DNA of 44,906 nt, taken from a virus (lineage: Duplodnaviria; Caudoviricetes). The notes beneath the pieces were generated by a model, which was given only the letters and a program-made list of their open reading frames with translations, was not told the DNA's origin and ran no database searches. Position 1 is the first letter of the stretch. Every line of letters starts with the position of its first letter. Positions 1 through 44,906 of the stretch are shown one piece after another. The stretch covers positions 1 through 44,906 of IMG/VR virus record IMGVR_UViG_3300035676_000016, one strand, 5' to 3'. Both the position numbers and the translations under genes were made by a program.

Positions 1-8
1 CTGGGTAT
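1..8. repeat. Terminal overlap (CTGGGTAT), identical to 44899-44906; contig circularises
   Basis: Same 8-mer at both ends; joining gives continuous reading ...DTGAGY|EVLWGRQG... of the primase. Confidence 0.85.
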
Positions 9-2027
9 GAGGTCCTGTGGGGGCGCCAGGGGCTTCTGTACGGGGCTTATCCGGGCTCCAGTGATGGGAAGGCGCCGGAGGGGCAATACGGCTTTGAGGG
101 CGATCTGGAGGCCATTCCAGAGGCTCCAGCGTGGTTGCTGGCGGAGATGCGCGAGCGCTGCGGGAAAGAGGTGGCTGATGGCGGCTTCATTAAGAACCGT
201 AAGGCGCTGGATTTTTCGGATCGAGATCCAGCTGAGGTGGCTGAGATTGTGCAGTCCGCATTGCGGGTGATTCCAGGGCAGGGGGCTGGCAGCCGGGACC
301 ACTGGGTGAAGGTGGGCATGGCGATCCACAGCGAACTGCCCACTGATTTGGGGTTGACGTTGTGGGCGGCGTGGTCGGCTGAGGATCCTGAATACGCCGA
401 GGAGTGGGCTGGTACCAACCCTTGTGAGGAGGTGTGGAAGAGTTTTAGGAAGGGGCCGGTGAGCCTTGGGACGCTGTTCTGGATGGCGGACCAGCAGATG
501 CCGGGTCGGGTGTGGTTGTCGGAGGATCTGCGCAAGATCGTTACCGAGGCTGAGCAGGACCGGGTGCAGCGGTTCCGTACCGTCGGTCTTTCGCACGAAG
601 AAATTGTCAAGCGGGCTGAGGCGGCCATGAAACTGCCCAACCCGTCTGAAGTGCAGCACAAGCTGCATGAAATTGCGCAGGAGGCTGGTTATCGCGATGC
701 AGCGGCTGTGGTGCGGCTGTTAATTGCGGATCAGGAGTTTCGCCGCGGTTCGCATGGAGGCTCTTTGCAAGAGATTTTTGCCACTGAAGAAACGCCGATT
801 GAGTACCTGATTCCAGAACTTTTGCCTAAGCCGGGGACTGTGTTGATGCACGGTCGTGGTGGTTGTGGCAAAACGATGGCCGTGTTGACGCTGGCTCAGC
901 ACATTGCCAGGGGGACGCCCTTTTCGGTTAGGGGACAGGAGGTTCCAGTTGAACAGGGCACGGTGCTTTGGTTGAACGGCGATCAGAACAGCCGGCGGAT
1001 CCGTAAGCAGTTTGAGGATTTGGATTTCACGGCAGACGATCCAGTGATCGTGCGGAACAAAGTTTCGATGCTCTGGTATCCGTGGTTTATCCAGCAGATC
1101 GAGGAGCATCGTCCCAAGCTCGTGGTCTGGGATTCGGTGACGGCCTGTATGCGGGGTTGTGCCTTTGACCAGAACAAGGCTGAGTACGCCGAGCCGATCT
1201 ACTGGTACAGCGCCGAGAACGGCGAGAGCTTCCCGGCAACCACCATCGTCTTCATCCACCACGCTTCCAAGAGTGGCGACTTCAGGGGCACCACAGCGCT
1301 CCAGGATGCCGTGGATGAGTCTTGGGGCATCCGACGCCCGGAGAAGGCCGAGCTGGAGCGTGTAGGGGCCTCTGCGCGGCTTATCACCATCGGGAAGAGC
1401 CGGGAGGGGAACGAGGGCAAGCAACTGATCCTGCGCCAGAAGGAAGACCTGACCTTCTCGCTGCAGGATCTGCCGCCGGCGGATGACACGGATACGGCGG
1501 GTCCGGCTTCGATCATTGACCGGGTGCTCCAGCGGCTGCGGACCAAGGGCGTGCCGATGACCAAGGCGGAGCTGAATGCGGACCCGCTACTGGGTGGAAG
1601 CGTCAGCGCCATTGCCAAGTCGCTCCAGCGGCTGACGGATCGGGGACTGGTGGTGGCTGAGGGGGATCGTTCCAGTAAGAGGTATTACGCAGTCCTCGCG
1701 CACAGGGGGGGAGGAGGTGTTAGCTGTCCCAAAGAGGAAAAATCCAGTGCTGGAGCGGGATCTGAGGAAATGGGTTGTCCCGTTTTGTCCGATTTTGTCC
1801 CAAGTTGTCCTAAACCCGCTTCTGGGACACCAAAAGGACAGGTTGGGACAAAACGGGACAAACCGGGACAGGTAAATTCGGCAGATGCGTTGCAGCGCAA
1901 CGACTCTCAGAGTTTGGGACAGCAGGACACCCCGATATTCACGCGAGGGGATTCCGCCTCAACCGAGGAGCGCAGCCCGGATGAGCTGGATCAGCTGATG
2001 CAGGAAGCTGCACGGATGTGGGATTAG
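9..2027 (+). CDS. DNA primase-helicase, C-terminal part (end of Prim-Pol, PriCT-2, RecA-like AAA_25 helicase, winged helix); continues from 44484-44906
   Basis: Frame open from position 9; PriCT-2-like WVKVGMAIH..W..WS; Walker A GRGGCGKT; Walker B LVVWDS; FIHHASKSG..RGTTAL; wHTH-like MTKAEL...SLQRLTDRGLV. Confidence 0.9.
   Translation, partial: EVLWGRQGLLYGAYPGSSDGKAPEGQYGFEGDLEAIPEAPAWLLAEMRERCGKEVADGGFIKNRKALDFSDRDPAEVAEIVQSALRVIPGQGAGSRDHWVKVGMAIHSELPTDLGLTLWAAWSAEDPEYAEEWAGTNPCEEVWKSFRKGPVSLGTLFWMADQQMPGRVWLSEDLRKIVTEAEQDRVQRFRTVGLSHEEIVKRAEAAMKLPNPSEVQHKLHEIAQEAGYRDAAAVVRLLIADQEFRRGSHGGSLQEIFATEETPIEYLIPELLPKPGTVLMHGRGGCGKTMAVLTLAQHIARGTPFSVRGQEVPVEQGTVLWLNGDQNSRRIRKQFEDLDFTADDPVIVRNKVSMLWYPWFIQQIEEHRPKLVVWDSVTACMRGCAFDQNKAEYAEPIYWYSAENGESFPATTIVFIHHASKSGDFRGTTALQDAVDESWGIRRPEKAELERVGASARLITIGKSREGNEGKQLILRQKEDLTFSLQDLPPADDTDTAGPASIIDRVLQRLRTKGVPMTKAELNADPLLGGSVSAIAKSLQRLTDRGLVVAEGDRSSKRYYAVLAHRGGGGVSCPKEEKSSAGAGSEEMGCPVLSDFVPSCPKPASGTPKGQVGTKRDKPGQVNSADALQRNDSQSLGQQDTPIFTRGDSASTEERSPDELDQLMQEAARMWD
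1725..1921. repeat. Symmetric iteron-like array (TGTCC x4 / GGACA x4, 10-bp phase), candidate replication origin
   Basis: TTGTCC at 1775, 1785, 1795, 1805; GGACA at 1836, 1846, 1856, 1866; outer TGTCCCAAA/TTTGGGACA; all mirrored about 1823. Confidence 0.7.
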
Positions 2028-2058
2028 TCGTATAGTGATGCGGTTCGTATGCCTTTTT

Positions 2059-2259
2059 ATGAACCGCATCACTTTTTCTTGCAATGACGTAACTGCGAAC
2101 GAGCTGGAGTGGCTCTCCAAGCGGACCATGCGAAAGGTCTCCAACCTTCTCGCTGTGTTGGTTGCTCACGAAGCACAGCGCCAGCTGGAAACACTGCCGG
2201 AGGCCGAACGCGCCGAGGTCTACGCCCAACTCACAGAGGTCAGAGTTACCGGTGTTTAA
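2059..2259 (+). CDS. Small ribbon-helix-helix-like DNA-binding protein
   Basis: MNRITFSCNDVTANELEWLSKRTMRKVSNLL shows a beta-alpha-alpha pattern; TATAGT -10 at 2031. Confidence 0.55.
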   Translation: MNRITFSCNDVTANELEWLSKRTMRKVSNLLAVLVAHEAQRQLETLPEAERAEVYAQLTEVRVTGV

Positions 2260-2587
2260 CGCGCCTAACTTTTTCCTAGGGCTTATGCGGGTTGCCGCAT
2301 GGCTGTTTTGGAGGGATCCCCCCGTGTCCAAGCCTCGTCCGAAAAAACCCCGTAGGCCGATGCTGGACTACAACGTCACCACCACGCCAGACCATCTCCT
2401 GGCTGTGGTGCGGATCTGCTGGTTCAAGCGCGGGAGGGCCTGCGAGGTCGAGGAGTACCAGATCGAGTGTGACGAGGATGCCGTGGATTCGTTCCACTAC
2501 CTAGTGGGGCAGGCGCTGCGGCATGGGGCGGACGTGTCAGTCATGACTGACCTCCAGCCCGAAATCCTTGGTGTCCCTGTAGACTAG
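2252..2587 (+). CDS. Hypothetical protein (start uncertain, GTG 2252 or 2324)
   Basis: Open frame overlapping the upstream stop, fills the gap in the operon. Confidence 0.6.
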   Translation: MFNAPNFFLGLMRVAAWLFWRDPPVSKPRPKKPRRPMLDYNVTTTPDHLLAVVRICWFKRGRACEVEEYQIECDEDAVDSFHYLVGQALRHGADVSVMTDLQPEILGVPVD

Positions 2588-2596
2588 TGTTACACT
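2588..2596 (+). promoter_or_regulatory. Extended -10 promoter (TGTTACACT)
   Basis: TGnTAnnnT 12 nt upstream of the AP2 gene GTG. Confidence 0.45.
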
Positions 2597-2608
2597 CGAC
2601 ATAAGTTC

Positions 2609-2875
2609 GTGGGGTACTTCAACTGCAGCGGCACCAAAGAGGCTTACTACCTGTCGATGGCCAACCGGCCCTTGCCAGCCAACAGCACCAGCCGCTATCG
2701 CGGTGTGTCACGCACCAACAGTGCGAACTTGCCGTGGCGAGCTGCCCTGGGTTACCGCGGCGCCCGCCATTACCTAGGGACCTTTGCCACCGAGCGCGAG
2801 GCGGCGCTGGCCTACAACGAGGCCGCCCTGCGGATTATTGGCGAACACGCTGTTATCAACGAAATCACCGAATGA
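2609..2875 (+). CDS. Stand-alone AP2-domain DNA-binding protein
   Basis: SRYRGVS..WRA...HYLGTFATEREAALAYNEAA is a canonical AP2 signature. Confidence 0.85.
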   Translation: MGYFNCSGTKEAYYLSMANRPLPANSTSRYRGVSRTNSANLPWRAALGYRGARHYLGTFATEREAALAYNEAALRIIGEHAVINEITE

Positions 2876-3501
2876 CTGACTACAAAGCAGCGCCCGAGAA
2901 CTGGGCGTTCTGGGAAAAGACTGGCTACGACGGCCCCGCCTATGACTGCATCCTCGAACTCCGCGCCAGGGTGGAGCAGCTAGAGGCTGCAGCTCACAAG
3001 CACATCATCGAAACCAGTTCCAACATTTTGGCCTTGGCCAGCCGGGTCGAGGTGCTGGAGGCTTTCCAACAGCAGCCTGAGCCGATTGACCAAGAGGAGA
3101 ACGACCGACGGTTTCATGCGTGCATGGACCTGATCAAGAACGCCACGCCGGAGCAAATCCGTGCGGCGGCAGGGTTGCCCGAGCGCCCAGCGTCAAAGGT
3201 CCACCAAATCAGCAAACCGCTGAAGTTAACACCGGATCAGGTGCAGCAAGCCCTTGACCAGTTGCGACCCAAGTCCAAGTCAACTCCTAATCCAAGCCAA
3301 ATTAGGAGTTCGCTGGTGAATCGGGTGGCCCTGGCCATTAGCGGCATTGAGTACGGCTTGGAACTGGACGAGGAAGCCGTCAACTGGAAACCCGAAGCCC
3401 GCGCCGCGATCCGCGAGGTGGCGGCGTGGATGACCAGCAACCCCGATGTTTACTTTCCACCTGCGCTTGTCTTTGCGCTTGAGCGGGAGGCTGAGCGATG
3501 A
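2872..3501 (+). CDS. Hypothetical mosaic protein with coiled coil
   Basis: ATGA overlap with AP2 gene; MTDYKAAPENW...CILELRARVEQLE; contains an in-frame hairpin. Confidence 0.75.
   Translation: MTDYKAAPENWAFWEKTGYDGPAYDCILELRARVEQLEAAAHKHIIETSSNILALASRVEVLEAFQQQPEPIDQEENDRRFHACMDLIKNATPEQIRAAAGLPERPASKVHQISKPLKLTPDQVQQALDQLRPKSKSTPNPSQIRSSLVNRVALAISGIEYGLELDEEAVNWKPEARAAIREVAAWMTSNPDVYFPPALVFALEREAER
3274..3311. repeat. In-frame inverted-repeat element, copy 1 (AACTCCTAAT-9nt-ATTAGGAGTT)
   Basis: Perfect 10-bp stem; second copy at 3782-3819. Confidence 0.85.
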
Positions 3502-3647
3502 GCACCTTCATTGCAATCCTCGCCTTCTCGATGCTGTTCCTGTTATTCGCCCTGGTCCTGACGGGCTTCGCCCTTAGCACGTTCAGCTTATGGCTGGACT
3601 TGAAGGACCAGCTCCAGGAGCGCCGCAAGCGGAGGCAAGGGCGATGA
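3498..3647 (+). CDS. Small membrane protein (49 aa)
   Basis: MSTFIAILAFSMLFLLFALVLTGFALSTFSLW followed by a basic tail; GGAGG RBS; ATGA overlaps at both ends. Confidence 0.7.
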   Translation: MSTFIAILAFSMLFLLFALVLTGFALSTFSLWLDLKDQLQERRKRRQGR

Positions 3648-4150
3648 CACACCCCATCACCCCACCGCCTCCGCACCTGCTCAAGAAGTTCTCGGAACAG
3701 GCGAGAGTCAGCAGCCAAAAACGTGGTACACCCAACTATCTAAAGACCTTTGCCACCCTTTGCATCGAGTGGGCGATGAACTCCAAGCCAACTCCTAATT
3801 CAATCCAAATTAGGAGTTCCGACATCACCCCACCGCCGGAGCTGGTGCAGCAGTGGTCAGCTGCTAGCCCTATTCAAAGCAACGACGAAAACTGGGCATA
3901 CGAGTTGTTCATTGCCCACCGCGCGGCCCAATGGGGCGCCGACCAGGAGCTGGAGGCGTGTTGTGAGTGGTTGGATGGTGTTGGCGATCTGACGCTGCAA
4001 CTCCGCGCCGCCCGCCGCCCCAAGCCGCCGAGCTTGAAGGAGCAGGCGCTGGAAGCCATTAAACAGATTCCAGTAGAACCCAATAGTGGTCCTTGGCGTA
4101 CCGCAATGGAAACTATTATCCGCGCCCTGGAGGCCCTGCCCAATGACTAA
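3644..4150 (+). CDS. Hypothetical protein, ITPPPEL/AQWGADQ/RPKPPSLKEQAL family (two fused modules)
   Basis: ATGA-coupled; paralogous to 4143-4517. Confidence 0.8.
   Translation: MTHPITPPPPHLLKKFSEQARVSSQKRGTPNYLKTFATLCIEWAMNSKPTPNSIQIRSSDITPPPELVQQWSAASPIQSNDENWAYELFIAHRAAQWGADQELEACCEWLDGVGDLTLQLRAARRPKPPSLKEQALEAIKQIPVEPNSGPWRTAMETIIRALEALPND
3782..3819. repeat. In-frame inverted-repeat element, copy 2
   Basis: AACTCCTAAT 3790-3799 / ATTAGGAGTT 3809-3818. Confidence 0.85.
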
Positions 4151-4517
4151 CCACCCCATCACCCCACCGCCTGAGCTAATGCAGCAGTGGATGACCGATT
4201 TTTATGGCACACCCGTTGTGCCTGGCGAGGCTTGCACTGATCTTGCCACCCGTGCCGCCCAATGGGGCGCCGACCAGCAACTTGCAGAGGATGCAAAGTG
4301 GCTGGATCACAATGCTCTAAATGAATCGCATCTGCGGATTATTCCAGTGGGTGAATTACTAAAAGAAGCAATGCGCCCCAAGCCGCCGAGCTTGAAGGAG
4401 CAGGCGTTACAAGCACTTTCTGAAGCCGTCAGAATGGCCGACGACGTTCCACCAGGGGGGATTTGCTCAGACCAAGCGGACATTATCCACCGCGCCCTGG
4501 AGCAACTTGATGGCTGA
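4143..4517 (+). CDS. Hypothetical protein, ITPPPEL/AQWGADQ/RPKPPSLKEQAL family
   Basis: MTNHPITPPPELMQQW; shares identical DNA blocks with the upstream gene. Confidence 0.8.
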   Translation: MTNHPITPPPELMQQWMTDFYGTPVVPGEACTDLATRAAQWGADQQLAEDAKWLDHNALNESHLRIIPVGELLKEAMRPKPPSLKEQALQALSEAVRMADDVPPGGICSDQADIIHRALEQLDG

Positions 4518-4602
4518 TGCACAAGATAAAGTAGATTCCTTGCTGTCCTTGATCTTTTTCTTTGGTTTTATTGTTGGCCTGTTTGTAGGTAGCATTCGAT
4601 GA
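4510..4602 (+). CDS. Hydrophobic micropeptide (30 aa)
   Basis: MADAQDKVDSLLSLIFFFGFIVGLFVGSIR; overlaps both neighbours; GGAG upstream. Confidence 0.5.
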   Translation: MADAQDKVDSLLSLIFFFGFIVGLFVGSIR

Positions 4603-4745
4603 CGAGATGGTTTTCTATCCGCAAAGCTGAGTTTGACAAGACATTCTTTGTCGGCTTTGGCTTTGGCGGAGACATTCCGAAGATTGAACTCGCTGTAATT
4701 GTCGTTATCGGACCTCGTGTAATCTGCCTCGGACCCCACAAATGA
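4599..4745 (+). CDS. Small hypothetical protein (48 aa)
   Basis: MTRWFSIRKAEFDK...; ATGA overlaps at both ends. Confidence 0.55.
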   Translation: MTRWFSIRKAEFDKTFFVGFGFGGDIPKIELAVIVVIGPRVICLGPHK

Positions 4746-4963
4746 CTGACCTCTCCCCCGCCGACTGGCGAGCACTGTGCGCTGAGCTTGTTGATTCCTT
4801 GGAAGAGTGGCTAAGTTGCAATTCTATTGGTGGTATTTCACTTGACGATGGCACAGATGCTGAATTGATTAACCGCGCCCGCGCCGCCCTGGCCCAGCCC
4901 GAGCCGCAAGGGCCGACGGGCCGCCCCGCCATCGAGCCGGTGCCACAGCAGGAGGCTGAGTGA
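4742..4963 (+). CDS. Hypothetical protein
   Basis: DWRALCAELVD...RARAALAQPEPQGPT; ATGA-coupled. Confidence 0.75.
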   Translation: MTDLSPADWRALCAELVDSLEEWLSCNSIGGISLDDGTDAELINRARAALAQPEPQGPTGRPAIEPVPQQEAE

Positions 4964-5250
4964 TGGCTGAGCTATCGAAAGAGGCGCAGGCGGTGCTGCG
5001 TGCCGATGCCGGAGCGCGATGTGTCTCTGAATGGGACTCTGTGAACGATCCTCCGTGCCATCCATCTGATAGCAACTGGAATGGTTGTTTCCATTGCGTC
5101 AACCGTTCCGCTGTTGCCGCCGTTCTCCGCGCTGCTGCGGATCAGGTGGTGCCGATCCCGCGCCTCCCCTATGACTCTTGTTGCGATGTTCACGCGGCAG
5201 CCATACGCGCCGAACTCCTCGCCATTGCCGCCGAGCTGGAGGATCAATGA
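4960..5250 (+). CDS. Hypothetical protein
   Basis: ELSKEAQAVL...AAVLRAAADQVVP...IRAELLAIAAELE; GGAGG RBS. Confidence 0.75.
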   Translation: MMAELSKEAQAVLRADAGARCVSEWDSVNDPPCHPSDSNWNGCFHCVNRSAVAAVLRAAADQVVPIPRLPYDSCCDVHAAAIRAELLAIAAELEDQ

Positions 5251-5336
5251 CAGTGCCCCTGCTGTTCGAGCTGCTGATCGTCTACGTCGTGGCGTGTTGC
5301 TTGGCGCTGTGGCTGGCGTCCAAGATCCTGCCGTAA
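5247..5336 (+). CDS. Hydrophobic micropeptide (29 aa, single TM)
   Basis: MTVPLLFELLIVYVVACCLALWLASKILP; GGAGG RBS, ATGA overlap. Confidence 0.6.
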   Translation: MTVPLLFELLIVYVVACCLALWLASKILP

Positions 5337-5337
5337 T

Positions 5338-5427
5338 GGGTTGTGGAGGTGGCGCCGGCTCTCGCGCCTGCACGCCTCACCGCAGCCTCCACACTGCGGA
5401 ATGCCCAGCGATTGAATCGTTGGACCC
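5338..5427. ncRNA. Candidate structured RNA (multi-stem, possible pseudoknot); family not recognised
   Basis: Five complementary pairings within 90 nt of intergenic sequence. Confidence 0.4.
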
Positions 5428-5448
5428 GAAGCTTAGCGGCTAGGGCCG

Positions 5449-5502
5449 TGTAACGGATTACAACAGGGCACGGTTGACGGGGGCTGTTTCTGTGCAACAC
5501 TA
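5449..5502 (+). promoter_or_regulatory. Promoter with upstream TGTAA-N4-TTACA palindrome, -35 TTGACG and TGTGC-AACACT -10-like element
   Basis: Motifs seen directly upstream of the 5550 ATG. Confidence 0.45.
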
Positions 5503-5549
5503 CAGGGCGAGGGCAGACAGCTCTCGCTCTGTTTCTGTTACACACGCCC

Positions 5550-5789
5550 ATGGCTACCCACACCAGCGTTCCAAACGAAAACCTATCCAAGTGGTATTTC
5601 GCCGTCACTTGGAGCCAACATCTGCTGCGCCAGGCGATTGTCGAGACTGAGGCTGCTGGACAGGATCCCGGCTACCACCTCGCACAACTTGCTCAGCTAG
5701 ACGACCTTGCCCAGTTCCTCAAGATGAGCTGGGACGTGTGGCTCGAACAGCTTGAGTGCCGTACTGCTGCTACAGAGGTGCATCAGTGA
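5550..5789 (+). CDS. Hypothetical protein
   Basis: ORF follows a promoter; GTGA overlap with the next gene. Confidence 0.75.
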   Translation: MATHTSVPNENLSKWYFAVTWSQHLLRQAIVETEAAGQDPGYHLAQLAQLDDLAQFLKMSWDVWLEQLECRTAATEVHQ

Positions 5790-6025
5790 GGCAGATTCTT
5801 GAAGTTATTGACCTGTCCTTTGGCGTCAACAACTGCCTCACCGTGGAGGCCTTGGTGGAGGAGATGGAGCTTGTGGCAGTCGCGCCCCACTGGGTGCCTG
5901 CCGTGTGCCGAGGCTCCTTCTACCTTTCTGATGAAGACGTGATTCCTGCTACCGATGCCGGCCTACGAAAAATGCTCTCCGAGCGAATCGACAACTGGCA
6001 ACCACTCCAGTCGCCTTATTGGTAG
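5786..6025 (+). CDS. Hypothetical protein
   Basis: GAGG RBS and GTG start overlapping the upstream stop. Confidence 0.7.
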   Translation: MRQILEVIDLSFGVNNCLTVEALVEEMELVAVAPHWVPAVCRGSFYLSDEDVIPATDAGLRKMLSERIDNWQPLQSPYW

Positions 6026-6281
6026 TGCCGAGTCTCGTGAGATTCGCAATGCGACTGATTATGACGACTGGTACTACGGCACCGAGCCCATTCCAGGCGA
6101 CACGCACTGGGTCAAAGCTCGGACTCTGACCCAGCTCTACCGGCACCTCATCTACGTCTTTGCCACCAGCGACAGTATTTGCTCCAGCAAACTGGCCGAG
6201 ATGGCAATGTGCGAAGTGCTCAAGCTGCCGCTTTCCCGCATCAATCTGCTCAAAAAGCAGGATCCCCGCTTCTTCGCGTAG
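5955..6281 (+). CDS. Hypothetical protein (start uncertain)
   Basis: Protein-like REIRNATDYDDWYYGTEPIPGDTHW; no clean start near 6020. Confidence 0.6.
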   Translation: MPAYEKCSPSESTTGNHSSRLIGSAESREIRNATDYDDWYYGTEPIPGDTHWVKARTLTQLYRHLIYVFATSDSICSSKLAEMAMCEVLKLPLSRINLLKKQDPRFFA

Positions 6282-6310
6282 TACATTAACAACCGTTCAC
6301 TCCTTAGAAC

Positions 6311-6739
6311 ATGCTCATCCTCTCTGACACACAAGCTCGGATCATCGCCGACAGCCTTAAGACCATCACGGAGCACCAGCAGGAGATCGCCACCATCCTG
6401 CACAACGCTCAGCACGTTGACCTGGAGGCCAGCAGCACCAAGCAAACCGCTGCCGCTCCAGCTGGTGAGCTGAAAGGTACGGCAAAAGTCCGTACTGCGA
6501 AGTCTCAAGTTAAGACTCGTAAGTCCAGCCGCAAGGGAAAGCGCGGGGTGGCTGTGCTGACTGAGGCGAAGGTGCTGGAGATCAAGCGGGCTTTGGCAGC
6601 GCGTACCCAGTCCGTCGCCAAGATTGCGGCGGAGTTTGGGGTGCATGTCACCACGATCAATTGCATCAAGTGGGGTAAGACCTGGAAGCATGTGCAGCTG
6701 TCCCAGGGCACGCCTTCCTCTGTGGAGATCACCGCTTGA
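6311..6739 (+). CDS. Helix-turn-helix DNA-binding protein
   Basis: C-terminal LTEAKVLEIK...VAKIAAEFGVHVTTINCIKWGKTWKHV, an HTH of the type found at the end of phage HNH nucleases. Confidence 0.8.
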   Translation: MLILSDTQARIIADSLKTITEHQQEIATILHNAQHVDLEASSTKQTAAAPAGELKGTAKVRTAKSQVKTRKSSRKGKRGVAVLTEAKVLEIKRALAARTQSVAKIAAEFGVHVTTINCIKWGKTWKHVQLSQGTPSSVEITA

Positions 6740-7245
6740 TTCTCCCGGATCTGGAGATCTGGACCCTGTGCAAACGGGGTCTTGTCTCGCCTTTCGACGA
6801 GGCGCTTGTGAATCCCGCGAGTCTCGATGTGAGACTTGGCGAGAATCTGCTGATTGAGGTGGAGGGCACCAGTGACATGGAGTCGGTGTCGCTTCGCGGC
6901 ACTGCTCCAGAGCAGCCCTTCCTACTCCAGCCGCACCAGTTCGTGCTGGCGGAAACGGTGGAGTTCTTCAAGGTGCCGGATTGCATAGCCGGACAGCTGG
7001 CGCTCAAGTCCTCTCGTGCCAGGGAGGGGATTGAGCACCTGATGGCTGGATACGTGGATCCGGGTTATGAAGGCAGGCTGACGCTGGAGCTGCAAAATGC
7101 CCGATCTCTGCATCCGGTTGCCCTATGGCACGGGATGCGGATTGGGCAGATTGTCTGGCACAAGATGTCGATGCTGCCGGCTAAGAGTTACGCGCTGACA
7201 GGCCGTTACTGCGGCGACACCAAAGTGCAGAGGTCTAAGGGATGA
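6736..7245 (+). CDS. dcd: dCTP deaminase
   Basis: NPASLDVRLG, KSSRAREG, AGYVDPGYEGRLTLEL, GMRIGQ motifs. Confidence 0.93.
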   Translation: MILPDLEIWTLCKRGLVSPFDEALVNPASLDVRLGENLLIEVEGTSDMESVSLRGTAPEQPFLLQPHQFVLAETVEFFKVPDCIAGQLALKSSRAREGIEHLMAGYVDPGYEGRLTLELQNARSLHPVALWHGMRIGQIVWHKMSMLPAKSYALTGRYCGDTKVQRSKG

Positions 7246-7484
7246 GCGATCCAGTCAACCATCCCAGTCATTACACGACTGGAAAGGCTGAGGTGATTGA
7301 TGTGATCGAGGATTGGGTGCGGCCTGCACCTGATCCGGTGGTTGGTGGCCTGCAGTGGCAGGTCATTAAATACATCAGTCGAATGTGGCTTAAGCGGGAT
7401 CCTTATGAGGATGCCAGAAAGGCCCAGTGGTATCTCAATCGGCTTGTCAACACGCTTGCTATGGAGGCTTACAGGGATCGATGA
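7242..7484 (+). CDS. DUF3310 family protein
   Basis: DPVNHPSHYT..EVIDVI...IKYISR..K...EDARKAQWYL. Confidence 0.85.
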   Translation: MSDPVNHPSHYTTGKAEVIDVIEDWVRPAPDPVVGGLQWQVIKYISRMWLKRDPYEDARKAQWYLNRLVNTLAMEAYRDR

Positions 7485-7717
7485 ATCTGGGGGAACAACG
7501 CTGCCCCAAGTGCGCTGGGACAATGCGGATGTTGTTCCAGGAAAAAACGTACAGCGGTCGCGCTAAGCGGCGGCGGTATGAGTGTTACGACTGCAAACAC
7601 CGCCAGAGCGACTATCTAGTTAGCGAGGCGTTCTTTCAACAACTTGTTGCCGCACACGACATCGTGGAGCGGCTCCAAGGTTTTTACTTTGACAACTGCG
7701 ACCCCGACGACGAATGA
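7481..7717 (+). CDS. Zinc-ribbon protein
   Basis: CPKC...RRRYECYDC. Confidence 0.75.
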   Translation: MNLGEQRCPKCAGTMRMLFQEKTYSGRAKRRRYECYDCKHRQSDYLVSEAFFQQLVAAHDIVERLQGFYFDNCDPDDE

Positions 7718-7929
7718 GGTGCTCCAACTGTGATTCATCAGAAGTTCGTGTAACGCGAACTTGCAGGGATACAACAGAGTCCATCTTGCGCCAGCGCACT
7801 TGTTTGAACTGCGGTACGCGGGTATTCACTGTTGAGGTGGAGTTGCCTGCGGGCTCTGTTGTGCATCGGGGCGCCAAAAGCAGCAGATTGGAGCGTCTTT
7901 CTGGATTTTTACGTGTTCACTTTTCATGA
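7714..7929 (+). CDS. NrdR-N-terminal-like zinc-ribbon protein
   Basis: MRCSNC..VTRT...RQRTCLNCGTRVFTVE; no ATP cone. Confidence 0.75.
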   Translation: MRCSNCDSSEVRVTRTCRDTTESILRQRTCLNCGTRVFTVEVELPAGSVVHRGAKSSRLERLSGFLRVHFS

Positions 7930-8207
7930 AAACACCTGTTCTTCGACTTACGCAGAGGCTGTGCCTTACCTGCGGCAAAAAGACTTTGAGTGCTGTGTAC
8001 TGCTGTAAGTGTTATGGCACTTCACCAGCGGGAAGGGAGGAAAAGCGCCAGGCATGGCATCGGCAAAAGTACAAGCCCTTGGAGGATGGGGGTGTGTGCC
8101 AGCAGTGTGTGCATTGGAATCACCGTTGCACGCTTGGGATTCCAGAGGCTGGGACCGTGATGGCTGAGCTGTGTTCGGCGCGGGAGTTTGATAGTGTGCT
8201 AGAGTAG
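7926..8207 (+). CDS. Cys-rich (zinc-finger) protein
   Basis: CLTC, CCKC, CQQCVHW..C motifs. Confidence 0.7.
   Translation: MKTPVLRLTQRLCLTCGKKTLSAVYCCKCYGTSPAGREEKRQAWHRQKYKPLEDGGVCQQCVHWNHRCTLGIPEAGTVMAELCSAREFDSVLE
8197..8205 (+). promoter_or_regulatory. Extended -10 promoter (TGCTAGAGT) for the DNA polymerase
   Basis: TGnTAnnnT about 45 nt before the ATG. Confidence 0.4.
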
Positions 8208-8251
8208 CACCGGCTACAATCTTTTAAGTAACTCACTTCGCCCTACCAGGC

Positions 8252-10075
8252 ATGGAAATTCTCTTTGGCATCGAGCACCTATCCACTTTGGAGGGGGCTA
8301 CTACTGTTGCATTTGACGTTGAGACGACGGGGCTCCAGCCCACCTTTGGAGGGTTGCGGTTACTCCAGCTCTGCACACTGGGACAGACACCAGTGGTGAT
8401 TGATTGTTGGCAGTTAGATGACAACGATTGGATCACGCTGGAGGAGTTTTTTGACGTTGAGCGGACGTGGATTGCGCACAACGCGGTGTTTGATTTGGGG
8501 TGGTTGCAGGAGTATGAAATCCATCCTGCGGGGCAGGTGCTTTGCACCATGCTCGCCAGTCGAATTCTTACCAATGGGTTGCCGAACTTAAAGCACGGTC
8601 TGCAGTACGTGGTGAAGCGGTATCTGCACTATGACATCTCTAAGGAACAGCAAAAAAGTGACTGGTCCGGTGATTTGTCCATGGACCAGATGGAGTATGC
8701 GGCCAAGGATGTTGTGGTGTTGACTGAGTTGATGAAGCCGATCCAGCAGCGGATGGCTGTGGAGAAACTTGCTCCAGCGTGGTTTTTGGAATGTGCGGCG
8801 CTCCAGTCGATGGCGCAGTTATGGCGAACTGGCCTTCCCTTTAATAAGGAGTCGCTTATTAAACTCATTGAGGATCTGGATATTGAGCACAAGGAAGTTG
8901 GGGATCGATTCATTGAAGACTTCGATGCTGCCTTACCTGAAGGCTTTAAGTTGCACAGGGATATGTTTGGTAACCTGAAGTACCAGACGCGATCTGAGAA
9001 GAAAGGTAAGCCAGATCCTGAGGTGTTTAATCTCAACAGTCCTGCACAGTTGTTGGTTAAATTTTCGGCGTTGTTGGGTAAGTCGCCGGTGGATACCAAG
9101 ACCGGCAAGCACAGTGCCAGTAAGTCTGCGCTCCAGGAATATGTAGGGGAGCACAAATGTATTGCGGATTATTTGCGGTGGAAACGGGTAGAGAAGCGTA
9201 GGCAGATGGCTGAAACGCTTGAAAAGAATGTTGCGACTGATGGTTTTATACGCGCTAGTTATCTACAGCTTGGGGCAGATACTGGAAGGATGTCGTGTAT
9301 GAGTCCCAACCTTCAGCAGATTCCGCGCGATGTGCGGTTTAGGGCTTGTGTGCAGGCTCCTGCAGGTTGGAAGTTGGTGGTGGCGGACTACAGCGGAATG
9401 GAGATGCGGCTTGCAGCAGCTGAGGCTGAGGATTCTCTTATGACTACAGCGTTCCAAGAAGGGAAAGATCTGCACACATTTACCGCGATGCAGATTTATG
9501 GGATAACCGAAGATCAAGTTACAAAAGAACAACGCCAAATTGCGAAGTCGGCAAATTTTGGATTGTTGTATGGAAGCGGTGCAAAAGGGTTGCGTAACTA
9601 TGCAGCAACAATGGGGATCCAGATGGAATTGGATGAGGCTGGTGCGATTAGGCAAGAGTTCCATTTTGCTTATAAGGGGATCAATCAGTGGCAGCGGAAA
9701 GCTGCTAATGCTGCTGACAACAGTAAGGGCAGAGGTGAGGTGCGGATTCGGGTGTCTGGTATGCGGCGGATTCTTCCAGGGGAGCACAACAAGCTGACTA
9801 CTCGTTGCAATACGCCGATTCAGGGAGCTGGTGCGGCCGTGTTGAAGCGGACGTTGGGTAAGTTGTGGCCTCTACTTAAAGCAGATGGGGAGGATGTTGT
9901 GCGATTGGCTGGTGTGGTGCATGACGAAGTAATCCTTTTAGTTGCAGAGGAACATGCTGCGGCATGGGTACTCCAGCTCCAGTCAGTCATGGAAGATGCT
10001 GAAGCGCAGTGGTTAGGGGATATTCCAGCGCTGGCAGAAGCTAAGGTCGGGGATAGCTGGGACCAAGCCAAGTGA
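8252..10075 (+). CDS. polA: Family A DNA polymerase with 3'-5' exonuclease
   Basis: ExoI FDVETTG, ExoII HNAVFD, ExoIII YAAKD; TGRMS..PNLQQIP; motif A ADYSGMEMR; motif B RQIAKSANFGLLYG; motif C VHDE. Confidence 0.97.
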   Translation: MEILFGIEHLSTLEGATTVAFDVETTGLQPTFGGLRLLQLCTLGQTPVVIDCWQLDDNDWITLEEFFDVERTWIAHNAVFDLGWLQEYEIHPAGQVLCTMLASRILTNGLPNLKHGLQYVVKRYLHYDISKEQQKSDWSGDLSMDQMEYAAKDVVVLTELMKPIQQRMAVEKLAPAWFLECAALQSMAQLWRTGLPFNKESLIKLIEDLDIEHKEVGDRFIEDFDAALPEGFKLHRDMFGNLKYQTRSEKKGKPDPEVFNLNSPAQLLVKFSALLGKSPVDTKTGKHSASKSALQEYVGEHKCIADYLRWKRVEKRRQMAETLEKNVATDGFIRASYLQLGADTGRMSCMSPNLQQIPRDVRFRACVQAPAGWKLVVADYSGMEMRLAAAEAEDSLMTTAFQEGKDLHTFTAMQIYGITEDQVTKEQRQIAKSANFGLLYGSGAKGLRNYAATMGIQMELDEAGAIRQEFHFAYKGINQWQRKAANAADNSKGRGEVRIRVSGMRRILPGEHNKLTTRCNTPIQGAGAAVLKRTLGKLWPLLKADGEDVVRLAGVVHDEVILLVAEEHAAAWVLQLQSVMEDAEAQWLGDIPALAEAKVGDSWDQAK

Positions 10076-10239
10076 CTGAGGAGTTCGAGTATCGGATCAG
10101 GATGTGGCCGCGCCATGGTCCGATGCACGACATTTTTGTTACCGCTCCAGACGCCTATGCCGCAAGGCTTAAGGCGCTGGAGCTTTGTCCTGATCAGACG
10201 CCCCAGTCGATCTTGAGAGTCTCAGATTTAGACACATGA
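10072..10239 (+). CDS. Small hypothetical protein (55 aa)
   Basis: GTGA/ATGA overlaps on both sides; MTEEFEYRIRMWP... Confidence 0.65.
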   Translation: MTEEFEYRIRMWPRHGPMHDIFVTAPDAYAARLKALELCPDQTPQSILRVSDLDT

Positions 10240-10439
10240 GTCGCACCGGCAGGGAGATCGTGTTGGAGTGGTTGATGCGTGAGGTGCGCATGGCCAAGAC
10301 GGCGGATCTCCATAGGGCGGCGGCTTTCTTGGAATGGGCAAGAGGGATTCGGAAGGGGTGCGGGAAGCAGCGTTCCAGTGCGCGGGTGGCGCAGTCCAAT
10401 GCGTGGCGGAAGGGGGTGGATCAGGATTTGCGGTGGTGA
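10236..10439 (+). CDS. Hypothetical basic protein
   Basis: ATGA-coupled; MSRTGREIVLEWL. Confidence 0.7.
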   Translation: MSRTGREIVLEWLMREVRMAKTADLHRAAAFLEWARGIRKGCGKQRSSARVAQSNAWRKGVDQDLRW

Positions 10440-10488
10440 GTCTATTGTGTCGCAGTATGCTACTGTGTAGGAGACTAGAACAGGGACC

Positions 10489-10764
10489 ATGCCGCTGCGC
10501 CACGGCTCGAAAATCTATTGCCAACTGCTTCTTGATACCAATCGGTACAAGCTGGCGGAAAAACTTGCCGCCACAGAAGGTAAGAAGGTGACGGGTTTGT
10601 TGCGGGAGATGGTCTACGCGGCGTTGGAAAAAGCGCTTCCGGCTTCGGACTACAAGGCTGCGGAGGCTGCGGATAAGGCAGCTTGGGCCGAGTCAGTCCA
10701 GCGGCGGGTGCAGGGCAGATTGCGCTCCAAGCAGCCAGAAGGTGGATCAGAAGTTGACGCATGA
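10489..10764 (+). CDS. Ribbon-helix-helix-like protein
   Basis: KIYCQLLLD..RYKLAEKLA..EGKKVTGLLREMV; TGCTACTGT extended -10 at 10458. Confidence 0.7.
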   Translation: MPLRHGSKIYCQLLLDTNRYKLAEKLAATEGKKVTGLLREMVYAALEKALPASDYKAAEAADKAAWAESVQRRVQGRLRSKQPEGGSEVDA

Positions 10765-10842
10765 GACTCAGTTGTGGTTTGTAACAGTCTGAGTCTGGTG
10801 GCGGTTGCGGGTTAAACTACTACAGTAGTTCACTAAAGGACA

Positions 10843-11064
10843 GTGACGCGGTACGTGGTTATGGCAGGGGATCGCTGGGTAACAGCGGTCTATGGGCCAG
10901 GGAATGGGATTGGACTGACGGCTGCGAAAGATGATGCGTCTAGTTGGGTGACCTATGAGCGGGCTGTTGTGGCTGCACAGGCTGTGGCTCGTTGCACTAA
11001 TAGCCCTGTTAGCGTCCATGGCGTGGAAGAACCCGTCTACCCCCGGTCTTGGAAAGCAGAATGA
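10843..11064 (+). CDS. Hypothetical protein
   Basis: AAGGA RBS, GTG start, TACAGT -10 upstream. Confidence 0.7.
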   Translation: MTRYVVMAGDRWVTAVYGPGNGIGLTAAKDDASSWVTYERAVVAAQAVARCTNSPVSVHGVEEPVYPRSWKAE

Positions 11065-11369
11065 ACGTCTTGAGCTGGGAGGAAAACCGGGAAGTCCGCT
11101 TCGGTGAAGGGATTTCACGCACCAGTGCAGAAAAATCTGCCCTTTTTGAGTTGCAGATCTGGCTGCCTGGTCAAGGTGCTATGCGGGATCTAGTGAGGGC
11201 TGAGTCGCTCCAGCAGGCTGTGGAGTTTGCCAAGAATCGTTACCCGAATTGTCGGGTGGATACGCCGGTGCCGCCGGCAAGGAAACCTAAGCTGGCTCGG
11301 TCGCACACCAGTCCCAGTGTGGCTGCGAAGGCGCGTAAAAAACTGTCAGAAACTCGCAATGACAACTGA
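11061..11369 (+). CDS. Hypothetical protein
   Basis: ATGA overlap; MNVLSWEENRE. Confidence 0.7.
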   Translation: MNVLSWEENREVRFGEGISRTSAEKSALFELQIWLPGQGAMRDLVRAESLQQAVEFAKNRYPNCRVDTPVPPARKPKLARSHTSPSVAAKARKKLSETRNDN

Positions 11370-11544
11370 AATTCCCCAGTGGGCTGTCGAGGCGTGGGCC
11401 AAAGTCCGCATCGACCAAGGCCGTCACGATTATCTGGAACGGCTTTACGTTTTGGATGGACGGGATTCGCCTCTACATCCCATGCATAGCCTCTACACCG
11501 GGCTTTACATGGATCACATTGCCAAGATGGAAAGCGAGGGCTAG
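11359..11544 (+). CDS. Hypothetical protein
   Basis: DYLERLYVLDGRDSPLHPMHSLYTGLY; last + strand gene, convergent with the late operon. Confidence 0.7.
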   Translation: MTTEIPQWAVEAWAKVRIDQGRHDYLERLYVLDGRDSPLHPMHSLYTGLYMDHIAKMESEG

Positions 11545-11762
11545 GCCGAATCGCGGTCCATGCCGAATTGATCCGCCAGGTTTTCCGCTGCTTCGCGGAT
11601 GGCCCAGGCGGATTTTGTTCGTTCCAGCTGATGGAGCGTATTAAGCAGAAGGGCTGCTTCCAGTAAGCCCCGGTAGTCGCCCTTGTTGAAACGCTCCACC
11701 AGCCACCTGTCCGTTGCAGCCTTGTGGAAGTTGGATTCGGTGGTGTGCTCGATGGGGCGCAT
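11541..11762 (-). CDS. Hypothetical protein
   Basis: Directly follows the endolysin stop. Confidence 0.7.
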   Translation of the reverse strand: MRPIEHTTESNFHKAATDRWLVERFNKGDYRGLLEAALLLNTLHQLERTKSAWAIREAAENLADQFGMDRDSA

Positions 11763-11764
11763 GG

Positions 11765-12895
11765 TCAGCTAGGGCGGATTTTCATGAGCCAGCCGGTGTC
11801 GGTGCCTTCAATGAGCCACCTAGGCAGCCAGTTTTTCTTGGAATAGGCAACGCCAGCGCCGCCCTTGTGACTTACATAGCCGCCTGCAGCCAGATTTGCC
11901 TCCCCGTAAGGATCATTGAAGATGAAGTGGGTTGGGGTGTAACCGACTACAACGCTCCAGTGGCCGCCGCCTGACGGATTGGACACAGGGCCGTGGTGCA
12001 ACCAGCCAACAGGTACGGGGCGGTTGGCGTTGATTTCGTCTTCCAGCTCTTGGGCCGTGCCGTCCATCTCAAAGGTGGCTTTGAGTCCTAGGGCTTTGAG
12101 AGCGGCGATTTGGGCTTTGGGGTCTGTAGTGTCGCCGAAGCGGGCGCGGAGTTTGTTGTATTCGTAATCTCCCGAAATTTTTCCGTAGTAGCGGGCCACC
12201 ATCGCACAACTCGAACTAAAGCATTGGCGGTAACCCGTTGCTCCATCGTCTGGTCCGAGCTGGTATTCGTAGGCAACCTTGAGGATTTTTTCTTTTGGTT
12301 TTACTGGTGGGTTAGTTCCAGTGTGTTGCTCCATCAGGGCGATCAACTTACCGGCGTAGTTGGGATCGGTGGCATACCCTTCTTTAACTAACCACTTGGC
12401 TGCTTCCTCGCGGGTGTTTGCGTTATTACAGCCTTTGTAAGTTTTGAAGTCTTTGTACCAGTGGTCTACAAGATAGATGACACAGGACAACAGGTCGGGA
12501 AAGTCAATGAAGCTGTCTGTGATGGAGATCCACTGATTGTTGATAAATTCTTGTGTTTTGGTGTCGGTGCCGTTGCCTTTGAGGCCGAAAAAGTTATTGC
12601 GGCCGGAGACAAGTTTGCCGTAGTTGGATTCCAGGGCCCATTGGGCGCTTACAAGTTCCGGGAATTTGGCGCCAGCTACGCGGGCTGCCTCGAGCACACC
12701 TTCCCACGTGTTGGGGAAGTTGGTTTGTTTACCGGCGACGCTCCAGGTCTTGAACCAGCCTTGGTCGCGGCCCAAGATGTTGGGGTTGGCTTTGTTGATG
12801 GCCTGTTCCAGCTCGGTGATGGCTGCCATCTGGTGGGGTAAACCTGGACGGTAGTACTTAAATAGATCTAAGAGGCGAAGTTTATTGGTTGTCAT
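11765..12895 (-). CDS. Endolysin: glucosaminidase (GH73-like) plus C39-like peptidase
   Basis: AQWALES..G..NNFFGLKG...GYATDPNY; QCFSSSCAM...GHWSVVVGY...NDPYG; start at MTTNK. Confidence 0.88.
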   Translation of the reverse strand: MTTNKLRLLDLFKYYRPGLPHQMAAITELEQAINKANPNILGRDQGWFKTWSVAGKQTNFPNTWEGVLEAARVAGAKFPELVSAQWALESNYGKLVSGRNNFFGLKGNGTDTKTQEFINNQWISITDSFIDFPDLLSCVIYLVDHWYKDFKTYKGCNNANTREEAAKWLVKEGYATDPNYAGKLIALMEQHTGTNPPVKPKEKILKVAYEYQLGPDDGATGYRQCFSSSCAMVARYYGKISGDYEYNKLRARFGDTTDPKAQIAALKALGLKATFEMDGTAQELEDEINANRPVPVGWLHHGPVSNPSGGGHWSVVVGYTPTHFIFNDPYGEANLAAGGYVSHKGGAGVAYSKKNWLPRWLIEGTDTGWLMKIRPS

Positions 12896-13532
12896 CGGGC
12901 TTACTCTTTTTACCAGAGCGAATAGGACGTGGCGGTGCGGTAAAGGCACGTTCTAGGGGCCAGCCTAGTCGGTATATCCTTTGCCAAAGTAAAGATTGTG
13001 TTATGTTATACAGTTCGGCCCACTCAGCTAACGATTTTGTCTGGCCTTGCCACGTCACTAGCTTATTTTTTGATGTGTTACGCATTTGCTGTTTTTGCGT
13101 AGCCCATACACAGTTACCTTTCCAATAATTTCTATCGTTATGTATTCTTTCTATACTTTTACCTTCTGGGCATTCGCCCATATCTGCGTAAAAACCTTCA
13201 AACGTGAACCACCTAGGATCTACTTGTATACCACGTGCGCCGTACCTATGGTAGTGCGGGCTGGTTTGTTGATAACACCGTTTAAACAGTGATCGCCAAA
13301 TTCTGTACGTACGAGAGTGTTGTCCTCGTCGGGCATGTCCATGCACAGTATTTTTACCTCTTAAACACCCACAACTTTTTGTTTTTCCGTTATTAAGTGT
13401 TGAACTAACGACTATAGTTAAGTTTCCACAGTCACACAGACATTCCCACCTGATTTTTCCAGTGTGTAAAGTGTGACGACGTAGTACGACTAGATGCCCA
13501 AAGCGCTGTCCAGTGAGCTTTAATGCTTGCAT
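12882..13532 (-). mobile_element. Free-standing HNH-type homing endonuclease gene
   Basis: LTGQRFGHL..WECLCDCG..SCGC..YGARGIQV..SIERIHNDRNYWKGNCVWAT..Q.RN; visibly AT-rich; inserted between holin and lysin. Confidence 0.85.
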
Positions 13533-13595
13533 CTGCCTAGTCAAGTAGGTGGATCGGAGCCGGAGTGCTGTCACACTGCCGGCTCACCTATATTA
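13533..13595 (-). promoter_or_regulatory. -10 element plus two-hairpin leader of HNH gene
   Basis: TAATAT, then GAGCCGG-C-AGTG-loop6-CACT-CCGGCTC; same geometry at 43695-43754. Confidence 0.7.
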
Positions 13596-13620
13596 CAGCA
13601 TAAGCATCAAAAGGACGCTA

Positions 13621-13761
13621 TTAACGGCGCTTGGGGAACATCAGGCGGAGACCCTGCAGCACCAGCTGGATCCAGCTGTTGGAGCGCAGTTTGCTCATGC
13701 CGATGATCTCGGAGCCGGCTGCAATGATGATGGCGGCTACTGCGATCTGCTCTTCAGTCAT
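13621..13761 (-). CDS. Putative holin-like small membrane protein (46 aa)
   Basis: MTEEQIAVAAIIIAAGSEIIGMSKLRSNSWIQLVLQGLRLMFPKRR; lies upstream of the lysin. Confidence 0.6.
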   Translation of the reverse strand: MTEEQIAVAAIIIAAGSEIIGMSKLRSNSWIQLVLQGLRLMFPKRR

Positions 13762-13858
13762 AAAAACCAATATTCTTACGGAAGTTTAGCTGTACTAGCC
13801 TAAACGCTCCAGCGCGTAAGGGTTTCTACAGCTACATTTCGGGTAGCCACTGCTGGGT

Positions 13859-14179
13859 ATGGACCATCGCATTGAGGATGGCGAATACTTAAACAAAAAA
13901 CAAGCAAAGGCAAGGTTTAGGCAATCGATTCTTAAAGAATGGGACAACAAGTGTGCCTACTGTGATACTTACTTAGGCAGGTCAGCCACGCTGGATCATG
14001 TACACCCAAAAATTCGTGGTGGACATACGCACCAGCAAAATTTGATTGCTTGTTGTTTTGCCTGTAATATTTCGAAATCTGCCAACGATTGGCTTGAGTG
14101 GTATAGAGATCAGGAGTTTTGGGAGCCGCACCGGGAGGATGCGATCATCCGCTGGATTACGGGAGGGCTGTGTGCGTAG
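13859..14179 (+). CDS. HNH endonuclease (McrA/HNH_5-like)
   Basis: CAYC..TLDHVHPK.RGG....NLIACCFACNISK. Confidence 0.88.
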   Translation: MDHRIEDGEYLNKKQAKARFRQSILKEWDNKCAYCDTYLGRSATLDHVHPKIRGGHTHQQNLIACCFACNISKSANDWLEWYRDQEFWEPHREDAIIRWITGGLCA

Positions 14180-14342
14180 GGTCCCAGCCCATACCCTCTA
14201 GGTACATGCGGGCGATGTATTCGTCTTCTGCATAACGGCAGATGCTGTTGATGCAGGCGCGGTAATAGATCTCGCCGCGTTCGTTTTCCAGCTGTTCCAG
14301 GCGGAAGCCGTTGGGGTAGCTGGTGCTTTGGATGACTGTCAT
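14157..14342 (-). CDS. Hypothetical protein
   Basis: ATGA overlap with the upstream gene. Confidence 0.65.
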   Translation of the reverse strand: MTVIQSTSYPNGFRLEQLENERGEIYYRACINSICRYAEDEYIARMYLEGMGWDPTHTALP

Positions 14343-14605
14343 CGCTGGATTTGCGATGGTTGGGTGTGTTCGAAGTGCAGTTTGGGTGCGGCTGCGTTAA
14401 TTACGAACGGGATTAAAAAACTCAGGCCGATGGCGAGGCCGACGCCTATGGCTACGCGGGTTTCAATCTCGCGGAGGCGGGAAAAGACGGCAGCCATATC
14501 GCCGCGCTTTTCACTGAGCTGAATCAGCACAGTTTCAAGTTTGCCTTCGAGGGAGCCGAGTTTGTGGTAAATGTCCCCATGCGAGACATCATCTGCTGGT
14601 GGCAT
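14339..14605 (-). CDS. Coiled-coil plus C-terminal TM protein (XhlA-like, possibly lysis-associated)
   Basis: LGSLEGKLE...RLREIE followed by VAIGVGLAIGLSFLIPFVI. Confidence 0.65.
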   Translation of the reverse strand: MPPADDVSHGDIYHKLGSLEGKLETVLIQLSEKRGDMAAVFSRLREIETRVAIGVGLAIGLSFLIPFVINAAAPKLHFEHTQPSQIQR

Positions 14606-14631
14606 GGGAACAATTACGCCTCAGTAATAGC

Positions 14632-14763
14632 CTAGCGACCCTGCCCTTTGAGCAGTTTACGGGTGCCGCGGGGCTTGCTGTGCTGGCCATTGCCCTGGCG
14701 GGTTTTCTTGGGACGATGGACAATTTCAGTGCGCCCCAGGGCGGTTTTGGATTTGACGGCCAT
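14632..14763 (-). CDS. Small basic protein (43 aa)
   Basis: MAVKSKTALGRTEIVHRPKKTRQGNGQHSKPRGTRKLLKGQGR. Confidence 0.65.
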   Translation of the reverse strand: MAVKSKTALGRTEIVHRPKKTRQGNGQHSKPRGTRKLLKGQGR

Positions 14764-14765
14764 GG

Positions 14766-15083
14766 TTAGTTACCCCAGGGCAGGCCTTGGCCGGTAACAG
14801 GATTGCGTTGTAGGTCGATTTGCTGCTGGAGAGCGGCTTCGATTTCGGCTACTTTCTCGCCGGTGAGCTTGTGTTGCACCCAAGTCACCACAATCTCAGG
14901 GGTTAGATCCGCGAATGGGATCATGGTGTCGGGGTCTGCAGGATCCAGGCCGATGGAGCCGTAGGCGCCAGAGCTGTAAGTACCGTCATGTGCTGAGACC
15001 GTGTAGTGGATCGTGGTGACGGTACCATCCGCCAGCTGGCGGTCCATGTTGGCGATAGCCCACTCAAAATTGGCAGCAGTCAT
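14766..15083 (-). CDS. Putative tail-fibre-associated protein
   Basis: Follows the fibre gene; FEWAIANMDR...IPFADLT...V.WV...GLPW. Confidence 0.7.
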   Translation of the reverse strand: MTAANFEWAIANMDRQLADGTVTTIHYTVSAHDGTYSSGAYGSIGLDPADPDTMIPFADLTPEIVVTWVQHKLTGEKVAEIEAALQQQIDLQRNPVTGQGLPWGN

Positions 15084-15162
15084 GAGTTCAGCTGGAATGT
15101 GCAAAGTGTAAGTGTGACGCAACCTGTTGGGAATGGCCGGTTGCCCGCCTTAGTGGGTAGGA

Positions 15163-17556
15163 CTACACGCCCTCAAGGGCTGCAACTTTGGCCTCGAGGG
15201 TTTCGATCTTGGCGATAGCTTCTTGGAGCGCAGCCGTCAGCAGGGGTACCAGCTTGGATTGGTCGATGCCTTGGTAGACGGGGTTGCCGTCGGCATCCAC
15301 TTCATCCTTGGTACCCGTGACGCACTCAGGAACCACGGCCTGGGCTTCGTGGGCGATGAAGCCGTCAACCGTGCGGTCAGGGGCAGCAATGAAGTTGAAG
15401 CGGTGAACTTGTAGTTGATTGAGGCGATCAACGGCGCCGGTCAGTGGCACTACATTTTCTTTAAGGCGATAATCTGAAGATGTATTGAAAGAAGTACTCG
15501 CAGTGGTTGCTGAGATTGAGCCTTTAGTGCCGCCTTGAATCTGAAAATCAATAAGTGTTGCGGATGCCGAGGACGAGCAAAAGCTTGTTGGGCTACCGCT
15601 GGCGTTTCTTATGGCTACGCAGTTGGCGTTGATGTTGGCCGCATCACTAGTCGTGCCAATAGAGATATTTCCTGCGCTATTAATCGTCATCCGCGTCGTC
15701 GGGCTGCTGGCTCCGTCGGCGGTGGTGCTGAAAACCAGGCGGCCCGGCATGTCGTTAGCGCCGGGGGTACCGTCTACATAAGCATTGATAGATGCACCAC
15801 TTACCGGCTTTGTGCCGTCTGTACCAGTAAAGTTAATGCCACCTAGCTCATCTCCATTCGCGACAATAGTATTTGAGCCTGCCGTCGTACCACGAGAAGT
15901 GATGAATGCAAGTAACGCTCCACCAGTGGTTGTGCCTCCGTTAAAAGCAAGGCTTAGCCCTCGATCACCGAGATTTCCACTCGTTTCAAACTGCACCGAA
16001 GGTGCATAGGTGCCGTTGTAAAGATTGCCCCGCGCCGTACTCGTCCCCACCAGCAGCCTGCCGGAGCTCTCGATGCGGGCGCGTTCGGTATTTGACGTAA
16101 ACCACCGATGAATACCTGTTGCACTGCCACCGGCCCAATACTGAAAGTCGGCAGCATCACCAACTGTGACTCCGTAAGCCTCGGCGCCATCGTTGTAGAG
16201 GTAGAACTTAAGTTTTTGGTTGGTGGCAGGAGATCCAGTGTATGTATTGTCTAACCGTATTGCAGTTGGCGTTGCAGATACGGTTGGGGTTGTATTGCCA
16301 CCAACTGTTAGTCGTTCAGTTGGATTACTCGTCCCCACCCCCAAGCGGCCACTGGAGTCGATGACAAGGCTGTTAACTGGTGCGCTGCCGTTAAAACTAA
16401 CGGCTTGTGTTACGCCTGCGGTGCCGGCACCTTTGAACTGGAAGCCACCGCTGGCATCCAGGCGTATGCGCTCGGTGGCGTTATTGTTTCTGAAAACAAT
16501 CGGCGTTGTTGTATCGTTTGCGGTTGGACCAATAGCAAAGAAAACACCAGGAGCGTATGAAATAGCTGCCTGGCCACTTGATCCACTAACCGAGCCTACG
16601 GAAAAGAGTTGCTGCGTATATCCATTGCTGGCCAAGTTGGCAAGGTTTACACTGGCATATGATGCAGCTACGTTCTTGCTGGCTTCAATGAGAACGTTTG
16701 AATTTGTAGAAGCGGCTCCGATGCCAACATTCCCACTTGCATCAACAAACAACCGCCCCGTGCCGCCGGTGCTGATGGCGAGCTGGTCGGCGCCGGGGGA
16801 ATAGATGCCGGTGTTGGGGTCGCCGGTGAAGGTGACGCTGGGTGTTGCAGCGGCGCCGAGGCCGAATTGCACCGTTTGGGCGCCTTGCTCCAGGACCACC
16901 GTGCCGGTGATGTTGGGCAGCGTGATGGTGCGGTCGGCGGTGGGGTCCACCACGGCAATGGTGGTCTCAAAGCCGTCGGCAGTGGCACCCTCAAAACTCA
17001 GGCTGCCGGTAGTGCCGATCTCGAGGTTGCCGGTGACAGTGCCGCCGGTCAGGGGTACTGCAGCAGCGGCCAGGTCGTAGGCGGCTTTGACTGCCGTGCT
17101 CGAGGCAATCGTGGTGGAGCTGGTGGTGGTGGCGCTATCCGAGAGCTTGGATTGCAGGCCGGCGGGCGTTACGGCGCGGGCGGTGTCGCTGCCGGTTTGG
17201 GTTTCGGCGTTGGTGGCCAGTTCCAGCAGACCTTGGACGGTAGTGCTACCAGACGGCGTGGCATTGGCCCAGGCGGTGCCGTCCCAGATCTTGACGCCGA
17301 CGGGAGTGAGGCTTGTGTCCAGCCACACTTCGCCGGTGCTGTTGCCGGTGCTGCCACCGCTACCGGGGGTGGCGTTTGGGGCGGTCGTACCAACGTGAAC
17401 TGGGCCGATTTTGATAATCGTGGCGCCAGTGGAGTCCTTGAAGAACAGCCCCGGAGAGGTTGCGTTCGTGTTGAGCGCGATTTGACCGTCGGCAATGGCG
17501 GTTGTGGGGCGCTTGTTCGCGGTGCTCGAACGCAGACTCTTATGGGTAGATGCCAT
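15163..17556 (-). CDS. Tail fibre with C-terminal intramolecular chaperone (peptidase S74)
   Basis: Repeated (T)ER.RID.SG.VGIG units; TSSDYRLKENV cleavage motif; GFIAHE..VVPE; IDQSKLVPLLTAALQE coiled coil. Confidence 0.9.
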   Translation of the reverse strand: MASTHKSLRSSTANKRPTTAIADGQIALNTNATSPGLFFKDSTGATIIKIGPVHVGTTAPNATPGSGGSTGNSTGEVWLDTSLTPVGVKIWDGTAWANATPSGSTTVQGLLELATNAETQTGSDTARAVTPAGLQSKLSDSATTTSSTTIASSTAVKAAYDLAAAAVPLTGGTVTGNLEIGTTGSLSFEGATADGFETTIAVVDPTADRTITLPNITGTVVLEQGAQTVQFGLGAAATPSVTFTGDPNTGIYSPGADQLAISTGGTGRLFVDASGNVGIGAASTNSNVLIEASKNVAASYASVNLANLASNGYTQQLFSVGSVSGSSGQAAISYAPGVFFAIGPTANDTTTPIVFRNNNATERIRLDASGGFQFKGAGTAGVTQAVSFNGSAPVNSLVIDSSGRLGVGTSNPTERLTVGGNTTPTVSATPTAIRLDNTYTGSPATNQKLKFYLYNDGAEAYGVTVGDAADFQYWAGGSATGIHRWFTSNTERARIESSGRLLVGTSTARGNLYNGTYAPSVQFETSGNLGDRGLSLAFNGGTTTGGALLAFITSRGTTAGSNTIVANGDELGGINFTGTDGTKPVSGASINAYVDGTPGANDMPGRLVFSTTADGASSPTTRMTINSAGNISIGTTSDAANINANCVAIRNASGSPTSFCSSSASATLIDFQIQGGTKGSISATTASTSFNTSSDYRLKENVVPLTGAVDRLNQLQVHRFNFIAAPDRTVDGFIAHEAQAVVPECVTGTKDEVDADGNPVYQGIDQSKLVPLLTAALQEAIAKIETLEAKVAALEGV

Positions 17557-17593
17557 TCCCTTAACTCCGGCCGGACGGGATTACACCAGTAGT

Positions 17594-17764
17594 TTAATAC
17601 TCGCCGTCATCGAGGACGACATCGTAGGTCTCGAAGACGTGGGTGAAGTCGCGCCAGGCCGTGTAGTAGTTGGGGGCTTGCACCTTTACAAGCACGTCCC
17701 CGGGCTGACCGCCGATGGGGACGTTCTCGGCGCTGTAGACAAAGGATTCTGTGCGGTGTGACAT
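17594..17764 (-). CDS. Small tail-associated protein (56 aa)
   Basis: MSHRTESFVYSAENVPIGGQPGDVLVK...VVLDDGEY; abuts the upstream stop; missed by the ORF track. Confidence 0.7.
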   Translation of the reverse strand: MSHRTESFVYSAENVPIGGQPGDVLVKVQAPNYYTAWRDFTHVFETYDVVLDDGEY

Positions 17765-19987
17765 TTAGTACGTCCCATCGTCCACGACTCCAATGGACAT
17801 GGCGCCGGTGCTGTTATCGACGAGGACTTCAGTGGATTCAAGGACCGTACCGATTTGCGTGGTGGTGGCGATTTGAGTGCGGCCCCACAGCAAGGTCAGA
17901 GCGTCACGAACGTCGGTCACCACCGGCATGTTGGGAGTGAAGTACGTGCCGTCGCAGAGGATGTCGTAGTCGTTGAAGGTGCCAGTGGCGCCAGATACAA
18001 CGGCAATCTTTGTCCAGTTGGCGCCGGTGCCTTGGCTAAGAACCCAGTCGCCCGCGGCCAGGGATACGGTGGGGGCTGGTGTGGTGCCGGTGCCGGCGGT
18101 GGTGGCGATCAGGTAGACGCCGTTGTTTTGTGGGTTGGGGGCCGTCAGCGATTGGCCGATGGTGAGGCCGGCCTCGGTGCCGTACTGGTTCAGGCTGACG
18201 ACGAGGTTGGTTGAGGCGTTGTAGGTGCCGCCAAAACGCAGGTTGAGTTGGGTGGGTGAGCCGTAGCCCACAAGCAGCCAGTAGCCGTTGGGGGTGGGGC
18301 TGACGGTGCCGATCCAGATGTAGGCGGAGCGGTCGGATGGGTTGACCCACCACTGGCCGGCGAACTCGGGGGTGGGGGCTGATTCGCTGACTTGGGCGAT
18401 GCCGTAGTCGGCGAGTTGGGCTGCGCTGACGCTATTGGCGGCAAGGAACGCACCGCTAAAGGTGCCGGTGGTGATCTTGCTGGCGTCCAGACTCGGGATG
18501 TCTGCCGCGACCAGGGTTGCGCCAGTGCTGATGTGGCCTTGGGCGTCAACCGTGACTTTGGTGTAGACGCCGGGGCTGACGATGTTGGTGTGATTGAGGA
18601 CGCCGCCGGCGGCGACGGTCAGGCCGGTGCCGGGTTGGATGGCGCCATTCGTACCCGCAGCTGCAACGGGGAGGTCAGCTGCGACAAGTGCTCGGAAGCC
18701 GGGTGTGGTGGCCGAGCCAGTCGTTGGGCCGACAAAGACGGTGTTGGCGTTTTGGTTTTCAAGGCCGGTGGTGATGGTGGCGACACCGGCGGCGCTGACC
18801 GAGGCGCTGAATGTCAGCGGGGTGCCGTCGGTAAAGGCGAAGCTTTGAACGCCTGCCTGTTGTTGCCAGGCTGTGCCGTCCCAGACGTAGGCGAAGCCGG
18901 TGTTGGTGTTAAACCACTGCTGGCCTTCAAATTGGCCGCTGCCGCTGGGGGCGTTGCCCGAAACAACGGTGCTGGAGTCGGCGGCCAGTTTGGCGCCGGT
19001 GACGGAGGCGGCACCGAGTTCGTCGGTGGTGACTGCGCCGGTGGCGATCTTGGCGGTGGTCACCGCGTCGGTCGCGATGCTTGCGGCGAAACTGCCGGTG
19101 CCGCTGCCGGTGACATCACCTGTCAGGGTGATGGTTTGGTCGCCGGTGTTGGTGCCAGAGCTGGTGCCGCTGAAGGTGCCGCTGAAGGTGCCACTTTGGG
19201 TGGCGAGCGTTCCAAGGCCGAGGGTGGTGCGTTGGGCGGCAGCGTCAGCATCGTCTAGTAATGCGCGGCCGGCGCTCGTGCAGGCGATTTCTTCGACATT
19301 TCCAGCCCCGGCGCTGGACCGCCCCAACAGCAGATCGGTGGTGCTGGTCTGTTGGAGTTTGGTGTACGTGACGGCATTTGTAGCCAGCTCCTGCGTGCCG
19401 ACGGCGCCGTCGGCAATGGCAGATGCGGCAATGGAGCCCGGAGCGAACTTAACGGCAGTGATCGTGCCGTCCGCGATCTTGGCGGCGGTGATGGCGCTGT
19501 CAGCGATGGCGGCCGTTCCGAGGCCGGCGGCATCGACTTTGGCTGTGGTGACTGCGTTGGCTGCAAGCTTGCCGGTGGTGACCGCAAGGTCTTCGATGCC
19601 GGCGGTGGGGGTGATTACTTGCTGGAAGGCGCTGCCGTCCCAGACACTTAAGTGTTTGGTGTTGCTGTTGACGTGGCCGCGACCTTCGAAGTTGTCGGTG
19701 CTGGGTGCGGTGGGACCGTAGTTAATGCTGGAATCGTCGGCCAGCTGGGCGGCGGTGATGGCGTCGGCTGCCAGCGATGTGGTGCCGAGTTTGGTGACGC
19801 TGCTTTGGTTGAGCTTGCTTAGATCGATGCTGGCGCTGTCCGCCAGGAGTGCCCCAGCCTCGAACAGGTCCTTAGCTGTGACTTTTTTGGTTTCGCTTGC
19901 CGAGATGTCGACGATGGGCAGCACGTCCGTCGCTGCTACGTCGGCTTCGGTTAGCTGCGTAAGCTGGGTAATGCGTTGGTCGGCCAA
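17765..19987 (-). CDS. Long tail fibre / fibre shaft protein
   Basis: Many AVTTAKIA-type repeats; YTKVTVDAQGHIS; N-terminal ITQL..L...DVLPIVD..ETKK. Confidence 0.85.
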   Translation of the reverse strand: MADQRITQLTQLTEADVAATDVLPIVDISASETKKVTAKDLFEAGALLADSASIDLSKLNQSSVTKLGTTSLAADAITAAQLADDSSINYGPTAPSTDNFEGRGHVNSNTKHLSVWDGSAFQQVITPTAGIEDLAVTTGKLAANAVTTAKVDAAGLGTAAIADSAITAAKIADGTITAVKFAPGSIAASAIADGAVGTQELATNAVTYTKLQQTSTTDLLLGRSSAGAGNVEEIACTSAGRALLDDADAAAQRTTLGLGTLATQSGTFSGTFSGTSSGTNTGDQTITLTGDVTGSGTGSFAASIATDAVTTAKIATGAVTTDELGAASVTGAKLAADSSTVVSGNAPSGSGQFEGQQWFNTNTGFAYVWDGTAWQQQAGVQSFAFTDGTPLTFSASVSAAGVATITTGLENQNANTVFVGPTTGSATTPGFRALVAADLPVAAAGTNGAIQPGTGLTVAAGGVLNHTNIVSPGVYTKVTVDAQGHISTGATLVAADIPSLDASKITTGTFSGAFLAANSVSAAQLADYGIAQVSESAPTPEFAGQWWVNPSDRSAYIWIGTVSPTPNGYWLLVGYGSPTQLNLRFGGTYNASTNLVVSLNQYGTEAGLTIGQSLTAPNPQNNGVYLIATTAGTGTTPAPTVSLAAGDWVLSQGTGANWTKIAVVSGATGTFNDYDILCDGTYFTPNMPVVTDVRDALTLLWGRTQIATTTQIGTVLESTEVLVDNSTGAMSIGVVDDGTY

Positions 19988-20025
19988 CTTACGGAGCCTC
20001 GCGAAACGACGATTCTTAGGTCAGT

Positions 20026-20898
20026 CTAGTCTGTGACTTCTGTTAGCAGGAAGTCCAGGTTCTGCTGCAGCCGTATGCGGTCGGTGTCTTCCTTAAGGAT
20101 GTAACCAGAAGGTTCACCGATGAGTAGCTTGATTTCGCCGGTGGTTACGAAGTCAATTGCGCAGTTAATGGTCTGATCTGCGGCTACTTCGATTCCGGTG
20201 CGAGTAACCATTGCCTGGAACTCGTAGTATATGTCTTGCGTTTCTGCGTATACGTTGTCTTCGGTCAGCTGTAGGTAGCAGTCGAACTCGCTGCCGATGT
20301 CGGTGCGGTTGATCAGTTGCAGCATCAAGAGTGAGCTTTCGCCTAGGCCACTATTGTTGGTGTTGAAAATACAGTCGATGGAGCCGGAACCGCTGATTAG
20401 ACCAGCCGAGTACATGCGCTGGAAGCGGTCGGACATCGTTGTGGTCACGAGCGCCTCGCGGTCTGTATTGAAGGTGTAGCTCTTTACGTCACCGAGGACA
20501 CGCTCTACGGATCCGTAGATCTGTACGGAAATTGGAAGTGCGCTGCCAGTGAAAGCCTCTAGCGGGTATTCCGCTGAGCGATCGTTGTTTATGGCGGCGG
20601 GGAATGTGGCAAACAGTCGGATGCCGCCGATAGCATTGATGTTGCAGTACACAACGACTTCGTTCTGCGTTTCTCCCCCGCCGTCGGGCCAGGTAGAGGT
20701 TGGTAGAAAATCCAGACCGCGTGGGTCGCTGGTACTGATTTGAAGTTGATCGCCGGTGAGAATGTTCTCGGTGGAGCCGTCAAAGCCGAAGCGATTTAGC
20801 GTTGTATTGACATCCGCGGGTAGTACCGAGCTGGTGAACGTCCCAGCGGCTTTGCGGCGCAGCTTAATTTTGCCGTACTGCCCTAGGAAGTAGGTCAT
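20026..20898 (-). CDS. Tail protein, tail-tube-fold paralogue
   Basis: VKSYTFNTDRE.L.TT..GSGSID..FQAMVT..DFVTTG aligns by eye with the major tail tube. Confidence 0.75.
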   Translation of the reverse strand: MTYFLGQYGKIKLRRKAAGTFTSSVLPADVNTTLNRFGFDGSTENILTGDQLQISTSDPRGLDFLPTSTWPDGGGETQNEVVVYCNINAIGGIRLFATFPAAINNDRSAEYPLEAFTGSALPISVQIYGSVERVLGDVKSYTFNTDREALVTTTMSDRFQRMYSAGLISGSGSIDCIFNTNNSGLGESSLLMLQLINRTDIGSEFDCYLQLTEDNVYAETQDIYYEFQAMVTRTGIEVAADQTINCAIDFVTTGEIKLLIGEPSGYILKEDTDRIRLQQNLDFLLTEVTD

Positions 20899-21389
20899 GC
20901 GTTTACGCGTTCACGGAACGGCCCATCAACAGTAAAGCTGATCGCCACTGATGACAGCTCGCCAGTGGAGACCTGCAGGGACGCGCTAGTGATGTAGGCG
21001 TTAAAGGCAATGTCATCCTTAATGTCTTCACCGCTGCCAGCAGTTCTGCCAACACGGAGGACAATGCCAACACGGTCGTTCCCACTTACACCAGCAACGC
21101 TGGTCTTCATGATTCTGTTGAGGAATTGATCGAACTGCACCCCGGGCTCGGTGCTTGTCGTACCTTCGCGGCGGTAGTACAGCACGGTGGCGCTGCCGGT
21201 GGAGCTGACAGCTCCGGGGGTGAAGGATTTTACGGCGGTGTCAACTGTGGTGGTTTCCAGCAGTTCCAAGGTCGTCTCTAGCGACCAGTCGCGCAGTTTC
21301 AATGCTTGCTGCGAGACATCTACCGACACATCGCCAGCGCCATCGGGGATCAGGAATAGCGCTCCGGTTCGCCCAGTGAAAAAAGCCAT
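20895..21389 (-). CDS. Tail protein, tail-tube-fold paralogue
   Basis: LRDWSLET..LETTT..STGSATV..IAFNAYITSASL..SFTVDG. Confidence 0.78.
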   Translation of the reverse strand: MAFFTGRTGALFLIPDGAGDVSVDVSQQALKLRDWSLETTLELLETTTVDTAVKSFTPGAVSSTGSATVLYYRREGTTSTEPGVQFDQFLNRIMKTSVAGVSGNDRVGIVLRVGRTAGSGEDIKDDIAFNAYITSASLQVSTGELSSVAISFTVDGPFRERVNA

Positions 21390-21415
21390 GGGTCTACGCC
21401 TTCAATAAATCCATC

Positions 21416-24400
21416 CTAGCTGCGCACTGTAAATGCAGAGTCGCTGAAGTCTGCCAGCAGCGATTGTCCGTCTGTTGTACAGGGGTAGATAGTGGCGCGG
21501 ACCGTGGTTTCGCCTTCCTCGTCCATTTGCACCTCGCTGACTCGGAAGACTCGCCTAGAGGTTGCCTCTACGCCCAGTACAAATAAGAATCCCTCGTAGG
21601 ACCGGAGGGCGTCAGAGCGGCCGTTCGCGATCTGAACATTGGCCAGGTTTATCAGACCGCGATCACTGCGGTACAGCTTGAAGTTGTACGAACCGTTGAT
21701 GACGGTGTTGTCGAGGGGGGTGTTGAGCGTGCCGTCGGTTGCGATGACGCCCGTGCGGATGGCGTCCCAGCTGTTCTGGCCGATGTCCACGTAGATATAG
21801 GCACCAGGGGAGATGGGGTCGGAGGTGGGGTAGGTCTTGAACTCGATGGCCTGGCGGATGTAGCGGCGGGTGTTACAGATCAGCTTGCCGAACAGAATGG
21901 CCTGATCGAGGTTCGAGACGTAGGCCGATAGGTCGAAGGTCTGGCGGATCGCGTCGGCTTCGAGGGTGTCCCTGCGTTGAATATCAACGGATCGTTTTTT
22001 GGCAAATACGGCCTCGGTTGGGACTTCGGTGTAAATGATGGTCGCGATCATGTCTTGAACGTTGGAGCCATAGTCGAGAAACTCTTCCCTATAGGAGTCC
22101 TCGAGGATGTTGCCCGTGTTGAAGATGGCGCTGACGTTCACCGTGCGGGTGATGGCGCCTGTTGTGGCGTCGTAGGGGACTGCAGGGACCAGCGTTTCGC
22201 GGCCGCCGATTCGGGCAAACTCCAGCAGGTTGAAGGGCGCGACTTCGACCCAGAACTCGCGCCAGCTGCGGGGGCTTGCAATTACGCAGTCCATGAACAG
22301 CTTGTTGCGGATGCAGAACCGTTTGGTGATGGCGAGCTGGCGCACGTCAATTCCGCTAGCTACGGCGTAGTTGCCGATGCCGTCTTCCTTGTCGAGAACC
22401 GTGTCGAGGAAAATGTCGGGCGCCACGCTGCTGGCACCGTTTGGTGCTGCCGGGTAGTAGGAGTAATTGGTGCTGCCCCAGGTGCGGCCTTCCTCGTCTA
22501 CGCCTGATGTGCGGATGCGTCGGACAGAGCGGCCCTGGGTTGCGAAGACACTGAGGGATCGGAGGTCTTGGATTGTCTTGCCGGAGTAGGCGTTGAAGCC
22601 GAACAAGGCAAGGTTTTGGTACAGCCGGCGAATAACTACATTGCGGCTGTTTCGTTGGGCGTAGTCCGTAAATGGCTGGGCCAGTTGCTCGGTGACGGCA
22701 GTGATGGCGATCTCGGGGCCGTTGTCAAAGGAAAACTGGATTTGGGTGTCAGAGTCGTAGTTGAACAGGTCCCACTCGTTGAGACCCGTCGGGTTGTTGT
22801 TGTATGGGGGGAAGCTGCCGTTGGCCGAGGTCATGGCGCGACCTACAAACTGGACGTTGGGCGAGATGGTCTGGTTGTTGCGCAGTTTGTAGGGGGCCAG
22901 GGGCTGTGTGACTGCAGCGCCGCTGTTTTCGAGGTAGTAGAAGGTGTCGTTGACGGCGGCCTCGGCCACTGGGTCGCTGATGGGCTCTAACTCAAAGGCC
23001 CAGTTGGTGGCGTTGTCGGGATCGGTGATGCCACTGTTGAATTTGATAAAGACGAAGTTCTCGTTGTCGGCAGCGCGGCGAACGGCAAAGATTGCCGGGA
23101 TGGTGACCCATAACTTTTGTCCGATCTCGCGGTAGCGGACCTTGAACATCGCCACCCGCATCTTGATGCCGTTGTCGCTTACGGGGTATCCAGCGCGGCG
23201 GCCGCTGCCGTATTCCTGCTGACGGCCGTTAATGCGCTTGTACACCAGCGCTTTTAGGGCGAAGTCGACAATGTGGCAGGCGCTTAGGGTTTCGTACTGG
23301 GCTGTGGCCACGCGTACCAGTGCTTTCGTATAAAAAATATCGGCTTGCCTGCCGGTAGCGTTTAGAAAGTCTTCAAGGGCACCATACCGACGGAGCAGAG
23401 CAGCTTCCTCTGTCGTAAGATCCCGCTTCTTTGTGTAACCAGTAAGAACGCTTATGTTTCTGTACCAGTAGCTGTATGAAAAAGCGAGGCCGTTAACCGC
23501 ATAAAACTGCCATCCGTCACCAGCTGGTTTGGGCAGAGTCGCCGGGCTGGTTTCGCGCTGTGACACATAGTTTGCCGTGTAGATCTCTTTGCTATCGGCC
23601 AGTTGGTAGGCGGAGGTGATCTCGGCTCTTTGGTCTTCGTTAAGGAGGTTTATTGCCGTTGGGCGGAGACGGTTGTACTCGTCTCGTTCGGCTGGCGTGA
23701 CTGAGCCGGTTGTAGTGGTAATGCTTGTTGAGGCGTATGTGGCTGACGGGCCGCGACCGGCCTCGATGCACTGGAGCTTGACCGCAACACTGGTTTCATC
23801 GATTGATGTGTTGGAGATGGAGATGACTTTGAAGCGGGCGGTGCCCAGCTTGAAAATTCCGGCCGAGTCGAAAACGCTGACCAAGCTACGGCGAGCGTCT
23901 TTTGCTTCGCGCGTTACGTCGGAGTCCCTGCTGTTTTCTGCGGTGCGCGCAAATGTCACACTCAGAACTTCGTTGAGGCTGATTTGTGAGTTCGTGCCTG
24001 CAGTCCAGTTCAGTCCGGTAGCTGAAATGCCGAGGCTTGCGACTGTTTTGTCGCCGGTGGAGTTGCGAACATATACTTCGACATTTAGCGGCACTACGCC
24101 GTAGATGCCGACGGTGTTCGAGGTTGTTGGTGAGTATGCCTGGCTGAAGCCGTCGATGCGGTTATTGGTTGTGCTCGGTTGGATGCGGTAAGGGTTGTCG
24201 GTGAGTTTGCCGTAGGCGGTGGGGTCGGATGCTTCTGCGTTTTGAAGCTCGTGTTGGCGCTGCAGGAAACCGGTTCCTGTTGGATTGAAGTACATCCACA
24301 GGTTTTCCGTGATCAGATCGCGGACAGGCGTCTGGCCGAAGGCGCTTTTGTTTTGGTCGATGGCTGTGATGGCACCACCGCTCAGCATCAGCAGCATTTG

Positions 24401-24844
24401 GATGAACTGGCTAGAGCCGTAGCTGCGGACAGCGGACCAGAGCAGCGAGGCTGCGACGCGCACACCGCCGTTGGGGTTGGCGCCAGCGGTCGAACCGCGA
24501 TTGGCATAGACAAGGTTGACCGGATCGCCGTAGCTCGACAGCTCTTGGGTCGAGTTGAAGCCGAAGCGGGGGGAGAATCGCTCGTCCCGCGACTGGGCCT
24601 GGCCACTGGCCTGATCGGGTGCGCCGAACTTTGGGATAGAGGGGCGCGGTGCGAGTAGGGCTGCGCCGATTTGGAAGAGGATCCCGACGACGGTTAGGAC
24701 AATGGCGGTAACCCCGAAGTCTGCCGTAGGTCTGCCGCCGAAATCTGGTAGCTCTTGTAGTGCTAGGAATTGCAGGTACTCATCTTTGCTGACGCCAAGC
24801 GCTGCGATGAGGTCGTGCTCGTAGGGCAGCAGCTTGCGGGTCAT
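21416..24844 (-). CDS. Tail tip attachment / central fibre protein (lambda gpI/J-like)
   Basis: 1142 aa after an NlpC/P60 gene; N-terminal hydrophobic helix, then F.STQEL..YG.PV.LVY. Confidence 0.8.
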   Translation of the reverse strand: MTRKLLPYEHDLIAALGVSKDEYLQFLALQELPDFGGRPTADFGVTAIVLTVVGILFQIGAALLAPRPSIPKFGAPDQASGQAQSRDERFSPRFGFNSTQELSSYGDPVNLVYANRGSTAGANPNGGVRVAASLLWSAVRSYGSSQFIQMLLMLSGGAITAIDQNKSAFGQTPVRDLITENLWMYFNPTGTGFLQRQHELQNAEASDPTAYGKLTDNPYRIQPSTTNNRIDGFSQAYSPTTSNTVGIYGVVPLNVEVYVRNSTGDKTVASLGISATGLNWTAGTNSQISLNEVLSVTFARTAENSRDSDVTREAKDARRSLVSVFDSAGIFKLGTARFKVISISNTSIDETSVAVKLQCIEAGRGPSATYASTSITTTTGSVTPAERDEYNRLRPTAINLLNEDQRAEITSAYQLADSKEIYTANYVSQRETSPATLPKPAGDGWQFYAVNGLAFSYSYWYRNISVLTGYTKKRDLTTEEAALLRRYGALEDFLNATGRQADIFYTKALVRVATAQYETLSACHIVDFALKALVYKRINGRQQEYGSGRRAGYPVSDNGIKMRVAMFKVRYREIGQKLWVTIPAIFAVRRAADNENFVFIKFNSGITDPDNATNWAFELEPISDPVAEAAVNDTFYYLENSGAAVTQPLAPYKLRNNQTISPNVQFVGRAMTSANGSFPPYNNNPTGLNEWDLFNYDSDTQIQFSFDNGPEIAITAVTEQLAQPFTDYAQRNSRNVVIRRLYQNLALFGFNAYSGKTIQDLRSLSVFATQGRSVRRIRTSGVDEEGRTWGSTNYSYYPAAPNGASSVAPDIFLDTVLDKEDGIGNYAVASGIDVRQLAITKRFCIRNKLFMDCVIASPRSWREFWVEVAPFNLLEFARIGGRETLVPAVPYDATTGAITRTVNVSAIFNTGNILEDSYREEFLDYGSNVQDMIATIIYTEVPTEAVFAKKRSVDIQRRDTLEADAIRQTFDLSAYVSNLDQAILFGKLICNTRRYIRQAIEFKTYPTSDPISPGAYIYVDIGQNSWDAIRTGVIATDGTLNTPLDNTVINGSYNFKLYRSDRGLINLANVQIANGRSDALRSYEGFLFVLGVEATSRRVFRVSEVQMDEEGETTVRATIYPCTTDGQSLLADFSDSAFTVRS

Positions 24845-25218
24845 CGGTCCATCCAGAAATAGTGGCCAATGCCTTCGGGCAGTTGGCTACGCACTACATT
24901 CTGGCTTGGGGCAATTAAAAGTACATCGCTGTCTAGCGCCGTTGCTAAGGCTGCACCAGCTGCGCCAGGCAGCAGTACAACCGCTCCGTGTTCGGGGGCG
25001 TTGATGCGTCTGCCGTGTTCCAGGAGCCAGCGCACGATCAAGCGGCGGGGGAATGTCTCGTCCGCGTAGCTGTCGTAGACCCAGGCGAACTTGTCGGTGT
25101 AGCTGGTCAGGCCCAAGCGCTGGCGGACCTCGCACACCAGCTGGAAGCAGTCGGTTTTGCCTGATCCGTCGCCTGGAGCGTTGCCCCAGCCATAGCGCAA
25201 CCCGATTAGATCGTTCAC
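24841..25218 (-). CDS. NlpC/P60-like tail assembly protein (gpK-like)
   Basis: LIGLRY.WG...TDCFQL; position in the tail tip module. Confidence 0.8.
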   Translation of the reverse strand: MNDLIGLRYGWGNAPGDGSGKTDCFQLVCEVRQRLGLTSYTDKFAWVYDSYADETFPRRLIVRWLLEHGRRINAPEHGAVVLLPGAAGAALATALDSDVLLIAPSQNVVRSQLPEGIGHYFWMDR

Positions 25219-25691
25219 TGCAGCACCACGTTGGAGTTCAGCGGTAGGGGGCCGACAAGTTGGCGGGTGACGCTACGTGCGGGGAAGCCAGAAATGACGC
25301 TGTCGATGGCGGAGCGGAAGCGTAATTCAATCGTAGTTTCGCTCAGGCTGGCGCCGATTCCGACGAGAAACTCCTGTTGCGTGGCTCCGTTTGCGGCGAT
25401 TGCGTTGGTGGCTGTCAGCCATACCGTTGTCAGTACCAGGCGGCTTAGGCGGTTGCCGTTGCCTGCGTCGAGTAATCGCAGGGCGAATTCCACGTTGGGG
25501 AACAGCACCTGCATGATGGTGTTGTCGCCGGTGTTGTTGGCGAGGCTGCCTTCAGCGCGGAATGGGGCGAAGTTGTAGCGCTGCCCTGCGTAGGTGTAGA
25601 CCTCGTTAACGAAGTAGTTCTGGTACAGATGGCGGGTGCCGTCTGTTGTTGTGAGGTCGAAGAACTGGGCGATGCGGATGTCGATGGCCAT
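25215..25691 (-). CDS. Minor tail protein (gpL-like)
   Basis: Position; Y.FAPF..G, FPAR..T..LVGPLP. Confidence 0.7.
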   Translation of the reverse strand: MAIDIRIAQFFDLTTTDGTRHLYQNYFVNEVYTYAGQRYNFAPFRAEGSLANNTGDNTIMQVLFPNVEFALRLLDAGNGNRLSRLVLTTVWLTATNAIAANGATQQEFLVGIGASLSETTIELRFRSAIDSVISGFPARSVTRQLVGPLPLNSNVVLQ

Positions 25692-26107
25692 TAGGCGTCA
25701 TCCGTCCGTGGATCTCGGATTTCGCCGACGAGGGAGATTGACACGTTGTAGATGCCGGGGCGGACGGACTCGACCTTTGGAGGTTCGGCGTATTCCCAGC
25801 GCAGGTTGCCACGGGCGGCAGCGCGGCTGGTGACTTCGCCGGCAACGTCGCTGCTCATGCCAGCAGTGATGTTGGCGGACAGGCGAAACCGCTGGTTGGC
25901 TGCTGTCTGGCTGTGGTAGTGATCCAGCAGGGTGTTGACGGCGGTGTCGGCGACGTTTGCGTACTGGAGGTCGAGTTTGGCGCCGTAGGGTGAGTTGCCG
26001 AAGGTACGGCGAGCCAGGACACCGGATAGTGTGCGAAAGCTGCGTTGGGGGTAGACGGCAGGGGTGAAACTGCGTGAGGAGGGTGTTAGCTCAGGAAAAT
26101 CAGCCAT
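25691..26107 (-). CDS. Distal tail / minor tail protein (gpM-like)
   Basis: Immediately after tape measure; FP.L.PSSRSF.P...WEYAEPP.V. Confidence 0.7.
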   Translation of the reverse strand: MADFPELTPSSRSFTPAVYPQRSFRTLSGVLARRTFGNSPYGAKLDLQYANVADTAVNTLLDHYHSQTAANQRFRLSANITAGMSSDVAGEVTSRAAARGNLRWEYAEPPKVESVRPGIYNVSISLVGEIRDPRTDDA

Positions 26108-28713
26108 TAGAAACCGACTCTCCGGCGGGTGTTGGGCGATTGCTGGAGGCGGTCCAGGGTCATCGTCATGCCGCGTTGGGCGCCATCGCGGGCGGCCTGG
26201 CGGCGGGTGGCAGCCATGGCCAGCTCCAGTTGATCGCGGCTGACGTATTCCACACCGCCAATACTGGTGGTTTCAAAACTCATATTAAGCACAGGACTGC
26301 CGCCCATACCTGGGGCAGAACCCATGGCGGAACGGAGGTCGTTGCTTGAAACCACAGAACCGCCGGTGCCAGGAACAAACAGTTCAGGGCCGCGTTCGCC
26401 AACGATGTAAGGAGAACCACCGTTAACGGGACCGCCGTTGGCACGAAAACTTGGTGCTCCAGGCATAAACATTGATGCCCCACCACCAACGCCAACACCA
26501 GGCATCGCTACTGGGCCTTGACCGCTGAATAGGCTACCCCCACCGCCGCCAAACAAACCCAACAAACTTTTAAACACATACATGGTAAGCATTTTTGTAA
26601 TAATTTCTGTTGCCATATTTATAAAAGCATCTGCTACACCTTTAAAAAATCCGGCTAATGTTTCTTGTGCTGTTTGGGCGCCAGTAATCAGCCCTTGGAA
26701 AGCACCTGAAAACGCAGCACTGATGCCTTCGGCGCTTTGCTTTACTATGTTTGTTTTACCTGCAAGTTCATCCAGTTCTTTTTTGTATTGATTCATGTGT
26801 TGTGCTGCTTTATCGTTCGGATCTAACGTAAAAGCTGTAGTGAACAGGTTTCCAGTGGCAGACGTACCAAAAGCACTGGAAAGGCGCTTTTGCGTATTTT
26901 TACTGAGTATCTCTGATACTCCAAGTAGCTCATACATTGCAGCTACCTCAGCCGTAACAAGTTCTACCCTCGCTTTTTGGTATTCGTTATTTGCACGGTT
27001 TATTTCGTTAGTTTGAGCTACTACTAGGTATTCGCGTTCCTGTAAACTAAGAGAGTTTGTATACAAACTTTCATATTTATTCATGCGTTCCAGTCGGTCT
27101 TTATCGTAAGCAGTTTGTAGTTTTTCCTGCTCCGTTAGTGCGTAGGAAATTTGCAGTTCGTAGTCGGTTTCTACCGCAAGTCTTGCGGCATACTCTAGTT
27201 GCTTTTTAAGCTGTTCTGCTTTGCGTTGCGCGTCGTCAGCGGATGTGTCTTTTTTACCTGCTGACGGAGGCATTTGTGCTGGCGCTGTTATACGCCCAAT
27301 GTCCGAAACGGCAGTGCTTTTTGGGGTTTTAAGTATCCCTTGTTCGTACCCAAAACGCTGTAATTCGTTACGAATACCTTGTTCCCGCAGAATTTGAAAT
27401 TCTTGCTGAGCGCGAGGAGAAATAATACCCGCGCCAGCAGCTAATTGGCGTCCTTTAGCCTCGCTTGGGTAGCGGCGAGCCGCCATGTCCATTGCTTCTT
27501 TTTCTATCTGCTTTAGGCGTGCTGGTGATACTACTTTGCCTGACTGAGCTTGAATTTGTGTACGTAGTAGCTCTGTATTTATAGTTTCTGTTAAAGCATT
27601 GAGAGCTAAAGTAGCTTTTGTGATTATTGTGTCGATAGCCGGAGCGAGAACTGTATAAAGTGTATTTGCTACATTCGTGACTGCGGTAACAGTGTTACCT
27701 AGGGCTACATTAAACTGCTGAAAAGCAGTTTTAGGTTTCTCTCCTGCTTGAATACCCTTATTTCCCATATCTACAAGAACATCAGCCAGTGCCTGTACAG
27801 ATATTTCACCGTCTTTAGCCATCGCGACAATGGCATTGCGCGATACTTTGTACTTAGCGGCCAATGCGTCCTGTATAGGAATACCTTGACTTGTTAACTG
27901 ATTAAGAGTAGCTTGTGTTACTTTGCCACTTTCTAGTGCGCTTGTAAATGCGTTGGTGACTTTATCAATCTTACCTCCATATGTTTCTGTGAGTTGGCTT
28001 ACAAGACGTATGGCGTTAGCTTGCTCTTCTATGGATAAACCTAAGCCGCGAATATTTTGAACCGCGTCTGTAAATTTTTCAGCCTCTTGTCCCGCAAGAC
28101 GAAACGCCTGCTGAAGTTGTTTTGTTTGTTCAGCGGTAAACCCTATATCAGCAGCTACTTCTTTAATCTTATTGCCTTGTTCAGCGATACCTCCAAGCAG
28201 CGTGCCTAAGAGTGAACCAGCAAATCCTCCTGTTCCTCCAAACAAACCGCCGAGCGCACCTCCTATAGCACCTCCAGTTGCTGCTCCACCGCCCTGTCCG
28301 AAGAGCAGGGGAAAAGCACCGCCAATTACCGCGTTGCTGACAACACCTCCTAATCGTCCTGATGATGTTGATGCGCGAGCAGTCTGTTTATTTGCAAGTC
28401 CCAGCTCTTTCTGGCGTGCTGCGATAGCAGCAGAAAGTTTCTTTTCAGCTTGTTCAGCTTGATACAAAGATTTTACGTATAAATCTATAGCTTGTTTTTG
28501 TACTTTTGTTCCGGCAGCAGACGCTAGTACGCTTTTATTTGCCTGTTCTACAGCAGACCTATAATTATTGATACTTGCGGGAATAACGCCTTGTAATTTT
28601 GCCGCTTTATTTACATTATTGATTGTTACGCTCAGTTGACCTAATTGGTCGCTAACTGTCTTTAGTTCGCGTCCACCTTTGATGGCAATTTCAATATCGG
28701 CTCTGTAGGCCAC
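26107..28713 (-). CDS. Tail tape measure protein
   Basis: 868 aa Ala/Gln-rich helical protein with a Gly-rich hydrophobic stretch; C-terminal RANGGPV...YIVGERGPELFVP. Confidence 0.92.
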   Translation of the reverse strand: MAYRADIEIAIKGGRELKTVSDQLGQLSVTINNVNKAAKLQGVIPASINNYRSAVEQANKSVLASAAGTKVQKQAIDLYVKSLYQAEQAEKKLSAAIAARQKELGLANKQTARASTSSGRLGGVVSNAVIGGAFPLLFGQGGGAATGGAIGGALGGLFGGTGGFAGSLLGTLLGGIAEQGNKIKEVAADIGFTAEQTKQLQQAFRLAGQEAEKFTDAVQNIRGLGLSIEEQANAIRLVSQLTETYGGKIDKVTNAFTSALESGKVTQATLNQLTSQGIPIQDALAAKYKVSRNAIVAMAKDGEISVQALADVLVDMGNKGIQAGEKPKTAFQQFNVALGNTVTAVTNVANTLYTVLAPAIDTIITKATLALNALTETINTELLRTQIQAQSGKVVSPARLKQIEKEAMDMAARRYPSEAKGRQLAAGAGIISPRAQQEFQILREQGIRNELQRFGYEQGILKTPKSTAVSDIGRITAPAQMPPSAGKKDTSADDAQRKAEQLKKQLEYAARLAVETDYELQISYALTEQEKLQTAYDKDRLERMNKYESLYTNSLSLQEREYLVVAQTNEINRANNEYQKARVELVTAEVAAMYELLGVSEILSKNTQKRLSSAFGTSATGNLFTTAFTLDPNDKAAQHMNQYKKELDELAGKTNIVKQSAEGISAAFSGAFQGLITGAQTAQETLAGFFKGVADAFINMATEIITKMLTMYVFKSLLGLFGGGGGSLFSGQGPVAMPGVGVGGGASMFMPGAPSFRANGGPVNGGSPYIVGERGPELFVPGTGGSVVSSNDLRSAMGSAPGMGGSPVLNMSFETTSIGGVEYVSRDQLELAMAATRRQAARDGAQRGMTMTLDRLQQSPNTRRRVGF

Positions 28714-28749
28714 GGTGCCGCTATCCTCTGGTACTTCAGTTTACGCGAC

Positions 28750-28775
28750 AAAAAGCCGCCGGGGTTAGCGGCGGC
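28750..28775 (-). terminator. Intrinsic terminator
   Basis: GCCGCC...GGCGGC followed by TTTTT on the - strand. Confidence 0.6.
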
Positions 28776-28962
28776 GTTTGGCTTTTTCCATCTCCTTTTG
28801 CTGGTCTTCGTTGAGGATTTGGAAATAGGCGCTCCAGCCGAGGAGTTCTTCGGGGGTCATGTTGGTGCTGATCTCCGAAAGGGTTTTGCCTAGCTCCTTG
28901 GCGACTCCGAATTGGAGCATGAGCCAGTTGTCCTTACGGAGTTCGGCGCTCAGGATTTTGGG
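28765..28962 (-). CDS. Tail assembly chaperone extension (gpT-like), reached by -1 frameshift
   Basis: -1 frame PKILSAELRKDNWLMLQFGVAKELGKTLSEI...MTPEELLGWSAYF...KRRR*; slippery C CCA AAA at 28962-28956. Confidence 0.8.
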   Translation of the reverse strand, partial: PKILSAELRKDNWLMLQFGVAKELGKTLSEISTNMTPEELLGWSAYFQILNEDQQKEMEKAKRRR

Positions 28963-29291
28963 TCGATGGGCTCCACGTCGTCCGTCAGGATTGCCAGCAT
29001 CAGGGCTTGGAGATCCTTGTCCTTGACTTCGTTCTTCAGTACGTCGATTTCGCCGACGCTGAAAATCTTGGCGCCAGTGTCGTCGAGGGCTTTGGCGATC
29101 AGTAGTTGAAGGGCAAAAGCGTTGGCGTCGTCAGACTTGGCTTGCTTCTGGGCGCGTTCGCGCTCGGCCATTGTCAGGGGCGCCACCCACATTTCAAAAA
29201 TGCTGCCGTCAGACAGTTCGACGGTCTTTTTGACGGGCTCCAGGTTGGCGGCCTTGCGTAGGCGGTCAATGGCGCGAACTGGAACAGGCAT
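28950..29291 (-). CDS. Tail assembly chaperone (gpG-like)
   Basis: Between tail tube and tape measure; ends ...DPKS just after the slippery site. Confidence 0.85.
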   Translation of the reverse strand: MPVPVRAIDRLRKAANLEPVKKTVELSDGSIFEMWVAPLTMAERERAQKQAKSDDANAFALQLLIAKALDDTGAKIFSVGEIDVLKNEVKDKDLQALMLAILTDDVEPIDPKS

Positions 29292-29335
29292 AAGAGGTGC
29301 TTGTTTATGGTTTCTACTGTAGCGGACTAGACAGC

Positions 29336-29358
29336 AAAAAGCCCCAGGTGACTGGGGC
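29336..29358 (-). terminator. Intrinsic terminator after tail tube
   Basis: GCCCCA-loop-TGGGGC followed by TTTTT on the - strand. Confidence 0.7.
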
Positions 29359-29388
29359 GGTTTGCTGAATCTGGCCGGCGATAGCCTA

Positions 29389-30159
29389 TCAGGACTTGGC
29401 GAAGTCGAAGGTAGGCGTGCCAGAGGGGCGGAAGTTGACGGTTACCGATTGGGCGTCATCGGGGTTGATGTTTAGGCTGGCCGAGGTCAGTACTGCATCG
29501 AAGGCGATGGAGCGGCTGAGGGTTTCGCTCAAGGTGCCGCCGCTGAAAACGCGGTCGGTGTAGAGCTTGAAGGCGGCGCCGTTTTGTTGGCGCTGCAGCA
29601 CGTCCTCAATCATCCGGTTGGACAGGGCGGCGTCTTCATCAGTCATGTAGACCGTCGCAGTGCCGGTGCCGTCGCCGAAGCCGCTGATGTAGCTACGGAA
29701 AGGTACGTATTGGCCAGGGGTTTGACCGATGGTTGTTACGTCGATTTCAGCGCGGCTGATTTCAAAGCTCCAGTCGCGGACTTGGCCGACAACGGCGAAG
29801 TCGGCGTAGTAAACCTCGAACTCGTTGGGGGCAACTGCGGTGCCGTCATCAGTGATGGCCAGGATGATGCCACCAGCAGACGTGGAGACGGTCAGCGCGC
29901 CAGTCGCAGCGGTGTAGGACAGCACGTAATACGTGGTTGCTGCGCTAATTGGTGCAGGCAGCGTGCCGGTGCCAGCCTCACCGGTTTGGCTATTCACCAC
30001 GCGGAATTTCACGGGGTCGCCAACCTTGAAGTTCAGGTAGGGGGCAACGGTGATGACATCGGTGGAGGCATTGACGTTGGATTCGCCAAAAGTACCAGTG
30101 GTGCCGGCGGGCTTGTAGTAGAGAGCGCCGGACGTGCCGGACAGGACAGTGGTGGCCAT
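29389..30159 (-). CDS. Major tail tube protein
   Basis: VGQVRDWSFEISRAEIDVTT..GFGDGTGTATV; position; followed by a terminator. Confidence 0.88.
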   Translation of the reverse strand: MATTVLSGTSGALYYKPAGTTGTFGESNVNASTDVITVAPYLNFKVGDPVKFRVVNSQTGEAGTGTLPAPISAATTYYVLSYTAATGALTVSTSAGGIILAITDDGTAVAPNEFEVYYADFAVVGQVRDWSFEISRAEIDVTTIGQTPGQYVPFRSYISGFGDGTGTATVYMTDEDAALSNRMIEDVLQRQQNGAAFKLYTDRVFSGGTLSETLSRSIAFDAVLTSASLNINPDDAQSVTVNFRPSGTPTFDFAKS

Positions 30160-30234
30160 GGGGCGTACCAAAGAATGGGATAGGGGCGGGCACTGCCCGG
30201 CTTAATACAGGTTAGCGCCTGTACAAAGCGCTAC

Positions 30235-30666
30235 CTATGACAACACAGTTGCCGTGTAGGAGGTGTCAATGCGGCCCACAAAGTGGGGCGCTTCCTCTGT
30301 TGAGGAAAAAGAAGGGCCGTTGATGCTGCCAACTCTGAAAAATACGCCAGTGGTTGATTTATTTGAGTTATTTAGTGTTTCAAGAACGTTTACTGCTGTG
30401 GTGATAAGAGTTTGGTTGCGGGCAGGGCCGCGGCCTTTTTCAGTGAAAATGCGGATGACGATGGCGCCACGGGCGTTGTCCACGCTGGAAGTCAGCGTGG
30501 GATCGTTGGTGAGTCCGAAGGTGACGTTGACTCGGACGTATTCGGTGGTGGTATTAGGTGGGACGGCCGTGATGTTGTCGAAATAGACCGGAACGGCTGG
30601 TACCAGTGCGCCAAACGCGGAAAGTAGAGGGTTTTCGACGGCGGCGCGGATGGCTTGGTAGTTCAT
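30235..30666 (-). CDS. Tail terminator / completion protein
   Basis: PVYFDN...G.IVIRIFTEKGRG; position before the tube gene. Confidence 0.72.
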   Translation of the reverse strand: MNYQAIRAAVENPLLSAFGALVPAVPVYFDNITAVPPNTTTEYVRVNVTFGLTNDPTLTSSVDNARGAIVIRIFTEKGRGPARNQTLITTAVNVLETLNNSNKSTTGVFFRVGSINGPSFSSTEEAPHFVGRIDTSYTATVLS

Positions 30667-31211
30667 AACCGTATGCGGCCTAGTTCAGTATCTAGTTCCA
30701 GCTTAATTCGACGGTCGATACTGCCTCCCTGTACATAGGTGGGGTACCAGTCAAGGGGGGCGGTGCTGCGGTTGGGGCCTTCGTCGTCGCCGATGAGATC
30801 GCCGCGATAGCCGCTAATGCGGGTGCCGCGGTCATATTCCTTGATGGGAAGGGTGCCAGGGTCGATGTAATCGCTTTCGACTAGATCACGGGCTACATCT
30901 GCGTGGGGGGCAAAGTTAGAGATTGTGTATTTGATGTCGTCGAAGGCGAAGCCGCGGCCGCTAAGTAGTGGGGCGGGAATGCGGCGAGGAGTGCCAGGAG
31001 CGCCGGTGCCGGCGGTGCGGCGGCCGTCAGAAGTTTCTATCTGCCAAGAGTTGGCGAATTTGCCGGACCAGACCGGGCCGGCTTCTTGGAGATCGACGAC
31101 GATTTCTTCGGCGGCGCGGGCGGGACCACGGCTAAATGCAGCAACCGCAAAGCGGTCGATGTTTTCGGCCAGTCGGTCCAACTCGTTGAAAAATCCTCTG
31201 CTGCGGGCCAT
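30663..31211 (-). CDS. Neck protein (HK97 gp10-like)
   Basis: GPVWSGKFANSW motif; position. Confidence 0.7.
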   Translation of the reverse strand: MARSRGFFNELDRLAENIDRFAVAAFSRGPARAAEEIVVDLQEAGPVWSGKFANSWQIETSDGRRTAGTGAPGTPRRIPAPLLSGRGFAFDDIKYTISNFAPHADVARDLVESDYIDPGTLPIKEYDRGTRISGYRGDLIGDDEGPNRSTAPLDWYPTYVQGGSIDRRIKLELDTELGRIRL

Positions 31212-31588
31212 TACTGGGGCCTCGCGATCAGAGTGTGGAGAACCGGGTTATCGCCGCGATAGCTGGTGATGGCGACAATCTTGGCCTCCCGTGTGACGCC
31301 ATCTTGTGGGTACTGCACACGGTCCGCTTCGGTCGGGTAATACGTGCCAAGCTCAGCAGCGCCAATGATGATTTTGAGATCAGTTGTTTGATACAGACCT
31401 TCAGATTCACGGGGATTGACGCGGGTGATGACGGCACGAACGGTGACGGAAGTGTCGGATCCAGTGACGGCCCCAGTGGTGGGGTTGTAGGTGCGGGGTG
31501 TAGCGGTTTTGATGTACGTGATGTCCTGGCCCCACTGGCGTAGGAGGGCAGGGGGTACGGCGGCAAAGGTGTCGTCTATGCGGGACAT
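31211..31588 (-). CDS. Head closure / head-tail joining protein
   Basis: YNPTTG...TDLKIII..PT..D; position. Confidence 0.7.
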   Translation of the reverse strand: MSRIDDTFAAVPPALLRQWGQDITYIKTATPRTYNPTTGAVTGSDTSVTVRAVITRVNPRESEGLYQTTDLKIIIGAAELGTYYPTEADRVQYPQDGVTREAKIVAITSYRGDNPVLHTLIARPQ

Positions 31589-32118
31589 CAGTTGCGGAAC
31601 AGACGGACGGCGTAGTTAGAAGCGCCACCCATGCAGTAGGCGCCAAGGTAGGTTTGGAGCCAGGGGTAAACGTCAAAGACGTTGTTGATGACGCCGCTGG
31701 TTTGGGAAGATTTGTTGTATTTGACTTTGAGTTCGCCGAGTTCTACTTCGTCGTAGATGCCCGTGGTGCCAGTGGTGCCGGTGATGGCGGTGGTGTCGTT
31801 GGCGAAGGCGCGGGCGAGTTCGTAAGTAGCGGTTTTGATTCCGTCAGGAATCAAAGTGCAGGCAAGGGCGATGCCGTCAACCGTGTAGTTGTCGCGGGGC
31901 CACTTGAGGGCTTGGGTTTCGGTGCAGCGGTCGCCGTAAAAGCTAAGGGCGTCGATCCAGCGGGTTGCGGAGATCAGGGCGCGGTTCTTTTGGTCGTCGG
32001 TTTTGCTGACCCAGGTGCTGGAGTCGGGGACTGTTTCGAAGTAGGCGTTGGCAGCAGCAAGCGTCACGTAGCTGTTGGCTGCGGGCCCCGCTAACGTCGC
32101 GTCGATTACTGCAGCCAC
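31588..32118 (-). CDS. Head-tail adaptor (DnaT-like family)
   Basis: ANSYVTLA.A..YF...ALISATRWID...QALKWPR. Confidence 0.8.
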   Translation of the reverse strand: MAAVIDATLAGPAANSYVTLAAANAYFETVPDSSTWVSKTDDQKNRALISATRWIDALSFYGDRCTETQALKWPRDNYTVDGIALACTLIPDGIKTATYELARAFANDTTAITGTTGTTGIYDEVELGELKVKYNKSSQTSGVINNVFDVYPWLQTYLGAYCMGGASNYAVRLFRN

Positions 32119-32121
32119 TAA

Positions 32122-32316
32122 TCAGTACAGCCTTTTCTTGAGTCTAGCTCCAGTGGAGAATTTTCTTGATTTGGGTGGGGAGCTGAGCAGGGCCGCGTGG
32201 TACACGTCGGCGCCAGTCATTTCGAGTTCGGCTTGCGTCTCTAGGTGTTGGCCGTAAGGGACATCGATGAAGGAACGGCGGTTATTCTGTAGTACGAAGA
32301 GACGCACTGTACTCAT
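32122..32316 (-). CDS. Hypothetical protein
   Basis: MSTVRLFVLQNNRRSFIDVPYGQH; start codon overlaps the divergent ATG. Confidence 0.55.
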   Translation of the reverse strand: MSTVRLFVLQNNRRSFIDVPYGQHLETQAELEMTGADVYHAALLSSPPKSRKFSTGARLKKRLY

Positions 32317-32590
32317 GGCTATCCGCAAAACTGCCAGCACTGAAGGCAGCCTAGAAGCGAAAGCACCTTCTGCATTGCCCGGTAAGGAGGTAAGGTCGCT
32401 GGAGGTTGTTGCTGCTGCAATCCGGGAGCAGTTTGTTGCTGGTGTAGATGCTGAGACGATCCAGCAGGAACTTGCCGTGAGTCCACATGTGTTTCGTGAG
32501 TTGCTGAGTCATTCGTACAAGTTGGTGGGTAGGGCGCCAACGATTTTTGAGTACCAGGAGAAAATCAGGATTGGTGAGATTGAAGCTTGA
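32315..32590 (+). CDS. Hypothetical (possibly HTH) protein, antisense to the morphogenesis operon
   Basis: MAIRKT...IREQFVAGVDAETIQQELAVSPHVFRELL; ends at a bidirectional terminator. Confidence 0.6.
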   Translation: MAIRKTASTEGSLEAKAPSALPGKEVRSLEVVAAAIREQFVAGVDAETIQQELAVSPHVFRELLSHSYKLVGRAPTIFEYQEKIRIGEIEA

Positions 32591-32600
32591 GTAAATAGGC

Positions 32601-32637
32601 AAAAGAAAAGGCCCCCGGTTTGGGGGCCTTTGTTTTG
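32601..32637. terminator. Bidirectional intrinsic terminator after capsid gene
   Basis: AAAAGAAAAGGCCCCC-GGTTT-GGGGGCCTTTTGTTTT. Confidence 0.85.
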
Positions 32638-32651
32638 GCGCGTACTGGAGA

Positions 32652-33758
32652 TCAGTATGCGGTGGTATCGAAGGGGGTGTTTACCAGCAGGCGAGCGATG
32701 GGCACTTGCTTGGTGGTGCTGTACACGAGGTTCCAGCTGGCGGTGTCGGCCAGGTTGCCGGTGGTGGCAGCGTTGGTCGGGTTGTCGCCGGCGACGGCCC
32801 ACTTGGTACCAGTGATGTGGTAACCGTAGTGGTAGTCCACAGCCAGGATGTCCTGCATGGACAGGATGTTGCGGTCGGCGCCAAGGCGCAGATCCTGTTG
32901 AATGCCCTCGGAAACCACACCCGACTTGAAGAGGTACACGGGGTACTTCTTAGCGTGGGTGGAGGTGCCACCGGTCAGGGCGGTCAGCTGGTCGTCGATC
33001 ACCACGCGGAGACCCGCGAAGGTGGCAACTTCAGCTGCGGTTACGCCCACACCGCCGCCGCCCCAAGTGATGGCGCCGCCGGTGGACAGAGCGGAGGTGC
33101 TGAACACCAGCATCCCCACCTGTTGCAGGTAGTAGGCCACGTTGGAGTGCATGGCGATGGCGTCGAGTTCGTCGCCGCGCTCACCCAGCAGTGCCTTGGT
33201 GCCAACCACGTTGGCCACGTTCAGAAAGTTGGCCTCGGTCATCGAACCGGGGACACCAGCAAACGTCTTGTTGCTTTGGTTGGGACCAAGCACGCCAGCG
33301 CCGCTAATGCCACCGAACAGACCCAGCAGTTGGGCAGCCAGGGTGGCGGTCTTCAGCTTGTTGATGGCTGCAGACAGTTGGTTGCGGACGTGGGCGAGAG
33401 GGTCGGCGCCAGAGCCCAGCTTGCTGAGATCGTCGGCCGCGTAGGCGAAACCGCGATGCAGCAGGGTCATGATCTGCTCGTCGGCAGTCACGTTCTGTGC
33501 GGTCAGATAGCCCAGGCCGCCGTTCCAGCTGGAGGTGGACAGGATCTGGGTTTCGGTCGGGGCGATGGGGTCGAAGAAAGGCACGCGTACGCGGGTCCCA
33601 CCGGCGCGGGCATCCAGGGCAGCGTTACGCTGCACAATGCCGCTTTGGATCCACTTCGATTGCTCGAAGATGCCCTCGGCGGTGTACTGGAGGAATTCGG
33701 GGCGGGTAACAAGGTTCGAGAGAAAAGTTCCCCCGAAGTTGCTGTTAGAAGCAGACAT
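32652..33758 (-). CDS. Major capsid protein
   Basis: 368 aa after scaffold; FLQY..E...WIQSGIV, GGT.V.VPFF, DPLAHV.NQL, AMHSNV, GLRVVIDD; strong terminator. Confidence 0.9.
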   Translation of the reverse strand: MSASNSNFGGTFLSNLVTRPEFLQYTAEGIFEQSKWIQSGIVQRNAALDARAGGTRVRVPFFDPIAPTETQILSTSSWNGGLGYLTAQNVTADEQIMTLLHRGFAYAADDLSKLGSGADPLAHVRNQLSAAINKLKTATLAAQLLGLFGGISGAGVLGPNQSNKTFAGVPGSMTEANFLNVANVVGTKALLGERGDELDAIAMHSNVAYYLQQVGMLVFSTSALSTGGAITWGGGGVGVTAAEVATFAGLRVVIDDQLTALTGGTSTHAKKYPVYLFKSGVVSEGIQQDLRLGADRNILSMQDILAVDYHYGYHITGTKWAVAGDNPTNAATTGNLADTASWNLVYSTTKQVPIARLLVNTPFDTTAY

Positions 33759-33804
33759 TGGATAGCTCCAGTGGAGTCATGGTTGGGGATGTGCCCCACA
33801 GGGG

Positions 33805-34512
33805 CTAGGCGCCGGCTTCTGCTTTGAGGAGGCGGGCCTTGTCGGGGTCTTGGCTAAGGAGGAGCATCTGTTGAGTGATGTTCCAGCTGTCCTTTTGCCA
33901 AGGGTTGGATTGGCCGGGAAGTGAGCTGGTGCGGGCACTGCCTGCTACGCCCATTCCCGCCCGGTTGGTTGCTGCGAAGTGATGTTCGTAGCCGCTACCG
34001 GGATTTTTGAGATTGGCGATGTACTCGCCGATCTGAACTTCCACGCCGCCGGCGACAGCCACAGGCTGACCGTCTTTGGCGCGAAGGTTCTCCTGAAGTA
34101 AACGATACAGCTGATCGGGTGCTAATGCACCAGCGTTAGACAGTTGGGCGATGGTGGCGGATTTGATTTGTTCCTGTGTGTAGCCTTGGCGGATTTGCTC
34201 GGTTTCGGCTTCTTTTGCGGCGAGTTGTTGCTTGAGGTCGGCGACGGTTTGTTGGGCCTCTTCCCAGAGAGTTTTGTATTCGCCGGATTGGGCAAGTTGT
34301 TGGGTTTTGGCTTCTTGTTGGGCAGCAGATAGGGCGTCTAGTTGTTTCTGGAGGGTTTCGCGGGTTTCGCGGTCCTTGCGGCGCTCGCCGATAAGCTCGG
34401 CGTTCTTCGCACGAAGGGCCTCCAGTTGTTGGGCAAGGTCCGAAGTGTCAGCCACAGGCTGGGATGCCGCAGACTCCACGGGAGTAGGAGGCATAAGTTG
34501 ATCTTCGGGCAC
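33805..34512 (-). CDS. Head scaffolding protein
   Basis: Coiled coil (LRAKNAELIGE...GEYKTLWE), C-terminal NPW..WNITQQ; between portal and capsid. Confidence 0.85.
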   Translation of the reverse strand: MPEDQLMPPTPVESAASQPVADTSDLAQQLEALRAKNAELIGERRKDRETRETLQKQLDALSAAQQEAKTQQLAQSGEYKTLWEEAQQTVADLKQQLAAKEAETEQIRQGYTQEQIKSATIAQLSNAGALAPDQLYRLLQENLRAKDGQPVAVAGGVEVQIGEYIANLKNPGSGYEHHFAATNRAGMGVAGSARTSSLPGQSNPWQKDSWNITQQMLLLSQDPDKARLLKAEAGA

Positions 34513-34551
34513 GATTATGTGTTACAGGGACGCTTCTAGTCTACAAGGGTA

Positions 34552-35997
34552 CTAGGAGGCAACTTCCGTTTCGTCCATGGAGTCTTCGCTATCCGGTTCT
34601 TCGACTGAGCTGGCTTCCTCGGTGAGTTCCAAGGCGGGTTTGCCGGCAGCTTCCTCTTCGTCTTCAATGTTGATGTTGTCGGGCAGGATTTCGCCGCGGC
34701 GCAGGATCTCCAGCAGCAGGGAGTCGCTGATCTTGCCGAGTTGGTTGAGTTGGGTCAGGACTGCGATGTCTTGGCCGATCAGGCGGTAGTAGTCGAAGTC
34801 GCGGTCGATGGTGATTTCGGGTGGTTCCAGGCCGACGTATTGGGCGGCGAAGGCGAAGGCTTGGTTGAGGGCAGATTCCAGCTCTTGGCTGATGATCGAG
34901 AGGACGCTGTTGGATTGGGCTTGGTCGATGCGTTTGGCCTCGGCGGACTCGGCGACGAACTTTTGGCCGAAGAGTTTGGTGACGCCCAACGTGGACATCT
35001 GTTGCTCCAGGGATTGGAGTTCGTTCATTTGGGCGTCGAAGCTGGTGGCGTCGGCTTGGACGTAGTACGCCTTGTTGCCCGGTTGCATGGCAATGGCGTA
35101 GTTGACCCCCATGGAGGCGCTACCGGTGGTGTCGTCCCAGCCCTCGAGGACAAGGGTGGGCATGGCGGCAATGTGGAGGGCGTGGATTAGGTCGGCTTGG
35201 CGCTGGTAGTGGGTGATGTTTAGGTTGGCAATGTCGAGGAGTGGGGGTTGGGATACCAGCAAACCGCGGCGGTTGCTATAGATAGGAACCAGTGGAATTT
35301 CGGGGAGGCTGTAGTCGCCGGTTTCGCTGAATTCGACGACTTCCTGGCCCAATGTGTAGAGGTCGTAGCGGCCCGGGTAGATCACCCGCATTTGCTCGAT
35401 CTGCTCTTCGCCGAATTCGTTGAGGGGGCGTACGTCGTAGTCGTGGATGCGGACCTGCAGGAGGCGGTTGGTGCCAGATTCTTTGCGCCAGCCCCAGATC
35501 TGGGGGGCGTCTACGTGGACGAAGTAGGGGCGGCGGCCCATGGCACGCTCTTCCGCCAAGTTCAAGGCTTCGGTGGCGGCGGGATAGTCCACCAAAATGG
35601 CGCTGTGGCCGTAGGTCAGGCTGCTAACCAGTGCGCGGCGGGCGTACTCGTTGATGCTGGAGCCAAGGCCGTCGATATTTTCGGCGAGTTCCAGCCAGTA
35701 GGGGTCGCCTTCGATGTGGATGGGTTTGCGCAGGATGGCGCCAGCAGCAGTTTCGACTAGGCGGCTGGTATAAGGGCTGAGGACGCTGCGGGCGACGCGG
35801 GTTTCGTAGGCGTTGTCATCCTCGCGGGGTTCCTGTGGCAGGTAGGTTTCGGACAGGTCGCGGATGTAGTTGGTGCCGCGGGTGACGGCGGCCATGACGC
35901 CCCAGTCGGGCATCATCGCGATTACGTCCAGGTTGCGGACGAAGGGGGATTCGCTGACTACGGCGCCAGTCGGGGGGATGTTGGCGCTGTAGACCAC
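34552..35997 (-). CDS. Portal protein (DUF4055-like)
   Basis: YLPQEPRE....Y..R; YGHS.ILVD; PPLLDIA.LN..HYQ..AD. Confidence 0.9.
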   Translation of the reverse strand: MVYSANIPPTGAVVSESPFVRNLDVIAMMPDWGVMAAVTRGTNYIRDLSETYLPQEPREDDNAYETRVARSVLSPYTSRLVETAAGAILRKPIHIEGDPYWLELAENIDGLGSSINEYARRALVSSLTYGHSAILVDYPAATEALNLAEERAMGRRPYFVHVDAPQIWGWRKESGTNRLLQVRIHDYDVRPLNEFGEEQIEQMRVIYPGRYDLYTLGQEVVEFSETGDYSLPEIPLVPIYSNRRGLLVSQPPLLDIANLNITHYQRQADLIHALHIAAMPTLVLEGWDDTTGSASMGVNYAIAMQPGNKAYYVQADATSFDAQMNELQSLEQQMSTLGVTKLFGQKFVAESAEAKRIDQAQSNSVLSIISQELESALNQAFAFAAQYVGLEPPEITIDRDFDYYRLIGQDIAVLTQLNQLGKISDSLLLEILRRGEILPDNINIEDEEEAAGKPALELTEEASSVEEPDSEDSMDETEVAS

Positions 35998-36029
35998 GGT
36001 TTGACTCCTACTTTGTACTTATTTTGGCA

Positions 36030-36227
36030 TCAATCATCGTCCTCTTCCTCGTCGTCGGGGTCGGCGATGGGCACCAGCACTTCGATGCCTTGGGCGAGCA
36101 TTGTGATAAAGCCGCCTAATGTTTCGGGCAGGGATGGGGTTTTGAAGGCGAAGGTGGCGTGGGTGAGGCCGTCCTCAGCATCGATGTCGATGTGGACGCA
36201 GCCGCCAGTTACGGTTTGAATTGTCAT
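36030..36227 (-). CDS. Small acidic hypothetical protein
   Basis: Coupled to the upstream stop; acidic C-terminus. Confidence 0.6.
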   Translation of the reverse strand: MTIQTVTGGCVHIDIDAEDGLTHATFAFKTPSLPETLGGFITMLAQGIEVLVPIADPDDEEEDDD

Positions 36228-37489
36228 TAGCGGCTAATTTCCTCCCAGTCCATGGATGCGTGGACACTACACGTTGACGTACTGCCTGTCAGTACAAGAC
36301 TCAGTTCATAAGGAGTGGCGGTCAAGCCGTCGCGCTCCAGCTGGAATTTGAAGAGGGCTTCTTTGAGAATGTCGATGCTGGGGGAGCTTTGGGTGGAGGC
36401 ACTGAAATATCCTTGGGCAAGGATGCGGCCGCCGGTGGTAGCTGTGCCAGTGAGGTTGTATTCGACGGAGGAGTTGGTGCCAGCGCTTACCCAGGTGCCG
36501 CCGGTTGTGGTGGGGCTGGCGACGACGCGCCAGTTGTAGTTGGTGTTGGTGGTGACGCCAAGGATGGAGATGGCGGTGAGGATGACGATGGCGTCGAGGG
36601 CGGTGCTCTTTAGGCGGAGGGAGATGACGGGGTAGTAGGTGCCAATGGTTGCGAGGCTTGCAGGGGTGTTAATCGGGGTGCCGATGGCTTGTTGGAGGCC
36701 GCGGAGTTCGTAGCCGCCTTCGGAAAGGACGGTGGAACAGACTTGTTTGAGGGTGCTGGCGCTGGCGGTGGCGGCGGTGTTGGTGATTTCGTAGCGGAGG
36801 GGAAGGGAGGCGGTGGTGATGTAGGTGGAGGTGATGATGTTGGCGTGGTGGAAAGAATGGCAGTGGACAAATTTGCCGTTAATGATGAAGCCCATGCGGA
36901 CGGTGCCAAGTCCCAGCCACTCGATGTCCATCCAGAGGATTTGGGATTTGGTGGGGTCGAGGGTGAGGTTGGAGGGGCCGGTGCCGTTGAGAGGGTCGAT
37001 GTTCCAGTCGGATTGGGCGACGCGGGTTTCCAGTAGGGAGCCGGTGGAGGAGCTGCGTTCGACGAAGGAAAGGGTGGTGTTGTTCAGCTCTAGGTACATG
37101 CCGTTGTCGGCGCCGTAGTAGCCGATGCGCTGGCGGAGGTTGGTTTTGGCGGGATTAAGCGTGAAGGTGGACATCACCAGCAGGGATTTGCCTGGCTGGT
37201 AGGAGAAACATTTGGTGGTTTCGCGGATAACCGAGGAACCGGAAGAGGTGGTTACGGCGAGGTTGACGAGGCCGGCGCTGGCGTCAAAAGTGGAGGTGCC
37301 GCCGGTTGCGGTCGAGGTGCTCCAGAGGCCGTTGTCGTGGTAACGGTGGCTGGAGTCGAAAAGAGTGAGGGGGCTAGATGTGCGGACGCGGCCGAATGCG
37401 TCGTATACCCCAGCAGCAGAGGAGGTGCCGCCTGCAGTGGTGCCGAAGGGGTAGGCGCCGGTGATGGAGGTGGATTGGATTAGCTGCAC
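36227..37489 (-). CDS. Thr/Ser-rich beta-sandwich protein, putative virion component
   Basis: DAFGRVRTS.P.TLFD, YQPGKS, EWLGLG.VR.GF, TASLPLRYEI. Confidence 0.75.
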   Translation of the reverse strand: MQLIQSTSITGAYPFGTTAGGTSSAAGVYDAFGRVRTSSPLTLFDSSHRYHDNGLWSTSTATGGTSTFDASAGLVNLAVTTSSGSSVIRETTKCFSYQPGKSLLVMSTFTLNPAKTNLRQRIGYYGADNGMYLELNNTTLSFVERSSSTGSLLETRVAQSDWNIDPLNGTGPSNLTLDPTKSQILWMDIEWLGLGTVRMGFIINGKFVHCHSFHHANIITSTYITTASLPLRYEITNTAATASASTLKQVCSTVLSEGGYELRGLQQAIGTPINTPASLATIGTYYPVISLRLKSTALDAIVILTAISILGVTTNTNYNWRVVASPTTTGGTWVSAGTNSSVEYNLTGTATTGGRILAQGYFSASTQSSPSIDILKEALFKFQLERDGLTATPYELSLVLTGSTSTCSVHASMDWEEISR

Positions 37490-37516
37490 GAGGGGCCTCG
37501 GAGCGGGTAAAGGGGG

Positions 37517-37672
37517 TTATTTTTTGGGTTTTTTGGCGGTTTTGGCCGCGGCTTTGAAGGCTGCGGCGGTGGGGGCGCCTTTGGTGCCAGGCTTGCGCAT
37601 GGTTTCGCCGCTGCCGGCAGCGATGCGCTTGCGTTTGGCGGCGATATTGCTATAAAGACCGCGCTTAGCCAT
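37517..37672 (-). CDS. Small basic protein (51 aa)
   Basis: MAKRGLYSNIAAKRKRIAAGSGETMRKPGTKGAPTAAAFKAAAKTAKKPKK. Confidence 0.75.
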   Translation of the reverse strand: MAKRGLYSNIAAKRKRIAAGSGETMRKPGTKGAPTAAAFKAAAKTAKKPKK

Positions 37673-37851
37673 CACTTCTTACCTTTTTTCTTGGGTTTGG
37701 CCATGCCAGCCTCGCTCATGGCGATGGCGATTGCCTGTTTGCGGGACTTGACTACAGGGCCTTTTTTGCTACCCGAGTGCAGTTCGCCCTTGCCGTACTC
37801 GCGCATAACTTTGCTGACCTTCTTTTGGGCCTTGGTTTGTTTTTTGGCCAT
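37672..37851 (-). CDS. Small basic protein (DUF6496-like)
   Basis: KVSKVMREY.KGELHSG...VKSRKQAIAIAMSEAG. Confidence 0.8.
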   Translation of the reverse strand: MAKKQTKAQKKVSKVMREYGKGELHSGSKKGPVVKSRKQAIAIAMSEAGMAKPKKKGKK

Positions 37852-37865
37852 GGTCTTAGCGGTAG

Positions 37866-39116
37866 TTACCACACACGATAGTTGGTTGGGGCCATGGATT
37901 CTGGTTTGGCAAGGTTGAAGGTCTGGAGGCAGAGGTATCCCAGCGCGTCGAAGGCGTGGTCGACGCCGAGATTTTTGTTGGGGAGGCCTGTTCCAGGGGC
38001 GTAGGTCAGCGTGCGGAGGGATTTGATTAGTTCCTTGCAGCGGGGGTGGATGAAGAGGCGGCGGGTTCCAGAGGCATCGAGTAATGCGGTGTTGACGCAG
38101 GTGATTTTGTCGCGGATTTTCCAGGGGGAGCGGGGGCTGGAGACCGTGAAGCCGGATTTGCGCAAAATGTTGTGGTCGGTGGCGCCAACACCGGCGGTTT
38201 TGCGGGCACCGCCAGTGGGGTCGGGGCAGGCAATAATGCGGCGCTCCACGCCGTAGCGGGATTGGACTTCTTCGCAGAAATCCCAGGTGGTGGCGCCGCC
38301 GGTCATGATGATTTCGTCGAAAACCCAGAGGACATCGCCTTTTTTGACTGCGCAGATGCCGGACATTGGGTCGATGTTGAAGTCCACCCCCAACAGAAGG
38401 GGTAAAACGGGCAGGTCTTGGACCACCTTGTCGATGTTGTCGTCCGAGAAGCTGATGGCGACGAGGCCGCTGAGGTTTTCGAAGCTGGCCTCAAATTCTT
38501 GGCGGAAGGTGCGGGGGTCGAGTTGGCTGCGGGCGGCTTCGATTTCCTCCGGTGGGACGTTATCGCCGTCGATAGTGGTGAATTGCCAGCGGCTCCAGTT
38601 GGAGTCGCCTTCGTCGGCGTAGCACCAGAGGTCGTAGAACCAGCTGGCGGTGCCGTCGGGGGTAGAGATGAAGAGGGCCCAGCCTTGTTTGTCGGCCAAG
38701 GCGGGGCGGATCACCTCGAACCAGACTTCGGGGTCCATGAAGGCGGCTTCGTCCAGCACCACGCCCGAAAGGCTGCGGCCGCGGAGGGCCATTGCGTTTT
38801 CGGTGCCCTTTAATTCAATGGTGGAGCCGTTGACGAGTTCCAGCTTGAGGTCGGTTTCGTTTTTTGACTTGATCCAGGCGCGCGGGACGAGTTTTTTGAG
38901 GGCTTTCCAGGCGATGTCCTTCGCCATTCGGTACGTTGGGGCGCAATAAAAGAAGGTTTCGCCCGGTTTTTCGATTGCTCCACGCAGAAGTTCGATACAG
39001 GAGAGATAGCTTTTGCCGAAACGGCGGCCTGCGACCAATACACGGAAGCGTTTTCGGCTGGTAAACACCTCACCTTGGGCGTGGCGAAGGGTAAGGGCTC
39101 CAGCAGAATCGGCCAT
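37866..39116 (-). CDS. terL: Terminase large subunit
   Basis: VAGRRFGKS Walker A; LRG..L.GVVLDEAA Walker B; FISTP; GVDFN; DHAFDALGY nuclease. Confidence 0.96.
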   Translation of the reverse strand: MADSAGALTLRHAQGEVFTSRKRFRVLVAGRRFGKSYLSCIELLRGAIEKPGETFFYCAPTYRMAKDIAWKALKKLVPRAWIKSKNETDLKLELVNGSTIELKGTENAMALRGRSLSGVVLDEAAFMDPEVWFEVIRPALADKQGWALFISTPDGTASWFYDLWCYADEGDSNWSRWQFTTIDGDNVPPEEIEAARSQLDPRTFRQEFEASFENLSGLVAISFSDDNIDKVVQDLPVLPLLLGVDFNIDPMSGICAVKKGDVLWVFDEIIMTGGATTWDFCEEVQSRYGVERRIIACPDPTGGARKTAGVGATDHNILRKSGFTVSSPRSPWKIRDKITCVNTALLDASGTRRLFIHPRCKELIKSLRTLTYAPGTGLPNKNLGVDHAFDALGYLCLQTFNLAKPESMAPTNYRVW

Positions 39117-39267
39117 TTTGTAGTAGGGGGGTACCTTCTAGGGTATTACAGGAATCGAACCCCTGCCCCCTTGTGTGACAGTAGAAGAAAATGAGGATGT
39201 GTCAGTAGGTTCCCTAGGTGTTGCACCGCCCCCACAATCGCTGAACTCTACCCCTGGTTCACTTGTA

Positions 39268-39450
39268 CTAGCCCGCCAACAGTCGGCGAACAGTAGAGCG
39301 CGAGCAGCCGAGGCGGTCGGCGATGGCCTGCTGTGTCATGCCGGCCTTACGCCATCGCCTAGCACGCTGCTGGCGGGACTCGCTAGCCCATAGCAGGATC
39401 AGCACGGGCAGGAGAATCAGAACTAGGAGAAATGCTGCGGTTGATGTCAT
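39268..39450 (-). CDS. Membrane-anchored helix-turn-helix protein (60 aa)
   Basis: AAFLLVLILLPVLILLW TM segment, then GMTQQAIADRLGCSRSTVRRLL. Confidence 0.8.
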   Translation of the reverse strand: MTSTAAFLLVLILLPVLILLWASESRQQRARRWRKAGMTQQAIADRLGCSRSTVRRLLAG

Positions 39451-39475
39451 CGCGTGGTGTGCGTTGGTGACTCTG

Positions 39476-39538
39476 GTATTGTAGCACAGTGGGGGCCCGT
39501 GGTGGGCCCGTACTGTCACACTCTGTAACGTAGTGCAG
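39476..39538 (-). promoter_or_regulatory. Repeated 63-bp promoter unit, copy 1 (HLR1-like repeat plus extended -10 TGCTACAAT)
   Basis: CTGCACTAC-GTTACA-GAGT-GTGACA-N25-TGTGCTACAATAC. Confidence 0.75.
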
Positions 39539-39543
39539 AGGTA

Positions 39544-39690
39544 CTAGCGCCCCAGCACAACGAGACGGCACTGTTCGGCACTGGTGCCAGAGGCCTCGCA
39601 ACGGGCCAGCACTCGCTGATTGTCGATGCCCATGGCCACCAGGGCAGCAACAGTGAGAAGAGCGGCGATGGTCAGGATACGGTCAGGCAT
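39544..39690 (-). CDS. Small membrane/secreted protein (48 aa)
   Basis: MPDRILTIAALLTVAALVAMG followed by two Cys; AAGGGA RBS. Confidence 0.7.
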   Translation of the reverse strand: MPDRILTIAALLTVAALVAMGIDNQRVLARCEASGTSAEQCRLVVLGR

Positions 39691-39714
39691 GGGGTGGTTT
39701 CCCTTGGTGCTCCC

Positions 39715-39777
39715 GTATTGTAGCACAGCACAGCCGCGCATGTGGGCCGTGCTGTAACACACTGTAACGTAGTGCAG
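39715..39777 (-). promoter_or_regulatory. Repeated 63-bp promoter unit, copy 2
   Basis: CTGCACTAC-GTTACA-GTGT-GTTACA-N25-TGTGCTACAATAC. Confidence 0.75.
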
Positions 39778-39782
39778 GCGTA

Positions 39783-40244
39783 TTAGCCCGCTTGCCGCTT
39801 GTCTTCAACCGTGATTTGCAGCATGGGAGCCGCGGCTGCCTGCTGTTCGATTCCAGACTCATTAACGACCTTACCCAAACTATCCAAAACCTGCGCGGCA
39901 GTTTGTAACTGCCCCTTGCGGATGGCAGCGTTAAACAGTTTGGCACGCATTGTTTGCAGTCTCGCGAGCATGTTCTCACGATCCCTGCTCCAATCTTCCG
40001 CGTTCCACTTGTTGACAGCTTCCCAATCCCTCCAGGCCGTAGCTACAGAGACACTCTCACGATCGGCATGATCTAGAACCAGCTGCCGAGCGCTAAGACC
40101 TTCCAGCTGCCTCCTGTACAGTCTCTGCTGCCTCTGTTCGATCAACGCGTAAGGGTTGCGCTTGCCGTAAGGATTAGGCACAAGTTCTTTATTCTCCGGC
40201 ACAACATCCGGAGACTCGTTGATATCGTCCGAATGTTCGGCCAT
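39783..40244 (-). CDS. Putative terminase small subunit (HTH plus helical)
   Basis: HTH-like GLSARQLV...VSVATAWRDW, helical core, C-terminal beta strand LQITVE; upstream of terL. Confidence 0.6.
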   Translation of the reverse strand: MAEHSDDINESPDVVPENKELVPNPYGKRNPYALIEQRQQRLYRRQLEGLSARQLVLDHADRESVSVATAWRDWEAVNKWNAEDWSRDRENMLARLQTMRAKLFNAAIRKGQLQTAAQVLDSLGKVVNESGIEQQAAAAPMLQITVEDKRQAG

Positions 40245-40285
40245 TGTCAGAAACCCAAGCTGTTTGGTTCAATGTTAAGCCACAG

Positions 40286-40312
40286 AAAAGGCCCGGCACC
40301 AGGCCGGGCCTT
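40286..40312 (-). terminator. Intrinsic terminator
   Basis: AAGGCCCGGC-CTGGT-GCCGGGCCTTTT. Confidence 0.75.
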
Positions 40313-40329
40313 AATTCAGTGGTAAGGGC

Positions 40330-40809
40330 TCAACCCTCCCCGTAGTAGAACTGACCAGCGAACCACAACAGGGCATCGATGTTGGACTCCGGGTGGTCCG
40401 TCCAGCTGACGCCCCAGTCAGAAAACTGCAGGGCTGGCCGGTAGGGCTCGCAGTATGAATCCAGTTCCCCCAGAATCCTTACGGCAGGGCCTCCAGTGCT
40501 TAGCAACAGCTCGAATTGGGAATAGGTGGACTCGCCGCCCGGAACGTGCCAGTCGGACCGCACCAGCAGAGACAGGGGAATTTCCGTCACATGATCCCTA
40601 ATCTGCTCTGCCAGTAGGACGCGATCCCCCCTGACATCCCAACCCTCTTTATCCGCCATCTCACGAGCGGCAGGGCTGAGATCCTCTAGGTCGCCAGCAT
40701 AGGATCGCTCGGCAAAGGTCCCTAGCTCCCATAGCGTGTTGATACGTTCCAGGCAGGCACGGCCTGCGAAGAAGGCGTGGTCTTGAGTGGTGCGAGTTGT
40801 GGGCGTCAT
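40330..40809 (-). CDS. Hypothetical (putative early) protein
   Basis: GAGG RBS; TGCTAATGT extended -10 at 40839-40847; PLS..VRSDW..FELLLSTGGPAVRI.G.L. Confidence 0.8.
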   Translation of the reverse strand: MTPTTRTTQDHAFFAGRACLERINTLWELGTFAERSYAGDLEDLSPAAREMADKEGWDVRGDRVLLAEQIRDHVTEIPLSLLVRSDWHVPGGESTYSQFELLLSTGGPAVRILGELDSYCEPYRPALQFSDWGVSWTDHPESNIDALLWFAGQFYYGEG

Positions 40810-40851
40810 GGTTGCCTCGGTTTGGCGTGTACTGTGAAACATTAGCACGGA

Positions 40852-41235
40852 TTAGCGACGCCAGCCCAGAAGCCGGCAGACCCGGATCCAGCTGGAATCG
40901 GTGATCCAATCAGGACGGTGTACGGAAGCGGTGACCCCCAGGGCATCCTCTCCGGCCAAATCACGCCAGAAAGGCGAGAGCCAGAAGTCAGACTGAGGAT
41001 CCAAGCTCAACCACCTAGGGACCGTGGCGCCATCACCCTCGGCATAGCATCCCGCCAGCTTGTCCAGCAGATCCCGCAAGTCCCAGCAGGATTCCGCGTA
41101 GTCGTCGCAAGGGCAGCCATTCCAGCTGAGCCAGCCAGTCTCGGCATAGTCTCCCTGCTCTGCAGACTCTGCGGTGATGGTTTCGTAGGTCACCCGGAAT
41201 GAGCCGTAAGGCTCTGTGGTTCTGAGGATTGTCAC
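40852..41235 (-). CDS. Hypothetical (putative early) protein
   Basis: GTG start after AAGGGG; VTYETITAESAEQGDYAETGW. Confidence 0.72.
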   Translation of the reverse strand: MTILRTTEPYGSFRVTYETITAESAEQGDYAETGWLSWNGCPCDDYAESCWDLRDLLDKLAGCYAEGDGATVPRWLSLDPQSDFWLSPFWRDLAGEDALGVTASVHRPDWITDSSWIRVCRLLGWRR

Positions 41236-41377
41236 GGGATGGTGCCCCTTGGTTGACTGCGCCATCATCGCCCCAGCCCCAGCCGCTTCGCTGCCGTTGT
41301 TGTAACACTTTACAGACCGGTTCAGCCGCTTGCCTGTGGTGGTACTGTTACAGGGTATCCCCAACCCTTAGGGAACC

Positions 41378-41806
41378 ATGAGTGGCGGAGAATGGACCAC
41401 GAGAGGCCAGCAGAGAGAAGCCCGAGAGGCCGAACGGGAGCACTTGCGGCTGATGAAACGGCACCACCGAGACTTGCGGTGGGCTGTGGAGCGTTCCAGG
41501 CTTGAGGCCTCGGACTGGGCGGACCTTCTAGCGCTCCAAGCCGAGCTAGGTAAAGAGGGCCCCCTGCAGTTGTGGCGGGAGCTGATCCCCTACTGGCGCC
41601 AGTGCCAAGCCCTTAATGGTGGCGCTGATTTGCCGGCTGAACTTTTTCCACAGGCTACGGGACTTTTTTCGCGCGATACTTCAACCGCCCCAGCTGCCCC
41701 AGCCACCCGAGCAAAGGCAGGCAAAGGATCCCCCCGTAAGGTGCGGTCCGATGCAGGGGTGGCCAAACCCTCCCGCAAGGGTTCCAGCGCTAGGGAGGTG
41801 GCATGA
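41378..41806 (+). CDS. Hypothetical protein with basic C-terminus
   Basis: AGGGA RBS; RKVRSDAG motif; divergent from 41235. Confidence 0.72.
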   Translation: MSGGEWTTRGQQREAREAEREHLRLMKRHHRDLRWAVERSRLEASDWADLLALQAELGKEGPLQLWRELIPYWRQCQALNGGADLPAELFPQATGLFSRDTSTAPAAPATRAKAGKGSPRKVRSDAGVAKPSRKGSSAREVA

Positions 41807-42114
41807 AACGTCTTGCCTTTCTGTGGTTGATAGTTGGACTCCAGGCACACGCGCGGCAGGTAACTGCCACGGTGTATGACGGCTGGTACCACGGCCGGCA
41901 AACCGCTTGTGGGCAGACATACCAACACTGGGGGGTAAGCGCGGCTCACCCTTGGTTGCCTTGCGGCACGCGTTTGAGGATTCAGCACCAAGGCCGGACC
42001 CTTACCGTTCCAGTCACAGATCGGTGTGACTGCGCTTCGGTGGATCTATCCGCAGGGGCTGCCCATAGGTTGGGTGTGCCACTAGATGGCGTGGCAACCG
42101 TCACGATCCGCTGA
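41803..42114 (+). CDS. RlpA-like double-psi beta-barrel (lytic transglycosylase-like) protein with signal peptide
   Basis: ATVY..WYHGRQTACG..Y....SAAHP.LPCGT.L...V.VTDR...VDLS..AA..LG. Confidence 0.85.
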   Translation: MKRLAFLWLIVGLQAHARQVTATVYDGWYHGRQTACGQTYQHWGVSAAHPWLPCGTRLRIQHQGRTLTVPVTDRCDCASVDLSAGAAHRLGVPLDGVATVTIR

Positions 42115-42122
42115 GCACCAAC

Positions 42123-42152
42123 AGCACAAGGCCTCCGGGTCTGGTGCTTTTT
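42123..42152 (+). terminator. Intrinsic terminator
   Basis: AGCACAAGGCC-TCCG-GGTCTGGTGCT followed by TTTT. Confidence 0.6.
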
Positions 42153-42165
42153 AGTGCCTGCGGTT

Positions 42166-42184
42166 GATAACGATTCTCAGTATC
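42166..42184. promoter_or_regulatory. Fur-box-like site
   Basis: GATAACGATTCTCAGTATC matches GATAATGATAATCATTATC at 15/19 positions. Confidence 0.5.
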
Positions 42185-42324
42185 AGTAAGACTCACGAGA
42201 CTTGCCGCGAGACCATGGCCACAGCCCCAGTCGTACCAGGCAGTCTGGCCTGTCAGGTGCGACAAAACCTATACATTCGCGTGCCTATGGGCAGGTATTG
42301 GCACTTTTAAAGGGCGAGCCAATA

Positions 42325-42368
42325 CATGAATGGCGTACCAGTCATGAATGGGGTTCAGTCATGAATGG
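42325..42368. repeat. Three direct repeats of CATGAATGG (spacing 18 and 17 nt)
   Basis: Copies at 42325, 42343 and 42360. Confidence 0.8.
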
Positions 42369-43167
42369 GATTCACTAGTTTGTCAAAGTAGAGTTTAACT
42401 CTATCCATGTATGCGACTTCGGCGTTTCTGAGGTCGTCAGCGTCTAGTGAATGGGTTTGGGGGGCACCACAACGGCGTGCCAGCACAATTAGTGCTCCAG
42501 AAGGGCGGAGTCCGGTTAAATGTTGTAAACCTAGGGAATATGCACCGCATTGGTGTACGTATGAATGCGATGAATCGAGATTTTTGCGGTTTACTGAGGT
42601 TTTCCAGTCGGCAACAATAATTCCAGGCTGGCCTTTTACGCCAATCAAGGCGTCAGCTGTTCCAGCAAATCCTGCAGGATGGTGAATAGAAAATTCGGAG
42701 GCGAAGATCTCGGTAACGTTTTCAGCAATCCAGCCAGAAAGACCTCGCGCAAATCCTGAGGCGCTCCAGCCAACCTTAGGGATATTCGGAAGGACTTTGT
42801 TCAAAGCCCATTGCGTAATCGGTGCGGGGATTCGTGCCAGGCCGTTATCGTCCCAGCGCAGACAGTTCCGCTTGTTAGCTGTTGAACGTGCCAGCCTCTG
42901 AGCACACTTGAGGAGATACTCGGCTTGGTTGTGGGCCATGTTGCCCCGGTTGGCAGCCACATTGCGTTGTTGGGTGGCTTCGACCTCTCCCAGGCGGGCG
43001 ACCCAGCGCTCCAGCCCGGTAGTGTCGCTGGTCTCCTTTAGGATGTGTGTAACACTATGGTATATAGTGCCTGTTGAGTCCCGGTAGACCCGGAAGGGGC
43101 CTGAATTGTCTTGTACCAGCCTCCTTTTCCTTAGTGCTGCCAAGGTGTCTTGTGTGTTGGAGGTCAC
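42355..43167 (-). CDS. PD-(D/E)XK exonuclease
   Basis: YHSVTHIL, RGNMAH, E..I.H..GFAGTADAL..ADWKTS, Q..AY; GTG start with TATATT -10 upstream. Confidence 0.88.
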   Translation of the reverse strand: MTSNTQDTLAALRKRRLVQDNSGPFRVYRDSTGTIYHSVTHILKETSDTTGLERWVARLGEVEATQQRNVAANRGNMAHNQAEYLLKCAQRLARSTANKRNCLRWDDNGLARIPAPITQWALNKVLPNIPKVGWSASGFARGLSGWIAENVTEIFASEFSIHHPAGFAGTADALIGVKGQPGIIVADWKTSVNRKNLDSSHSYVHQCGAYSLGLQHLTGLRPSGALIVLARRCGAPQTHSLDADDLRNAEVAYMDRVKLYFDKLVNPIHD

Positions 43168-43199
43168 GTTGGTACTTTTTCCCACTCTCAATATAGAGG

Positions 43200-43694
43200 T
43201 CAAGGCCGGATCTGACAAGCAAATTCCCCAAACAAAAGACGTTTAGCGGTTATGTAGGCGGTGTAAGCCTCCAAGGGAGTTAAAAAATCTCCTAAAGCTA
43301 TGCGTTGACCTTTAAATTTGATGGTCGCTGCGTATTTACCGCCAGAAGTTTGAGTCCAACCTTTATGTGGAACGTTCGCCATGTTTTGGCTTTGCGTACA
43401 AAGACGAAGATTCCAGGGCTGGTTATTACTGGGGTTTCTGTCCCAGTGATCTACACCGGCCTGTATATCGGAATCACCGTCTACCCAAGCGCGTATCAGC
43501 CGATGGACACCATACAAAACACCGTCTACACGTAAAACCTTGTACCCATTGCGGGTAACGCAGCCGGCAGGACTGTCCAGACGACATCGGGCAGACACAC
43601 GGACGCGCCAGAAAAGCTCGCCGGTTAACGGATTCAAGTCAAAAAGTTCCCAAAGGCGTTCAGCAGAAGGGAGCGGACGATATTCTTTGGCCAT
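43200..43694 (-). mobile_element. Free-standing HNH-AP2 homing endonuclease gene
   Basis: TGELFW..AG...GY...Y.VHRLI...VDHWDRNPSNNQPWNLRLCTQSQN plus AP2-like C-terminus; inserted between SSB and exonuclease. Confidence 0.87.
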
Positions 43695-43754
43695 CAGCCG
43701 GTTGTGCGGTTGGTCGGGGGCAGGAAGTTAGCGCTTCGCTGCCCCACAACTTTA
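43695..43754 (-). promoter_or_regulatory. -10 element plus two-hairpin leader of HNH gene
   Basis: TAAAGT, then GGGGCAG-C-GAAG-loop6-CTTC-CTGCCCC; same geometry as 13533-13595. Confidence 0.7.
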
Positions 43755-43756
43755 AC

Positions 43757-44338
43757 TCACGCGGCGCTGAAAGGGTTACCGCCAGTCAGCAGGCGTTCCA
43801 GGTCGAAGCCGGCAGACTTGGCCTCAATCCAGGCAGCGTCGATATGCTCTTGGGCGCCTTTCTTGCGGGGGACGGGACGCAGGGTGTACTCAGTCAAGAG
43901 GCCGGAGCCTTTTTTGCTGAGGCTGAAATCCCAGGCAAGCAGATCCTCATAGTCCTCCATTTGGCTGATTGAATCCAGCTCTTTGAGGATGGATTTCTGG
44001 GTCAGGGAGAGGATCTGTACGCGTCCGCTATCAAATGTGTAAACCGGGACGGCGATGGCGAATTTCACGTCGGCGGTACCAGGGCCGCCGCGGCCTTCGC
44101 GGGGCTCGAAGTCGCCCATCTCCACTTTGAGGTCGCCTTCGGTGGGCTCGTGGTCAAAACGGAAGGGCTTGGTGGCGCCGTCGCAGGTGCCCCAGCACTC
44201 ATAGAACTCGAGCGGGGTGTCGGACAGCAGGGCGAAACGGACGCTGCCGCCGTCGGGGAGTTTGGAGACTTGCAGATAGCCGCCGCCGCTGCCAGAGCTG
44301 GAGACGTTGGCTGATGCTTGTTTGGAAAGGAAACCCAT
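43757..44338 (-). CDS. Single-stranded DNA-binding protein (gp32-like OB fold, putative)
   Basis: GGYL..SKL.DG.SVRF...TQKSI...WDF.LSK.G.GL.TEY.L.P; next to exonuclease and primase; TGCTACTGT -10 at 44384-44392. Confidence 0.7.
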   Translation of the reverse strand: MGFLSKQASANVSSSGSGGGYLQVSKLPDGGSVRFALLSDTPLEFYECWGTCDGATKPFRFDHEPTEGDLKVEMGDFEPREGRGGPGTADVKFAIAVPVYTFDSGRVQILSLTQKSILKELDSISQMEDYEDLLAWDFSLSKKGSGLLTEYTLRPVPRKKGAQEHIDAAWIEAKSAGFDLERLLTGGNPFSAA

Positions 44339-44418
44339 TGCGGTTACTGGTGTTTGATGGTCGCCTGAGTGGCAACGTCTACTACAGTAGCACGGGTTGA
44401 CGCAGGGGGCTACCCTAC

Positions 44419-44451
44419 AAAAACGCCCCACTGCCAGAAGGCGGTGGGGCG
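44419..44451 (-). terminator. Strong hairpin with U-tract on the - strand, in the primase leader
   Basis: CGCCCCACTGCC-AGAA-GGCGGTGGGGCG preceded by AAAAA on +. Confidence 0.5.
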
Positions 44452-44483
44452 GAGTGAACATTCTCGTGTAGGAGTCTACCACT

Positions 44484-44906
44484 GTGTCCAGTGAGACGCA
44501 ACAGCTGTTGAATTTTGTGCGTCAGTTGCCCGTGGGCATGGCGTATGCACCGATTTACAGGGCTGGCAGCAAGCTCCAGTCCGGTAAGGAAAGTAAGGGC
44601 AAGGCGCCGTTGGAGCGGAGTCACCATCAGGTGATGGGGCCGGCGGACGTGGTGCTCCAGATCGAGCGGAAGCCGGATGTGTTTCGGGCGGTGGGTGTGT
44701 TTACCGGGCCTCGCAGCGCGGGACTCGTGATTCTCGATGTGGATCGGAATCTCAGCCGTCTCAAGAAAAAGTGGGGGGAAACGCTGGAAGGTGCTCCAGT
44801 CGTTACGTCCACCAAGGCAAATGCGGCTAAGTACCTGTTCCGGGTGCCTGAGGCGCTGTGGCCGGAGGTGCAGGGTTTTGGACTGTCGGATACCGGGGCT
44901 GGGTAT
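44484..44906 (+). CDS. DNA primase-helicase, N-terminal Prim-Pol domain (continues at 9-2027)
   Basis: AGGAG RBS, GTG start; GKAP...AVGVFTGP..GLVILDVD...KYLFRVP; no stop before the window end. Confidence 0.88.
   Translation, partial: MSSETQQLLNFVRQLPVGMAYAPIYRAGSKLQSGKESKGKAPLERSHHQVMGPADVVLQIERKPDVFRAVGVFTGPRSAGLVILDVDRNLSRLKKKWGETLEGAPVVTSTKANAAKYLFRVPEALWPEVQGFGLSDTGAGY

What the first reader, a model, noticed from the sequence alone, without database searches (positions are those of the whole stretch)
13533..13595. Two unrelated homing endonucleases share an identical, covarying two-hairpin leader: candidate undescribed cis-regulatory RNA
Seen on the - strand. Copy 1: TAATAT-AG-GT-GAGCCGG-C-AGTG-(TGACAG)-CACT-CCGGCTC-CGATCC-A-CCTA-(CTTGAC)-TAGG-CAG-ATG. 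Copy 2 (43754-43692): TAAAGT-T-GT-GGGGCAG-C-GAAG-(CGCTAA)-CTTC-CTGCCCC-CGACCA-A-CCG-(CACAAC)-CGG-CTG-ATG. Both have a -10 hexamer, GT, a 7-bp stem, a bulged C, a 4-bp stem, a 6-nt loop, a CGA(T)CC linker, a second hairpin with a C...AC 6-nt loop, then CWG-ATG and no Shine-Dalgarno. The stems differ in sequence but keep pairing, and the two proteins belong to different HNH subfamilies. Known: T4 I-TevI-type genes use an RBS-sequestering hairpin plus a late promoter, but that architecture differs. Inference: a portable expression-control module for selfish nucleases. A transcript starting from the adjacent -10 would begin inside the first stem and disrupt it, whereas read-through transcripts would fold it.
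Basis: partly seen in the sequence, partly recalled or inferred. Interest (0 to 1): 0.8.

Follow-up and report, generated by a model that had tools for sequence, protein, structure and literature searches.

The report
Antisense RNA heading phage nuclease genes
The two look-alike "leaders" are copies of a portable control module found at the start of many selfish DNA-cutting and recombinase genes in phages, and its conserved fold and a conserved promoter-like motif lie on the strand opposite the gene, so it likely makes a small antisense RNA that would hold these genes down.

Summary
Both copies are real. They belong to a family of at least 142 distinct elements with no Rfam match; 93 of 110 complete downstream ORFs are HNH/His-Me nucleases. 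Coding-strand stem mismatches are A·C, which are G·U pairs on the opposite strand (24 versus 0). An opposite-strand TAnnnT sits in the ORF's first codons in 67 of 83 elements, against 10 of 405 other gene starts. In 40 copies found without my patterns it stays 5–8 nt before the first helix while the ATG shifts among three registers (34 of 40). This is the anatomy of P22 Sar and E. coli SymR, though neither Rfam model matches. Best reading (0.75): a ~60-nt cis-antisense RNA that represses translation. No transcript is shown, and copy 1's −10 is non-canonical. Copies also head integrase, resolvase and ribbon-helix-helix genes, and occur in cultured phages (Gordonia Spooky and Horus, MinS1). This scan noted the same kind of module on other DNA at least nine times. 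New variant of a known kind; interest 0.58.

The parts
13531..13592 (+). Predicted antisense RNA, copy 1 (5' end inferred at the A opposite the T of ATG; 3' end unknown, about 13589-13595)
   Evidence: CM match 13531-13589, 57.1 bits; two-hairpin fold -28.8 kcal/mol, z -3.66
13531..13554 (+). Copy 1 helix P1 (9 bp with two G-U pairs, 6-nt loop); complementary to the translation-initiation region
13557..13585 (+). Copy 1 helix P2 (7 bp + 4 bp, 3'-side bulged G, 6-nt loop in the minority, flipped orientation)
13519..13524 (+). Copy 1 candidate antisense -10, TTTAAT (non-canonical), 6 nt before P1, inside codons 3-5
   Evidence: sequence shown; family position; the same hexamer in L001/L002
13590..13595 (-). 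Copy 1 coding-strand -10-like hexamer TAATAT
   Evidence: family conservation
12882..13532 (-). Free-standing HNH-type endonuclease gene 1 (216 aa, phrog_374), an optional insert between a 46-aa gene and the endolysin
   Evidence: none of 80 endolysin relatives has the element upstream of the endolysin, and the nearest have a 23-29 nt gap
43693..43752 (+). Predicted antisense RNA, copy 2 (ends inferred)
   Evidence: CM match 43693-43749, 66.2 bits; fold -31.0 kcal/mol, z -3.34
43693..43714 (+). Copy 2 helix P1 (8 bp with U-G and G-U pairs, 6-nt loop)
43717..43745 (+). Copy 2 helix P2 (7 bp + 4 bp, bulged G, G-UUAGCG-C cap of the same type as in Sar and SymR)
43681..43686 (+). Copy 2 candidate antisense -10, TATTCT, 6 nt before P1, inside codons 3-5
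43749..43754 (-). Copy 2 coding-strand -10-like hexamer TAAAGT, 2 nt after the stop codon of the ssb-like gene
43200..43694 (-). Free-standing HNH_3 endonuclease gene 2 (164 aa, phrog_99), an optional insert between the ssb-like and exonuclease genes
   Evidence: 13 of 69 related loci carry element plus HNH here, 56 do not

Best explanation
The element is a two-hairpin module with opposed -10-like motifs at the head of free-standing nuclease genes, whose helices are complete on the strand opposite the gene, so it likely encodes a ~60-nt cis-antisense RNA that would start from a predicted promoter inside the gene's first codons, would pair with the mRNA's start region and would block translation. 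Shown: conservation, covariation, strand asymmetry of the pairs, the position of both hexamers, and linkage to nuclease and recombinase starts. Inferred: transcription of the antisense RNA, its 5' end at the first base of helix P1, P2 as a stabilising or terminating 3' hairpin, initial contact through the two variable loops, and repression (with possible RNase III decay or promoter collision) that limits a toxic nuclease read through from upstream phage genes.
For: (1) Strand. In a parse that allowed G-U and A-C equally in the outer stem, the non-Watson-Crick cells of hairpin 1 on the coding strand were 24 A-C and 0 G-U. On the antisense alignments G-U outnumbers A-C 200 to 5 (A1) and 78 to 2 (A4). 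Antisense folds lower in 81 of 83 and 39 of 40. (2) Covariation on the antisense structure: 16 of 20 pairs change on both sides, 7 of 9 in P1, with 98.3% of cells paired, in 36 distinct copies found without my patterns. (3) Promoter. Antisense TAnnnT at offsets 4-6 after ATG in 67 of 83 elements, versus 10 of 405 other ORF starts in the same loci and 486 of 14,454 downstream windows. It falls in three codon phases, so no single residue explains it. (4) It tracks the helix, not the codon. In 40 further copies the ATG sits at -3, -1 or +2 relative to P1, while TAnnnT stays 5-8 nt upstream in 34. (6) Need for repression. At the ssb-exo site 52 of 56 alleles without the element have a hairpin+TTTT terminator in the gap, but 0 of 13 with it have one in the first 100 nt after ssb. 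(7) The two window copies share only 6-nt perfect cross-complementarity, as expected for cognate-specific control (cf. Sib/ibs, PMC2943612 passages).
Against: No transcript has been seen. Copy 1 itself has only TTTAAT (or TAATGC) at the promoter position, and 16 of 83 elements lack TAnnnT there. L611 and L672 are clear exceptions among the 40. The 5 well-formed copies in picocyanobacterial genomes have nAnnnT, 0 of 5 TAnnnT. No conserved -35 appears, and the consensus scan finds no promoter or intrinsic terminator around copy 2, so the 3' end is unexplained. For copy 2 the coding strand has the stronger shuffle z-score (-4.39 versus -3.34). The P2 loop is flipped onto the coding strand in 15-19 of 142 elements, including copy 1. 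163 of the 200 G-U cells in A1 lie in columns fixed by my search patterns, and A4 was fitted to the model. 10 of 62 P0001 relatives lacking the regex motif also have the hexamer; L080 and L011, from the same pool of loci, later proved to carry the element.
Confidence: 0.75

Rival explanations
1. Coding-strand leader: the mRNA hairpins themselves gate translation, differently in read-through and locally initiated transcripts, as for T4 I-TevI, segB and Aeh1 mobE.
For: A conserved coding-strand -10. Both strands fold well. In read-through RNA of copy 2 the -10 flank pairs with the linker. Precedent in T-even phages (PMC2988022 passages).
Against: Mismatches are systematically A-C on this strand. 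The SD-like tetramer, where present, lies in or next to the loop, not buried in the stem. It does not explain the in-ORF opposite-strand hexamer that keeps its distance to P1.
Confidence: 0.1
2. Opposed promoters act by transcriptional interference; the RNA fold only ends or stabilises a transcript whose pairing to the mRNA is incidental.
For: Two conserved convergent -10 motifs about 60 nt apart.
Against: P1 is conserved and covaries although it is not needed for termination. Loops vary between co-resident copies, as in pairing-specific systems.
Confidence: 0.08
3. A single-stranded DNA structure (attC- or HUH-like recombination signal) that helps the cassette move; G-T pairs would also favour one strand.
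For: Strand asymmetry also holds with DNA parameters (56 of 65). The loop occurs in both orientations. The module sits on unrelated genes, including integrases and a resolvase.
Against: It was found only at 5' ends of genes, never as a pair flanking a cassette. Cassette boundaries differ between alleles. It gives no reason for a -10 at promoter spacing from P1.
Confidence: 0.05
4. The RNA binds the encoded nuclease as an inhibitor or guide (type III antitoxin- or OMEGA-like).
For: Conserved tertiary-looking details: the invariant G-C pairs flanking the bulged G, and tight linkage to nucleases.
Against: The same RNA heads unrelated folds (HNH_3, HNH, endonuclease VII, tyrosine integrase, serine resolvase, RHH). 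It is fully complementary to its own mRNA start. It has no variable guide-length segment.
Confidence: 0.02

Closest known systems
P22 Sar RNA (Rfam RF00262), antisense to ant
   Same: From record NC_002371: 68-70 nt, promoter inside the first codons of the target with TATACT 6 nt before +1, a 5' stem-loop facing the ribosome site, and a 3' hairpin capped by G-UUACCG-C. It blocks ant translation (PMC12197685 passage).
   Different: No hit to RF00262; my models do not score sar. Sar controls one antirepressor downstream of arc, with no coding-strand promoter at its 3' end. This family has its own P1 consensus and bulged-G P2, and heads nucleases and recombinases.
E. coli SymR/symE (Rfam RF01809, type I toxin-antitoxin)
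   Same: 77-nt two-hairpin RNA that overlaps the start codon, with its promoter embedded in the target ORF (PMC1891008 passages) and a G-UUGGCG-C cap. That exact cap occurs in 4 of 83 members. The L808/L809 subfamily starts GUCAU, like SymR's AGUCAU.
   Different: No hit to RF01809 (where the model finds symR itself). Longer helices in SymR. The target is an AbrB-fold protein under LexA. Toxicity of the present targets was not tested.
IS10 RNA-OUT/RNA-IN (recalled from my own knowledge; no call fetched it)
   Same: Convergent promoters and a ~70-nt antisense RNA covering the start of a selfish-element enzyme.
   Different: Single long stem-loop, one transposase; not compared here at sequence level beyond the Rfam scans.
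RBS-sequestering hairpins with late promoters of T-even homing endonucleases (I-TevI/II/III, segB, Aeh1 mobE)
   Same: Same class of target gene, and a local promoter at the hairpin (PMC2988022 passages).
   Different: Those act in cis on the mRNA strand and bury the SD; here the conserved pairs and a second promoter motif are on the opposite strand.
CfrI of cyanophage S-PM2
   Same: An antisense RNA opposite a cyanophage homing-endonuclease gene (PMC2984593 and PMC12197685 passages; the original paper was not read).
   Different: About 225 nt, spans psbA and F-CphI, function unknown, T4-like phage; its sequence was not compared.

Membership tests
Rfam sar (RF00262) | Scores at the family's gathering threshold (43 bits) | tested here: not met
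   0 matches in the window; no match at E<=10 in 20 member loci or 6 more; positive control P22 scores 97.8 bits
Rfam sar (RF00262) | Target is the ant antirepressor | tested here: not met
   Targets are nucleases, integrases, a resolvase, RHH and unknown proteins
Rfam symR (RF01809) | Scores at the gathering threshold (61 bits); target is SymE | tested here: not met
   (control symR 95.3 bits)
Cis-encoded antisense RNA, Sar/SymR type (works-like class) | Promoter -10 on the opposite strand inside the target's first codons | tested here: met
   Motif level only: 67 of 83 and 34 of 40; non-canonical in copy 1
Cis-encoded antisense RNA, Sar/SymR type (works-like class) | Two stem-loops complete on the antisense strand, covering the ribosome site and start codon | tested here: met
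Cis-encoded antisense RNA, Sar/SymR type (works-like class) | The RNA is transcribed with defined ends | not testable with these tools
   No RNA run holding the window was listed; see Tried and rejected
Cis-encoded antisense RNA, Sar/SymR type (works-like class) | Represses target translation by pairing | not testable with these tools
   needs a reporter assay
Type I toxin-antitoxin system | Target protein toxic when the antisense RNA is lost | not tested
   inferred only from nuclease annotation
T-even RBS-sequestering hairpin with late promoter | SD buried in a coding-strand stem that a late transcript cannot form | tested here: not met
   SD-like tetramer absent in both copies and in or beside the loop in 51 of 142; mismatch pattern points to the other strand

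The most novel reading that the evidence does not exclude
The module is one branch of an old, cross-phylum superfamily of plug-in antisense switches (with Sar and SymR as distant members). Selfish genes swap it as a unit of promoter, RNA and first codons, and its variable loops define specificity groups. A resident cassette's RNA would then silence in trans an incoming nuclease or integrase with matching loops, giving RNA-based 'homing immunity' between co-infecting phages.
Probability: 0.2. Interest if true: 0.8.

Novelty: new variant of a known kind. Interest (0 to 1): 0.58.

Why it matters
How free-standing homing endonucleases are kept from harming their own phage is listed as an open area in the T4 review (PMC2988022 passages), and the known answer is a coding-strand hairpin. 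If true, this is a different, widespread solution: a portable Sar-like antisense switch shared by unrelated nucleases, integrases and resolvases in cyanophage-like viruses, actinophages and cyanobacterial DNA. It is directly testable, because copies lie in cultured phages (Gordonia phages Spooky, Horus and GAL1; MinS1) and one silent promoter mutation separates the models. It also gives a compact orthogonal antisense part, and a gene-start marker: in Spooky it points to a GTG start 78 nt downstream of the annotated ATG.

Tried and rejected
Rfam: nothing at gathering scores in the window, and nothing overlapping the element at E<=10 in 26 member loci. tRNA/tmRNA: none in the window; the NCCA-like 3' end of some copies is not conserved. 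Hammerhead, HDV-like, group II domain V/VI, fluoride-riboswitch and spliceosomal resemblances were considered by eye from recalled consensus and dropped, because their core motifs are not conserved in the family. Expression: no RNA holder was listed, and three same-study runs laid nothing on 42300-44500; this is no evidence either way. The exact pattern in bacterial genomes gave 0 of 120 true copies (a quarter of the collection scanned). blastn of copy 2 against cultured phages gave only four 18-nt chance hits. A loose terminator test did not separate alleles (12 of 13 element alleles positive); the stricter test did. My models do not detect sar or symR. Literature: ten searches showed no description of this family. 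Passages of PMC2864571 and PMC11109978 had none. In PMC10690425, supplement files 3-6 had no hit for short motif strings, but files 1-2 and mmc1-3 could not be read. The supplement of PMC5737381 could not be read either. These unseen files may hold the motif. PMC12390103 (abstract and outline only) concerns a different system. The tree has no biological meaning and was used only to read record titles.

Full report
Setting. The window is a complete 44.9-kb viral record with siphovirus-type head and tail genes, a family A polymerase and an endolysin. Its capsid's best cultured matches are cyanophages S-2L (39%) and KBS-S-2A, so a cyanobacterial host is an inference. Both flagged stretches read as quoted. 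Each lies directly before a free-standing His-Me/HNH nuclease gene: P0001 (phrog_374) and P0002 (phrog_99, HNH_3), with no significant pairwise match. Both cassettes are optional. None of 80 endolysin relatives has the element upstream of the endolysin, and the closest have a 23-29 nt gap (the small upstream gene was found in 52 of 82 loci examined). At the ssb-exonuclease site 13 of 69 loci carry element plus HNH, 1 carries an HNH without it, and 55 carry neither (11 of 80 loci lacked ssb and were dropped).

Family. Pattern scans of viral and metagenome contigs and protein-based fetches gave 299 records and 142 distinct elements. Where the pattern did not ask for the body of hairpin 1, it was present in 100 of 109 stored viral loci and 92 of 120 metagenome loci; nearly all of the rest look like chance matches. 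Of the 142, 110 have a complete ORF, 31 are cut by the locus end and 1 is three codons long. The 110 fall into 31 clusters. Judged by one representative per cluster, 93 are HNH, NUMOD4-HNH, HNH-AP2 or endonuclease VII-type nucleases; 17 are phrog_32006, unknown, truncated or other proteins. Covariance models found more divergent copies. These lie before further HNH genes, tyrosine integrases and, in 5 of 121 genomes drawn from the family of a Synechococcus record, two RHH genes, a serine resolvase and two unclassified ORFs; one of the six hits is probably chance (only 46 candidates were scored per genome). Named records carrying it at an HNH start are Microcystis phage MinS1, Gordonia phages Spooky, Horus and GAL1, and (weakly, 14 bits) Mycobacterium phage Maddy2. 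A Nostoc PCC 7524 plasmid carries it before a hypothetical gene. One complete relative carries three full copies and a remnant. Rfam has no match, although the same scan finds sar and symR in their own loci.

The strand is the opposite one. On the coding strand the non-Watson-Crick cells of hairpin 1 are 24 A-C, 0 G-U and 1 other among 788; A-C reads as G-U on the reverse complement. In the training alignment P1's invariance is partly imposed by my patterns. In 36 distinct copies that match none of my patterns, 16 of 20 pairs, including 7 of 9 in P1, change on both sides, with 98.3% of cells paired, against 28-46% for slid controls (this alignment is fitted to the model). G-U outnumbers A-C 78 to 2 there. 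Against this, copy 2's coding strand has the better shuffle z-score, and G/U-rich strands fold lower in general (established), so folding energy alone carries little weight.

A promoter motif inside the gene. An opposite-strand TAnnnT ends 4-6 nt after the ATG in 67 of 83 distinct elements whose patterns asked for nothing beyond the ATG. The controls are 10 of 405 other ORF starts in the same loci, 486 of 14,454 downstream windows, and 10 of 62 P0001 relatives without the regex motif (L080 and L011 from that pool of loci later proved to carry the element). The hexamer falls in three codon phases. The strongest test is. In 40 distinct copies not matching my patterns (41 hits chosen by me; the blastn matches to GAL1 and Maddy2 overlapped the promoter region), the ATG lies just outside P1, at its first base, or two bases inside it. 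TAnnnT nevertheless stays 5-8 nt before the model start in 34. Two more have it at 11 nt, where the model starts 4 nt late; one was not displayed because of a short flank, one is misaligned, and two (L611, L672) lack it. The motif is thus tied to the RNA helix rather than to the protein. Copy 2 has TATTCT 6 nt before P1; copy 1 has only TTTAAT. The genomic cyanobacterial copies keep only nAnnnT. No -35 is conserved, and no U-tract ends the RNA. A coding-strand -10 faces it about 60 nt away (59 of 76; 66 of 81).

Mechanism. Shown: anatomy, covariation, strand and linkage. Inferred: a ~60-nt RNA starts at P1, folds P1 and the bulged P2, and meets the mRNA through its loops. 51 of 142 members carry an SD-like tetramer opposite the P1 loop region, and 76 of 142 have a YUNR at the antisense P2 loop, 15 on the mRNA side, 53 neither (role of YUNR from PMC2943612 passages). 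It would then block initiation. The need is plausible: element-bearing alleles lack the terminator that follows ssb in 16 of 18 short alleles (0 of 13 within 100 nt; 5 of 13 have one somewhere in the gap), so upstream transcription would run into the nuclease. The two window copies share only 6-nt perfect cross-matches, so each would control its own gene. Shared first codons on unrelated proteins (for example MDQS- on NUMOD4-HNH, His-Me and phrog_32006 ORFs) suggest that promoter, RNA and first codons move as one unit (inference).

Comparison. The annotated P22 record shows sar starting next to the ant ATG, with its promoter inside ant and a 3' hairpin capped G-UUACCG-C. symR overlaps the symE start, has its promoter inside symE and a G-UUGGCG-C cap (PMC1891008 passages; PMC12197685 passage). 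The family works like these but is not a member of either Rfam family, and my models do not detect them, so homology is unproven. Known control of homing endonucleases is by coding-strand RBS hairpins (PMC2988022 passages). The one antisense precedent I found, CfrI, is longer and of unknown function (PMC2984593 passage). IS10 RNA-OUT is recalled, not checked. Ten literature searches showed no description; unread supplements of PMC10690425 and PMC5737381 could hold the motif.

Earlier notes of this scan. I recorded the antisense reading, before any look-up. Searches then showed nine AI notes that reach the same kind of conclusion on other DNA (T4-like, jumbo and actinobacterial phages). They are not independent evidence. 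Sequence look-ups found no look-alike, so whether they are the same RNA family is open; the actinophage one probably overlaps with my Gordonia hits.

Verdict. Real, conserved and uncatalogued; most likely a portable Sar/SymR-type antisense switch (0.75), without transcript evidence. New variant of a known kind; interest 0.58.

Noticed in passing
window 3590-4517 (+): Two tandem ORFs of phrog_32006 (unknown function). The same family is fused behind the antisense module in other phages (L157, L586 by PHROG; L808, L810 by eye), but not here.
   Followed up: partly
window 6311-6739 (+): A 142-aa ORF with weak HNH-family PHROG hits over an HTH-like stretch; it has no copy of the module.
   Followed up: partly
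window 43170-43757 and L599-L678: The ssb-exonuclease gap is a hot spot for optional genes: 38 of 69 loci carry other inserts, several beginning MKVLVACEYSG (methyltransferase-like by recall), ahead of a conserved exonuclease promoter region.
   Followed up: partly
L601:3360-3417 and 10 similar loci: A second HNH insertion site just downstream of the exonuclease with its own subfamily of the module; the window has no element there.
   Followed up: partly
L679:1183-1263 (Gordonia phage Spooky gene 31): The annotated ATG start lies upstream of the module; a GTG with a GAGAGG ribosome site 78 nt downstream fits better.
   Followed up: partly
L772 (G001:7463-7507): A decayed copy that keeps P2 but has lost P1 and has no ORF behind it.
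   Followed up: no
L556:280-963: The module heads a 228-aa ORF with a GIY-YIG-like N-terminus by eye and a weak 'homing endonuclease' PHROG hit.
   Followed up: partly
L811:1826-2503: A Hint-domain ORF next to an RHH gene headed by the module in a picocyanobacterial genome.
   Followed up: no
window 42355-42372 (-): A short direct repeat (CCCATTCATGACT twice) at the end of the exonuclease gene.
   Followed up: no
phage collection: About 150 Mycobacterium and Gordonia phage records match only the P2-type capped hairpin; whether they are further members was not checked.
   Followed up: no
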